This document shows positions 1 to 64,000 of a stretch of DNA of 64,000 bases, piece by piece. The position numbers were made by a program, and so were the translations under genes. The DNA comes from Pecten maximus (lineage: Eukaryota): positions 32,426,001-32,490,000 of the forward strand of contig NC_047023.1 of NCBI RefSeq assembly GCF_902652985.1. Reading direction: 5' to 3'. How positions within the stretch are numbered: position 1 is the stretch's first letter; each line of letters starts with the position of its first letter. The notes under the pieces are model-generated. The model saw only the letters and a program-made list of their open reading frames with translations. It was not told the DNA's origin and searched no databases.

Positions 1-1270
1 CGGACACGTGATTTTTAAAGTACAAGGTCTTCATTCGGTTTAGTTTTCATGGAAGCATCGGATTAATTCAGACTTAGCACCTTGTTTATAGACGCCGATA
101 GAGCTATACGCATGCGTGGTGTGACTGTAGAGTTCACAGGGACAACGAGTGTTTGACCATTTCATTAAGATGTATCGGTCTCCACATAATCAATGTTTTG
201 AGCCGTAAGAGGTCTAGACCAACCTCGCAAATTAGCTTCATTAAGATAAATCAAATAATCTTAATCAAGTGTTTAAGGTCTAGAGCTTCAGCGAAACAAG
301 GCCCTCCAGAACGTGTAGGTAAGTCTATCAACCTTCGTATCATTTAGTTACAAAGTACCTGCTCTTTTCTTGTTTTGTTTTTCTTTTTTTCTTGTGTTTT
401 GTTGTTGTTTTGTTTTTTTGTTTTTTGTTTTATTTTTTGCTGTTTTTTTTTGTGGGACGGGGGGGGGGGTTCACATGACTGAATTGTATTATTATGATAG
501 AACATCCTCTTCTAGATTTAATATGTTTGCTGACTTCGATTCCCTTCTCTTTCCTTCTGTTTTTGCACACATTTGACCCATATCACTGACACCTATTGAT
601 AATTCGTTATGAAGTTTGTTACTTAATTCCCTCCGAAATATGACATTTGCTTGTGACTTTTTTATAATCATCTGAGTAAATCGTTGTGTGATAGAACCAA
701 CAAAACGACATACCTTTCATTAGAATGTTTGTGAGGTTTTTTGTTATTTCCCACGCCTGTGATGGCTGTGTGTCAATGACAGAATATATATAAGAACATA
801 CCACCGGACTCGCAAAGGCGAGAAAGACCTGAGTTTTATACGTGAAACACAATAACGAGGAAATTCGCACGGAAGCGTGAGACATTATCTGTAGAAATTC
901 TTATATAATTGAAAGGTAACGACATATTGATCATCCTAAAATGAAATCGCACGGTGTCAGGGGTCCAGTTGGACATTTAATGATATTCAGATTCTCGTTT
1001 ATATAGTAAGAACACGAAAAAATGTCTAGATTGGTGATCCTTAACACAATTAATCGTCACTCTTACGGAGGTTTGGGAATACCACACGTGGAAATGATGT
1101 TGTTAATGGCGACATTTACCAAAAACTTGAGATTTGAGAAAACTGTACTCGACGTTCATTACACAAAGCATGTGCGTAAAGCGATTTTACTTTACGTAAT
1201 ATACAAACTGATGTAGGAGGATGACGTTAAGGTCTAAGTTAAAATAATATAAACATGTTACACAAAATAT

Positions 1271-3848
1271 GCCAATGGGTGAGAATGGAGTCATACACTG
1301 TATATATAGAGGTCAATGGGTGAGAATGGGGTCATACACTGTATATATGGAGGTCAATGGGTGAGAATGGGGTCATACACTGTATTTATGGAGGCCAATG
1401 GGTGAGAATGGGGTCATACACTGTATATATGGAGGTCAATGGGTGAGAATGGGGTCATACACTGTATTTATGGAGGCCAATGGGTGAGAAAGGGATCATA
1501 CACTGTAAATATGGAGACACATAGGTGAGAATGAAGCCATACACTGTATATATGGAGACCCATGGGTGAGAAATGGGTCATGCACTGTATTTATGGAGAC
1601 CCATGGGTGAGAAAGGGATCATACACTGTAAATATGGAGACCCATGGGTGAGAATGGAGTCATACATTGTATATATGGAGGCCAATGGGTGGTAATGGAG
1701 TCATACACTGTATATATGGAGGTCAATGGGTGAGAATGGGGTCATCCATGTATATATGGGGGCCAATGGGTGAGAATGGGGTCACACACTGTATATATGG
1801 AGGTCAATGGGTGAGAATGGAGTCATACACTGTATATATGGAGGCCAATGGGTGAGAATGGGATCATATACTGTATATATGGAGGCCAATGGGTGAGAAT
1901 GGGGTCACACACTGTATATATGGAGGCCAATGGGTGAGAATGGAGTCATACACTGTATATATGGAGGCCAATGGGTGAGAATGGGGTCACACACTGTATA
2001 TATGGAGGCCAATGGGTGAGAATGGAGTCATACACTGTAGATATGGAGTCCCATGGGTGAGAATGGAGTCATACACTGTATATATGGAGGTCAATGGGTG
2101 ATAATCGGGTCATACACTGTATATATGGAGGTCAATGGGTGAGAATGGGATCATATACTGTATATATGGAGACCCATGGGTGAGAATGGAGTCATACACT
2201 GTATATATGGAGGCCAATGGGTGAGAATGGAGTCATACACTGTATATATGGAGGTCAATGGGTGAGAATGGAGTCATACACTGTATATATGGAGGCCAAT
2301 GGGTGAGAATGGGGTCACACACTGTATATATGGAGACCCATGGGTGAGAATGGAGTCATACACTGTATATATGGAGACCCATGGGTGAGAATGGAGTCAT
2401 ACACTGTATATATGGAGGTAAATGGGTGAGAATGGGATCATATACTGTATATATTGAGGCCAATGGGTGAGAATCGAGTCATACACTGTATATATGGAGG
2501 TCAAAGGGTGAGAATTGAGTCATACACTGTATATATGGAGGCCAATGGGTGAGAATGGGGTCACACACTGTATATATGGAGGCCAATGGGTGAGAATGGG
2601 ATCATATACTGTATATATGGAGGCCAATGGGTGAGAATGGGGTCATACACTGTATATATGGAGGCCCATGGGTGAGAATGGAGTCATACACTGTATATAT
2701 GGAGACCCATAAGTGAGAATGGAGTCATACACTGTATATATGGAGGCCAATGGGTGAGAATGGGGTCACACACTGTATATATGGAGGCCAATGGGTGAGA
2801 ATGGGATCATATACTGTATATATGGAGGCCAATGGGTGAGAATGGGGTCATACACTGTATATATGGAGACCCATGGGTGAGAATGGAGTCATACACTGTA
2901 TATATGGAGGCCAATGGGTGAGAATGGGGTCATGCACTGTATATATGGAGGCAAATGGGTGAGAAAGGGATCATACACTATAAATATGGAGACTAATGGG
3001 TGAGAAAGGGGTCATGCACTGTATATATGGAGGCCCATGGATGAGAAAGGGGTCATACACTGTATATATGGAGACCAATGGGTGAGAATGGGGTCATACA
3101 CTGTATATATGGAGGCAAATGGGTGAGAAAGGGATCATACACAATAAATATGGAGACCAATGGGTGAGAAAGGGGTCATGCACTGTATATATGGAGGCCC
3201 ATGGATGAGAAAGGGGTCATACACTGTATATATGGAGACCCATGGGTGAGAATGGAGTCATACACTGTATATATGGAGGTCAATGGGTGATAATCGGGTC
3301 ATACACTGTAAATATGGAGGCCAGTGGGTGAGAATGGAGTCATAGACTGTATATATGGAGACCCATGGGTGAGAATGGAGTCATACACTGTATATATGGA
3401 GGCAAATGGGTGAGAAAGGGATCATACACTGTAAATATGGAGACCCATGGGTGAGAAAGGGGTCATGCACTGTATATATGGAGGCAAATGGATGAGAAAG
3501 GGATCATACACTGTAAATATGGAGACCCACGGGTGAGAAAGGGGTCATGCACTGTATATATGGAAGCCAATGGATGAGAAAGGGGTCATACAATGTACAT
3601 ATGGAGGCCAATGGGTGAGAATGGAGTCATACACTGTATATATGGAGGCCAATGGGTGAGAAAGGGGTCATACACTGTATATATGGAGACCCATGGGTGA
3701 GAAAGGGGCCATACACTGTATATATGGAGGCCAATGGGTGAGAATGGAGTCATACACTGTATATATGGAGACCCAAGGGTGAGAATGGAGTTATACACTG
3801 TATATATGGAGACCCAAGGGTGAGAACGGAGTCATACACTGTATATAT
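1271..3848. repeat. Minisatellite, 41-bp unit (GGAGGCCAATGGGTGAGAATGGAGTCATACACTGTATATAT), about 63 copies
   Basis: Unit starts recur at 1349 and 1390, giving a 41-bp period; copies are highly similar. ORFs 1667-1855 and 3586-3798 are repeat artefacts. Confidence 0.97.
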
Positions 3849-4333
3849 TATGTAGTACATTGTTCTGTTTTAATTATAACTATTAACTTGATATGTGTTG
3901 AGAAAAAACTACTTTTCTAACATAGTGACCAAATTATTTAATTTGATTTAAAGTAGTTAGTGAAAATTCGACGACCAGTGACGACCGCAGACACATACAA
4001 AGAAACAAAAGATACCAATTGGTTTAGACACACACAAAATTGGTTTAAACACACGCACTATAATACTTGCCAATAACAATAACAATCAATTGGTAGAACA
4101 AGCATAAATAATGGTGAGATTACGTTTAATGTATGACTTATAAAACACCATATCCTTCTACTACAACACAATGAGCTTCCCATTTTCTCGACAAAAGTTG
4201 ACTGCTAACAGAAAAAGGGGTTTCGAGAGATGCAGGCTGATGAACACTGCGTGGAAGTTCAAAGATACCAGTGGATAATATTTCATTTCCTTAAAAAATA
4301 TAAAGTCAAAGATGTTCAATGTTCGTTGCTATA

Positions 4334-4760
4334 CCTGGTGGTTCCATTATCACCATCCTTAATCTTTTTTTTGTGAATGTGATAAATACAATTTGACCTA
4401 GATTTGTATGTCGGATGTCGTCATGACCAAGATTTGTATGGCGGGTGTCGTCGTGACCTAGATTTGTATGACGGGTGTCGTCGTGACCTAGATTTGTATG
4501 GCGGGTGTCGTCGTGACCTAGATTTGTATGGCGGGTGTCGTCGTGACCTAGATTTGTATGGCAGGTGTCGTCGTGACCTGGATTTGTATGACGGGTGTCG
4601 TTGATGAAATAGAAGACGCTTACCCACGGGGACGCCTGGTCTTGTTCTTCTTGTACCTTTTTAAATGTATCCATACAAATATAAATTATGTTCATAATTC
4701 ACACTGGATTTGGTCGATATAGTGTCAGAGTTACTGTTTCGTTTGCGTTTCGTTTCTCTG
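4334..4760 (+). mobile_element. Copy of a dispersed repeat (probably the 3' region of a Penelope-like element) with an internal 30-bp tandem array (TGACCTAGATTTGTATGGCGGGTGTCGTCG, about 7 copies, 4394-4600)
   Basis: The motif chain TGACCTAGATTTGTATGG...GAAGACGCT...CCTGGTCTT recurs at ~43941, ~57921, ~63622 and inverted at ~23255-23305. The 63.6-kb copy follows a degraded PLE-type RT. Confidence 0.6.
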
Positions 4761-5907
4761 TACTTTGCTTCATTATATTATCACAGTTGGTGGACTGTGA
4801 TTTAAAAAGGAGAAGCAAGGATTTATGAGTCCATGGAATTTTAAGGCATATATTATGTCACACACACCAAAAGTGCATTAGAACTGCTTGATAAAAAAAC
4901 TATACAAAATGAGGCAGCACGCGCTGTATAATAAAGATGGCATTATCTAACACAGTAAACTATCGAATTTGTCAACATGATATAACTCGATGATGACGTG
5001 ATGTAATTGAAAACGGAATAGCAACAGCATAGTTTGTATGGTGAAGATTAACTACATAGACAGGAGGGAAGACTTCATCTTATATCTATTTCTTTAAAAT
5101 AAATTAAAACTTAAAACGAGAATAAAATGTTGAAGTGAATAGTTCTCGTGTGTCCACTGAATGTATTATAAATTGGAATTGCTTCAACTATCGAAATCCT
5201 TAGATGCCGCCTTCATATAGGTTGAGGTTTGTAGACACAAAACTTCAAAAATGTTATGGAGTTATGATTGCTTTTGGGATAGCAATTTATTGTTTCAAAC
5301 TTGTGGGTCAATACAAATGATTCGCTATAAGCTGGATCCTTTATAAAAATTGAATGTCATATACACTTGATACGCTGACATGTTACTGTTAAGTTATTCG
5401 GGATAGGTGGGGAGGATGAGTCGAACATTTCCTGTTGTCGATAAATGTGTATAATTTGATGTCCATTCCTCTTCAGGTCGATTGCACACCAACGTATTAA
5501 GATATCATTGTAAATACAGACGATCTTGTACATGGATGGTGTTAGATGTTAGAGATACTGTCGAAGGCAGGTCCATGGTTCTATTAACTTTTGTTGACTT
5601 TATTTATACACTGATATACACTGACAGTGGATGCCCTAGCTACATGCCAGGTACTCCCTATCGATAAGGCGGGACCTCTCACCACAGACATGGAACACTC
5701 CTGTAACACCCTGTTGAGTGAACACGGTATATCGATGTTATACACTCTAAGTTCTTCCTCAGAGAATATACACGATCTCATATATTAACACGTTTATGAT
5801 ATACAGAAGGTGTATGATCTGGAAATATTTACATCTGATTCAAATACTTTGTAAATGATACAGAAATAAATAGAGTAGATAAAATATGTATAGAAATTCG
5901 TCCTACG

Positions 5908-6512
5908 GTTTCGTCCATTTGAGACTCGCCAGTGATGTAAGGGACATCATACAGCTGTTCGTCCTTTTGAAACTCGCCAGTGATGTAAGTGACATCATAC
6001 AGCTGTTTCGTGATTCTAGCACTAGTCAGTGATGTAAGGGACATCATACAGCTGTTTCGTCCTTTTGAGACTCGCCAGTGATGCTAGGGACATCATACAG
6101 CTGTTTCTTCCTTTTGAGACTCGTCAATGACGTAAGGGACATCATGCAGCTGTTTCGTCTTTGAAAGACTCGTCAGCGATGTAAGTGACATCATACAGCT
6201 GTATCGTCCTTTTGAGACTCGTCAATGATGTAAGGGACATCATGCAGTTGTATCGTCCTTTTGAGACTCGCCAGTGATGTAAATGACATTATACAGCTGT
6301 TTCTTCCTTTTGAGACTCGCTAGTGATGTAAGTGACATCATACAGCTTATTCGTCCTTTTGAGACTCGTCAGTGATGTAAGGGACATTATACAGCTGTTT
6401 CGTCCTTTTAGGACTCGTCAGTGATGTAAGTGACATCATACAGCTGTTTCGTCCTTCTAGCACTTGTCAGTATTGATAGGGACGCAATACAGTTCTTTGT
6501 CCTTCAAGGACT
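5908..6512 (-). ncRNA. Tandem array of about 12 hammerhead ribozyme monomers (49-bp unit)
   Basis: The minus strand of 6391-6447 reads ACAGCUGU-A/UGAUGU-CACUU-ACAUCA-CUGACGA-GUCCU-AAA-AGGAC-GAA-ACAGCUGU. This gives a canonical CUGAnGA/GAAA core, GUA cleavage triplet, 6-bp stem I, 5-bp stem II and palindromic stem III. The unit at 6146-6202 has a compensated stem II (GUCUU/AAGAC). Confidence 0.88.
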
Positions 6513-7293
6513 CAATAATTTGACCGAAAGAAGAGGAAAAGTTGTGAAAATCAAAGAGGAAAATAGAGAATGTCATACATTGATCCAATAACTCAATTAA
6601 TGTCGTAATTTTGCATAATAGATAATTAAAATAGATTAATGAATGACATATTCAGGAAAAGGTCCTAAGGAGATGTGATCAATAGGGATATCTTTCTTTA
6701 TGAAGAAACATACCCTTACAACACACTTGGACGTATTTCACCTTGGTCTTTTTAATGGCCGCCGTATGTGATTAACTTTATATTTTCTAATACTGTCCTT
6801 AATTTTGAGTTAAAATTTGAAACTTGAAAGTTCTTTAATGACTCCCGTTCTGTTTTATTAATGTGAGCACTGTACAGGTTGTGATACTGTTTATCTACCA
6901 CATATATTGCTCTACTTTACATGAAATGATATCTATGAATTTGCACTTTTAAATACATATTCCTAGTGTTAATGATTCAGTTTTAATTGACCATTCCTCG
7001 TGAACTGTCTCCATGGACAACCATTACTTGTAATTAATTGGTGTTATACTGGCAACGCGGTGTGAATCAAATCATATTTTGAAAAGAGTTCGATATGCTT
7101 AATATTTGAATGTCTTGTACGTTGAAAACCACAACTTAGTGCTGTTTGATATGAAATAAGCGGCATGTCAAACTTCGACATTATGGTAAAGATTCTCATA
7201 AATATCATATTGGTTGTGTCATATAACTTCTATCATATTTACTTTACTAACCTGAAGAAAATGTTCCAGAAGTGCCCTGAAGCTGTTTTGGGA

Positions 7294-7790
7294 TACACGT
7301 TGAATGTCATGTTCTGATATTATGTTATATGTACACGTGGAATGTCATGTTCTGATATTATGTTATGTGTTCACGTGGAATGTCATGCTCTGATATTATG
7401 TTATGTGTACACGTTGAATGTCATGTTCTGATATTATGTTATGTGTACACGTTGAATGTCATGTTCTGATATTATGTTATGTGTACACGTGGAATGTCGT
7501 GTCCTGATATTATGTTATGTGTACACGTGGAATGTCGTGTCCTGACATTATGTTATGTGTACACGTGGAATGCCGTGCCCTGACATTATGTTATGTGTAC
7601 ACGTGGAATGTCGTGCCCTGATATTATTTTGTTTGTACACGTGGAATGTCATGTTCTGACATTATGTTATACACGTGGAATGTCGTGCCCTGACATTATG
7701 TTATACACGTGGAATGTCATGTCCTGACATTATGTTATACACGTGGAATGTCATGTCCTGCCATTATGTTTAACGGTACACGTGGAATGC
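7294..7790. repeat. Minisatellite, 38-bp unit (TACACGTGGAATGTCATGTTCTGATATTATGTTATGTG), about 13 copies; the last few are 34 bp
   Basis: Direct periodicity (7333 to 7371); many units contain an AATGTCA/TGACATT inverted repeat. Confidence 0.95.
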
Positions 7791-7951
7791 CTCGTTTTGA
7801 CTCTAAGTTATATTGTATAAGGGGAATATCGCGCCTTCATGCTGTGTTATGTAATAGACACGGGTGATTCTGTGTGATACGTTAAACATGTCGTGATTTT
7901 ACGCTTTGTTACTTACTTCTGTAACGCTGCTGTCATTTACACTCAGTTTGA

Positions 7952-8179
7952 GGGGCCGCGGTGGCCGAGTGGTTAAGGTGTCCCGACATTTTATCACTAG
8001 CCCTCCACCTCTGGGTTGCGAGTTCGAAACCTACGTGGGGCAGTTGCTAGGTACTGACTGTAGGCCGGTGGCTTTTCTCCGGGTACTCCGGCTTTCCTCC
8101 ACCTCCAAAACCTTGCACGTCCTTAAATGACCCTGGTTGTTAATAGGACGTTAAACAAAACCAAACCAAACCAAACCAA
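7952..8179 (+). mobile_element. tRNA-derived SINE with a V-domain-like core, full length
   Basis: A box TGGCCGAGTGG, B box GAGTTCGAAAC, CTCCGGGTACTCCGGCTTTCCTCC core and (CCAAA)n tail. 12-bp TSD ACACTCAGTTTG at 7939-7950 and 8180-8191. Confidence 0.93.
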
Positions 8180-9439
8180 ACACTCAGTTTGTCTGTTCCA
8201 TTTTACATAGATCGCATTAACCTTGTATGAGGCCAAGGTACACTAGACGGCTAGTTAATTCCAGAATAATATGACCGATTTTCACAAACACGTGAAGCTA
8301 CTGAATGTTGTCACTGAAAATGCGTGTTTATTCTCTTTATTGGGTTCTAAGAACACATTGTCTATGCTGAGTGTTAGGTACTATATATATCATGTCCCCA
8401 GCAGCTTTTTTCTGACGGGCCAATCACCGGACAATCTATTTTCAGCCACGCGCTTTAAGCAGGAAATAGACATGTTACGTACACCAGATGAAGCATAATG
8501 TTTATTTCTTTCTTGGTTAAGGTATTCGTCTGAAACGACAAAGGAGTGTGGAAAATATCGAGGAAATAATTAATTTTGACGTATGTATATACTTATGGTT
8601 TATAAGTTTTAGCGGTCTCACGTTTTAGAACACTATCAATTTTGCTAACAAATGAATGGGGTATTGAATTGTTACCCGTAGTATCCGTAGACAGTATTTT
8701 AAAATGTTAAATTGTGTGTCAATCATGACGCATGCCTAATAGTGTAACATCTATACTCCGTTCTTCTTATACCATTGCTATTTATACTACGGTCGAACCA
8801 CAGGGGCCTGTAAAAACCAAGAGTCGAGATCAATATCAACATAACACTGTTATATTTATATCGATCTCGACCCTATTTTTGAGTATAATCATTATCACTA
8901 CAAACCTTTGTAGCTCGCTAGAACAGATGTTGCTTCACACTGGAACCCAAGCGTCAAATCGCCACGCAAACTTTCTTAATTACTTATAATGTAAACAATT
9001 GATATATTTGACTAAAAGGTCGACGTGACCAAAACAATCTATATTCATTTATCTCCAATCATGGAAACAATCCGGTCAATTCTGTTAAAGCTCGGAATTA
9101 ACAATTCCCTCACCGGAAGTAACCCATTCATTTTCGTTTTCTAAAGAGAACGACAGGGCCAATTTAAACGCATTTGTATATAACAAGACCATGTCCACGT
9201 TGGAGCTCGAACTAGCAATCTCTATCGTTCTAGACGGACACCCTGCGACTGTTTGCCTCGGTAACTTTCTCAAGAACGGAAGTTGCCGAGATGTGACGAA
9301 GAACTCTTCCACTATGGACTAAAGTTGTATGTTTCGTCACTATTGTTCGTAGGCGCCGTACGATAGCCTATGCCTACCACCTTTTAGACGAAAAAATAAA
9401 ATTAAGTCGTACGAACAAGTTTAACAAGTCGTGTACGCA

Positions 9440-11710
9440 CTAGATAAAAAGTCACACGAACGAGTTAAATAGTCACACAGGTACCAACGAGATAAAAAGT
9501 CATAATGTACCAACGAGATAAAAAAAAAGCACACATGTACCAGCGGGATAAAAAGTCATACATGTACCAACGAGATAAAAAGTCATACATGTACCAACGA
9601 GATAAAAAGTCATACATGTACCAACGAGATAAAAAGTCATAATGTACCAACGAGATAAAAAGTCACACATGTACCAACGAGATAAAAAGTCATACATGTA
9701 CCAACGAGATAAAAAGTCATACATGTACCAACGAGATAAAAATCATACATGTACCAACGAGATAAAAAGTCACACATGTACCAACGAGATAAAAAGTCAC
9801 ACATGTACCAACGAGATAAAAAATCATACATGTACCAACGAGATAAAAAGTCACACATGTACCAACGAGATAAAAAGTTACACATGTACCAACGAGATAA
9901 AAAGTCACACATGTACCAACGAGATAAAAAGTCACACATGTACCAACGAGATAAAAAGTTACACATGTACCAACGAGATAAAAAGTCACACATGTACCAA
10001 CGAGATAAAAAGTCACACATGTACCAACGAGATAAAAAGTCACACATGTACCAACGAGATAAAAAGTTACACATGTACCAACGAAATAAAAAGTTACACA
10101 TGTACCAACGAGATAAAAAGTTACACATGTACCAACGAGATAAAAAGTTACACATGTACCAACGAGATAAAAAGTCACACATGTACCAACGAGATAAAAA
10201 GTCACACATGTACCAACGAGATAAAAAGTCACACATGTACCAACGAGATAAAAAGTTACACATGTACCAACGAAATAAAAAGTCATACATGTACCAACGA
10301 GATAAGAAGTCACACATGTACCAACGAGATAAAAAGTCATACATGTACCAACGAGATAAAAAGTTACACATGTACCAACGAAATAAAAAGTCACACATGT
10401 ACCAACGAGATAAAAAGTCATACATGTACCAACGAGATAAAAAAAAAACACAGGTACCAACGAGATAAAAAGTCATACATGTACCAACGAGATAAAAAGT
10501 CACACATGTACCAACGAGATAAAAAGTCATACATGTACCAACGAGATAAAAAAAAACCACAGGTACCAACGAGATAAAATGTTACACATGTACCAACGAG
10601 ATGAAAAGTCACACATGTACCAACGAGATAAAAAGTCACACATGTACCAACGAGATAAAAAGTCATACATGTACCAACGAAATAAAAAGTTACACATGTA
10701 CCAACGAGATAAAAAGTCATACATGTACCAACGAGATAAAAAGTCATACATGTACCAACGAGATAAAAAGTTATACATGTACCAACGAGATAAAAAGTCA
10801 TACATGTACCAACGAGATAAAAAGTCACACTTGTACCAACGAGATAAAAAGTCACACATGTACCACCGAGATAAAAAGTCATACATGTACCAACGAGATA
10901 AAAAGTCACACATGTACCAACGAGATAAAAAAAACACAGGTACCAACGAGATAAAAAGTCATACATGTACCAACGAGATAAAAAGTCATACATGTACCAA
11001 CGAGATAAAAAAAACACAGGTACCAACGAGATAAAAAGTCATACATGTACCAACGAGATAAAAAGTCATACATGTACCAACGAGATAAAAAAAAACACAT
11101 GTACCAACGAGATAAAAAGTCATACATGTACCAACGAGATAAAAAGTCATACATGTACCAACGAGATAAAAAAAACACAGGTACCAACGAGATAAAAAGT
11201 CATACATGTACCAACGAGATAAAAAGTCATACATGTACCAACGAGATAAAAAAAAACACATGTACCAACGAGATAAAAAGTCACACATGTACCAACGAGA
11301 TAAAAAGTCATACATGTACCAACGGGATAAAAAGTCATAATGTACCAACGAGATAAAAAGTTACACATGTGCCAACGAGATAAAAAGTCATAATGTACCA
11401 ACGAGATAAAAAGTTACACATGTACCAACGAGATAAAAAGTCATACATGTACCAACGAGATAAAAAGTTACACATGTACCAACGAGATAAAAAGTCATAC
11501 ATGTACCAACGAGATAAAAAGTCATACATGTACCAACGAGATAAAAAGTCATAATGTACCAACGAGATAAAAAGTCACACATGTACCAACGAGATAAAAA
11601 ATCATACATGTACCAACGAGATAAGAAGTCACACATTACTAACGAGATAAAAAGTCACACATGTACCAACGAGATAAAAAGTTACACATGTACCAACGAG
11701 ATAAAAAGTC
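9440..11710. repeat. Minisatellite, 27-bp unit (CATGTACCAACGAGATAAAAAGTCACA), about 84 copies
   Basis: Clear 27-bp period. It produces the many overlapping 9-aa-repeat ORFs on both strands, which are not genes. Confidence 0.97.
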
Positions 11711-12110
11711 CAAAGGTTGGGTAAAACGCCTATGGAGATTTAACATTAGCATCTGCCCAGCTTAGAATTTCAAAATACGATAAATACAAAAAGGTATTGG
11801 TATAAGAAGCTTAAATCAGGAATGGCTAGTTAAAGAGTTTATTCTGTGAAAAATTAACTAACGTGAGTTGCATTATAAACAGTCGTTACTCACTGAGGAA
11901 TATGTTTATTCTAGAAAGTTTATCCTACTAATGCTCCGAGTTCAGATTCTCTCGTAAATAATGTAATAAGAAAAAAAAACAAATACATTATTACAGAGTC
12001 TTATCAAGTCCATTACAAATACATGTAGATTTAATATGCCACCGAATAACACATAGACTCTTGTAAAACATTTCTTAGAGAAGTTTATCCTTGAAAGAAA
12101 GGCTAGTTCC

Positions 12111-12994
12111 TACGATGGCCGACAAGAGCCTGGCAAAATGAAATGAAAAAACTGTAACACTTTTTTTCATGGTACATTTTTTTCACATCTTTTTGTACCA
12201 TTGTATGGTACAAAAGATGTGAAAGCGAAGTTGAAATGAGTCAGTCGCTTTTGTATCTTTTTGTACCAAAAAGCGGCCGAAAACAGCCATGGTACAGAAA
12301 CATATGAAACGGCCAGACATAAGGGTGACTGAGTTTGACAAATGACTCCCAGATAAAACTGTCATCACATAGCCTGCCAATTAGTATCCGGAATGTCTGG
12401 CTACTAAATGATCCAATCGTCATTTATACTGATGTGGGGCCTGCAAAATGGTCAATTGTCTATTTTAACTTTTAAATGACCTTTCATTTTAAAAATAACG
12501 TGTTAAATAATAATAAAAACTTCTCGAGTAAAAGAAACTATAGACACCGATGGGTTTCGTTATTACGCTTTTAGCAGTGAAATATCGAAAATTAATCATT
12601 CTATAAAAGTGGAAAATGGAAAAAGTTAAAAGATGATCCGGTATATTTTGCTATGAAAATGTAATAAACAGCATATCTAACAGCATCTTTAATAATATCA
12701 AAAATGGTAAAAAAAGAAATGAAAAAAGTGTAACGCGGTACAAAACCTTTCACATCATTTTGCCGGCTGATACCGGCTATTGGTACATAAACATGTGAAT
12801 GTAAGCTGTGTTTTTTCCTAAGTAGTTTATAATCTTTCTGTAACACATATAGTACAAAATGATTTGAATTTTCACATCTTTTTGTACCATGGTACACTTT
12901 TCTATCGTACAAAAAGATATGAAAAAACTGTACCATTGAAAAAAGTGTTACAGTTTTTTCATTTCATTTTGCCAGGCTCTTGTCGGCCATCGTA
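12111..12994. mobile_element. Non-autonomous DNA transposon (MITE), 884 bp, with long TIRs and a 6-bp TSD; IS3EU-like
   Basis: Left end TACGATGGCCGACAAGAGCCTGGCAAAATGAAATGAAAAAACTGTAACAC has its reverse complement ending at 12994. AGTTCC is duplicated at 12105-12110 and 12995-13000. TAY..RTA termini with a 6-bp TSD fit IS3EU. Confidence 0.88.
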
Positions 12995-14057
12995 AGTTCC
13001 TTAAATAGCTGGTCAGAAATATGTGGTCTATATAAATAGCTTACGAGAAGGATTTGGTCATGTGTTACTTCGTGTTTATATCTAATATGAGGCGATATGG
13101 AACACATGCTGCTATTTTCCCTCTCACTCCATGGTTTGTTTATACCTCATAAAATTAAATTATAGACGTCTTTATGGCTAAAGTCATTTCGTATTCCAAA
13201 CATTTAACAATGTAAATATTTCAAAATGAAGACAGAAGTTGTATATAATACTTATACATGCTATCTGCCAATCGGAAGAGTTAAGTGGTTTGGCCGGAGT
13301 CTGTAGACTGTATAACTGCCCAGTCCATTACTCATGTTTTAATATACACACGTAATGGACTATTATGTAATCGATTATTGGAACATGTAAAACAGTTACT
13401 GCATCTTCATTTAATTATTTCATGATAGTACATATATGAATATACATTATCAAACAAATGATTTATTCTTATTCAGACTCATTTCCTAAATAAGTGTTTT
13501 GGCTGGACCTTAAAAATATATTTAAAGAAGAAATTGTCAATCTTCGGTTAGATGCACACAGGAAAATGTAATTTGGGAATGTCTTTTTCGTATGCACAGG
13601 GAAATTATTTTCTTGCATACTTCGCAGGATAATCTCGTGGATCGGAAACTCTTTCTTGTGCATACTTATTTCATTCCCTGTTCACTGTTTAATTTGATAA
13701 CGTTATCTCAATCGTTCGTCTGACTATACGTAAAATGATTAAAATATCACATAACTGGCCTGTTACGCTATTTTATATCATACGGCCATGTCATAAAAAT
13801 CATGAGAATATTATTGCGACGTTATTTTCAAACCATAACTTTTCTTTTTTTGTTGTTCATTGGTGTGTAAACTGCAATTTTATCTATATTCTAAAAGACG
13901 CGTGTCATGTTGAAATATCTGCTTTAAAAATGCAGTTCACACACCGGTAAACAACAAAATGATCTACATGTAATACACGCCTTGTCACTATGATCATGTC
14001 AGGATATCGGGCCGACCATCACTGCGCCATTGAAACGTACTTTTTACGAACGCCGAT

Positions 14058-15205
14058 GTTCAAGTTCAAGTTCTTTATTGACTTTGAGTCTTCCGACTCA
14101 TCAGTATCATATACATGTACATACATTGTAATATACAAATTTTACATAACATTGACAACATCAGACAAAACACACAAAAAACATAAATTCGTGCCAGAGA
14201 CAATATACTCGGAGAGCATAACTATGTTAAAGAAGCTCTTTTGACATTTGCCACTTTGATGTATTTGGCCATTTTTTCTAAGTCTTTGGTATTTTGCCCG
14301 TTAAATAATTGTATCAATTTCAACATACTTGGTTTTTTAAAATAGTAACTTTTCAAATATTTCTTACGAATATCAGAATAACATGGGCATTTTAAAATAA
14401 AATGAAATTCATCCTCGACATCATTTAAATTACACACAGAACAAATTCTCAAATGTCGCTGGATATTTTGATAACGACCTTTTTCTACATTTAAATCATG
14501 AGCTGACAATCGAATTTTAGTAATTTCTTTTAAGTACCCTTTCCCTAATGGTTTTCTCAAATAACCCTGAATACCAAATTCATTGTCAAGACATGTATAC
14601 AAAAATCCCTTTGAAGATGTTCTAATTTGTTCTATGCAATCCTGTCTGTTAATATCTAAAAGTCTGTCTTTAATTACAATGGAAGAAATATTGTCAATAT
14701 TTTCTGTTTGCCATATATAGCCTAGGCCTATTCTATATAATTCGTTCTTGATATTTAATACCCATTTATCCTTATGCTCTAACATGTCTTTATAACATGA
14801 TCTTAAAATACAATTATCAGTGTTTATTATTTTTATCCAATATTTAAAAATTCTTAATTTCCTTAATAATGTCAATAGATATCTACCTAGCTCTAAATAA
14901 ACCATAGCATTACAAGTATTTTTCCGTACACCGAGTAATTGTTTACAGAATGAAGTATGTACTTATTCAACATCAGGCGCTTTATGAAAGCCCCATATTT
15001 CTGAACCATAACTTAAAATACTGTTAACATACGTATCAAAAACTGATAGTTGAGTTTCAATATTAAAATAATTTTTACGACATACATTCAAAATTGAAAA
15101 CAAAGCTTTTTTCCCTTGATCTGCTACTTTTTGCTGTGTTTTTCTAAAAGTCCCATTGTAATTTAGCAAAATACCCAGATAATTGAATTCGTTTACAATT
15201 TCCAA
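14058..15205 (-). mobile_element. 5'-truncated RTE-X-like LINE (RT C-terminus plus CCHC region) with one premature stop
   Basis: ORFs 14963-15205 and 14222-14905 share a frame, split by a TAA. Motifs FNYLG, LSYGSEIWG, ELGRY, VEKGRY and CxxC..EDEFHFILKC. AATAAA plus (AACTTG)n tail at 14058-14080. Confidence 0.9.
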
Positions 15206-15210
15206 ATGAC

Positions 15211-15517
15211 ATCCGTGGCGCAGTGGTATAAGCTGCGGATATCTTTGGCTAGGCGATTGGGTGCCGTAGATCGCGAGTTCGAGGCCCTGTCACAAAGTCA
15301 TAAAGTTGTCTTCCTGCGTCAATTGTGTTACTATGTTATATATCAGATTAGCACAATGGATCATGTGCACTATGTGTTGGTGATCCGAAGGTTAAGATTT
15401 ATGATATGTGTACAATTCCCGTCCATGTATGTAATACATTGCGATCCGGGTATTCATATCATCTAATAAACGACTTGTCATTATGATCATGTCAGGGTAT
15501 CAGGCCGACCATCATTG
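15211..15517 (+). mobile_element. tRNA-derived SINE-like or Pol III repeat unit (second family)
   Basis: A box TGGCGCAGTGG (~15216) and B box GAGTTCGAGGC (~15275). Its last ~45 bp are repeated at 13981-14024. Confidence 0.6.
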
Positions 15518-16344
15518 TTTGTCATGAATCCTGTATCCAAACTGATGAATCTTATTGAGAAATTATTTCCTGTGCTTATTTTTTGTTATTAATATTTATG
15601 CTATTCAAAAAAAAAAATGGATAACCGTCATTCATTCGACGTTATACGCAATAACGGAACAGTCCATAGTACATTGACGCCCGTGTTCGATCCTCTATTT
15701 ATGACCTTTTTCAAATGTCGGAAAACGCCGTGTAACGCGTGGGACTTCCTTGTTTCATGTACGAGAAAATGTCACCTCACACCGGAAAAGTTTGTGTTTA
15801 CCTGTCCAGAGAAATGCATAATTGGTACATGTACAACTACGCTACACTAAGTGAACTGAATAAGGATCATTCGGTGAAGACGTATATGAGCTATGTTAAT
15901 TAACCTGACACATGGTACAAGCTTGGCGAGTCACGATATCCACGATATAAGTGTTGTCAACATGAAGAACTGGTGTCCTAGAGTGCGCTATGACGTCATT
16001 CTACAAACGTTGCCAATAACACTAACAAGTTTAATCCACTTTCAGCTTTTTACACATCGAGTTGATGACATTATTTCCGCGTCGGTTAACGTTTTGTGGC
16101 GTCCTGTGTTCAGCTGGGCAGTGAGAAAAATCAGTTAATCAATCGAGCACGTGTCAGTCAGTCAAGTACATATACTTTTTGATCTTTGATTTAATGAGCA
16201 TATCTATAAATGTTTCTTTCTTCTAACATTGACAAAAGAAAGGGAATATTTAGAGTATATCTACTTTTAAACTGAAATTACACCTGAAGAGATATAAACT
16301 ATAAATACCTTAATAAATAAATTACAAGAGACCCTTACAATAGT

Positions 16345-16580
16345 CTACATGTTTTACGAGTGCGAAGTAGGAGTGAAAACTATCAGAGTATTAGCCACAC
16401 GAGTGAAATGTTTCTGGTATTACTGCAGATACTGTTAGATATTCTGTTTATTATATTTCTATAGCAAAATCTACCGGGCACCTTTGAAGTTCTCCCATTG
16501 TCGTTTGTAAGCAGTGTTTTGATTGGTCAAATCAGAAAAGTACAAATTTAATAACAGAGGAAAAAGTGATATTTTCACGA
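16345..16580. repeat. Decayed hairpin-type dispersed repeat (possibly a non-autonomous Crypton-like end)
   Basis: Imperfect hairpin GTTTTACGAGTGCGAAGTAGGAGTGAAAAC followed by ...CACACGAGTGAAA...ACTGTTAGATATTCTGTTTATTATATT, resembling a common bivalve repeat. Family assignment is from recall only. Confidence 0.35.
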
Positions 16581-17142
16581 ATGAATAATTTTCGATTTTT
16601 CACTGGTAAATACGTAATAAAGTGGTATATTCAGTTTGTTTCGTTTCGGGGTCAGGCAGCTCATAACTACGGCAATCTGACCTTCAACGCTTTCCCAGAC
16701 AACGATAATCATCATTTCGTACGGTTTTACTGGTAGTAAAATTTGTTCTCCAATGGTCAAGTGTGAGGAAGACTCGACTTTATTCCGAAACCATCGAATG
16801 TATCACATCTAAAAGCACGTGTAATGGTATCACCAAATAGTTTGGGTCTCTAGAGATGACGGTTGATGAAGTCTAGAGACAAATTGTATGGTCACCATCG
16901 TTTTATCTTGTTGTGTGACGTGAAGTTCGACGTCTTAAAACACTCGATGATATGCTCAGCGGTTTCATTGTCGCTAGTGCTGTTCTCTACGTAACCAGAC
17001 ATCACCAAACGTGTGACAGTTCTCAAAACTGCACACTTATATGTTCTATGTGGCAGCATTTATATCTTCTTCTTTTTTAAATGATACATTGTATAGTAAC
17101 TGATCTAAATATCAATTTGATTAACTTGTAAGCTATTGGATA

Positions 17143-17552
17143 GAGTGGAAGATAACAAACAACATCTCAAATAAACTAGATGTCTTCCAGACGAGATGCC
17201 TACGAAGAATCCTCAAAATATTCTGGCCACATACCATCTCCAATTCAGAATTATACAGGACTACAAATACAGCACCGTTGTCTCAGGAAATAAAGAAAAG
17301 GAAATGGCGATGGATAGGACATATATACAGGAAACACCCAGACACCATCACTAGGGTAGCACTGAGATGGACACCATCAGGCAAAAGGAAGAGAGGAAGA
17401 CCAAAAGAAACCTGGAGGCGGTCTGTAGAGAAAGAAATGAAGGAGATAGGGTGGACATGGGGACAAGTACAAAAATGGTCCCAAGACCGACATCACTGGA
17501 GAACTCTGGTAACGGCCTTATGTGCGTCAACGCACGAAGAGGATTAAGTAAG
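17143..17552 (+). mobile_element. 5'-truncated RTE-clade LINE 3' end
   Basis: Translation LDVFQTRCLRRILKIFWP...WRWIGH...ALRWTPSGKRKRGRPKETWRR is a typical RTE C-terminus. (TAAG)n tail; 9-bp TSD TATTGGATA at 17134-17142 and 17553-17561. Confidence 0.93.
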
Positions 17553-19580
17553 TATTGGATAAAGGCTTTGTGGCTACATACTAAATGTCGTTAATCAAGT
17601 CTATTTAAAACAGAATACATCGCTTACAAATCTATTAGGTTTCTCTCTGTGTCTCTCCCCTCCCCCTTTTTCAAGACATTTTGGGGTTTTTATGCTTGAT
17701 TTTGACCACAAATGAAGTCCGATTATTTAAGCATTGAACTGTTACCAAATGGTAGTATACAATCGATATGAATACAATTTGGGTGACATATAAATAGAAT
17801 GTGGCCGTTAGGGCGACATGAAATATTGATATGTCACCCAAATTGTATTCATATTGACTGTATACTACCTTTTGGTAACAATTCAATACTTATATAAACA
17901 ATCATAAAGATTAATTTTATTTACTGTAGGTTATGACGCGTTTAAATTTGCCGCTTACACTGACGTCATCAAGTTCAAATACCGGAACAGCAGAAATTTC
18001 CAGTAGAAATAATATAGTCCCTTCATGTCGTTATTGATAGCAAACACATAAAATGGTTTTTTTAGCAAATTTGGCTTAATTTTGTTTTTCATATACGTTT
18101 ACAGATATCGTCAAATTGTTCACAATTGCATAATTTCTGATTGCTTAAAAGCAAAGCGGTTTTTCTGCGCAATGATATACGGTTAACATTTAAAAGTGAT
18201 GCGGTGCTGAACGGGTATCGCACAGGACAGACTCGGATTCCTCGGAAACACTTATGTTTCTATCGATTTGATTTACATTTTTTTTTTCAGAAGAAAATCA
18301 GATCTAAATTCTAAATGAAAGTAGGTAAAAACGATTCCATGGATATTTCGTTCGAAACAGGTTCCAGTTTAACTAGTAACATCAGTGTCGCTAACTTAGC
18401 GGACGATGTTCAACTTCACAGGGGCTTGATTTTGGAGTGAGGTAGGCCTAGGCTTTGACATCAGTGAATAACCACAAAACTAAAATCCAGTAGATATCTA
18501 TACATACACAAACGGAAACCATCGACTTTAACTTTTTCATGTATATACATGTATATGTTAATACTGTGCTTCTGATGTTGTCGTGTCTTGCATTTCTGAA
18601 AATTCGGAAACGAGCCTCTGTGAGTGTAACGACATTGACAATTTGATGAATTTCGTATAGATCAAGAATGGCGCTTATGAGATATTACCCTCATAACTTG
18701 TGAAGTTGCTTTATTTTTTGTGGTGGCTCTCTATACCGAAAGTAACTGGTGGCCATTGTTTTAACCTACAACACCCAGAGCTTTATTCCTAAACTGACCG
18801 AATCACTGTAAATTGTAGTATACAGTTTCATGAATACAATTTGGTTTACTAACGACATAAAGGCAAATGCAACACAGAATTTAAATATTCCCCTATATAG
18901 CTTGTCTTAAAGAACACATTCTACCATTTCCTGTGAAATCAAACAGACCATATTGTGAGTCCGCATTTTGAAATTACCACTAGAGAAAACCGGAATAATG
19001 CTCGCTTGATGCCAGGTAGACATTCGCTATATTTGGATCATCGGTGCAAATTCCCTAATGAACACAACTTTATTCGCACTCTGTCAAAATCAAGCTACTG
19101 GTACGGCGTTTTTGATTGGTCAGCGAAATTCTCCTAACCAATCGATTTTAAGTTGTGTTACCTTTTCGGGCATATCTCAGTATCTATTTCATACCTCGCA
19201 CCACAGCATTTTACGTCATCAAGTGGTAACCACTTAAATTTGATTTTAATGTTCAGCGTTTAAATTCTATTCTCAGTTAAGGTAAATTGAAGCATTCTAT
19301 ATTTGATAAAAAAAATGTGTCATTTAGAAACTCATCACTTGTATATAAGAATTACTGATCTTTAATTGACATAAGTATAATAATATTAAGTAGTTTATCT
19401 ATATCTATATCTATACCAAAACAGTTAGCCTAACCTTCACATTAAAACAATGTCCGCAGCATCATGAAATATGATATAAATAATCCACATGGAATGATGG
19501 CATTTTATATGGATTTATATCATGGAATGTCCTAAAATAAACCCGTCTATAAAACATGCCACCAATTTCGTTATTCTGGT

Positions 19581-19903
19581 GTTATCGTATAACGTGGGGA
19601 TGTGACGATGTACCAATGTAGGTTATCGTATAACGTGGGAATGTGACGATGTACCAATGTATGTTATCGTATAACGTGGGAACGATGTACCAATGTATGT
19701 TATCGTATAACGTGGGAATGTGACGATGTACCAATGTATGTTATCGTATAACGTGGGAATGTGACGATGTACCAATGTATGTTATCGTATAACGTAGGAA
19801 TGTGACGATGTACCAATGTATGTTATCGTATAACGTGGGAATGTGACGATGTACCAATGTATGTTATCGTATAACGTGGGAATGTGACGATGTACCAATG
19901 TAT
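19581..19903. repeat. Minisatellite, 41-bp unit (GTTATCGTATAACGTGGGAATGTGACGATGTACCAATGTAT), about 8 copies
   Basis: Period 19581 to 19622; one unit carries a 5-bp deletion. Confidence 0.95.
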
Positions 19904-21512
19904 GGCTGGTCTCTCTGAAACAAACAGTAGACTCCAATGGGAGTATTGTCATGTTTCAACACTGGCGGTTCAATCATATATTTTACACCCCGTCAAACAG
20001 TATCAAATAGCCAGCGACGACATATAGGATATTGTATAACTAGTATGAGACAGTGGAACACTCTGATGTTCTCTGTAACATTACCGTACACTCAATTGTA
20101 TCTGTCACGGTATTACTATACTAACACAATTTACCTAAAAACAGCGCTTAGATCGATTTCCGGAAAACGTTTGTTTGTCTAAAACAGATTTAGAACGTGC
20201 ATTCCAGGAGACCTCTATTCAAATTCGGAAAAAAAGTATTGATTTCGATTTCGACATTTTGGTTCTTTAAACATATTGTTTTCGTCTCCGGCGTTAGTAC
20301 ACGTTTTTGCATGTCATTGTTAATAATCAATGAAAACAGATAAACAAATCACATGGAATTGTATATGGAAGTTGGCAAGACATTACGATACTTAAATTTA
20401 AAAATCCACGATTATTCTCCGTTTTATTGTATAAAAATGTATTATAATCTTATTTAAATTGAACTTCCGACAAATTATAATGTATGAAGTAATGGGGAAG
20501 ACATACTTTTAATTGATTCTACACGTGAATGTTTCGTTTAATGCAGTGACAACCAGCCTTGGCCTTGTTTACACATGTGTCAGAAAATGATATTGTGTAT
20601 GCATGTGTGTGTAGTGATATGCGGTTTTAAATTATCAATACATTTTCAAGTATGATTAAAATATTATCGGTTTTCATAAACAATGCACTTAACCTGTTAG
20701 AGTTGCCAGTAAGAATTACACTCAGGAATAAATTGTAGACCTCTACTCTTTAATATATAATTATAGAATATAGATTCTTCGGTGGCAAATGAAATATATA
20801 TTTCAAACGTCGTTATATCTGCTGTACAATCCAAGGTATTGAGAAATAATTGGTATTCACTCTTAGATTGTAAACTAACATATTGATTTCATTGATATGC
20901 GTTTATTATATCTGTACTGGTGACTAGATTGATATACAGGATCGTAAGAAATAAAGTATAATAAATCAATAACAGAAGCATCCCTTACAGTATCTGGTAA
21001 CCTTCAAAGCTATCGACAGGAAGCTGCAGAGATACCGAGCGAATATGAAAATAGAATTTATGAGACAGATCGCTTTAAAGTGTTTCCATTTAATGTTCAC
21101 AAACCCTCTTAATGTGTTCAGGGGGTAAGGAAATCTCAATATTAAACAGTTACCCTTATGTCACCGTTCTGTGTGCATTGCAGCGATGCAAATTCACACC
21201 ATGTGACCCACGTGTTATTGATCAATATGCTGTACGTAACACCTCACTCGTTTTACACGATATTAAAATTTAAATGCAAGATTACTGCTATGCATGTAAA
21301 TAAATGTCACAAACAAATTCAAAATTCAAGCGTTTGAATGAAATCGAAGAGGACTTATTTAGCGTTGTAGGTTCCATAGACCATTGTTCTCAATGCGAAG
21401 TGCTTTCCTTTAGCTATAATTGCTTTTCGTTAAATGGACTAACATATATTTAAGACATACATGCTTTTTCATGCAAAGAGACAAATGACAACTAACAGAG
21501 GAAGTAATCGCT

Positions 21513-21604
21513 TTATAATAGACTACATAGCATTGTAATGAAGACCAGTGTTAACATCGCGTTATAATAGACTACATAGCATTGTAATAAAGACCAGTGT
21601 TAAC
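21513..21604. repeat. Two-copy ~50-bp tandem duplication
   Basis: TTATAATAGACTACATAGCATTGTAAT(G/A)AAGACCAGTGTTAAC occurs twice in succession. Confidence 0.85.
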
Positions 21605-22774
21605 TTGAGTTTGGTAACTCGATGATCCACCTGTATTTCCAACTCATGTATGTTTTATTAGGACGAGACGTTCCTGACACCATATGTACCTTATGAACGT
21701 GGAATAATCATTCTCTAAGCAAATAGAGCTAATTACTAGTCTTCGTTAATCGTGTTTGGTTCAGAAATTAAATTAAACATAAGGAACAACGTATATCTTT
21801 TGATTGTTAAATATTGATGAACGTGCATATCAGAAGAACGTTAATTAAGTTGTACGAAACGACATAGATATATACTGTTGTATGTGGTTAGTTTGTAATT
21901 AACTAAGGTATATGTTCGCATTAATTGTTCAGTAATTACATACACATGATGGACGTAATCTTAAAAGCCATTAAGTTAGTATGCTACCATTGTAATCATC
22001 ACTAATGACAATGTGATTTTAGAGGTCAAGGTTTCCCATTGATAGGTATGTTCTACACATTTCTAAACAAATCCTCTCAGCACCGCCTGACACACATCTG
22101 TAGGGTTGTTATAGTTCGTACAAACAGTTTTTATTGTTACGTTTGACTGGAGTGACTCATGTGAAATGTATAGTGTTGTCACGTGGTATTTGAGTTGGAC
22201 TATGACACTCAAGAAAACTGAAATGGATATCAGTGAACATATTTGATCCAACGAACACATAATAACAGACATGGTTGAAATGATGCGGACAAAAGAGAGA
22301 TTGCATCGAGTAATTGTACGAAATGAAATTTTAAAGTGAAGATTTAGTGGCATTATATCTAATCATTTCAGAGGCGACGCTTTGTCAAGTCAAGCTTAAT
22401 ATCAAATCAAGCTTGGTATGCTTTTGGTTTGATCTAGCATACACCCATGACATTAAAATTAATTTGTCAACGTCTGTAATGAATGTTACATATTATTCTG
22501 TATAATAATGTTTGTGATAAAAAAAAACCGCTGTTTCTTAGAGGTGACAAGGTCAGCTGTATCATTTTTACGAATGCAAAAACAACGATTTGTTACCATT
22601 TTGATGCATTCTGGAGGACAGTTGTGTCATAATCTTGAATAATTTAAAATTTGAAACAGAATAAGGCACTGTTTGTTCTTAAGTCATTAGTCAGTATAGT
22701 CACCGATATAAAACTACGAAATACAATAGTTTTAGTAAATCTGTTACTGTTTTATAAGTGTTAATATCAACCAA

Positions 22775-23075
22775 GGGGATATATAGTTCTTAATGTTTTT
22801 GTAATTGTTGATACTATCCCAGGGGATATATAGCTCTTAATGTTTTTGTAATTGTGAATACAATCCCAGGGGATATGAAGGTCTTTGTTTTTGTAATTGT
22901 TAATACTATCCCAGGGGATATGAAGTTCTTTGTGTGTCTTTGTAACTATTAATACTATCCCAGGGGATATGAAGTTCTTTGTGTGTCTTTGTAACTATTA
23001 ATACTATCCCAGGGGATATGAAGGTCTTTACATGTTTTTGTAATTGTTGATACTATCCCAGGGGATATGAAGTTT
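22775..23075. repeat. Minisatellite, ~48-50-bp unit containing ATACTATCCCAGGGGATATG, about 6 copies
   Basis: Direct repeats visible, moderately diverged. Confidence 0.9.
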
Positions 23076-23129
23076 TTATGATTTTTCTTTCTGAATCTTA
23101 AAAATATTGATATGCTTTGCTGATTCTTT

Positions 23130-23310
23130 CAACAGCGACAGAATACCGACATAGAAACGAAACCATTCTTACACCAAGTCGATAAAACCAGGTCCAAATA
23201 TGAAGACAAACGATCGGTTTCCATGGATACCATTGAACAGCCACAAAGAGAATAAGATCAGGTGTTCCGTAAGATTAAGCGCCTTTTGTCATCGACGTCA
23301 CCCCTTATAA
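23130..23310 (-). mobile_element. Inverted, diverged copy of the PLE-associated 3' repeat family
   Basis: Minus strand GGGGTGACGTCG...GCGCTTAATCTTACGGAACACCTGATCTTATT resembles the copies at 4.6, 44.1, 57.9 and 63.7 kb. Confidence 0.45.
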
Positions 23311-23439
23311 CGCATACTACGCTAAAAGCATGAGAGCACACTGGCAAAGGCACGAAACCTGAACGCCTATCAGAACGACGACTACCAAACATATTTCAAG
23401 AGACAAACAGTCAATGACTGTGAAAGGTACAAAAGTGAC

Positions 23440-24760
23440 TTCGAAGCACAGTAAAATAAGACTTCAACATGTTTTCATTGATCTTTTCATTGATTGAACA
23501 ACCATGTACTTGTAACAAAAACCTTATTTCCATCATAAAAAGAAGAATTTAACCAGGCAAACCACGGAAATTACTACAGTTAATCAACTACATAGTGTCC
23601 ATCTCTCACCGCCCAATCGATCATTCCAAGTGGTCGCCAACAGAAGGCTTACATACCCATATGCTCACAGGCTATCATATTAAACCAAAATACTCTCTAA
23701 TCCATTCTAATCTATGTATATTGCATTGCAGCTAAAACGATGAAATATACTTCCCAGATACCCCGGTGAATACTTGTTTGACTGATACATAGGTTTAACA
23801 TGTATAACTTGTTCATATCTATGTTTTCTTTCTTAGTATCCATTCTGCATGAATTGCCACGTCCATGTTACTAGTATCAATGACCAGCCTTAGAAGGATG
23901 GAACCCCAATTTCATTAATCATTTTGCCAAAGTGAATTATTCATAAATTCATATTTAAAGGTACAATATACATGTGTTTTCTATGTACAACTCTCTATTT
24001 CAGTGTTTACTTGCAATGTAAACAATATAAAGATCTCTTTTTTCTTCTTCTTTTGAAATTATTCAATTTGAAAAATGTTTTTACTCTTCAGAATTTCACG
24101 AATGCTGGTATACCTTTTTGATATAGGACTATTCCTTAGCATGTCCACATTGCGTGCTACACTGATACTTATCAATAAAACATACTTCAAATAATATGTT
24201 CAAAGCCAAAGATGTATTTCTCTGAAACAATCCCGATGTTCAAACATACCAAAAACGGCCTGCTCACACGCGCTCACCAAGTCAATAGAGCATTGTAGGT
24301 GTGCACGTGTACTTGGATCACTCATACATCAAAATAGATGATGAACGAGTGGCACGTTTTTACCAAATAACCGCCCTGTCAAAGAACATTTTAAATATAT
24401 ACGAATGAAAGTGTGTAAACGAAGGTTTATTTCTGTGTAGCATATCAAAGTTAATGGTGTTCGCATAATCGATGCTAAAATTCTGGGTCTTGCTCATCCC
24501 AGAGGACTTCCAAATCAGACGATTAAACATATTTGCTTAAAAGAGTATTGACAAAAGTGTGAGGTGTTTCGCGAGTTCCTTTGAAAAAAAACCAATTGCA
24601 TCTGCCAACGGCAATTTATCCTACAGTAATTTAGCCTAAAAGTAGATTCATTCGTAACTCTGAATCAAAAATGGAACAAGTGGTCCCATTTACCATGGAA
24701 TTTGTATTAGAGAATTGATTCCCTAGGGACCCAATTACTAGTCTGGCCGCGTGAGAATAA
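23440..24760 (-). pseudogene. Decayed alpha-1,2-fucosyltransferase (GT11, FUT1/2-like) pseudogene
   Basis: Ordered motif relics across frameshifts and stops: GSLGNQ (24715-24732; cf. GRLGNQ), GHAKE*SY..IREIL (~24150-24090; cf. GYLQSWKYF..EIR) and VAIHA (23846-23860; cf. VGIHVRRGD). Further downstream: YFIV, LEWIREYF (23687-23710) and IDWAV...TV..F.WFAWLN (23547-23625; cf. D.A.L..CNH...TFGWWAAWL). Confidence 0.6.
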
Positions 24761-25184
24761 TTAGGGTCCACGTGAGACCATGCGCCCTGTGAACTTCTGT
24801 AATGGTGCATTGTTAACAAAATATGTTGCGTAAATTCGATTTGTGACCACCCCACATTCAATGAGAACTCGTATGCGGCAGAATTTAGTGATGTTTCTAC
24901 TCGAAAAGAAAGCAAGGTCATGTGACAGTAACTCTCTTCTGTGAATATGGGAAATGACATCAAGTTGTAGATTTAAATTCAAATTTTCTGTAAAGATCGA
25001 AAGAAATAAAATAGATCAATAATGCTTGTATTGTAAAATGCGCTGCAATGAGTTTTCGGTACCATCAACAGCACAGATTTCCTGTATCATATTTCAAAAA
25101 AAAGTCCATGTTTACTATATAGTTATCCTAAATAAAATGATTCCGTGCTACTAAATTAAAAAAAAAATGTAAATATCATCTTAC

Positions 25185-25260
25185 CTGTTCTGCATGCTCT
25201 TGTCAATCCAATCATGATAAGTACGTTGACGAAAGCTGATCCCCACCTGAGCCATGTCAT
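25185..25260 (-). CDS. Putative first coding exon encoding a signal peptide or signal anchor (MTWLRWGSAFVNVLIMIGLTRACRT), phase-1 donor
   Basis: ATG at 25260, hydrophobic core and G|GTAAG donor at 25185/25184. A polypyrimidine-CAG acceptor at 24988 keeps the frame open to a stop at 24761 (100 aa total). Probably the 5' exon of the FUT pseudogene. Confidence 0.45.
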
Positions 25261-27259
25261 TGTCACAGGTGCCAGACTTTTGGAACTAGCGCCCAGCTGT
25301 AATCCGCAATGTATAGAATCTTTATCTGTAGTTCATTCAGCAGCTGTACCCCATACAGGAGTTAAAACCGAAGTACATCATCGTAGTAAATTGCTTTTCC
25401 CTCTCTATAACTACGCGGTACATGTGTGATATTACATAGCGTTCACGTTTGTGGCGAAATCAATGTGTACCTATGGGCGGCTGCATAAGTCAATATTGAA
25501 GCTTATCGGCTGTGGTATAGACAGAGCACGGGTAACGGTGGATGCCCATGTGTCCGGCAGATGTCGGGAACTGTCGGAATCATCAGTATCCTTTGGCGTT
25601 TGTTTTCAAAACTATGTGTCAGGAAAATTAATTGTAACCAGTTAAAGCTCAAAGCTTAATATATTTGTCAGTTCATCGTATATACAACATAATCAAGCGT
25701 CTGTTTTCCCATAGGTGTACGTTCAGATTGCAGTGTTCGGGAGCAGCATATCTTATTTACATACAGAGTGAAGACCGTAAGGCCATGTCAACTCTCTCGG
25801 AAGAATAGCATGTATGTGTAACCTGGCCAGATTGCCAGTGACACATCAGGCCCACGTTCTTATTGTCTGTGCTAATTACCAAGATGTGTCGCCATTGTCT
25901 TTGACTAATGCGACTGGATTTATTGGAATTGATCGCACTAGCTTCAAACGTTATGGCCTATAGTCCACTAAGCAAGCGTTCTGGCTTTCAAATATTTTTT
26001 TTCTTTTTTTTCTCAATCACTTTGGTGTAACATTGCCTAGACCCCGACATATGAGAGGAATATTAAAGATTATATAATTATACTTGTCATCACCTATGTG
26101 GTTGTATACATGAAGTAGCGCGAGTTTAAGGTATAAGTTTTGACGCATTTATCATCAAGAATTTCTTTCTGTCAATCAAATATTACCTCTTGTGTTGAGA
26201 TTATGAAGGACATTTCTGATATAATCTTATCATTTGACCAGAATGCAGGCACTCATGCTTTGAGTTAGAGCTCTTCACCAATTCGAATCTCTTTGAGACG
26301 ACATTCACAATCGCCATAGTTCTGAAAAGAGTAAATGACATGGAAACCGTTCGTTAGAGCCTGGCATACGCCTAACAATTGTCCTATTCAAATGTGTTAA
26401 TTCCTTATCTTCGCCAATCGCACTTGGATTGCGATATGTTCAGTGCTGGACCTCCTAACAATGTAACAGGCACATGTCTTTATTATATAAAGTCAGCAGA
26501 CCTTACAGTTACAAACTGCCTATCATGCAGGATAGGGTTTGAGTAAGTGACTGTACAACAGGATATGTGGCAAGTCATCGTCTGTACTGTAAGATTAGTG
26601 AAGAGTCATAGTGTGTTTTGTTTTGCAAAACGAACCATTCGTTCATAAGTTCAATATGGTGGAAGATGAAAGACTTCTGTTTTAATAAAACATAATTATA
26701 TAAACTCCTGTATTACCAGCTGAAAGCTGTATTTCATCAGTGGTCTGTTTGCACAATTAACTACCTTACGAGATCGTTGTTTTTCCTTGTTTCGTGATTC
26801 AATTTGCACATTGGCATTGAAAACTAAGTTGGTTGTTCTTTTTACTGGATCAGATTTAACGTTGCGATAAATACATATATACATTGTGCCTTACTTTTGC
26901 AACTGTCCTTCATAGACCCATCTCGGTGATCCGCTACAGCAGGAAAATAGAGTTAGACAATTCCTTTGACAATTAATGATGACTGTAATAGTGTTCGATA
27001 ACGTGTAGATCATAGCTTCATAGTACTGTGAAACTAATCGGAGATGAATAATTATGTGTTATGATAACAAAATAGAATAATCACTCTGAACTATTTCATG
27101 ACGAATGAAAAGTTAATAGTTTGAACTGTTACCTGACTGCCTATGTAGATATAAATTAAGTATTTTCGAATGTTTCCTAGGAAAATTTCTTGAAAATCGT
27201 AACTGATCGGCGTGCAGCATCCGAACCTGCCCAATCATTCAAATGCTTATGATTAATAT

Positions 27260-28860
27260 AAGACTCTTTCATATGTGTATATGTAGGATAGGGACATTCC
27301 ACCCGAGGGGTCACAAAATGTGGTGAAACCCGAGGCTTGCCGAGGGTTTTACCACATTTTGTGATCCCGAGGGTGGAATATCCCTATCCTACATACACAC
27401 ATAATGAAAGAGTCTTTTTCTCTCATATCATTACCGAATTTCTGGCGAAAGTGTCCCTCAGCCATCCATTTTCTTCAATTTTTTAATTTCTTTATTTGAC
27501 GTTTTTACTAAATATACTTGTGATATTCTGAAAGATCATACCCTATTTTTAGCAAACAACGTTTGCACACAAATTTCATTCATTTTGTGGTTAAGTGATG
27601 AACGAATGAACAATTCGCCGATAAAAATTACCGTACCTTGACCGACTTTTACGTGGCCGTGATCAAATTGTCAACATCCGAGAAAAAGAAGTTCTATCAA
27701 CAATACTGAAAGCCAACGCTGAAATGAGTTTCCCAACTTCACATATAATTTGATTTGCACCTCGACATATTTAATCATTTCACAGAACACACTGTACTTT
27801 TAAATGTCAAGTCAATTTTTTTTTTATAAAATACTACGTCACTGCATGACGTCACGACTGTCATTGGAATTCCATTCATAGTTCAATGAGAGTGATGTCG
27901 ATCTCGATCGCCATGACGCGGCGATGTTTCGTGGCTGGTAATTTTAAATTCACTGTGATTTTGGCAACTTCGTGTGTGAACCAGCGAACAGTGACTCTAT
28001 ACGAGTATTCGATCTTTTCTGTGACATAGGCTTATATGTGTTTAACCGGTTGTCTTGATGGAATGACGAAGGTAGGTCAGTCGATAGGCTAACGATGATC
28101 ATATTGAAAGGCTAGGATGGCAGTTAGTTTTCATGGTTACTCTACACAAATATAGACTCTGAGTTACAATTGAAATAAATATTTTTTATATGAACATCGA
28201 GGGGTGTCATTTTTACCGAATGTTCGTTCATTTAAGAGCCAATTCCCAACTTCCAAATACACAGGTTACTGAGTAGGCCTAACAGTTACTGACAGTACCG
28301 TAGAGTAAACAAATTCCAGGGCCCCCTGCTGACGCAAACGGAACCATTTCATAGGTTGTGACGTTTGACATTTTCTTTTTTATATTTTTTTATGTATGGC
28401 TTTTATTTTACTTCCTGTCATTGCCAGGTGATTGTGTGTGTTTACACGTTTTTAATGACAAATGACAAATCTGTCGGGTAGGCAAGTCTGTATTGTACTG
28501 TAACTGTTACAACAGGCCTGTAACGTTAGGCGTAGTCTAACTGTTTGTTACAGTAACGGAGTTATATGTTCGCTCAGATGAAATGTCTAATCGTTTAACC
28601 GTGTAGCCCTATTGATTTACTGCTGATATGATATATATTTATCTAAGAATGTATGTATTTTTATAGTTAAGTCCAACGTTTCAAAACCGACACCGACGAT
28701 AAGGACTGTCGGATGTGAACACAAGCAGACGACGTTGTGAGAGTTGTCCCCCTTGAACGCAGATTAATCCGCGCGCGTGAAATGCTATGTAAGATAGATT
28801 TATCTTACATAGCTATCTTACATGGGCAAACTCTATCCAACATGGCGAGATATGAGAGAA
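27260..28860. mobile_element. ~1.6-kb non-autonomous element with a long terminal hairpin and asymmetric sub-terminal inverted repeats (Crypton-like or Helentron-like)
   Basis: ~157-bp imperfect palindrome at 27260-27416 centred on CCCGAGGCTTGCCGAGGG. TTCTCTCATATC (27418-27429) is inverted to GATATGAGAGAA (28849-28860). Small hairpin at 28784-28813. Confidence 0.6.
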
Positions 28861-29264
28861 TGAAGTGTCTTTCTGTTCACGATTATCGCTGAATAATATG
28901 GCTGCTTCGTGACTCTAAAATATATCAGGCAAGGAACTTTTATTTTCATTATCTAAATGGACTCTATCTGATTATCCTGGGTTATTAAGGTAAAAATGCA
29001 ATTGTTTCATGCTTTAAATGTCAATATCAATCGCAAGTAAAATCCTAATTCCCCTTGGAATTGTGACCAACCATATGAACTGTTTCTGGAGGCGGCAGGG
29101 GAGATAATTTTAACTCTCTCTCATCCTCAGTCAATATATGGTTCTACCAGGAAAGTATAACACCATATTGGCCTGAGAAACGGTCCATTATTGGTAAATA
29201 TCAATCATAAACAGCAATATGATGCCTCCAATAACTAAAGCAGCGCCTCATGTATTTTACAAAT

Positions 29265-30215
29265 AAATATATAGCTGGTTTCTGGTCTTAAACCGTGTAA
29301 CAAAAAGTCTTTTTGAAACCTATTAATACCGATGAAGAAGTATTCGCTATTACGAGCAACAGGAGCTTTCTTCTTTCGTCGCAGTAATACACTCAATGAT
29401 CGCGTCGTTTTGTAATATCAGAATTTATTAATCTTTTTCGTACCGACGATAGGGGACTCATGGGGACCATCAGTTGACCTTAACCAGGTGATGGATTTGG
29501 CTGGATGAAATTATACACAACTTGTAGACGGCTGGCGTATCGAGGTGTCTGTAAGCTGACACTATGTGACATAGCTAGTCTCTGACGTCAGATACTTCGT
29601 ATTGACATAATTTATGAGAGACTCTGATGTATTCTATCGCACGTGAGGTTCCATTGATCTTGTGTTGTTTATGTCTTTGTAAAATATCTCTTTTTTTTTT
29701 GCAAAAAATGTTAATAACAATGATATGCAACACTAAGACATCGCCTCATATTTTTTTTTTTTTTTTTTTTAAATTAATATATAGCTGGCTTCTTGTCTTA
29801 AACCAAGCTTAAGTTCTTTTCGAAACCAGTAATCGCCTATGAAGAAGTTGTCGCCAAATACGATCAGCAGGTGCTTTGTCTTTCCAGTAGCGGCTATTTC
29901 CAATTTGACAGCAATATACCTTTGAATCGCCTCGTTTGATAATATTAGAGTTTATTTGTCGTTTTAACCCCGGCGACAGCAGACGCTAGGGGGCAATCAG
30001 AAGACCTAAACCAGATGATGGATTTGGCTGGATAAAGAGTTATACACAGTCTGTAGACGGTTGGAGCATCGCGATATCTTTATACGCTGACACCATCTGC
30101 CAGATAGTCCCTTGTCTCATGTCAGATACTTTGTAATGATAAAAAACATGATAGAGACGTATTCGAACGCACCTTATTGGAAGCAGCTATTTTGTTCCAC
30201 GGATCTTGTGTTGTT
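29265..30215. repeat. Diverged tandem duplication, ~510-bp period
   Basis: Shared blocks AATATATAGCTGG, ATGAAGAAGT, TGATGGATTTGGCTGGAT, TGTAGACGG, GCTGACAC and GTCAGATACTT occur in both 29265-29670 and 29775-30215. Confidence 0.85.
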
Positions 30216-30942
30216 GACGTCATTGTTTGAAATCTAAATGCTACGATAAGTGTGAATAAACGTTCTGTTTTGCAACGAAATACTGTCGATTTATTGATGT
30301 CCGCGTGCTCATTCAGCGAATAATTTAACATCATAAACGTACAAATGTAGTATTATCCATGTGAGTAAAGCTAATACTATAATTTCACTCCCATTACATT
30401 TCAGTCAATGTTGTCAGAGATACTTTTGCATGTATCATTTGCGGTTAGCATATCATCCTTAAAGAACTACAATGCGTTTTATTTTATTTATTTATTTATT
30501 TTTTTGTATTTGTTTTGTTGTTGTTTTTTCCAATACCGTCTCTATTTTTATCTTAAGCTATTTCTCACAAATAACTGTGTTTAATGACAACTAATCAACA
30601 CACTTAAGATGTGTTTGGGAAATTGGAACTCATTTTAGGCTCTCCGTATCGTCATAAAACATGACAAGATTAAATCATATTGTTATGGTAATTAAGGACA
30701 AATCGTCAAATAAAAACGAGTAAATTTAGGTCATCATTCACTATCCATAAATCTGAATGCTCACATGCACGTAAAGTTCTCTTGAAAACTAATATTGAAA
30801 ATTACGACATTTATTGAAAGTATGGGTCATTTGTTCATCCCCGCTGATATTTTACAATGCGTTTGACAAACATTCACAATCGTTTCAATGAAGCATACGT
30901 TTTTGAAGTTAAGTCATGGTCGACTCCCATGACTATTGTAGG

Positions 30943-31992
30943 TCCTTCACTGATGGGTTGTAGAAGGACGTATTCCTTCACTGATGGGTTGTAGAAGGAC
31001 GTATTCCTTCACTGATGGACTGTAGAAGGACGAATTCTTTCACTGATGGGTTGTAGACGGACGAATTCCTTCACTGATGGGTTGTAGAAGGACGAATTCC
31101 TTCACTGATGAGTTGTAGAAGGACGTATTCCTTCACTGATGGGTTGTAGACGGACGAATTCCTTCACTGATGGGTTGTAGAAGGACGTATTCCTTCACTG
31201 ATGGGTTGTAGAAGGACGAATTCTTTCACTGATGGGTTGTAGAAGGACGTATTCCTTCACTGATGGACTGTAGAAGGACGAATTCTTTCACTGATGGGTT
31301 GTAGACGGACGAATTCCTTCACTGATGGGTCGTAGACGGACCCAATTCCTTCACTGATGAGTTGTAGAAGGACGTATTCCTTTATTGATGGGTTGTAGAC
31401 GGACGTATTTCTTTATTGATGGTTGCAGACGGACGAATTCCTTTATTGATGGGTTGTAGACGGACGAATTCCTTTATTGATGGGTTGTAGACGGACAAAG
31501 TCCTTTATTGATGGGTTGTAGACGGACGAATTCCTTCTCTGATGGGCCGTAGACGGACGAATTCCTTCTCTGATGGGTCGTAGACGGGCGAATTCCTTCT
31601 CTGATGGGTCGTAGACGGACGAACTCCTTCTCTGATGGGTCGTAGACGGACGAATTCCTTCTCTGATGGGTTGTAGACGGACGAATTACTTCACTGATGG
31701 GTCGTAGACGGACGAATTCCTTCACTGTGGGTTGTAGAAGGACGAATAAATTCACTTATGGGTTTCAATAAGACGAATGCCTTCAATGATGGATTGTAGA
31801 CGGACGTATTTCTTTATTGATGGGTTGTAGACGGACGAATTCCTTCACTGATGGGTTGTAGACGGACGAATTCCTTCTCTGATGGGTCGTAGACGGACGA
31901 ATTCCTTCTCTGATGGGTCATAGACGGACGAATTCCTTCACTGATGGGTTGTAGAAGGACGAATTCCTTCACTGATGGGTTCTAGAAAGACG
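30943..31992 (+). repeat. Minisatellite, 31-bp unit (TTCCTTCACTGATGGGTTGTAGAAGGACGAA), about 34 copies, derived from a hammerhead ribozyme core plus stem II
   Basis: Period 30961 to 30992. The unit aligns to CACTGACGAGTCCTAGAAGGACGAA of the ribozyme arrays, and the 3' flank (31971-32040) aligns with the 3' flank of the 37.8-kb array (38076-38150). Confidence 0.9.
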
Positions 31993-32813
31993 ACTCAGCC
32001 TTATGGTGTAGTTAGGTTTATTTCGGCTACTGTATCTTACTTATTATTTTGTTGTGAACGGTGATGATATCCTGTATGCCTTGTAAACAATAATTTGATA
32101 AATATACATTTTGTGCACCATAACTACTGTATGCAGTATTTTATTTTGAATCATTTCCTGTTAGGTCAATATATATATATATATATGTCACCATGTCACC
32201 TGACATTGAGGTGATAATCTAAACTATTAATTTATACTGACAACGGAATATTTGTTAAATGGTACTGGGTGGAGATATTAACGGAATAAGCATAACTCCC
32301 ATTAATTTTGGAAGCTTACGAGAAGTAAGCACCCGTAATAGATCGGCTATAGAAAGCCTCTCACGACATTAGATATTCATTCATAAACATGTGTATTGTT
32401 CAGCGTGACACCATGCAGGGTACCCGAATCTAGATTAATATCTATGATATAAACTGCCTAGGTGACAAATGGTTGGTGTGAGAAAATATACTGATCCATA
32501 GCTGAATTTATTTGGTCATGCACGTCATGTTTTATCTGGAACATTAAGCCACGTCGCTTTATCTATAGGTGTTGTTATTGAGATCACGTACTAAAGTCTC
32601 TGATACTGATTGGACAACCACATTGTGGTGAAACACTCTCATCTGTCAACAGAATCATGACAACCATTTTCTAAATGACAATTGTCTCATATCATGCGTT
32701 CCTTCAACATAGAGAAAATAATGATTTAAAAAATAAATACATAAAAAATAGATGCTGCATCAGTAATTCGATTCTATCTCTCATTCTATCTGGTATTAAC
32801 TGGTATTATATAT

Positions 32814-33514
32814 TGTAACTGTGGTCAGAGCGGCACAGCCATACATTGATAACACAATAAAGCATTCTGTACAGTATATACATATTTATTTACAGTATTT
32901 ATAAGACTATTATATAGACAAAATACATACACCCTCACACTCATACCTATAGAAAACGCATACGCTTACTTTACACTAAATACATGACAATAACTGGCCC
33001 GTATACGACTAATACATGACTGATATACAAATAGCTTGCTTATACGGCTTATTGATACTATAGTTACCATTATAACATATAGATAAAACAATAACTAGTT
33101 ATAGAAATTTAAACATACACGTAAACAACTCAGTCACGCACGAGTGGACCGCATCAACTATAAATGCTTGACCGGTCTCCTACAGGTAAATACTATAATC
33201 CAATCGGATAAATACATGGGCAATATAAACCAAAAAGGGGCAAACACTTACTGCACAGTCAGCTTTCTGTGCTTTCACTCATATGAGACAAATATAACAA
33301 TGTCTCCAATACCTCGAACGATCCTCCGTCCAGAGCGTGCCTTACCGATCGTCCATCATCTGGTATCTCTCGCGCCTTATCGAAAACACTTACCTGACAG
33401 AGAGGTCCGACTTATAGGTAGCGCACCACTAAATACAAACCTTACATACATACCACATAGAAACACCACAGAAATACTTACCATATTTACCAATCGAGTA
33501 TTGCGAGCGTGACA
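32814..33514 (-). mobile_element. Probable solo LTR (Gypsy-like), ~700 bp
   Basis: Minus strand begins TGTCAC (33514) and ends GTTACA (32814), with AATAAA ~70 bp before the 3' end. No clean TSD seen. Confidence 0.4.
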
Positions 33515-33533
33515 CATAAAATGTTCTAATGTC

Positions 33534-34050
33534 CGTCATGGAAGAAAACTGGTATTGAATTTAACGCTCTTATATTCGTCATGGAAGAAAACTGGTATTG
33601 AATCTAACGTTCTTATATTCGTCATGGAAGAAAAACTGGTATTGAATCTAACGTTTTTATATTCGTCATGGAAGAAAACTGGTATTGAATCTAACGTTCT
33701 TATATTCGTCATGGAAGAAAACTTGTATTGAAACTACATTGTAACGTTCTTATATTCGTCATGGAAGAAAACTGGTATTGAATCTAACGTTCTTATATTC
33801 GTCATGGAAGAAAAACTGGTATTGAATCTAATGTTCTTATATTCGTCATGGAAGAAAAACTGGTATTGAATCTAACGTTCTTATATTCGTCATGGAAGAA
33901 AAACTGGTATTGAATCTAACGTTCTTATATTCGTCATGGAAGAAAACTGGTATTGAATCTGACGTTCTTATATTCGTCATAGAAGAAAACTGGTATTGAA
34001 TCTAACGTTCTTATATTCGTCATGGAAGAAAACTGGTATTAGATATAACG
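33534..34050. repeat. Minisatellite, 43-44-bp unit (CGTCATGGAAGAAAACTGGTATTGAATCTAACGTTCTTATATT), about 12 copies
   Basis: Direct periodicity; the array starts 20 bp after the putative LTR. Confidence 0.95.
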
Positions 34051-34535
34051 TAAAGACGCGCCCGCATAATCAAGAATGTGCCACTGTCGTGTAGCCAGAC
34101 ATATCCGTCCCTTCACTATAATAAATCCAGCGCATTCATGATTAACAATCTCTCCAAACACCGTGATGGACATGTATTTTTCCGAAAAATTCAGTCAAAT
34201 CTAGCTGACCTTGCAGTTCAGAAAATATTCAAGGATATGTAAAAATCGTAAAATATATGCACTGTTTTAAAGATAGTTTGCGTGTTTTACAACAATAAAC
34301 TATCAATTATAAAAAAAAAATGAAGATGTTTCCGTATCTGAAAAGCAAATATATTTCTATTTTTCCTGCAAAGTTCAATTGTTCTCCGTTTGTCTTCTTA
34401 CATTTACTTTTAACTTAAAGAACAAAAACTACGTATGTACGTGGGTTTTCCATTAATCTGACATGACGGATGCTATTTCCTCATGTAAGCTATCTCTTAC
34501 CAGCACGGAAGGTCTTTCCGTCCGTTCTTCCAATG

Positions 34536-37345
34536 GGTTTACTTGGACTAACTAGTGTGAGAGGTCTGATGTCCTGGTTTATTTGGACTAACTAGTGTGA
34601 GAGGTCTGATGTCCTGGTTTACTTGGACTAACTAGTGTGAGAGGTCTGATGTCCTGGTTTACTTGGACTAACTAGTGTGAGAGGTCTGATGTCCTGGTTT
34701 ACTTGGACTAACTAGTGTGAGAGGTCTGATGTCCTGGTTTACTTGGACTAACTAGTGTGAGAGGTCTGGTGTCCTGGTTTACTTGGACTAACTAGTGTGA
34801 GAGGTTTGATGTCCTGGTTTTCTTGGACTAACTAGTGTGAGATGTCTGATGTCCTGGTTTTCTTGGACTAACTAGTGTGAGAGGTCTGATGTCCTGGTTT
34901 ACCTGGACTAACTAGTGTGAGAGGTCTGATGTCCTGGTTTACCTGGACTAACTAGTGTGAGAGGTCTGATGTCCTGGTTTACTTGGACTAACTAGTGTGA
35001 GAGGTCTAATGTCCTGGTTTATTTCGACTAACTAGTGTGAGAGGTCTAATGTCCTGGTTTATTTGGACTAACTAGTGTGAGAGGTCTGATGTCCTGGTTT
35101 ATTTGGACTAACTAGTGTGAGAGGTCTGACGTCCTGGTTTTACTTGGACTAACTAGTGTGAGAGGTCTGATGTCCTGGTTTTCTTGGACTAACTAGTGTG
35201 AGAGGTCTGATGTCCTGGTTTACTTGGACTAACTAGTGTGAGAGGTCTGATGTCCTGGTTTACTTGGACTAACTAGTGTGAGAGGTCTGATGTCCTGGTT
35301 TACTTGGACTACCTAGTGTGAGAGGTCTGATGTCCTGGTTTTACTTGGACTAACTAGTGTGAGAGGTCTGATGTCCTGGTTTACTTGGACTAACTAGTGT
35401 GAGAGATCTGATGTCCTGGTTTACTTGGACTAACTAGTGTGAGAGGTCTGATGTCCTGGTTTACTTGGACTAACTAGTGTGAGAGGTCTGATGTCCTGGT
35501 TTACTTGGACTAACTAGTGTGAGAGGTCTGATGTCCTGGTTTACTTGGACTAACTAGTGTGAGAGATCTGATGTCCTGGTTTACTTGGACTACCTAGTGT
35601 GAGAGATCTGATGTCCTGGTTTATTTGGACTAACTAGTGTGAGAGATCTGATGTCCTGGTTTATTTGGACTAACTAGTGTGAGAGGTCTGATGTCCTGGT
35701 TTACTTGGACTAACTAGTGTGAGAGGTCTGATGTCCTGGTTTACTTGGACTAGCTAGTGTGAGAGGTCTGATGTCCTGGTTTACTTGGACTAACTAGTGT
35801 GAGAGGTCGGATGCCCTAGTTTACTTGGACTAACTAGTGTGAGAGGTCTGATGTTCTGGTTTACTTGGACTAACTAGTGTGAGAGGTCTGATGTCCTGGT
35901 TTACTTGGACTAACTAGTGTGAGAGGTCTGATGTCCTGGTTTACTTGGACTAACTAGTGTGAGAGGTCTGATGTCCTGGTTTATTTGGACTAACTAGTGT
36001 GAGAGATCTGATGTTCTGGTTTACTTGGACTAACTAGTGTGAGAGGTCTGATGTCCTGGTTTACTTGGACTAACTAGTGTGAGAGATGTGATGCCCTGGT
36101 TTACTTGGACTAACTAGTGTGAGAGGTCTGATGTCCTGGTTTACTTGGACTAACTAATGTGAGAGGTCTGATGTCCTGGTTTAGTTGGACTAACTAGTGT
36201 GAGAGGTCTGGTGTCCTGATTTACTTGGACTAACTAGTGTGAGAAGTCTGATGTCCTGGTTTATTTGGACTAACTAGTGTGAGAGGTCTGACGTCCTAGT
36301 TTACTTGGACTAACTAGTGTGAGAGGTCTGATGTCCTGGTTTATTTTGACTAACCAGTGTGAGATATCTGATGCCCTGGTTTACTTGGACTAACTAGTGT
36401 GAGAGGTCTGATGTCCTGGTTTACTTGGACTAACTAGTGTGAGAGGTCTGATGTCCTGGTTCACTTGGACTAACTAGTGTGAGAGGTCTGATGTCCTGGT
36501 TCACTTGGACTAACTAGTGTGAGAGGTCTGATGTCCTGGTTCACTTGGACTAACTAGTGTGAGAGGTCTGGGGCCTGGTTTATTTGGACTAACTAGTGTG
36601 AGAGGTCTAATGTCCTGGTTTATTTGGACTAACTAGTGTGAGAGGTCTGATGTCCTGGTTCACTTGGACTAACTAGTGTGAGAGGTCTGGGGCCTGGTTT
36701 ATTTGAACTAACTAGTGTGAGAGATCTGATGTCCTGGTTTACTTGGACTAACTAGTGTGAGAGGTCTGATGTCCTGGTTTACTTGGACTAACTAGTGTGA
36801 GAGGTCTGATGTCCTGGTTTACTTGGACTAACTAGTGTGAGAGGTCTGATGTCCTAGTTTACTTGGACTAACTAGTGTGAGAGGTCTGATGTCCTGGTTC
36901 ACTTGGACTAACTAGTGTGAGAGGTCTGGGGCCTGGTTTATTTGGACTAACTAGTGTGAGAGGTCTGATGCCCTGGTTTATTTGGACTAACTAGTGTGAG
37001 AGGTCTAATGTCCTGGTTTATTTGGACTAACTAGTGTCAGAGGTCTGATGTCCTGGTTTACTTGGACTAACTAGTGTCAGAGGTCTGACGTATCTAGTGT
37101 GAGAGGTCTGATGTCCTGGTTTATTTGGACTAACTAGTGTGAGAGGTCTGATGCCCTGGTTTATTTGGACTAACTAGTGTGAGAGGTCTAATGTCCTGGT
37201 TTATTTGGACTAACTAGTGTGAGAGGTCTGATGTCCTGGTTTATTTGGACTAACTAGTGTGAGAGGTCTGATGTCCTGGTTTACTTGGACTAACTAGTGT
37301 GAGAGGATTGTGACACAGATCTGATGCCCTTGTTTACTTGGACTA
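34536..37345. repeat. Minisatellite, 40-bp unit (GGTTTACTTGGACTAACTAGTGTGAGAGGTCTGATGTCCT), about 70 copies
   Basis: Very homogeneous 40-bp period. Confidence 0.97.
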
Positions 37346-37796
37346 CTTAGCCTGCGACGAATATGACATAGATCGGATTTAATATTAAAAAAAACTCTGA
37401 TCAAGGTTCGCACGTAACAGGATAATACAAAGACATACAAGATATGTACACATTCCAATATTAATTAAATAACATTGCATCATACAGCTGTCACTCGTTA
37501 GTGATGATAAGGGTCTGGAATGTTTATACCTTTGTGGCGACGAAGGACACTCAAATTTAGTTGGAAAGCGTGTTAAAATCTGATGGAGAGGTACAATTTC
37601 CCTACATAACTTTATATGTTTCGTAATCTTTAATAATTCAAAACAATATCAAGTACGTGTGTTCTGTACGTGTTATGTAGCTTCTAAAACGCTGTATGGT
37701 AGGACTTCCCATACAAACATTCAAAGAAAGATTTCGAAGTTTAGTTTTTGTCGCCACCTATGATCAACACTTTATGCTTTTATCAAACTGTCGCAC

Positions 37797-38113
37797 AGAG
37801 GGACGAAACATGCATGATGTCCCTAGGATCATTGACGAGCCCTAGAAGGGCGAAACACCTTTATGATGTCTTTAGAATAACTGACGAGTCCTAGAAGGAT
37901 GAAACACATGTATGATGTTCCTAACATCATTGACGAGAACTAGAACGACGAGACAGCTGTATGGTGCCTCTTACATTTCTGACGAGTCCTAGAAGGTCGA
38001 AACACATGTATGTTGTCCATAGCATCATTGGCGAGCCCTAGAAGGACGAAAACCTGTATGATATCGCTAATATCTCTGGTGGGTCCTAGAACGACGAAAC
38101 ACCCGTATGGTGC
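37797..38113 (+). ncRNA. Second, more diverged hammerhead-monomer array (about 6.5 units of 48-49 bp)
   Basis: Units read (C/T)TGACGA-GTCCT-AGA-AGGAC-GAAAC-ACATGTA-TGATG...CATCA. GAAAC-like motifs fall at ~37805, 37852, 37901, 37950, 37999, 38048 and 38096. One unit has a compensatory stem II (GCCCT/AGGGC, ~37839-37851). Confidence 0.78.
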
Positions 38114-38579
38114 AGTTTAATTCACTTAGGCTCCACTGTATCTAACTCTTAATTTGCTTGGTAATGTGCACGTATCAGGTGTGCCTTTTGTATAATCCTT
38201 CTGGTGGACTGATCAATGCCAAAATCTGGATAGTAGGCTGCAAGAGATCAATATCTCAATCAATTTCATTATTTTCAATACTTGTTTTCAAAAGTTCTCT
38301 ATGAAACGTGTATATTCAGAACCGCGCCAATATTCAAATGAATTAAAATGTGACAGACAGGTCACAATAACTCTCGAGGACTCTGTGGAAAACCATCATC
38401 AATCCTTGATTACAAAAATCACAGTAAAAACCATTTTAGACATTTTTCAAATTCATGTATTCACCCTGAGAGTCTTTTCCCATGGTCATTTACAAAAATG
38501 TTTAATCTACCGTGAATATCGTAAATAATATGCCTTTATACCCTATAATGCAATCCCACGAAACATTTTAGGTTAAGGA

Positions 38580-39450
38580 TTGGTTTTGAGGGAAGTTGAT
38601 AGAAGTCGGAGAATGTTATGATTATGATCAAATCCCGTCGGGCCGCTTTGATGAGTAATACAATTGAGGATGCCTTGTAAAACTTAATTTTGCTATAAAA
38701 TGGATTCATCAGAGTATTTTGATTAAAACCTCTGGGCTTTCCGTATAGATTTTAGATTAAATTTCATTTAAAGGAAAGGATTAACAATGTTTTCAAAATT
38801 AAACGGAGATTAAACTGCAAAACGATGTGGGCAAATCGGAACGATGGCGCTGAGGTCATATCATGTGAGAATTGTTTTCCGATTGAAATTGAAAATACTA
38901 ATTACCAATCGTTAATCGAAAACTTGTTCGGTTGTCATAAACACATAGTGTCATTTGGTGAAACATACCACATTAGACTGTTTGATAAAACTGATCAGAA
39001 TGTTTTGGATTGCAGATTCACGACATAATGCAATTGAGTACACCAGTATCTTGTTTTAGGGACATATTGTGTAGGCACATGTAGTCACATCATTCGTGAA
39101 AATATCAGTGAGCAATGTATGAATTACTCTAGGTCAAATACGTGACAAGGGTAAAATGTGTAATTCTTCAGGGAAAATAGCTCTGTTTACAGTATTTTTA
39201 GTCCAATGTGAATATTGTCATTAAAAATTGTGTAGTATGTACTTGCATGGCAATAGTTGTGTATGGAGTAGTCATTGCCAAGTCTGCAGTACCCTCTAGA
39301 AATGTTATTTGTACTATTTTGCTTCTGTGTACTTTGATCTGTAGAACCTACAATTATAAACGTTTTCAGGGATGGAAATAACATATGATACCATCAGGCT
39401 TTAGAAACGCATTATGATATTTTGTTTCATTCGCAAAAATATTCGATTGC
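38580..39450 (+). pseudogene. Possible heavily decayed cGAS-like (Mab-21) domain relic
   Basis: GKLIEVGECYDYDQI...FDE (~38591-38655), NGFIRV (~38699), GVVIAK (~39265) and MIPSGFRNAL*..FAKIF (~39385) lie in Mab-21 motif order. Many stops and frameshifts. Confidence 0.3.
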
Positions 39451-41169
39451 AAATCAACAAACAAAATCATGTATAAATGTTTTATGATGGAGTGTTTATC
39501 AATCTAACTTTCTTTCGGAGAACACATTTTAGTCAACATTTTAGATAGATCAATATCGTGTTTTTTCTTTGAGCTTTGAATAGTATGCAGGATATAAATG
39601 ACTTTGTCCCATGTGAAATTAGGTTACGAATACATTTTGCTCCTACAGCAATTGTATAAAAAGAGAATGATATTATATCAAGTCTAACAGTTATAATCCC
39701 TTTTACATTTTAAATGAATCATGTTTCCCGTATCAATCTAAATAGTATCTGGGGATATATAACTGAAAAGAGATTTCAAAATCTTATTCCACCTCTGGGA
39801 CCGAAAACAGGCCTGTGTAACGTAAAATTGGACTCAATTAATCCTGTGTCTTGACCCACTATATTTTGGTTTGGTAATGTTTACTTGCGGTAGAGATGGA
39901 ATGTTTTAAACATTTGTTTCTGAATGTCATGTGAAAACGATATATTATCATGTTTCTTTTCTTATCTATATAAATGAGAAACGACATTTTTATTCCCTGA
40001 ATTATAAGAGAAGAAAGGAAAATGTATCGAACATCCCATTTCCTGATTTATCTTAACAATTTTGGCCGTTGTTAATGTATATCAGTGGGTGTGTTTCCTA
40101 TCTCTGAACCTTGATTCTCTATCAACGTAATGACTGGTGTCTGGAACCATATACGAGAGTTAAACTATTAATGTGCTGTAGAACGCTTGAGACAGATGTA
40201 ACAATAGGTTATCCGGAGAAATGTGTGTCTAGCATTATTTCTGTTGCTATGTAACATTTATAACCCATTGATTACTGCTTATTGTAATAGAATCATACCT
40301 AAACATATATATTGGGAAACAAATTAAATCGTAGCTCCTACAGAGGTATTATACCATTTTATATTATGCTAATGCTTAATGTTTTCTCTAAAAGCCTTTT
40401 GGCGTTGATACCTACATGTGTAAGTAGTTTTTTAGTTTGTTTGTAGTTTATTTTTGTTTAGTTTGTTATTTATTTTATTTATTTTAATTTTTTTTTTCAC
40501 ATTTTTGCGATTTTCTTCTAACGAACTAAAATTCGAAATTGTTACAGTTTTATTTTTGCGTTGATTTTTTTAAATATTATTATTATTATCATTTAATTCT
40601 AGATATTCATCAACTGTCGTAGATTTATATTTAGTTTGATGTTGATGTTGAGTGTTCCACCAAGATTGTTCATTACTCACTTGTTATTCATTGTAAACCT
40701 CTACGAGCCAGTCCATGTATAGTTTATAGCTATATATTATAGTTAGTATAATCCTCTATGAGCCAATTTATGTATAGTTTAATTTATATATTTATGTATG
40801 GCTTATAACTATATAGTATAAGTACTGTAATCCTACCATCTAGCTGAGTGACACTAGGGAATATCTTTCAATTCTCATATGGGGTATTTTAAAGTAATAA
40901 TGATACTTCAGCTTAATTCCCCTACTCAAATTTCCCTTGGAAAAATTATTATGGCTATATTATATATTATTATAAATTTAAATATCATATATATGTTTAA
41001 TACGTGAAGAGACCAAGGCTGTTTTCAACTACACCAGTATCTTCCATGTTTGTGCTTTTTGTTTGTCTATGTTCCTGTAATAGTTTTGTTTACATTTATG
41101 TGCCACACACGTGTGAGAGAAAGATGTAGGCATGTGTTTATGTTTGTATATTAATGGTCAAGATGGATA

Positions 41170-41977
41170 TAAGTATGTTATGTTATGTTACATTTATGTT
41201 ATAAATATGTTATGCTTATGTTACGTCTTATGTGATATATTCCATGTTATGTTACATGTTATGTTTATTTGTTATGTAGTTGTGTTGTGTTATGTTGTGT
41301 TATCTATGTTATGTTATCTATGTTATGTTATCTATGTTATGTATGTTATCTATGTTATCTATGTTATCTATGTTATGTATGTTATCTATGTTATGTATGT
41401 TATCTATGTTATGTATGCTATCTATGTTATGTTATCTATGTTATCTATGTTATCTATGTTATGTATGTTATCTATGTTATGTTATGTTATCTATGTTATG
41501 TATGTTATCTATGTTATCTATGTTATCTATGTTATCTATGTTATGTTATCTATGTTATGTTATCTATGTTATGTTATCTATGTTATGTTATGTATGTTAT
41601 CTATGTTATGTTATCTATGTTATGTTATCTATGTTATGTTATCTATGTTATGTTATCTATGTTATGTTATCTATGTTATGTTATGTTATCTATGTTATGT
41701 TATCTATGTTATGTATGTTATCTATGTTATGTATGTTATCTATGTTATGTATGTTATCTATGTTATGTTATGTTATCTATGTTATGTTATCTATGTTATG
41801 TATGTTATGTATGTTATCTATGTTATCTATGTTATCTATGTTATGTTATCTATGTTATGTTATCTATGTTATGTTATGTATGTTATCTATGTTATGTTAT
41901 CTATGTTATGTATGTTATCTATGTTATGTTATCTATGTTATGTTATCTATGTTATGTTATCTATGTTATGTTATGTT
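41170..41977. repeat. Compound microsatellite / low-complexity (TATGT)n-(TATC) tract
   Basis: Direct reading; it runs into an assembly gap. The long ORFs 41132-42243 are artefacts. Confidence 0.97.
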
Positions 41978-42191
41978 NNNNNNNNNNNNNNNNNNNNNNN
42001 NNNNNNNNNNNNNNNNNNNNNNNNNNNNNNNNNNNNNNNNNNNNNNNNNNNNNNNNNNNNNNNNNNNNNNNNNNNNNNNNNNNNNNNNNNNNNNNNNNNN
42101 NNNNNNNNNNNNNNNNNNNNNNNNNNNNNNNNNNNNNNNNNNNNNNNNNNNNNNNNNNNNNNNNNNNNNNNNNNNNNNNNNNNNNNNNNNN
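41978..42191. other. Assembly gap (214 N)
   Basis: Run of n characters. Confidence 1.
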
Positions 42192-43904
42192 GTGGGTGTG
42201 TATATATGAAGTGAAAATTATTTATGAACTGTTTTGTTATTGACAAAAATAAAACGTGTATCATATTTATTATTGTTATTTTCTAGTGTAACTGGCTAAT
42301 TTATTTTGACAGAATGTTTAGAGTTTGGGTGCGTGGTATTTGTGTGTGGAGTGCGGTGAGTGAGAGCCCCCCTGTGTGGGGACATGCTTTATATTGAGGC
42401 CCCAACCTTGGCAGCCCTCCAATGTTTTACATGTCTGGGGGAATAAAATGTTTTTGTACCTAAAAAAAAAAAAAAATTGTTCATTACAACATGGTGCGGA
42501 ACCTTCCTTCATTTATACAGTAAAAGTAAATAAGAATCATTAGAGGGGATAGGGAGGGGTCGACAGTTGAGAGGATTTTTCTTTTCTATTTTGATTGGGT
42601 TGCACCGTAGTGGCCGGTATTTTGCGTTTCAAATCAAATGAAAAAAGTCTTTCATATGCGAGTGAATACATCCGGGCAGTCGTATGATATACATTATATG
42701 GTAGCAATAGTAACAGTAGCCATACACAAAATCATTTATCAAACTTTCGTGTACCGGAAATATTCTTGTATGAGTATTTGATATTCGAGATGGCCAGTTT
42801 CTTCATTTAATCCGGGAAAAGAAACCGTTATTTAAAATGAGAAAAATATCCGTGAAACAGTTCCTTATTCGATTATTTTTTTCACTTAAATAGCTAGTAA
42901 CTGGGTTATCGCCTACATGACTCCGCCTATTACTAAGTTTCGTCGCACTGAAATATCCAACTCGCCTGTAGAACTTAGCCTATGATAGACCAAATGAAGG
43001 TAATATTATTTGTATTAGCTTACTTACTCGTTCTTGAATTCTATTAAATGGTCTTGTGGTGTATGATTAGCGTCATTTTGGACTTCTGGTTGGTCACCAA
43101 ACCCAACCTAAATAACTTTTTTTTATTATCGTGGAACACCGTTGTTAATAAGTCAACCATTAGAATAACAATACGTTAATTGGCGAATATATATAGAAAG
43201 GATTATCGCAACAATAAAGCTTATTTCTCATTGATTATTTGGTTTTACAATAGTTAATTGGAATTTATAGAAGAAATGTAACCCGTGGAGGCCAACAGAG
43301 CACCGAATAACAGCGTTGTTTTTCTAGCAATTAACCTTTATAATGTACATGTAGAATTGACGAAATTTATAGATCAAAGGTGATACCAAACATTCTTACA
43401 GATGTGTGTTGGTATACATACATGTATAATATACTTCTAATTATAACAATATACTAACTAATATAGTCATTTCATGTAAACGAATAGGGATAGCAATAAT
43501 ATGGACCAATGTAGTCTTTATTTCTCAGCAAATTGACAGCTTTGTCTACACATCCGGTCAAATGTGTCTCATGGAATTCATCTGGTATAAACAGATGAAA
43601 TACCCACCTTATAGGGTTAGGGACTCTCATCTCATGAAGCTGGAGATTATCTACCCTCAAGGTAGGGAAACATCCTATCATTCCACATGGAACCCCACAT
43701 GGTCAGTCTTATAGATATATCCTAACAACGATGATATACACTCTAGGTGTTTTGTGTAAACATCTGGGGCAGCAGTTGTGATGATCAAAGCATAACATAG
43801 TAGACACAGGCGTGATTACATTATTGTAATCGAGGTACGTTTAAATGTGAACTGAGTAACAGATATATCGCATGCCTTATAAAACTTTACCATAATTTGC
43901 TTCA

Positions 43905-44290
43905 TCCGTCGTCACCACCGTAGGTCTCAATTTGAAAATGTGACCTAGATTTGTATGGCGGGTGTCGTCGTGACCTAGATTTGTACGGCGTGTGTCGTCG
44001 TGAACTAGATTTGTATGGCGGGTATCGTCGTGACCTAGATTTGTATGGCGGGTGTCGTCATGACCTAGATTTGTATGGCGGGTGTCGTCGTGACCTAGAT
44101 TTGCATGGCGGGTGTTGTTGAAGAAGCAAAAGACGTTTATCCTTCCGAAAACATATTTCCTTATTCTCCTTTTTGGACATATACAAATGCATATGCATAT
44201 TAATAGTGTTTTTGTCCTGGTTTTATCGACGTTTAATTGGAATTTTGATTTCACTTTAATGTCAGTGTTTTTCTACGACTCATCAATGTG
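43905..44290 (+). mobile_element. PLE-associated 3' repeat copy with a 30-bp tandem array (about 6 units, 43941-44118)
   Basis: Same TGACCTAGATTTGTATGGCGGGTGTCGTCG unit as 4394-4600, followed by GAAGCAAAAGACGTTTATCCTTCCG. Confidence 0.65.
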
Positions 44291-45379
44291 CTATGTAGAG
44301 GAAGGAAACAAAATTAAAACCTGACTCCATTAGTAAATCAATTTGATAAACAAATAATTTCAAAGGTATATATCGAATATGTGTGTTATTCTGAACTGGT
44401 GCTCTTTTATATGATGTGGCATTAATGATAACGGTAAACATTATGGAATAACAAATCCACCAGCAGCTTACCACCTACCGCTCTAAAAAGATTCTTAAAA
44501 AAGAAACATCAGACAGTTTTTATGTTGAAACCACTAGAGTAACATATTAGTAATGGTCGCCGTAATGTTATACTATCTAATGACTAGGGCGTTAGGGCAC
44601 AACTTCTAATCACGAGGACAGTAGCAGTAGAATCTCACATTTCTATCAGTGGCTCACTGATTCAGTGTTGGACTGGCAATAATTACTGGACAGGTACGAA
44701 AAGGTCGATGAGTTGTAAAACTTCCAAGCATGACATAGCAAACTGCGTTTTGTGTTGATCAGACACAGGCGTGATATCTAACGATTAATTAGTAGTATTA
44801 AGTTTGTGTATCGTAAATTAGTGGATTATCTATAGGTTACCTGATACTTCCAGTAAAACACTCTCTCACTTCCATATCGTCTTTCTTTAGAACTTAATAC
44901 TTCTGAATAGCCTCCTCCTTACGTCAACAATATGATGGAGGTCGTAATATTATCCCTTCCTGCGCTCTCAATCTACAGAAACGTGTTGTTACCAAACTGT
45001 GATTGTTTTGTATTATTACATACCGCGTGAATTCGGTTACCGTATGTGCCTATGCTGGTAGGGCATAAGAATTTTACCTTCTATCTCCATTTCGTGATTT
45101 CTAAGAGACGGTTGAACTTTGGAGTATTTATACATATACGGTTTATTTCTAATGTCCTAGTTTCTTTGAATATTATGTAAAACATTTATGTATATAAATA
45201 TGAGTCCGCCCATTCCCGTATTCACCAAAGCCACATATACTCGGGATTAATGAGAGTTCATCGTCTTCATTCCTTACTTCCTTAGCGGATCAGTTTTCAT
45301 GGCAAATGACTGATATAGATAGCATCTTAGTTCTCCAAAAACACATGCCTATATAACACGTAGTAAACGAATTAAATAG

Positions 45380-45548
45380 AGGTTGCACAACGAGTGGTTG
45401 TTGTATATGGTATTTCTGTCACTCGAGTTAGATATTTTTCAAAAGTTAAAAAACACCAGCTTTACCGAGTGTTTTTTGTAGCTTTCGCAAATTTACTAAC
45501 GAGAGTGAAAGAAATACCATATACAGCAATCACGAGTTTGTGTGACCT
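45380..45548. repeat. ~170-bp imperfect palindrome (hairpin end of a non-autonomous element)
   Basis: AGGTTGCACAACGAGTGGTTGTTGTATATGGTATTTCTGTCACTCG pairs with GAGAGTGAAAGAAATACCATATACAGCAATCACGAGTTTGTGTGACCT. Confidence 0.75.
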
Positions 45549-46031
45549 GTTCTACCACAACAGAAAAGCTATTCCGAAGAAGAATTCTTTTCAAAATACC
45601 ATGTGTAGTGTAAGGCTATGACCTTAATTGAAATAAATATATAAAAATATGCAAAATTTACAATGTCGGAAATGTATGGAAATATTACAATTTATTAGAA
45701 ATCATAACAATGATAAGCAAGTTTATTCTTTTCAAAGCAATAAATTGATAGAAGTCTATATATATGTTCAAGGAAAATAACAAAAACAATTGCGAACTAC
45801 TTCTTGTGCGTTATCATTTCCGGGACATCGTTAAGCGGCCTTCGGGTGTTAGCGTATCAAATTATATTGACCAACGTGATTAAAAAATAGTCCCCGGCAA
45901 AGGTCACCGTGCCAACCAATCAAAGGGAGTTTAGAGTTTATCCCACGTGTGGTATAAACTGAATGTTACTCAATAGTTGTAATGATTTTTTCATGACTTG
46001 GGAGTTGAATAACACTAATCTATTGTGGTAA

Positions 46032-46245
46032 GGGACAGCGGTGGCCGAGTGGTTAAGATGTCCCGACACTTAATCACTAGTCCTCCACCTCTTGGTTGCG
46101 AGTTCGAAACCCACGTGGGGCAGTTGCCTGGTATTGACCGTAAGTCGGTGGTTTTTCACCTGGTACTCCGGCTTTCCTCCATCTTCAAAGCCAGACACGT
46201 CCTTAAATGGCTGTTAATAGGACGTTAAACAAAGTAAACCAAAAC
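46032..46245 (+). mobile_element. tRNA-derived V-type SINE, same family as 7952-8179 but more diverged
   Basis: A/B boxes and core conserved; TSD CTATTGTGG at 46020-46028 and 46246-46254. Confidence 0.9.
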
Positions 46246-49200
46246 CTATTGTGGAAGAATCTTGTTTCCTGATGAGTAACAAAACTAGTGTATCAAATGA
46301 TACCGATTGGTCATTCTCGCAGAACAAATCAAAATCAAGCAAGTATTGTATCTGTCTATTTGAATCAATGTGATATATTTCATACTAACCTCTATCTAAA
46401 ATAAATTCCTTCTGAATACAATGTGATATATTTCATACTAACCCCTATCTAAAATAAATGCCTTCATCCCATTTTCCTTTACCATTTTAAACATTGCCAT
46501 CGATGGACATGGTACACGACCTTTGTGAGAAGCTAAAAAAGTAGTGATACATGTCATATTATATAGCGTTCGATTTCAGCGGCTAATGAACATGGATTTC
46601 ACTCAGATGACATGGAATAACTTCTAACTATAAATTACGACTTCTTTTTTTCTCACATCAAAATAATTTTCAAACTCGGAGCAGCATGTAATGAAACCCT
46701 CTAATGATACCATTCCTTCGTCACAGGAAATGACAAGACATTTAAGTAGGAACGGAAATGCCAAAAATAGGCTTTCAATGTGCCTATCACATTTCTGGAA
46801 CTCGGAGACATCAAGCATTAACGGTAGAAAGTTGAGATGATTTGGTCTGACCTAACATGAGAAAGCAATGCTTGGTATTTGAATAAGATGAATTTTCTGT
46901 CAATCACCAAAGGTTATGTACTTTGTTTTGATTTTTCAAATGTGTCACAATCATATTTTTTCACATATGCAAAATACTGTAGTATTTGTATACATGAATA
47001 CATTGCTACATGCATACAAAATATTGTTACTGATCGGGAAAAAAAAAACGTCATGTAAGATCAAGATATAGCAAACATCTGTTTTATTGTGACATTTTTG
47101 GAATATTATTTTTCAACATTTTCAGAAAAATTAGGTTTGTATTTTTTTCCTTTAGCCTTTTCTTTAATAAGTATTACAACTATATATCGAATCGCTTAGG
47201 CAGTAAGAGATGTTTGTCTCAGCTGTCTAATACGTATGCATAGTTACACAAAATATATTTTTACTTATCACTCTCCGAAGTATGTATGTACAATAACGGA
47301 GTATTGTTCCAAGAAAATCCTATTTATATGCGTAGATGTTGCAAAGGTACTGAACTAGTAACAAAATTGATAACTAGTAATAACAAGACGCGAATGATGA
47401 CTGAATTTATTCTGTGGATAATTGAAATACTAATATCATAATTAAAAGTATTAATATAATTTCAATACACATTCATACTGTGAATCAGCTTATCAACAAC
47501 ACTCCCATGTTACGTTTTTCAAACATAGTAGACACCAGTATCATTTTTAGTTATTACCGAAACTATCAAATTGAAGGTATTGGATGTGTAATCCTCCCCT
47601 AGTTAGCATTATCCCTTTCCGTTTGATTCATTTACATTATTCCATAGTCTCTCTGATCCCATCAATCCTACATGTCCTGCTTTCTGAGGAACCAGTTTAA
47701 TAGGGGTAAATGCTATCTGATTAAATATAATTAATGTGTTTGATAACGTAGTCATATTATGTAACTACTGACGTTATAAATTACACATAATTAAATGGCA
47801 GTACTATCGTAAGACATTCATTTATCAAACCTCTCTTGCCATATACAGCCGGTAGCCATGGTTTTCCGCCAACACCAATTACTAGGAGTGCATTACCATC
47901 TACCTCTATCGCGGCATATTATAAAAAGTGATGGATACTACAAATTAATTGCATCAAAAATGCTACATTGTCATCGACGGCAGGTTCATCTGAGAAAATT
48001 CTAAATATTTTATGGAAATTCAAAGAAAGCAATCAATCAAAACCTTAAAAGTCTGAATCTCCAGGGAAATTAAACTCCCGCAAAAATGTGATCCGAATGA
48101 TATGAATAGCAGAACTATAATTACATTTTACGCTTCTTAAAGTGATATCACCCCGATACCGTTTGTAAATTCGCAGATTAAAGAAAGGGTCGTTAGGTTT
48201 GATATACGTCTATGAGGATGCTGAAATGAATCACCCATACAATTCAGTCTGTTATGAACAGACCTCATATAACAATGTCTAGTGAACTTTAATACTTTTT
48301 ATGAACTGTGATATTGTATTCTGAGTAATGATGGTGTCCCCGATCAACTGTAACAGCGTTAAATTAACAATGTTATTGTGCGATGATAATGTTTATTTTT
48401 TTCAGTGGTAGTGTTGAGTCAACTGCAATGTTCAAGCGTTCAATGGAAGTCGACATATTGGTGTTCAGTAGATATAAGTGATCAGAGAAACGTTATTAAA
48501 TAGATTAATTGGAGATATTTTTTGATAAAAATTGAGAGTTCATTTTCCATCTCTGTGTGAAAATAGACTGCTATTTAAAAATGACCTAATGTAACAGCGA
48601 TAGTATTGGCTATATAATCGGTATTATCTTAAATCAGTATATGCTTATCTCATGATGTATGTATTTTTGGACACATACTTTTTCGCATTTTAAGTGTGGG
48701 TTAAAACTTAAATGAAATAAGGCATTCCAAATCAATGATTTATTTTTCTTAAAAATTCTAACTCGATAGTAACCAAATGATTATTTAATGTTTCACAAGC
48801 AATAACGTCCAAAATGAAACCAAACTGGTCAGTAAGATACATTTTTAAGAACTCCATTGGGAGTTCCTTCATGTGCAAAATAGATTAAATAATGATTATT
48901 TGTCAACGGTCAAATTTTATGACGTCTCATACCTATTCGATAAATTATTTCTGGAATCTTCAATAAGTGGTTCTCTTAAACATTTTCAAAGTCAGCGACG
49001 CAATGTCTGAAAACATATCCTCCTTTCTGGTTTAAATGCCACGTAAGACGATTCTACGCTCGTGCTAAGTTCGTGCTATGGTGATATGACCATTGTGGCG
49101 GATCATAAAATGCGTGATTACGTTGTTTGTTCTCCATATCAAAAGGTTAAGAGTCTCGCGTGTTCGCCTCAGCTACCACTTCATGACGACAGAATCATCG

Positions 49201-49919
49201 ATTGCCGAACTTGTAGTTTCTATGTCAAACACCAACCAAAAACATCTTGTATATCGTTATAAGTACACCCTGTATAGGTGATAGAATATATACATTTAAA
49301 ATGAATTATATAGATGTATATTTAAATGAAACTTTCAAAATATTTCCCTCAGCAAAAGTGTATGGACTACATATATCAGGGTTGGGGTACCGTTGGTTCA
49401 GCCCCTAGTAACAATTTTCTGCCCTCACAGATGAGGGTATAATCACTCACTCTCAACGTCATAAAGATTTTTTTTTCTATTAGTTTGTATTTTAAATGTG
49501 TAGATTGCTGTTTTAATAGTTAGTGTAAGAATATCAATTTGCCAGATGTCTGTCTATGTATCTAGTAATTGAGGATCAGCAATGACTATCCATGGTTATA
49601 TAGCTTTGTGATAAGGTGGTCAAACTCGAGATAGTCATACTTCCGATTTCGAGATAGTTATTCATATGTTTCCCCTCGTGTTATCGATTTTGAGTTAGAA
49701 TCATGGTTATGTCATTGTCGGTTTTCCTAATGATGTCCAATGCTGATACATTACATTGATTTGTCTATCTAACTATTGTAGAACTAACTGTCGTACTTAT
49801 TGTAACACATGCTGCAGCCTCCCTTTCATATTTTCCTTATATGGACAATTGTATCTCAATTGTAATCACAACATAAGAAAATTGACAAGTAATTATTACG
49901 CTGTGTTAAGGATGAAGGG

Positions 49920-50149
49920 TTTGGTTTGTTTGTTTTGTTTTTGTTTAACGTCCTTATGTAACAGCCAGGGTCATTTAAGGACGTGCTAGGTTTTGGAGGT
50001 GGAGGAAAGCCGGAGTACCCGGAGAAAAACCACCGGCCTACAGTCAGTACCTGGCAACTGCCCCACGTAGGTTTCGAACTCGCAACCCAGAGGTGGAGGG
50101 CTAGTGATAAAGTGTCGGGACACCTCAACCACTCGGCCACCGTGGCCCC
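49920..50149 (-). mobile_element. tRNA-derived V-type SINE, same family, reverse orientation
   Basis: Reverse complement is nearly identical to 7952-8179. TSD TGTTA(A)GGATGAAGGG at 49904-49919 and 50151-50165. Confidence 0.93.
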
Positions 50150-50169
50150 ATGTTAGGATGAAGGGACAA

Positions 50170-50930
50170 ACCGGAGGAACTGGTATATAGTAAGATGTAT
50201 AAGGCGATGGTGGAATGATGGTGTGGGGTTGTTAATAATACAGAAAGAGAAAAACATGGTCTTTTAAATGAGAAAGTGTGTCAAAGGTTAACGGACGATA
50301 GAGGATACGTGAGATCTACAGAAAAGATGGAGACCGAACGATAGCTGATATATGTTATAATGATGCGTTGTATCAAGGACGGAAACAACACAATATCAGG
50401 TGTGAAATGTAGATGGGTCAAAGACCGTAGGATTAAAGAGAATATCGTAACAGATCAGGGGATATGTTGACTATCAGATAAGTTTTAAGTAAGATTTGTG
50501 AATTTTTATATCCTTGAAATAACCAAGTTCATATCAGCACATGCACTATACACAATTAACACTGTTTTTGATTTGTTTACTTAAAGGCAAACTAAACAAA
50601 ACATAACCTTATAAAACGTGACTATTTCATACAAAATTACCTTCGTCTGAAAAGGTCTGTCTATGGGGATGATGATAGGCCAGCCGTCTACCAGCTATAG
50701 AACAACATGAAACGCCCATAGGAATCGCGTCTGATACATGGTCATATGATACGGCTGGTTTGTTGCCAATCCATGTCATCTAATATTAGACAAAAAGACA
50801 ATCGTTTATTCTCTAAACAGACGTATGTATCCACGAGTTCAGCATGACAATGGATTGGTCTGATCATATCATACGTATTACAACTATACGTATTACAACG
50901 TATTAAAGTCGCAAATATGCCTAAAGCTGA
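50170..50930 (+). pseudogene. Possible decayed TRIM/NHL beta-propeller fragment
   Basis: RRIKENIVTDQGIC*LSD (~50427-50480), PIGIASD...IHVI (~50715-50780) and QWIG...IKVA (~50850-50915) resemble NHL blades, in order. Many lesions. Confidence 0.3.
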
Positions 50931-51129
50931 TGTCACATATCTTCTACGAGGACCGTGCGTCGATTAAAACGGATTTTGGCATTTTATTTAGTACCCGTTA
51001 ATTTTTAGAACAGTGGGGCACTTTTCATAATCGTACGGGCGCCATGGTGCTAAACTGCTTACTCCAAATACTTCCGTCTTTCCCTCTGACATTCAGGCTT
51101 TGACTTATATATTTGACAACAATTGTGAA

Positions 51130-51300
51130 ACAAGTTCTATCAATATATAACCCTCATGGCACGGATGGATTGGAGAGAGAGGCTTCATTGTGGGAACCGG
51201 AGTATAAGGGAAACCTATGTGGTCCCATTCCTTTCCATGCCAGATCGTGTAATCGAACCTCAGTCACCTAGGTGAAGTAAGAGTCTGTTAACATTGCGCC
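51130..51300 (-). mobile_element. Old, diverged tRNA-SINE (different V-type subfamily)
   Basis: Minus strand GGCGCAATGTT (A box), GGTTCGATT (B box) and GGTTTCCC..TACTCCGGTTCCC core. Confidence 0.5.
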
Positions 51301-51429
51301 TTTTAGATGTCAAAAGTTCACCGCGTTGACGTATGGCGTCCTACTGACTGCAGTGCAATCCGACTTAACCTGTATGACTACTGTACTGTGATGTAAGGGA
51401 CCATTGAACTGATCCTTACGATCACATTG

Positions 51430-52335
51430 CAAAATTTTTAAAAAGTTCTATTCCGGTCGTCATTGAAAATCCAAGGATAGTTCATGGTTTGAAAATTATA
51501 TGGACTGTTCAGATATATGACATTTGTATTCCCCACGGAAGAGCGAAAATGACAGTGCTAGAGAGCTTTATTGGAGAGATTATCTTTGTTAAATAACTTC
51601 CTTCCTCGATGAAATCTGACACGCAATACATGAAAGATTTAAATACTAGAATGATTTTAATCGGATGCTTACCAATTCAAAAGCAGCAGATGTGTCCTAA
51701 GATATGGTAAGAACAAAAACCGGCGCCATTGGTAATTTTATTTGATGAATTGATTTTATTGCTATAAATAGATGTGTCTGGTCACTGGATAAAAACAAAA
51801 TGGCTAAAAGCTTAATAGGCAGAATACAAGTTTAAATGCCAGAGATCACGAAGAGTCGAGTTTATAAAGATTGCAAATGTTCCATAATCAAGAAATTATG
51901 CTCTGTGGGGAATAGGGAAATCGGTTTTAAAATAACTTTCTCTGTATTTTACAATCCTTACTTCAAAGGTTTTGGAAATGGTTCCATTCGTATAGTCATT
52001 CCCGGGCGGTCAAACATCTCCAAATTGTCCTTGTCCCTATTATATCTTCATTTGATAGGGATTCTGCGTAAATACACATTCTCTTTTGCATCGCTTTCAG
52101 TCAGCAATTTGATAAATAATCTGATTTGAACATGTCCAGGAGATGTTGAACCGGTATGGTAACGCAAATGTGAAGTACATTGTGGCAAATATGTAGATAT
52201 GTGTCTGCCCCATGTGCCCTTAGGTAGATATATGTCGTAATAAGGCAGAAAAAGCCAAGATATTAGTCCAATTAAAACAAATATCAAATTCCTTATCTTC
52301 TTTAAAGATGCTACATCTCCGACAGAGAGTAATCA
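51430..52335 (-). pseudogene. Decayed cGAS-like receptor (Mab-21 nucleotidyltransferase) domain 2
   Basis: LLSVG..LKKI (52318-52332) frameshifts into KEFDICF (52274-52291; cf. LLxxGSxxExxKIxxPxEFDxxF). Then SPGHVQIRL (52117-52143), NVYL, HFVFI (51788-51802), QWR (~51723-51731) and YNFK/TM..WIF (~51465-51500). Confidence 0.5.
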
Positions 52336-53538
52336 TAAAGTAATCATAGCCGTTTGACAAAATACACTATTGCATATTTTTGATTTGATCCAAAACTTAA
52401 CATAATTACCAGCCTTCGTTAGTGTGATAGTATATGTTTATCTTTTGAATTAAAAGCGGATGAACATTGCACACCGAAGAAACTGTATATGTATTCCTAT
52501 ATGTTGAATGTAATTTTCGCAGCCGTTATTATTGTATTTCTAATTTGTTGATATTAATTAGATATACCTTTCGTGTCATTTTATACACTTTTTTCAGAAG
52601 CAGCGTACATGTATACGCTGTCTGAGATGTAACATATTTAACTATATGTCAGGTTTCAAAATTTGCGTTCTAAACAAGAACAATTTTCAGGCATATAAAT
52701 CAATAAATCTTTAAATACAACACTTTAAATATGGATCATCAGGCTTTAATAATTTAATATTGGCAAAGTTGGGGATTTTGAAGACGGAAATGCGTATCAA
52801 TATTGCTCAGTGGAATCGAAATCCATTCAGATGTCTTTGGTAAAATATGCTTTGCCATTGAGACTTCCAGAACAATAATAATTAATGCATTTTGTTATAT
52901 TATGATATTACAGGTCTACAGTTTTATGTCGTGCGCGTACGAAATCCATTGTTCTTGTTGTTTCAATTTCCAACTGGATTATTTCAAGCATTGAACCCGC
53001 AGAATAATTGCCATTCAACTGAAGAAAGTTTGTGGCTGATATTTCGGCTGAAGAAATCAATTCCGTTATCTGGTTTTCAAATGGAGGAAGAAATGGAATT
53101 CGTCATTCATATTTTAGTAATATTTCATCATTTAAATGCATAGATGAGATTCCCCGGACATTCAAATAAATCACATGTGTAGTTCATTGTATAAGTCATA
53201 CGAGAGTAAAATTACCTACATACAAATGTAGATAAATAAAAGGGTATGTTATTTACATCTATCATTTTGACTGATGGTAATACATCTAATTACACTTTGA
53301 TAACTCTCCTGATAAGCAAGTTCTTGTTAAATATGGGAAAAACCGTCAACGTTTACCATTTCACTAAGATACCTTAGATCATTTCGTCCCTTTGCCCTTT
53401 AGCCTGTTACACCATATATTAGTACTATTCATTCCAGACCTTTTGTTCTTTGCGTTTTCTAATTAAAGGCAAAGACGAAAGTACAATAGGCAAGACTTGA
53501 TAAGGATAAATTCTTCCTAACATCCAGACTCCAAGAAT

Positions 53539-53673
53539 TACAAACTGAAAGATAAAAGTGGTAAAATCTCTTCAAGGAGTACAAACTTAAAGACAAAAGT
53601 GGTGAAATATCTTCAAGGAGTACAAACTGGAAGATAAAAGTGGTAAAATATCTTCAAGGAGTACAAACTGGAA
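53539..53673. repeat. Three-copy ~41-bp tandem repeat
   Basis: ACAAACT..AAGA(T/C)AAAAGTGGT..AAT.TCTTCAAGGAGT occurs three times. Confidence 0.9.
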
Positions 53674-54299
53674 GGGGGTCTATATAAATATAAATCCTTT
53701 CTAATTGAGTACGACCATACCAAGCATTAACGTGTAATTCTAAATACAGCTATTTGACAAACAAAAAAAACCATTATGAATGTTACCAAAGTGTAATTAT
53801 CTAACAAACATGACAGTGGACTTGATGTCAACACAAATAATCGTAAACAGTATGCACGCTGTATCTGTACAGAGACCGGTTTGTTGGCAGTATAGCTTCT
53901 CGAGGTCTTGGGTCGATTTGTTGTCACTTTCTAAAGACGTGATATCAATCAAATACCACATCACTTGTCCAGAGAATCGAACTTATCAGCGCATCTGAAG
54001 TCCACTTATTACGTATTTTTGTTGCGTTGTCGCCAGCTTGAGATGGACGGAATCAACTTGCTTAGCCTATCACGTATCTACCGCCAAGTGATGAAATTAT
54101 TCAGACGAAAAGTCCGGAAAACAATGTTAAACATATACAACATTACGTGGCCACTTTTTATCAAACCGGTTCTACACGGTACTATAAATGTCACTAGCCC
54201 AACGACAAATCTGAAGCAATTACAAATGACACATTATACTTTAAAGAGTTATAAGAATTAAACGTGATTTTTGGGATTTAGTATGATCATGCGCCATCT

Positions 54300-55740
54300 T
54301 CATTGACGACGATATATTTTTCTCAGCTAAACAAAACATTAAACACTTCCTGAAAACGTAAATCAACTATTGGTCATGCATTTTGGCGGCATTTAGGTTC
54401 TCAAAAACATCCGGATACAAAAACATTGCACACTTTAATAATTCTCATGTTCCTATTTCTAATTTCAACTTGTTCTGGCTTGTTGAACCTTAACTTTAAA
54501 CGACGACAACATAAACACTGTGTTTTTCTTTACAAAATAGCCTCAGGCTTTGACTCTGTAGAAATAGCTAGTCACCACATTACTGTCAGCATTTCCTCTT
54601 GGCAGTCAATATCTTTTATGTGAGTGGCAAGGCGACTATAAAATTCACGCCAGAAACAATGATTCACTGAGGTAACGTCATTGAATACATTTCAGATCTC
54701 AATGTGGACACACCAATGTCAAACGTTTGGGAATACTTGAAGTTAAATCCTTGTTCGGTAGAAATCAGACCTTTCCCACACTGTGTAACGGTATAAAGCC
54801 TCGGTGATATCACGGCGGTACTACTGATGGTCCCATTTAAACGAACTACCAAAGGAAGTAAATCAACTGATGAAAAAGTGTTAGAAATCCTATGGATAGT
54901 GTGTGTGGTCCTCAATATCTGCTTGTTTGCCTATTTGAAAATCTAACATTGGACTTATGAATATCAAAGTAGGGAGACAATCTAGTCTGAGCAATTCTTT
55001 ACAAAAAAACGTAGGGGTTGGTGGCCACTTTAGGTATTCAGATGAAAGCCATAAATGTTCTATACTCATATATTACAATTGTTAAACACCTCCAATTTAA
55101 CCGCTATCGTTAAATGTTATGCAGTGTAGATTTGGACTATTCATGGTTGTGTTTTACATTGAGAGAAATATCAGTGCATTAGAAGACTTTTGTCGATATT
55201 TCAACGAATAACTGCCACTACAAAAAGACACAATTATATTAAATGTATTTGCAATACGATGACTACTGCCAAAGCTCTAGTGTTTATTAGTAGATTCATA
55301 TTACTTTGAAGGCATTTTGTTATCCTACAGCGATAGTACACATCTTCTTATGAACACTACTATTACTGTTTAGACTATAGAGCAGGATATACCTGACCGT
55401 ATGTTTCGGAATGATGAGAAACACGGAAATCTATCATTTTGAACTAGAAAAAAATCACGACACCGCAATATTCGGTTGTTGAGGGCAGAGCGGTTATGAC
55501 GTACATCTTCTGTCACATATAAGTGACAATTCTCTCCATTTGTAAAGCCTATTCTCAAAAGACGAAAAGCGTCTTTGGAATCAAAATAAATTTACCTAAG
55601 GGGGTGATCATCCATATTAGCCCTGGTGTTTTATGGATCTCCGTCACCATTTCTCATTGCTTTCATCGCCTTTGCTAAACGATCGACGGCCCTATGGAAT
55701 TCCATATCGTTCACTGTCCGACCTTCTGGAACCATTGTAC
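54300..55740 (-). pseudogene. Decayed cGAS-like receptor (Mab-21) domain 1 with an N-terminal extension
   Basis: SGSY (55208-55219)..E.STKV..DI, then FSSVDLLPL (54850-54876), FDIGVS..SEM..MTLP, GYFVKKNTVF (~54515-54545) and Q*LIYVFRKCLMFCLAEKNI (54313-54375). An upstream frame (55370-55737) has only two stops. Confidence 0.55.
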
Positions 55741-57920
55741 GAATTCTAACAGTGTATGAAGTATATACAACTTAAAACAGCAAGTGTTATAGAGAAAACA
55801 GAGCTAGGATCGACAGTACCCATAATTAACGCATGCTTTCATTTGTAATAAAAATTACACCATTGTTATTGTGGTTATTTTTAACTTAATTGGTTATATA
55901 CATTATGACCTGTAACGCGACAAAATGTCACGTGACACCCACTAAGCTTGGCCAACTGTTATACTCTTATATTACATAAGAAGTGTGTGCGAATTGCTGA
56001 GATGATATAGAAAATAATGCAAAAAGCTCAAAACATAAGATAGATTATCATTATTTATTCAAAGCAAAACTACATCTTGATTGCGGGAAAAAAATTGGAA
56101 GGACAATTGGTTTGTATATTCGCAGAAGGTTTAGTTTCAATATATTAACGATCATCGAATTTATCGCCGAAAAAAGTGCTTCAGAATGTAAACAAGACGA
56201 AACTTTAAACCCACGACTAGTTCGGACTGAGGAAAACACGAAATATTAGCCCTGTGAAATATAACAACAGTCCTGTATGCAGACAATTGTCAATTGAATA
56301 AAATCCGATTCATACCATACTCGGTATATGCTCTTTTCAATATATAGGACTTAATATTCGGGAGTTTCCAGCGCAGCTTGATATGATGAAAAAGCCAAAA
56401 GAGGTAGGGATATAAGTGATTTCTCGCTCTGCATTTCCTCCTAGAGATTCACGTATTTGTGGTGAAATTCTTATTGATCGCTTGTGAGCCTTTTTAGCGA
56501 CGTTTTACTCGGAGTGCTCCTAATCTAGTTATACGTGTATCTGGGATTCACTTTGACAACTAGTGATAACTGCCTGATTAACAAATGGCTTGCATCATTG
56601 TGTCCGCCTCTCCCAGGATCTACGACTACAATCGCCCATCCCCCTAGCCCTCATAGTCGGGATCTTAATCCAATCTGTATGCCTTTGATAGCTAGCATGT
56701 AGTTCGTTTATAAAAGTTGTTCGATCATCACTGATTGGCCATTACGTACTGGCGCACGCGAATGGTAATTAAGGTAACATATTGGTGCACGTCATACACG
56801 ACAGTGACATTTCACACGCTTTAGCTCATTAGCAGCCCTCATATAAAAGTTTTCTTTCTTCAGAATCACGTCGTCAACAATCTTGTCTTGGACATGGTTT
56901 TCTATGGGGTTATCAGAGACATTTCCGGTGTCCTCTATGTATCCATGTATGTAGCTTATATTCGTTATAGTTACCTATTGCTTGTCTTAACTTTTCGGTT
57001 ACAAGTGACACTGAGTATTTTGAATATTTCGCGAAGAGGATTTGTGAAAGGCAGCCGTTCACCTATCACGCCTTAATCGCCTGTGAACATTAATCATATT
57101 CTTAGATGTCCAATACAGTTCAATGTAACAAAATGGACAAAATGGTCAAAAGAGACGTTTATGCTTTTATAAAGTAAAATCTGGTCAAACAAGCACTCGC
57201 ACTACCTGCTATAGACACTTGTGACCATAACGGCATGGTTATTTTGTGCAATATGACTGATCCACATGAGCTTTTCCTGAAACATGCTTTTTATGTCTGT
57301 TTTGCCGAAATTAACACGTAGCTTAATTAACGAATTAAATGTCTAAATCAAGACCCATGGATAGCCATAACACATATTAACAATTGGTCAAGTTACTTCT
57401 GTTTAGTTGCAACAGAATAGTGACTTTTAACCTGGATAAATATCACTTGATTTACTGTTTACATGAACCTTAACCCCGTGTTAGAATAAACTCCAGTTAC
57501 AAGGCTATCGCTTGTTTGGCCTCAAATGTTGTGAAGATTTATCCTGCTATATGAATCCCTTCACTCTTAGTTCGTATGCAAGAGATGAAAATTGACGTAT
57601 CATATCTCCTTAACATAGTCAACATTATAGGGACAGGTGCAGGTTCCAGAAAAATCTGAGACCGATCACCAGTAGTCCACTACCTTGTGTCGATTTAACA
57701 TCAGCATAAATATCAGACCTAACGGAAAGGAACACTTTTTTAACTGATCTAACAAGCTATATTAAATTAATACGGCCTTATACCGGTATGTCCCCTCGGC
57801 CTTATATGTCCCCCCGGCCTTACATGTATATGTCCCCTCGGCCTCCTTTAGCCAATAAGTGCAATTCATCGTAACGAAAATCAATGTCTGTAATACATAG
57901 TAAAACAGTGTATATCTGAT

Positions 57921-58010
57921 TTGACCTAAATTTACATGGCGGGTGAGGTCGACGATGCAGAAGACGGCTACTCTTTCGGAACTTCTTGTCTTATTTTCCT
58001 TGTACTAAAA
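57921..58010 (+). mobile_element. Single-unit copy of the PLE-associated 3' repeat
   Basis: TTGACCTAAATTTACATGGCGGGTG...GCAGAAGACG...TTCGGAAC...GTCTTATT. Confidence 0.5.
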
Positions 58011-58080
58011 CTATTCCAGTTTGAAGTGAAACGGCTCACATGTTGAATAAACAAATTAAAAAATACCTTTCATTATTTTG

Positions 58081-59695
58081 TTTTCATTGTCATAATCGTA
58101 ATTAAGTAGATATTGACGATAGTTTTCATTGTCATAATCGTAATTAGGTAGATATTGACAATGACAATGACAATATTTTATTCTCATAAACATATAAAGT
58201 GTAGAGAATTATATACATACAAAATTTGTACAGGACATATGATATAATACATCGATACATTTGTTAAGCAAGAGATTATCTTAAATATTGTTGAGTCGTA
58301 TACTTATTTCTTTAATTAATTTCACAAGTGATTTCAATTCATCGTCTACTACAAAATTAAAAAGTGTATTAAATTTGAATGTACTTGGTCTTTCATAATA
58401 GTATCTAGATATATATTTTTTTCTGTTTAATGCTATTTGATGATCGCTGCAATTAAATAGATAATGGAATTCGTCTCCTATTTCATTCAGGTTACACAGA
58501 CTACAGATTCTATTTTCTCTTGGGATGTTATTCCATCTTCCGTATTCGATTGGTAATTTAATGTTACAAGTTCGAAATTTACAATAAGAATTAGCTAGCT
58601 TAGGAGGGAGGTCAAGTAGATATTTTTCTAAACTTAAATCATGTTTATAAATTCTGTAATTGGTCCCTTTCGGAGAATTGAAAACGTCATTTTTCCAATT
58701 ACATATGAACAAATTTCTTAGGGTATGAAAAACAGTATTTTTTAAGCAGCGTATACTAGTAAATTCATGGTTTTCAAAAACATCTAATAAATTACATTCT
58801 TCAAAAATGTTTTTAATATAGTTAGACCATTGAGCATTATAATGTCTTAAAATTTTGAAAAATTTGTTGCTCAATTTATTATGAGTTGAGACCATCATTT
58901 TGGCCCAAAATCCAATCATACGAACTTTTATATTTATACTTAATGGAAACCTTCCCAATTCTCCATATATCATAAAGTTTGGTGTAGATGTTTTTAATCT
59001 AAGGATATGTTTACAGAATTTCAAATGTAGACGTTCTAAGAGCTTGGTGTCACAAAACCCCCAAACCTCACAGCCATATAGTATAATCGGTTTGATTGCT
59101 TTATCAAAAATATCCATTTTACAATCGATGGACAGATTATGATTTCTGCATTTTGAAATAGCGCCATACATGGCCCTAAGGCCTTTTTCATGTAATTGTT
59201 TGATATTCAAATGTGTAAAACCATTTCTAGTGAAACAATTCCCGAGATATTTAAAATTTTTCACAATTTCTAAATTATTGCCATCATAGGTGAACTGTAT
59301 ATTTCGTGACACCGTTCCTCTCCCAAAAACCATTATCTTAGTCTTGTCAATGTTAACTTTAAGATGCCACAATTTTGAGTAGGTGTGAAATACGTTAAGT
59401 TGTGTTTGTAAATCTTCTACTGACTCTGCAAGTAGAATGGTATCATCGGCATACAACATTATATACAACTTGAGATAGTTTTCGTTGTCATAATCGTAAT
59501 GAGGTAGATATTGACGATAGTTTTCATTGTCATAATCGTAATGAGGTAGATATTGACGATAATTTTTATTGTCATAATCGTAATGAGGTAGATATTGACG
59601 ATAGTTTTCATTGTCATAATCGTAATGAGGTAGATATTGACGATAGTTTTCATTGTCATAATCGTAATTAGGTAGACATTGACGACAGTTTTCTG
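58081..59695. repeat. 42-bp minisatellite (GATAGTTTTCATTGTCATAATCGTAATGAGGTAGATATTGAC) split by a LINE insertion
   Basis: About 2 units at 58081-58159 and about 5 units at 59474-59695; the register resumes exactly across the insertion. Confidence 0.92.
58160..59473 (-). mobile_element. Young 5'-truncated RTE-X-like LINE with an uninterrupted RT C-half plus CCHC ORF
   Basis: LYADD, FKYLG, LYGCEVWG, GELGRFPL, IEYGRW and CSLC..IGDEFHYLFNC with no stops down to 58281. AATAAA plus (TTGTCA)n tail at 58160-58185. Confidence 0.93.
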
Positions 59696-60346
59696 CCAAG
59701 TCATTAGTATCGTACCAATAATAATTACCTACCGATTATCAACATATCAATCGCATTTCTCGCGTGACATTCAAAGTGTGAAGAAGTATCTTAGATCCTG
59801 TGCGTTGAGCAGCCAAGAACTTCAATAAAATGTGGTTTAAATCATGTGTATTGCTTGATAGTCTTTGTAATGAAACACCAATTACGTTACATTGCGCCAA
59901 TCATTCACTGTATCAATCAATGTCTTATTAAAACATGTGCATTACTGACTATAGATCTAGGTTAAACAGTTTTTAATGGTCGATTACAATTATTCCTTAC
60001 ACTAAATGGCATAGTTTCAGTTAATCAATACGTTCTCGCCGATTTCAATTCTTAAATTCCTTCGCCCGGCACTGTGTCAAGGTCATGGCCAATGCCATCA
60101 CTGTAACGGCCGTAATGATTTTCATTGTTCTACAATAAATCATCATCCCGATTATTGGACAGTTTATAAAGCTGACATTGGCCAAGGTCATTTCGTTGAT
60201 ATCTGTCGGTATTACCAAATCATCTGTGAAACAAATACCCTTGTATGTATATAATAAATTATGATATCCGAGTCGGAACTGTTAAGTGGGTAAATAGGAA
60301 TCGGGAACAGATTGAAAGTTTGGTATTGTATACATGGTAGTGTACA

Positions 60347-61225
60347 AATAATAATCAGACGGACGGACGGAGACTGGCGGTAGGGTATTGTGCGTACAAA
60401 GGGGTAAATAATATCCGGACGGACGGACGGACGGAGCCTGGCGGTAGGGTATTGTATGTACAGTGGGTAAATAATAACCGGACGGACGGAGACTGGCGGT
60501 AGAGTATTGTGCGTACAATGGGTAAATAATAACCGGACGGACGGACGGAGACTGGCGGTAGGGTATTGTATGTACAGTGGGTAAATAATAACCGTACGGG
60601 CGGAGACTGGCAGTAGGGTATTATATGTACAGTGGGTAAATATCAACCGGACAGACGGACGAACAGCCAAGGTCGACTAGTGGGGTGCAGTGTTTTGTCT
60701 GTCAACTTGTGAGGTGCACGGCACAAGTCGATCAGAATTTCAAAATCTGTTTTTATTTCCGTTCATTCCGTCACTAAAAAAGCACATGCGCAGTGAGATT
60801 TAATGTTGATTTATGAGTAACAAACAAAAATACTTTAAATTCGTCTCCTATTGGCGTGGAAGATATTTTGACGCATTGAATCGGTGAATGCACCCCACAA
60901 GGATATTGAGTGAGTGCGGATTGACGGACGGATACTGGCGGTGGGGTATTGTATGTACAGTGGGTTAATAATAACCGGAAGGACGGATACTGGCGGTAGA
61001 TCTAGAGTATTGTATGTACAGTGGGTTAATAATAACCGGAAGGACGGAGACTGGCGGTAGGGTATTGTATGTACAGAGGGTTAATAATAACCGGACGGAC
61101 GGATACTGGCGGTAGGTTATTATATGTACAGTTGGTTAATAATAACCGGACGGACGGATACTGGCGGTAGATCTAGAGTATTGTATGTACAGTGGGTTAA
61201 TAATAACCGGAAGGACGGAGATTGG
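60347..61225. repeat. Bipartite ~55-60-bp tandem array containing (CGGA)n micro-repeats (60347-60660 and 60920-61225) with a ~260-bp unique spacer
   Basis: Unit CGGACGGACGGAGACTGGCGGTAGGGTATTGTATGTACAGTGGGTAAATAATAAC. Confidence 0.9.
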
Positions 61226-62639
61226 TGGTTGAATGTGGATTGGTTAGGGACCACATGGAATTTTAGATAAACCAAATAATCAGTCAATATAAAATAAAAT
61301 TTGTGTCATGATTCTATCACATGAACACTCAACATGCTGATAGTCGAGCGGCTTTATTTCCGTCCTAGGAAAGAACATAAAACTGCCAAATTATAATTAC
61401 AGTGGTTATTTATTATGAAGCGACGAGAATTTGGAATATGTGCCATTTAGATTAAAAGTAATTTATTAAAACATGCAACTATATGATTGGTTATTAAATA
61501 GATTATATACATTAGATATTAATTTATCGTGCAATAAAGTTAGTCATCAATGCGTACATGTTCGGTCATATTCCACGTACATGTATCATTAATTTCGAAA
61601 ATGCAACAAAGTGTTTGTGACATTTTATAACTAAATGTATATCAGCTGAAATAGGCTTTAGTATAATAGAATCATTACCTCTTATGGTTAATTAATCAGC
61701 ATATTGGTAGTTTGTATTTAAGGAGGCGTGGTAAGACCATAAAACAGACGAACATTTTCACAAACATACAGAAACGTATGCTATAACCAAGGTTTTTTAA
61801 TTTCAATTCTAGAATATATTGAAAGTTAATTAACTTCTCCTGTTATTTTCTGATATGGTTATCTGCGACGTATTGTGTCGTAACATACACGCGGATAATC
61901 AAAATGTCTGTTATTACGAACTCAAAATCAACATCAGATCAATACACTGCGCCCACCTAGTCAGATATACCGAAACCCCTGATTATCTCGAACTCGAAGT
62001 CAATTTCTGTATTATTTTACATCGGATATATCCAACATTTTGATTTTCTCGAGATCGTAGCCAATTTTGGCACAATGTACAGTATTATAGTGAGTTTTGT
62101 GTTATATGGATGCATCAAGCATGGAGAAAGACTCGATTGATAGGCGATTGTGACTGTAGATAATACATGTAGATAAATTCATCCTTATTTGCAAACAAAC
62201 CCAGGATCGCCTGATAACCATCAAACCCCAGCCTAATGTATCTGATCCTCGGTCTCTGTAAGCGTATTTGTTTCATGGCCTCCTTGATACCTACACAGTA
62301 CCAAAGTTTCCAAAGACGAAATACTGGCTACAACTTACAGATAACTGGCTGAAGATAAGGACACGGGTTTAGGTTTTATTGACTTTCTAAGCATAGCTCG
62401 GCTTACTGTACAACCAAGTCGTAACACCTCCTCCTTATCATCCCTATAACTATTAAATCAGGCTTACACTCGTATAGTTATACTGTTTATCCGGAAATGA
62501 TCATGTTGAATGTGGTTTTAAGAACTCCACAGAAATTTTTCATCAGTAGTGAAAATACGCTGCTGAAAAAATATAATTGAAAATTTCATTTCCACACTGT
62601 GACCTTCTTTTCTCTATTTCTTGAAGAACAATACTTATG

Positions 62640-63206
62640 TCAATTTGAAATGATCAGGTTTTTAGTTCATTATGTTGAGTTTGGTGTCACATCTTTCGGA
62701 ACAGTCGATGTCCCTTTCCTGGCTGACATGTTCCATGACGGGTAGCAAAATAACTCGCCAGGTACATTGTACTTCGATTTCACTTTCAGATACATTTTGT
62801 ATATTAATGATGTGCTTTCATAAGATAACAAGACAATTATTGATCATGCATCGGATATGCCCTCAGGAACTTGAAATCAAGCACTCTGCATACAGACTGT
62901 TAACATCAGCCGCCAACATCGATCTTTACTTGTAACCAACAGGGACGTTTAACTACTGTGTAATAAATGTAAAGAGTTCATGATTCCTCAATGTCTGGTT
63001 CGCCTCTAAACACATCCTAGCTTGACTTGTTCACTAGTGCACGACTTAATAAAAGCTAACCCTGTTCTTAAGTTGAGAGCGTGGCATTACTTACGTTTTA
63101 CCAAGGTTTACATGGTGGGGCCGTCGCTTATTCAAAAGACGCTTACCGATACGGTACATACAATTTCAAACCATTGAAAATCGACATCTACAATATTGAT
63201 GTCGTT

Positions 63207-63238
<32 letters not shown>

Positions 63239-63830
63239 TTACATCTATCGTTACTCACTGCATGTGATAGAAATGTGGAAACCTTTGGAAATGAGTGTTG
63301 GAAAGTTGCATTCTTGACGCCTGCTGTTTGAGAACAGGAAAGGGATGTACAGTATATAAACCAAATCTGCACAATTGAAACATCCGGGATCTACATATTA
63401 TTTCTACATGCTCCCTACCTCTTCCTTCGTAATACCCATGTCCACGGACATGATATTGATTACTCGATATGCAGGTTGATGAGGATCATGGGAAGTTCAA
63501 TTATCTTATTTTTAGATATTCCTTGTGCGATATCAAGTCAGATGTGTTTGGTGTTTGTCGAAGTTGGTAGTGGTTCCGTTGTCACCACATAACTTCAAGT
63601 CCTCCTTTTGAGAATGTAACTTGACCTAGATTTGACCTAGATTTGTATGGTGAGTCGCGCCTCTGAAGCAGAAGACGCTATGCACTATCGACACCTGGTC
63701 TTATTCCCTTCGGAAGTCTCCATACAAATCTATACTATTGTTCATATTTTGCCTTCGCTTTATTGATTTTGAGCTAGAATTACGGTTTCGTTATTGTATC
63801 GGTATTCTCGTTTCAGAATTACCAAGCTCG
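62640..63830 (+). mobile_element. Degraded Penelope-like (Naiad-type) RT C-terminal fragment and 3' region
   Basis: FLVHYVEFG..PFLADMF, FRYI..NDVLS (62785-62820) and ICPQELEIK..ANIDLYL (62855-62932) resemble FRYIDDVLS / IYPxELEIK / ASYLDL. A RYA relic lies at ~63465, followed by the TGACCTAGATTTGTATGG repeat. The fragment is interrupted by a (GAAA)n-containing segment. Confidence 0.55.
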
Positions 63831-64000
63831 TAAGATAGGCAAAATGTTGAAAACGCGATATTATACATGGCGAAGAGATAAACTGATCTTCACGGTGAGT
63901 TGATGAAGATTAATTGTACAAAAACGATGTTTGAAATATGTATCAGATATAGGCCATATTGTATGTTTCGTACGCATGCCTCAATATCGAATTTGTTACA

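What the first reader, a model, noticed from the sequence alone, without database searches (positions are those of the whole stretch)
5908..6512. A satellite whose 49-bp monomer is a complete hammerhead ribozyme
Seen in sequence: on the minus strand each 49-nt unit consists only of hammerhead parts: stem I (UGAUGU/ACAUCA), core CUGACGA, stem II, GAAA and a GUA cleavage site. Units at 6391-6447 and 6146-6202 are fully canonical; predicted cleavage for the former lies between 6439 and 6438. Stem II varies while keeping pairing (GUCCU/AGGAC, GUCUU/AAGAC, GUCU/GGAC). Other units carry core lesions (CUGGCGA, UUGACGA, GAUA). Established knowledge: hammerheads occur in Penelope-like element repeats, retrozymes and some animal satellites (newt, schistosome, cave cricket), normally embedded in monomers several-fold longer. 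Inference: this is a cargo-free, minimal 'ribozyme-only' repeat. A read-through transcript would cut itself into ~49-nt multiples with 5'-OH and 2',3'-cyclic phosphate ends, compatible with circularisation and RT-driven re-integration.
Basis: partly seen in the sequence, partly recalled or inferred. Interest (0 to 1): 0.93.

Follow-up and report, generated by a model that had tools for sequence, protein, structure and literature searches.

The report
Decayed hammerhead-ribozyme minisatellite in scallop
A 49-base tandem repeat in the king scallop genome really does spell one self-cutting hammerhead RNA per unit. This copy is mostly dead, and the arrays grew by ordinary DNA duplication of the ribozyme part of an older, roughly 390-base mobile element, so they are not a free-living 49-base element.

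Summary
Window 5901-6512 (minus strand) holds 12 head-to-tail 49-nt units, each made only of hammerhead parts. Two units (6391-6447, 6146-6202) are canonical. They fold as hammerheads and score 46.7 and 39.8 bits on Rfam Hammerhead_3, just under its cut-off of 48.5. The other ten carry core lesions.

The array is a worn member (85% identical to the family consensus) of a family spread across the genome of Pecten maximus. There are at least 2,794 intact-core units, a canonical consensus, and members that pass Rfam Hammerhead_1.

The "cargo-free, RT-reintegrated" reading is not supported:
- Arrays sit at a fixed place and phase between a conserved 5' arm and 3' arm of a non-coding carrier.
- Carrier copies with a single ribozyme exist.
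- Arrays of 50-70 units are fixed for catalytically dead cores.
- A 31-bp derivative lacking the cleavage site expanded in the same carrier, in this window.

Expansion is therefore DNA-level. The ribozyme probably served the carrier's own RNA. RNA-seq contigs contain the units, but cleavage is untested.

Other agents of this scan reached the same reading on other pieces of this genome. I class it as a new variant of a known kind, of moderate interest.

The parts
5901..6512 (-). Array W1: 12 units of 49 nt (6487-5901) plus a leading partial unit (6512-6488). Each unit is one hammerhead. Mean identity to the family consensus is 85.5%.
6391..6447 (-). Canonical hammerhead in type III form. It uses the core of unit 2, with helix III formed by the ACAGCUGU palindromes of units 1 and 2. 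Predicted cleavage is between 6439 and 6438.
   Evidence: Rfam RF00008 46.7 bits; own model R1 88.9 bits; hammerhead MFE fold, z -3.99; junction audit
6146..6202 (-). Second canonical hammerhead (core of unit 7, stem II GUCUU/AAGAC). Predicted cleavage is between 6194 and 6193. Its own downstream site is GCA, which is dead.
   Evidence: RF00008 39.8 bits; fold
6578..6622 (-). Trace of the carrier's 5' arm upstream of W1. No 3' arm is recognisable downstream.
   Evidence: 25 of 29 identical to the 5' arm of the 31-bp-satellite carrier, local alignment z 7.0; weak 5'-arm HMM hit at 6613-6578
37797..38109 (+). Array W2: 6.4 units of the same family on the other strand. Identity to consensus is 81.6%, the array consensus carries C3U, and no unit is intact.
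38108..38200 (+). Carrier 3' arm of W2 (TGGTGCAGTTTAATTCA...TTTTGTATAATCC).
   Evidence: Shared with L034, L035, L036 and L050; at least 40 dispersed genomic matches
37650..37796 (+). Carrier 5' arm of W2. It is partial and lacks the GAAATCCGATATCGAAAATTATGAAATTGATTGAAT module.
   Evidence: alignment with other 5' arms
37415..37690 (-). Solo carrier copy with one internally deleted hammerhead (ATCATCACTAACGAGT/GACAGCTGTA TGATGC), lying head-to-head with W2.
   Evidence: 5'-arm HMM hit at 37662-37521 and 3'-arm HMM hit at 37466-37419; sequence
38215..38430 (-). Extra inverted copy of the carrier 5' arm abutting the end of W2.
   Evidence: 5'-arm HMM E 1.8e-17; sequence
30734..32095 (+). The same carrier with a 31-bp satellite: 5' arm 30734-30942, 34 units at 30943-31993, 3' arm 32004-32095. 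The unit is a truncated hammerhead (CACUGAUGGGUUGUAGACGGACGAA plus UCCUU) with no helix III and no cleavage site.
   Evidence: TRF; 5'-arm HMM E 1.5e-11; 3'-arm HMM E 2.4e-5; sequences

Best explanation
W1 is an old, largely inactivated array of a hammerhead minisatellite family found across the genome of Pecten maximus. The ancestral object is a non-coding, dispersed mobile element of roughly 320-390 bp. It consists of a 5' arm, one canonical metazoan type I hammerhead (6-bp helix I, 4-5-bp helix II, 2-bp helix III capped by the palindromic loop AGCU) and a 3' arm of about 95 nt. In many copies the 49-bp ribozyme module (44-nt ribozyme plus a 5-nt linker) was duplicated in place by DNA-level processes such as slippage or unequal exchange. 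This gave arrays of 6 to more than 70 units that homogenise locally. In a tandem transcript each unit can fold in two ways. It can form a type I ribozyme with its neighbour's 5' strand. Or, more stably, it can form a type III ribozyme whose 8-bp helix III is made by the ACAGCUGU palindromes of two adjacent units. Intact arrays should therefore cut themselves into 49-nt multiples with 5'-OH and 2',3'-cyclic phosphate ends. At this locus only units 2 and 7 keep an intact core, so at most 2-3 of 11 junctions could be cut. Shown here: the sequence anatomy, the family size, the carrier arms, the dead-core arrays, and the presence of units in RNA-seq contigs. Inferred: self-cleavage, a role of the ribozyme in the carrier's own propagation, and the DNA-level mechanism of expansion.
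For: Hammerhead identity. Family members pass the Rfam Hammerhead_1 cut-off at 21 scored places. The consensus of 628 units from 22 arrays is a perfect hammerhead. Its MFE fold is the hammerhead, and it is kept in the dimer. Family size: the exact 38-nt consensus occurs 294 times and the intact-core pattern 2,794 times, against 0 for reversed controls. It is found on all chromosomes. Carrier: the 5' and 3' arms are shared among arrays. Arrays always start near ACAUCAC and end at UGAUG. Solo copies lie at L047:1777-2096 and at window 37415-37690. The arms are dispersed as single copies. DNA-level expansion: each array has private fixed changes. L045 (50 units) and L036 are fixed for G12A. L047 (70 units) and W2 are fixed for C3U. 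A 31-bp truncated derivative expanded in the same carrier. Core positions diverge as much as loops, 0.086 against 0.07-0.115. Pairing across copies is no better than in column shuffles, 0.357 against 0.362. Past RNA-level constraint: in stems, wobble-preserving transitions outnumber breaking ones 503 to 179, while unpaired positions show no such bias. Units are about 90% identical to the consensus while arms of the same elements are 66-76% identical pairwise. Transcription: 181-208 contigs per run in three RNA-seq libraries carry the units.
Against: No cleavage, small-RNA or circular-RNA data could be obtained, because contigs cannot show ends. No listed RNA run holds this locus, and DNA carry-over in RNA libraries cannot be excluded. 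Covariation is weak: 2 compensatory pairs, and 125 of 500 shuffles score as high. Window copies miss the Rfam gathering score. The carrier's class, exact ends and target-site duplications were not resolved. The 3' arm is recognisable by HMM in only 6 of 22 arrays and is absent at W1. The fact that units are better conserved than arms is not fully explained by in-place duplication alone.
Confidence: 0.8

Rival explanations
1. The 49-nt ribozyme is itself the mobile unit. Read-through RNA cuts itself into 49-mers, these circularise, and rolling-circle reverse transcription re-integrates multimers to create the arrays.
For: The unit has no spacer, and the tandem context gives a stable hammerhead fold. 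Units occur in RNA-seq contigs. Retrozyme circRNAs are known in a mussel (PMC7229834).
Against: Arrays sit at one fixed place and phase inside a carrier with conserved arms. Arrays of 50-70 units are fixed for dead cores, and such units could not release themselves. The 31-bp derivative without a cleavage site expanded just as well. No RT ORF is associated, apart from one abutting LINE.
Confidence: 0.06
2. The carrier is a solo non-LTR retrozyme, that is, a derivative of a Penelope-like pseudo-LTR mobilised in trans by PLE reverse transcriptase. The 49-bp arrays are its decay products. This refines the best explanation and does not replace it.
For: The hammerhead has the canonical metazoan type I architecture of retrozymes (PMC4209133). 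The carrier size of about 320-390 bp equals the mussel retrozyme monomer of 350-390 bp. Solo monomers are common in retrozyme families, which are reported to derive from PLE pLTRs (bioRxiv 10.64898/2026.07.22.740005). The carrier is non-coding with low GC.
Against: No tandem carriers were seen in 22 loci or in the genome hit lists. No hammerhead remnant lies upstream of the 5' arm. The 3' arm is not a repeat of the start of the 5' arm. No PLE ORF is nearby. Homology to P. maximus PLE pLTRs could not be tested.
Confidence: 0.4
3. An ordinary minisatellite that resembles a hammerhead by chance, with no ribozyme history.
For: Nothing in the window reaches an Rfam gathering score. Covariation is not significant. 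The genome is full of 27-55-bp minisatellites.
Against: All 13 invariant core positions and all three helices are present in the consensus of 628 units. 21 family members pass Rfam Hammerhead_1. The core pattern gives 2,794 hits against 0 for the reversed control. Stems show a strand-specific bias towards wobble-preserving changes.
Confidence: 0.02
4. Host-domesticated arrays. The tandem ribozymes would act as RNA-processing or transcript-terminating modules, or as a source of small RNAs, for neighbouring genes.
For: Units occur inside RNA-seq contigs up to 3.6 kb long. Two conserved vertebrate hammerheads are thought to derive from such repeats (PMC3088659).
Against: Genomic copies decay neutrally and many arrays are fixed for dead cores. 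This locus is 10 of 12 dead. No gene association was seen.
Confidence: 0.03

Closest known systems
Metazoan non-LTR retrozymes with type I hammerheads (coral, mussel, axolotl; Cervera & de la Pena 2020, PMC7229834)
   Same: Same ribozyme architecture: 6-bp helix I, 4-5-bp helix II, short helix III with a palindromic loop. Both are non-coding, low in GC, dispersed and tandem, and transcribed. The carrier size of about 320-390 bp matches the mussel monomer.
   Different: Here the repeated unit is the 49-bp ribozyme alone, not a 150-400-bp monomer carrying one ribozyme. The carrier itself was seen only as single copies. circRNA has not been shown.
Hammerhead-bearing satellites and SINE-like repeats: newt satellite 2, Schistosoma Sm-alpha, Dolichopoda pDo500 (PMC2837043; references in PMC4209133)
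   Same: Repetitive DNA whose transcripts carry a type I hammerhead with an unstable helix III that is stabilised when two copies pair.
   Different: Those monomers are 330-500 bp with one ribozyme each. Here ribozymes abut with no spacer, and adjacent units supply each other's helix III.
Minimal hammerheads of Penelope-like element pseudo-LTRs that act as dimers (Cervera & de la Pena 2014, PMC4209133)
   Same: Dimer logic: a palindromic helix III region lets two nearby copies form an extended helix III.
   Different: PLE min-HHRs lack helix III and loop 3, have a long helix II (6-8 bp) and a short helix I, and flank an RT/GIY-YIG ORF. None of this holds here.
Double-hammerhead processing in viroid-like RNAs (ASBVd; Forster et al. 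1988, cited in PMC4209133)
   Same: Cleavage is favoured in multimers and disfavoured in monomers, because helix III is stable only between two copies.
   Different: Those are replicating RNAs of 250-400 nt. This is genomic DNA with 49-nt spacing.

Membership tests
Hammerhead ribozyme (Rfam clan CL00010) | Invariant core C3 U4 G5 A6 N7 G8 A9, G12 A13 A14, A15.1-U16.1, H17, and a G10.1-C11.1 pair | tested here: met
   Met in units 2 and 7 of W1 and in the family consensus. Not met in the other 10 units.
Hammerhead ribozyme (Rfam clan CL00010) | Three helices around the core, forming a three-way junction | tested here: met
   The MFE and centroid folds of 6391-6447(-) and of the consensus are the hammerhead junction, z -3.99.
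Hammerhead ribozyme (Rfam clan CL00010) | Score at or above the curated gathering threshold | tested here: inconclusive
   The best window copies reach 46.7 bits against 48.5 for RF00008. The same family passes RF00163 (34 bits or more) at 21 scored genomic places. RF00008 is never passed.
Hammerhead ribozyme (Rfam clan CL00010) | Covariation supporting the helices | tested here: inconclusive
   97.4% of cells are paired, but only 2 pairs have compensatory changes, and 125 of 500 shuffles score as high. C28-G34 to U-A occurs in 3 arrays (Fisher 1e-6) and U6-A12 to C-G in 6 arrays. The family is too uniform for this test.
Hammerhead ribozyme (Rfam clan CL00010) | Mg2+-dependent self-cleavage after H17 | not testable with these tools
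   Needs in vitro transcription. RNA contigs cannot show ends.
Metazoan non-LTR retrozyme | Type I hammerhead of canonical metazoan architecture | tested here: met
   compared with the description in PMC4209133.
Metazoan non-LTR retrozyme | Tandem repeats of a 150-400-bp monomer, each with one hammerhead | tested here: not met
   The repeated unit is 49 bp. Carriers occur as single dispersed copies, with no upstream hammerhead remnant. Solo monomers are, however, known in retrozyme families.
Metazoan non-LTR retrozyme | Expressed as small circular RNAs | not testable with these tools
   Only Logan contigs were available.
Penelope-like element pseudo-LTR | Repeat flanks an ORF with RT and GIY-YIG endonuclease | tested here: not met
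   ORFs of 150 aa or more in 20 loci and the window give one LINE ORF2 (APE+RT) and one RVT_1 fragment, with no GIY-YIG.
Penelope-like element pseudo-LTR | Min-HHR architecture: no helix III, long helix II, short helix I | tested here: not met
   Helix I is 6 bp, helix II 4-5 bp, and helix III 2 bp plus a 4-nt loop.
Minisatellite DNA evolving in concert | Head-to-tail units with array-specific fixed variants | tested here: met
   Private consensus changes occur in 15 of 22 arrays, including dead cores. TRF reports 98-bp higher-order periodicity in W2.

The most novel reading that the evidence does not exclude
Intact arrays elsewhere in the genome (for example the runs of perfect consensus units on contig 6 near 21.85 Mb) may be transcribed and cut themselves into 49-nt RNAs. 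A tRNA ligase could close these into circles. They would be the smallest natural hammerhead circRNAs, about three times smaller than any described retrozyme RNA. They might feed back on array length through rolling-circle reverse transcription.
Probability: 0.1. Interest if true: 0.8.

Novelty: new variant of a known kind. Interest (0 to 1): 0.4.

Why it matters
Animal hammerheads are known in repeats of 150-500 bp. This family shows the limiting case: the ribozyme module alone becomes the satellite unit, and neighbouring units supply each other's helix III. It gives a natural, spacer-free concatemer on which to test the rule that hammerheads are active in multimers and quiet as monomers, and to test how small a self-processed RNA can be in vivo. 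It also documents how a satellite is born from an internal module of a mobile element. In one window, the same carrier holds a 49-bp array and a 31-bp ribozyme-dead derivative. For annotation, it explains thousands of near-threshold hammerhead hits in a bivalve genome.

Tried and rejected
1. Terminal inverted repeats of the carrier. An inverted 5'-arm copy abuts W2, but no other array shows one, so it is a neighbouring copy and not a TIR.

2. The carrier as a 1.3-mer tandem, with the 3' arm repeating the start of the 5' arm. Similarity seen by eye was not significant (36 local alignments, all z < 2).

3. A hammerhead remnant upstream of the 5' arm. There were no HMM hits at E <= 10 in 9 copies.

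4. Purifying selection on genomic copies. The core is as diverged as the loops, and pairing is no better than in shuffles.

5. Significant covariation. Not found.

6. Locus-specific RNA evidence. No listed RNA run holds the stretch.

7. Literature. No paper in the searchable library describes a hammerhead-only minisatellite or hammerheads in scallops. One search was wasted on "scalloped hammerhead" sharks.

8. A fuzzy-regex unit finder timed out and was replaced by nhmmer.

For that reason carrier termini, target-site duplications and PLE pLTR homology were not resolved.

Full report
**Observation.** Tandem Repeats Finder reports a 49-bp array at 5908-6471: 11.5 copies, 84% matches. Read on the minus strand and cut after each GUA, it gives 12 units from 6487 to 5901, preceded by a partial unit at 6512-6488. 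Each unit has this layout:
- UGAUGU, a 5-nt loop, ACAUCA (helix I)
- CUGACGA
- a 4-5-bp hairpin (helix II)
- GAAA
- the palindrome ACAGCUGU (helix III)
- A, the nucleotide before the cut.

**Rfam and folding.** No Rfam family reaches its gathering score in the window. In E-value mode, Hammerhead_3 matches 6392-6446(-) at 46.7 bits (cut-off 48.5, E 5.3e-9), 6147-6201 at 39.8 bits and 6049-6103 at 35.9 bits. The 57-mer 6391-6447(-) folds exactly into the hammerhead junction, both as MFE and as centroid structure: -19.4 kcal/mol, z -3.99.

**State of this array.** A junction-by-junction audit shows that only units 2 and 7 keep all core positions. The junctions 6439|6438 and 6194|6193 are competent in the type III fold. 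Junction 6390|6389 is weakly competent in the type I fold. The other eight junctions are blocked by these lesions: CUGGCGA, UUGACGA, CUAGCGA, CUGACUA, GAUA, a GAAU lesion (A15.1 to U), GGAAG, a 1-nt deletion, or a GCA site.

**Two folds for one unit.** In a tandem transcript the same unit can fold in two ways. It can act as a 44-nt type I ribozyme whose helix I pairs ACAUCA of unit n with UGAUGU of unit n+1. Or it can act as a 57-nt type III ribozyme whose 8-bp helix III is made by the palindromes of two neighbouring units. The second fold is the MFE for the consensus and persists in the dimer. This follows the principle already described for metazoan type I hammerheads with a short helix III and a palindromic loop, which become active when a second copy is nearby (PMC4209133).

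**Genome and family size.** The assembly has 918,306,378 bp in 3,983 contigs. These are exactly the figures published for Pecten maximus (PMC7191990). The family is large:
- A 294-nt piece of the array finds at least 235 matches on many chromosomes.
- The exact 38-nt consensus core occurs 294 times, and a spacing-fixed intact-core pattern 2,794 times. Reversed controls give 0 in both cases.
- Rfam Hammerhead_1 is passed at 21 scored places, all of which are members of this family or look like it.

I fetched 20 arrays of 10 kb each and extracted 628 units. Their consensus is a flawless hammerhead. 171 of 518 in-register units (33%) are fully canonical. W1 is among the most diverged arrays, at 85.5% identity to the consensus. 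The second array in the window, W2 (37797-38109, plus strand), is at 81.6% and has no intact unit.

**The arrays are not free-standing.** Upstream flanks of at least 10 of 22 arrays share a 5' arm. It runs ...TATACACRTGTTCT..GAAATCCGATATCGAAAATTATGAAATTGATTGAAT..CCCCATTGACATTTTGACATTTCTTTCGACC..GTCGCCACC..GTATCAACAC. Downstream flanks share a 3' arm of about 95 nt, GCAGTTTAATTCA...CTGTATCTAACTCTCAATTTG...TTGTACAATCC. Arrays always begin near ACAUCAC and end at UGAUG, which is the type I permutation.

Carrier copies with a single ribozyme exist:
- L047:1777-2096.
- Window 37415-37690(-), which has an internally deleted ribozyme.
- A probable third copy: minus-strand 5'-arm and 3'-arm HMM hits in L034 at 7720-7550 and 7458-7393. 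Its ribozyme was not inspected.

The arms are dispersed as single copies, with at least 40 matches for the 3' arm and at least 29 for the 5' arm at 75-90% identity. They show no carrier-length tandem spacing. W1 itself keeps only a short but significant trace of the 5' arm at about 6578-6622 and has no 3' arm.

**Expansion happens at the DNA level.** Four lines of evidence point this way:
- Every array has private fixed changes. L045 (50 units) and L036 are fixed for G12A. L047 (70 units) and W2 are fixed for C3U. Large arrays therefore grew from catalytically dead units.
- In this same window a 31-bp satellite (30943-31993, 34 units) lies between the same 5' arm (HMM E 1.5e-11) and 3' arm (E 2.4e-5). 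Its unit is a hammerhead that has lost helix III, the cleavage site and the 5' strand of helix I.
- Across genomic copies the core is as diverged as the loops (0.086 against 0.07-0.115).
- The fraction of units with all helix I and II pairs formed equals the column-shuffled expectation (0.357 against 0.362).

After insertion, then, copies decay neutrally.

**Traces of an RNA-level past.**
- In stems, transitions that keep a wobble pair (C>U, A>G) outnumber those that break pairing (G>A, U>C) by 503 to 179. Counted once per array, the figures are 95 to 65. Unpaired positions show no such bias.
- Two pairs show compensatory changes in several arrays.
- Units are about 90% identical to their consensus, while arms of the same elements are only 66-76% identical pairwise.

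I infer that the ribozyme was under constraint in the source elements, as expected if it processed the carrier's RNA. Formal covariation on a model-fitted alignment is not significant. The family is too uniform for that test to speak either way.

**Relation to known elements.** No ORF with RT plus GIY-YIG lies near any of the 20 arrays or in the window. One array abuts a LINE ORF2, and the window holds an RT fragment. The ribozyme architecture also differs from PLE min-HHRs. So this is not a PLE pseudo-LTR repeat. The carrier's size and its ribozyme resemble mussel retrozyme monomers, and solo retrozyme monomers derived from PLE pLTRs have been reported. However, I found no tandem carriers, so I leave retrozyme membership open (confidence 0.4).

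**Transcription.** No listed RNA run holds this locus. I laid the contigs of three RNA-seq libraries and one probable RNA run on a stretch containing a solo carrier, a unique spacer, a 5' arm and three units. This gave 181-208 contigs per RNA library on the units, none on the spacer and almost none on the arms. Some contigs span three or more units or embed units in RNAs of up to 3.6 kb. This shows that units are present in RNA libraries. It does not show strand, ends or cleavage, and DNA carry-over of a high-copy repeat cannot be excluded.

**Novelty.** Published animal hammerhead repeats have monomers of 150-500 bp. I found no description of a satellite made only of ribozymes, nor of hammerheads in scallops, in the searchable library. 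That library omits many subscription papers. Other agents of this scan reported the same family on at least seven other pieces of this genome and read it the same way. I reached my reading before seeing their notes. I class the finding as a new variant of a known kind. At this locus it is a relic.

Noticed in passing
window 30734-32095 (+): A 31-bp satellite (34 units) sits in the same carrier as the hammerhead arrays. Its unit is a truncated hammerhead without a cleavage site. Only the last unit keeps a GUA-like site before the 3' arm.
   Followed up: yes
window 37415-37690 (-) and 38215-38430 (-): A solo carrier with an internally deleted hammerhead lies head-to-head with W2, and an extra inverted 5' arm abuts the 3' end of W2. 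That makes three carrier copies within 1 kb, which may indicate insertion into or beside own copies.
   Followed up: partly
window 4394-4601, 43940-44115, 63621-63645: The same 30-bp minisatellite unit (GTGACCTAGATTTGTATGGCGGGTGTCGTC) recurs at three places in the window.
   Followed up: no
window 1271-3848, 9459-11710, 34536-37306 and others: The window is unusually rich in minisatellites of 27-55 bp, in about 15 arrays, some with more than 60 units. Whether each sits in its own carrier element was not checked.
   Followed up: no
window 58284-59735 (-): An ORF of 484 aa with a partial RVT_1 reverse-transcriptase domain (E 1.9e-8). Its element class was not determined.
   Followed up: partly
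L046:1146-3920 (+): A LINE ORF2 of 925 aa (Exo_endo_phos plus RVT_1) directly abuts a hammerhead array of 49 units in opposite orientation. That array has no 3' arm.
   Followed up: partly
L034, L035, L036, L050, window W2: Hammerhead units are much better conserved (about 90% to consensus, array consensus 96-100%) than the 3' arms of the same elements (66-76% pairwise). In-place duplication alone does not fully explain this.
   Followed up: partly
RNA contigs laid on L047:2677-2796 (table 5c): Contigs from three runs share a 27-nt insert (ATTGGGACCCCTCAAAAAACGGGGGAA) between two hammerhead units. This is an array variant not seen in the fetched loci.
   Followed up: no
window 23865-23904 (+): A weak isolated match to the 49-nt unit (nhmmer E 5e-5), possibly a very old solo ribozyme relic.
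   Followed up: no

Follow-up and report, generated by a model that had tools for sequence, protein, structure and literature searches.

How does a piece of a ribozyme become a minisatellite, and does it keep any activity? The question is raised by a 31-bp tandem repeat in a 64,000-base stretch of Pecten maximus DNA (contig NC_047023.1, positions 32,426,001 to 32,490,000; here called the window). A sequence-only reading had proposed that a dead sub-fragment of a hammerhead expanded about 34-fold inside a larger element, and this is borne out by comparison with shuffled sequences, by a profile of the host element, and by division of the array into its units. We consider it quite probable, taken as a whole, that this is an array of hammerhead fragments in an old host copy, likely made by DNA-level tandem duplication of a damaged hammerhead, likely enlarged by slippage or unequal exchange, and predicted to be inert.

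TRF called the array at 30943-31993 (period 31, 33.9 copies, 89% matches), and splitting it by hand gave 34 units on the forward strand, from 30943 to 31995. Each unit corresponds to a shortened stem I 5' arm, the CUGANGA box, stem II, and a remnant of the GAAA box (hammerhead positions are numbered as in the cited papers). The stem I arm keeps 2 nt and has lost 5, A9 of the CUGANGA box has become G, stem II is damaged, and GAAA is replaced by GAAT or GTAT. When one 31-bp unit was aligned with two 49-bp whole-hammerhead units, 1 of 5,000 shuffles reached its score. Helix III, the cleavage site, and helix I are absent from the repeated unit, as had been claimed. However, they are not altogether missing from the locus, because stem III, the triplet position, and the stem I 3' strand survive as a single damaged copy 3' of the last unit (31996-32008). 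In the 918-Mb genome G000, the 31-bp unit is confined to this one locus (8 matches in a DNA search and 16 with a 26-nt pattern), and so it does not occur elsewhere without a hammerhead flank.

GAAA is present in none of the 34 units and CUGANGA in two, both with GTAT. These two, unit 6 (31098-31128) and unit 14 (31347-31377), contain the only CTGATGA motifs in the array (31105 and 31354), and they had been taken to retain the ancestral box. However, they are identical at 31 of 31 positions and are spaced 8 units apart, and lag 8 is the only lag with several identical unit pairs (4 of 20, versus at most 1 at each of the other lags from 1 to 17). This indicates one mutation followed by one duplication of an 8-unit block. 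Furthermore, both the first and the last units of the array have G at the A9 position. Therefore, the CTGATGA of units 6 and 14 is likely a later change instead of a retained feature.

The array is not an assembly artefact, because contigs from two DNA runs of two further studies (X4 and X5) join it to its 3' flank, and an X5 contig also joins the 5' flank to it. The X4 contigs do not cover the 5' flank, a gap that proves nothing. Two other runs weigh neither way: X6, which is RNA by guess only, gave two short contigs of array units with no flank, and X9 gave one 203-nt contig upstream. Among the runs listed as containing the array, none was given as RNA. Short-read contigs collapse the array, and summed contig depth was left out as a measure of copy number.

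The flanks place the array in its host. A 3' flank shared with the hammerhead array at 37.8 kb had been reported, and this is borne out. The alignment of 31960-32100 with 38065-38210 scored 65 (shuffle mean, 16.4), which was reached by 0 of 2,000 dinucleotide shuffles. The flank alone (from 31994) scored 41 against the end of the 37.8-kb array (0 of 2,000), and the part beyond stem I scored 29 (10 of 2,000). However, pairwise comparison did not extend this to the array at 5.9 kb (209 of 2,000). For the 5' flank, the 5.9-kb array gave a score of 38 (0 of 2,000), and pairwise comparison with the 37.8-kb array gave a score reached by 119 of 2,000 shuffles.

We also built a host profile, with a 389-bp internal period, from 63 loci outside the window. 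Before counting, we removed hits of the window to itself, loci that overlapped within a single array, and duplicates (L012, L027, L028, L082, L083, L094, and L108). The profile matched both sides of the array in register. The upstream match (30751-30970, E 2e-23) covers profile positions 99-282, with the host 5' part itself, positions 99 to about 250, at 30751-30942 (+). The downstream match (31969-32098, E 1e-17) covers positions 259-391, and the host 3' part (31996-32098, +) runs to the common 3' end of the family. Because the profile came from other loci and matches on both sides, the array lies inside a single copy of a hammerhead-bearing element that is old and dispersed, repeats with a period of about 389 bp, and carries one type I hammerhead. 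The proposal that the arrays sit inside a larger element is thus upheld. The locus had also been called a third copy of this element. It is a copy of the hammerhead host, but by the profile the window carries six such copies, not three. A second, at 37739-38201 (+), contains a 49-bp whole-hammerhead array at 37797-38109 (6.4 copies), and a third, at 5858-6623 (-), contains one at 5908-6471 (11.5 copies). Around the 37.8-kb array, three host copies alternate in orientation within less than 1 kb (37418-37666 [-], 37739-38201 [+], and 38215-38382 [-]). Another decayed copy is at 44268-44475 (-).

It is extremely unlikely that the array was inserted already formed, through rolling-circle reverse transcription of a 31-nt RNA circle, or that it resembles a hammerhead by chance. 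Retrozymes are thought to spread via RNA circles (PMC7229834), which would favor such an insertion. However, the 31-bp unit has no cleavage site with which to make its own monomer, it is found at a single locus, and the host is in register on both sides. Chance resemblance is excluded by the shuffles. These readings are already largely refuted.

The host family is old. The 5' flank matches 18 other places in the genome, many with a single hammerhead about 140-170 bp downstream, and over 65 rows the sampled copies agree with the column majority at about 80% of positions (GC, 0.36). A DNA search with the 3' flank matched the window only, the family being too diverged for such a search, and just 3 matches came from a pattern for the junction between hammerhead and 3' flank. 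A 21-position interval about 90 nt past the cleavage site contains 30 of 80 host 3' ends, and 84 5' starts are spread; these counts come from loci selected by search and describe a pattern without testing it. Some copies are longer than a monomer, as in L107, where two decayed hammerhead positions are about 380 bp apart. The loci retrieved included no young dimer of full length. The host copies in the window contain no ORF of 120 amino acids or more.

The common 3' end and variable 5' ends suggest a non-autonomous, retrozyme-like retroelement. Non-LTR retrozymes of animals include the 350-390 bp repeats of Mytilus galloprovincialis described in PMC7229834, and like these the host has a period in this range (389 bp), one type I hammerhead, a GC content of about 36%, no long ORF, and some copies larger than a monomer. 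It also agrees with the retrozyme criteria of a monomer within about 150-450 bp, a GC content below 50%, a noncoding sequence, and a type I hammerhead in the repeat. Unlike the Mytilus retrozymes as that paper presents them, the sampled host copies are old and mostly monomers or partial, they share a 3' end about 90 nt past the cleavage site, and their tandem growth is concentrated on the 49-bp hammerhead. Long reverse transcriptase (RT) plus GIY-YIG ORFs exist in the genome (7 of 7 matched GIY-YIG and 6 of 7 RVT_1 at E<=0.001). However, none of 50 GIY-YIG loci, taken from 150 scored of 300 candidates, matched the host profile. The decayed monomer in L107, one old copy, folded no better than shuffled sequence (z, +0.67). 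Because no Penelope partner was found among the 50 loci and the old monomer folds no better than shuffles, the host is best called retrozyme-like, resembling non-LTR retrozymes in its sequence features, and not a proven member. No target-site duplication was found near both host ends; the only candidate, an 8-mer 25 and 63 bp outside the profile ends, was rejected. As a separate observation, a minimal hammerhead-like motif of another sequence family (L179:3476 [+]; G000:C9:25.65 Mb) lies about 1.3 kb from a 781-amino-acid RT plus GIY-YIG ORF on the opposite strand.

How might the array have formed within this host? A solo hammerhead, the founder, would first have lost 5 nt of the stem I arm and changed A15.1 to T. 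The two changes mark the outer ends of the array, which would place this damage before duplication. The 5-nt loss is seen at the outer edge of the first unit and again at every internal junction. The last unit has the T at 15.1 on its outer edge and continues into the single damaged stem III, triplet position, and stem I strand. The mid-unit changes (A9 and stem II) are not datable to before duplication. The 31 nt from the stem I arm to position 15.1 would then have been directly duplicated in tandem within the damaged solo hammerhead. Growth from this first duplication would have occurred in place by slippage or unequal exchange, together with block duplication. The duplication junction is without microhomology, the ends of the duplicated segment sharing no letters. 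The first unit lies between the arms of a 7-bp inverted repeat (-6.1 kcal/mol for the DNA, a value without a shuffle control), which may have helped the duplication, as a candidate trigger only.

Searches of the genome revealed related arrays. A 32-nt pattern for the intact core gave 528 exact matches (0 for the reversed control), and the loci among the matches listed were mostly 49-bp arrays. Of two patterns for shortened junctions, the first matched 7 times in 6 loci and the second 46 times in 14 loci. The 14 loci comprised seven fragment arrays, five with single short units beside 49-bp units, and two that were unrelated; L115 and L116 were set aside as chance, having no array and no host match. 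With one more array from the first pattern, there are at least eight other hammerhead-fragment arrays, with periods of 29-52 bp and eight different junctions: 29 bp in 44 copies (C9:8.57 Mb), 32 bp in at least 69 (C12:41.44 Mb), 34 bp in 9.7 together with 31 bp in 4.4 (C8:27.49 Mb), 35 bp in 12 (C14:4.41 Mb), 37 bp in at least 48 (C7:2.99 Mb), 39 bp in 12 (C16:15.08 Mb), 45 bp in at least 211 (C12:17.43 Mb), and 52 bp in 4.7 (C16:7.43 Mb). Eight is a lower bound, because the patterns were exact and the array in the window would itself not match them. With at least nine such events in the genome, the window array becomes less rare. The 45-bp array (L196; G000:C12:17426500-17436000) exceeds 9 kb, consists of the first core box and stem II with a long foreign insert, and is preceded by a weak match to the host profile (18.8 bits).

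These sister arrays bear on another possible origin, with the same host and the same inertness, in which the 31-bp unit was born inside a 49-bp whole-hammerhead array by deletions totaling 18 nt and then took over. Such a route is real elsewhere, because the 35-bp and 39-bp arrays adjoin intact 49-bp units as mixed arrays and carry the 49-bp junction. In addition, 49- or 46-bp arrays occur in 7 of the 31 host copies that cover the hammerhead, and single shortened units lie beside 49-bp units at 5 of the 14 loci. The 31-bp unit also starts at about the same place as the 49-bp unit. However, not one 49-bp unit is left in the 31-bp array, the 5-nt loss at the junctions would also have to be present in its first unit, and the single-copy continuation of the terminal unit shares the T at 15.1. 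We regard this route as unlikely for the window array and prefer duplication within a damaged solo hammerhead.

When we searched with a pattern for a possible subfamily carrying the 5-nt loss, there were 19 matches in two loci, the window array and the 32-bp array on C12, with no solo copy; divergence of the family limits the reach of this search. The 32-bp array (L205:1416 onward and L201; C12:41.44 Mb) has the same 5-nt loss from the stem I arm, which is rare among 62 aligned rows. Either recurrent deletion or shared ancestry could account for it.

Is the array catalytic? Changes at A15.1 reduce hammerhead activity more than 100-fold, and changes at A9 or A13 reduce it 10- to 100-fold, according to PMC4075628. 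The mean pairing probability of the native stem II was 0.009 (30 units). No Rfam hammerhead matched the 31-bp array at E<=10, and no Rfam match in the whole window reached the gathering threshold. Even the host copy at 37739-38201 reached only 22.9 bits with Hammerhead_1, under the cut-off of 34. The 49-bp arrays in the window are largely decayed, with both boxes and UH in 2 of about 7 units of one array and in 1 of about 12 of the other. The Hammerhead_1 cut-off was passed by 49-bp units in two of five related loci (L048 and L061; 7 units among the matches listed). The 31-bp array is predicted to be catalytically inert, and selection for catalysis does not appear to act on it. Matches to SNORD59 on units 6 and 14 were dismissed as chance (E 6.7; 18.9 bits versus 45).

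An inert array could still be kept if its RNA acted in trans, as the enzyme strand of a hammerhead or as a decoy for retrozyme RNA. The core-like boxes in every unit, the CUGANGA in 2 of the 34, and the presence of the array in several animals could be read this way. However, the two halves of the core never occur together in one unit, stem II is predicted not to form, and a pattern for the substrate of the unit arms had no match on either strand within the window. Furthermore, variation among units tracks block duplications and not conservation of the core. Trans action has no support, and we consider it very unlikely.

Metazoan type I hammerheads with a short helix III cleave as tandem dimers (PMC4209133), and like them the 49-bp unit has a short helix III and a palindromic loop. 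The 31-bp unit is unlike the hammerheads of that paper, having no helix III, cleavage site, or helix I to offer. In a fold of three 49-bp units, helix III is paired between neighbors, and transcription would be predicted to release a 49-nt RNA. Across the genome, 49-bp arrays such as those at L048, L061, and L110 consist purely of whole hammerheads, in up to 30 copies, and their units match the Rfam models of both type I and type III. They also resemble the short retrozyme families of a recent preprint (bioRxiv 10.64898/2026.07.22.740005), in which the consensus can be as short as 51 bp and unequal crossover amplifies units locally in tandem. The same preprint derives retrozymes from the terminal sequence of Penelope elements by local amplification. 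Molluscs are absent from the groups named in its main text. As described there, the pipeline retains a repeat only if two consecutive units each contain a complete hammerhead, and so fragment arrays such as the 31-bp one fall outside it.

Is the hammerhead module especially prone to this? As a control, we used a pattern from a non-hammerhead segment, matched to the hammerhead pattern in per-copy conservation (5 of 33 versus 5 of 42). It gave 3 matches (1 for the reversed control), and none of the 3 was an array. We also took 40 host loci in which most of the best match fell outside the hammerhead; 31 of them cover it, including the 7 with 49- or 46-bp arrays, and one of the 40 had an array from another part of the host. 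This array (L016:498-1438; G000:C6:19.65 Mb; 38 bp in 24.8 copies) is at the common 3' end. We tentatively suggest, with rather less than even confidence, that the hammerhead module is a genome-wide minisatellite factory. A tandem pair of 49-bp units, which short-helix-III hammerheads require for cleavage as dimers, would have spread with the element and seeded many whole-ribozyme arrays, and the same 50 bp would have given rise to at least nine independent dead-fragment arrays (29-52 bp), far more often than the rest of the element. This suggestion has limits: there was one control segment, and the 49-bp arrays have a single junction in common, may go back to one event, and inflate the number of hammerhead targets. 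In addition, this genome makes arrays from many kinds of DNA.

The window itself contains 18 arrays that occupy 13,322 of its 64,000 bases, and array expansion is therefore common here. One 30-bp unit occurs in two of its arrays 39 kb apart (4394-4601 and 43940-44115), which suggests a further mobile host that carries an array inside it. An old direct duplication of about 400 bp lies at 29255-29642 and 29765-30172 (70% identity, E 5e-41), and a near-palindrome of 157 bp lies at 27260-27416. Judged by eye from their motifs, LINE reverse transcriptase-like ORF fragments are at 14222-14962 (-), 17125-17547 (+), and 58281-59735 (-).

The birth of minisatellites inside transposable elements (Alu, B1, and LTR; the Haber-Louis model) is well described in PMC6947457. 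As in the cases presented there, a short piece of one dispersed copy expanded in place at this locus, with the element on both sides. Unlike those cases, the source was the core of a ribozyme, and the 31-bp unit is flanked by a 7-bp inverted repeat instead of the 5-10 bp direct repeats of the Haber-Louis model. We found no report of hammerhead-fragment minisatellites in the literature that we searched, with subscription journals mostly outside the search. The window array is thus a clear but rather unexceptional example of a tandem repeat likely born from mobile DNA. It probably has no activity and alters little, and it is useful because the birth of a minisatellite can be read from it. Beyond this locus, there is a recurring pattern in which hammerhead fragments become tandem repeats, one that is missed by retrozyme pipelines that demand complete ribozymes. 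If the hotspot holds, at least nine births from one 50-bp, hairpin-rich module form a natural series with which to set hairpins against tandem pairs as triggers. If the suggestion is true, the structure of a ribozyme would shape the tandem-repeat landscape of an animal genome.
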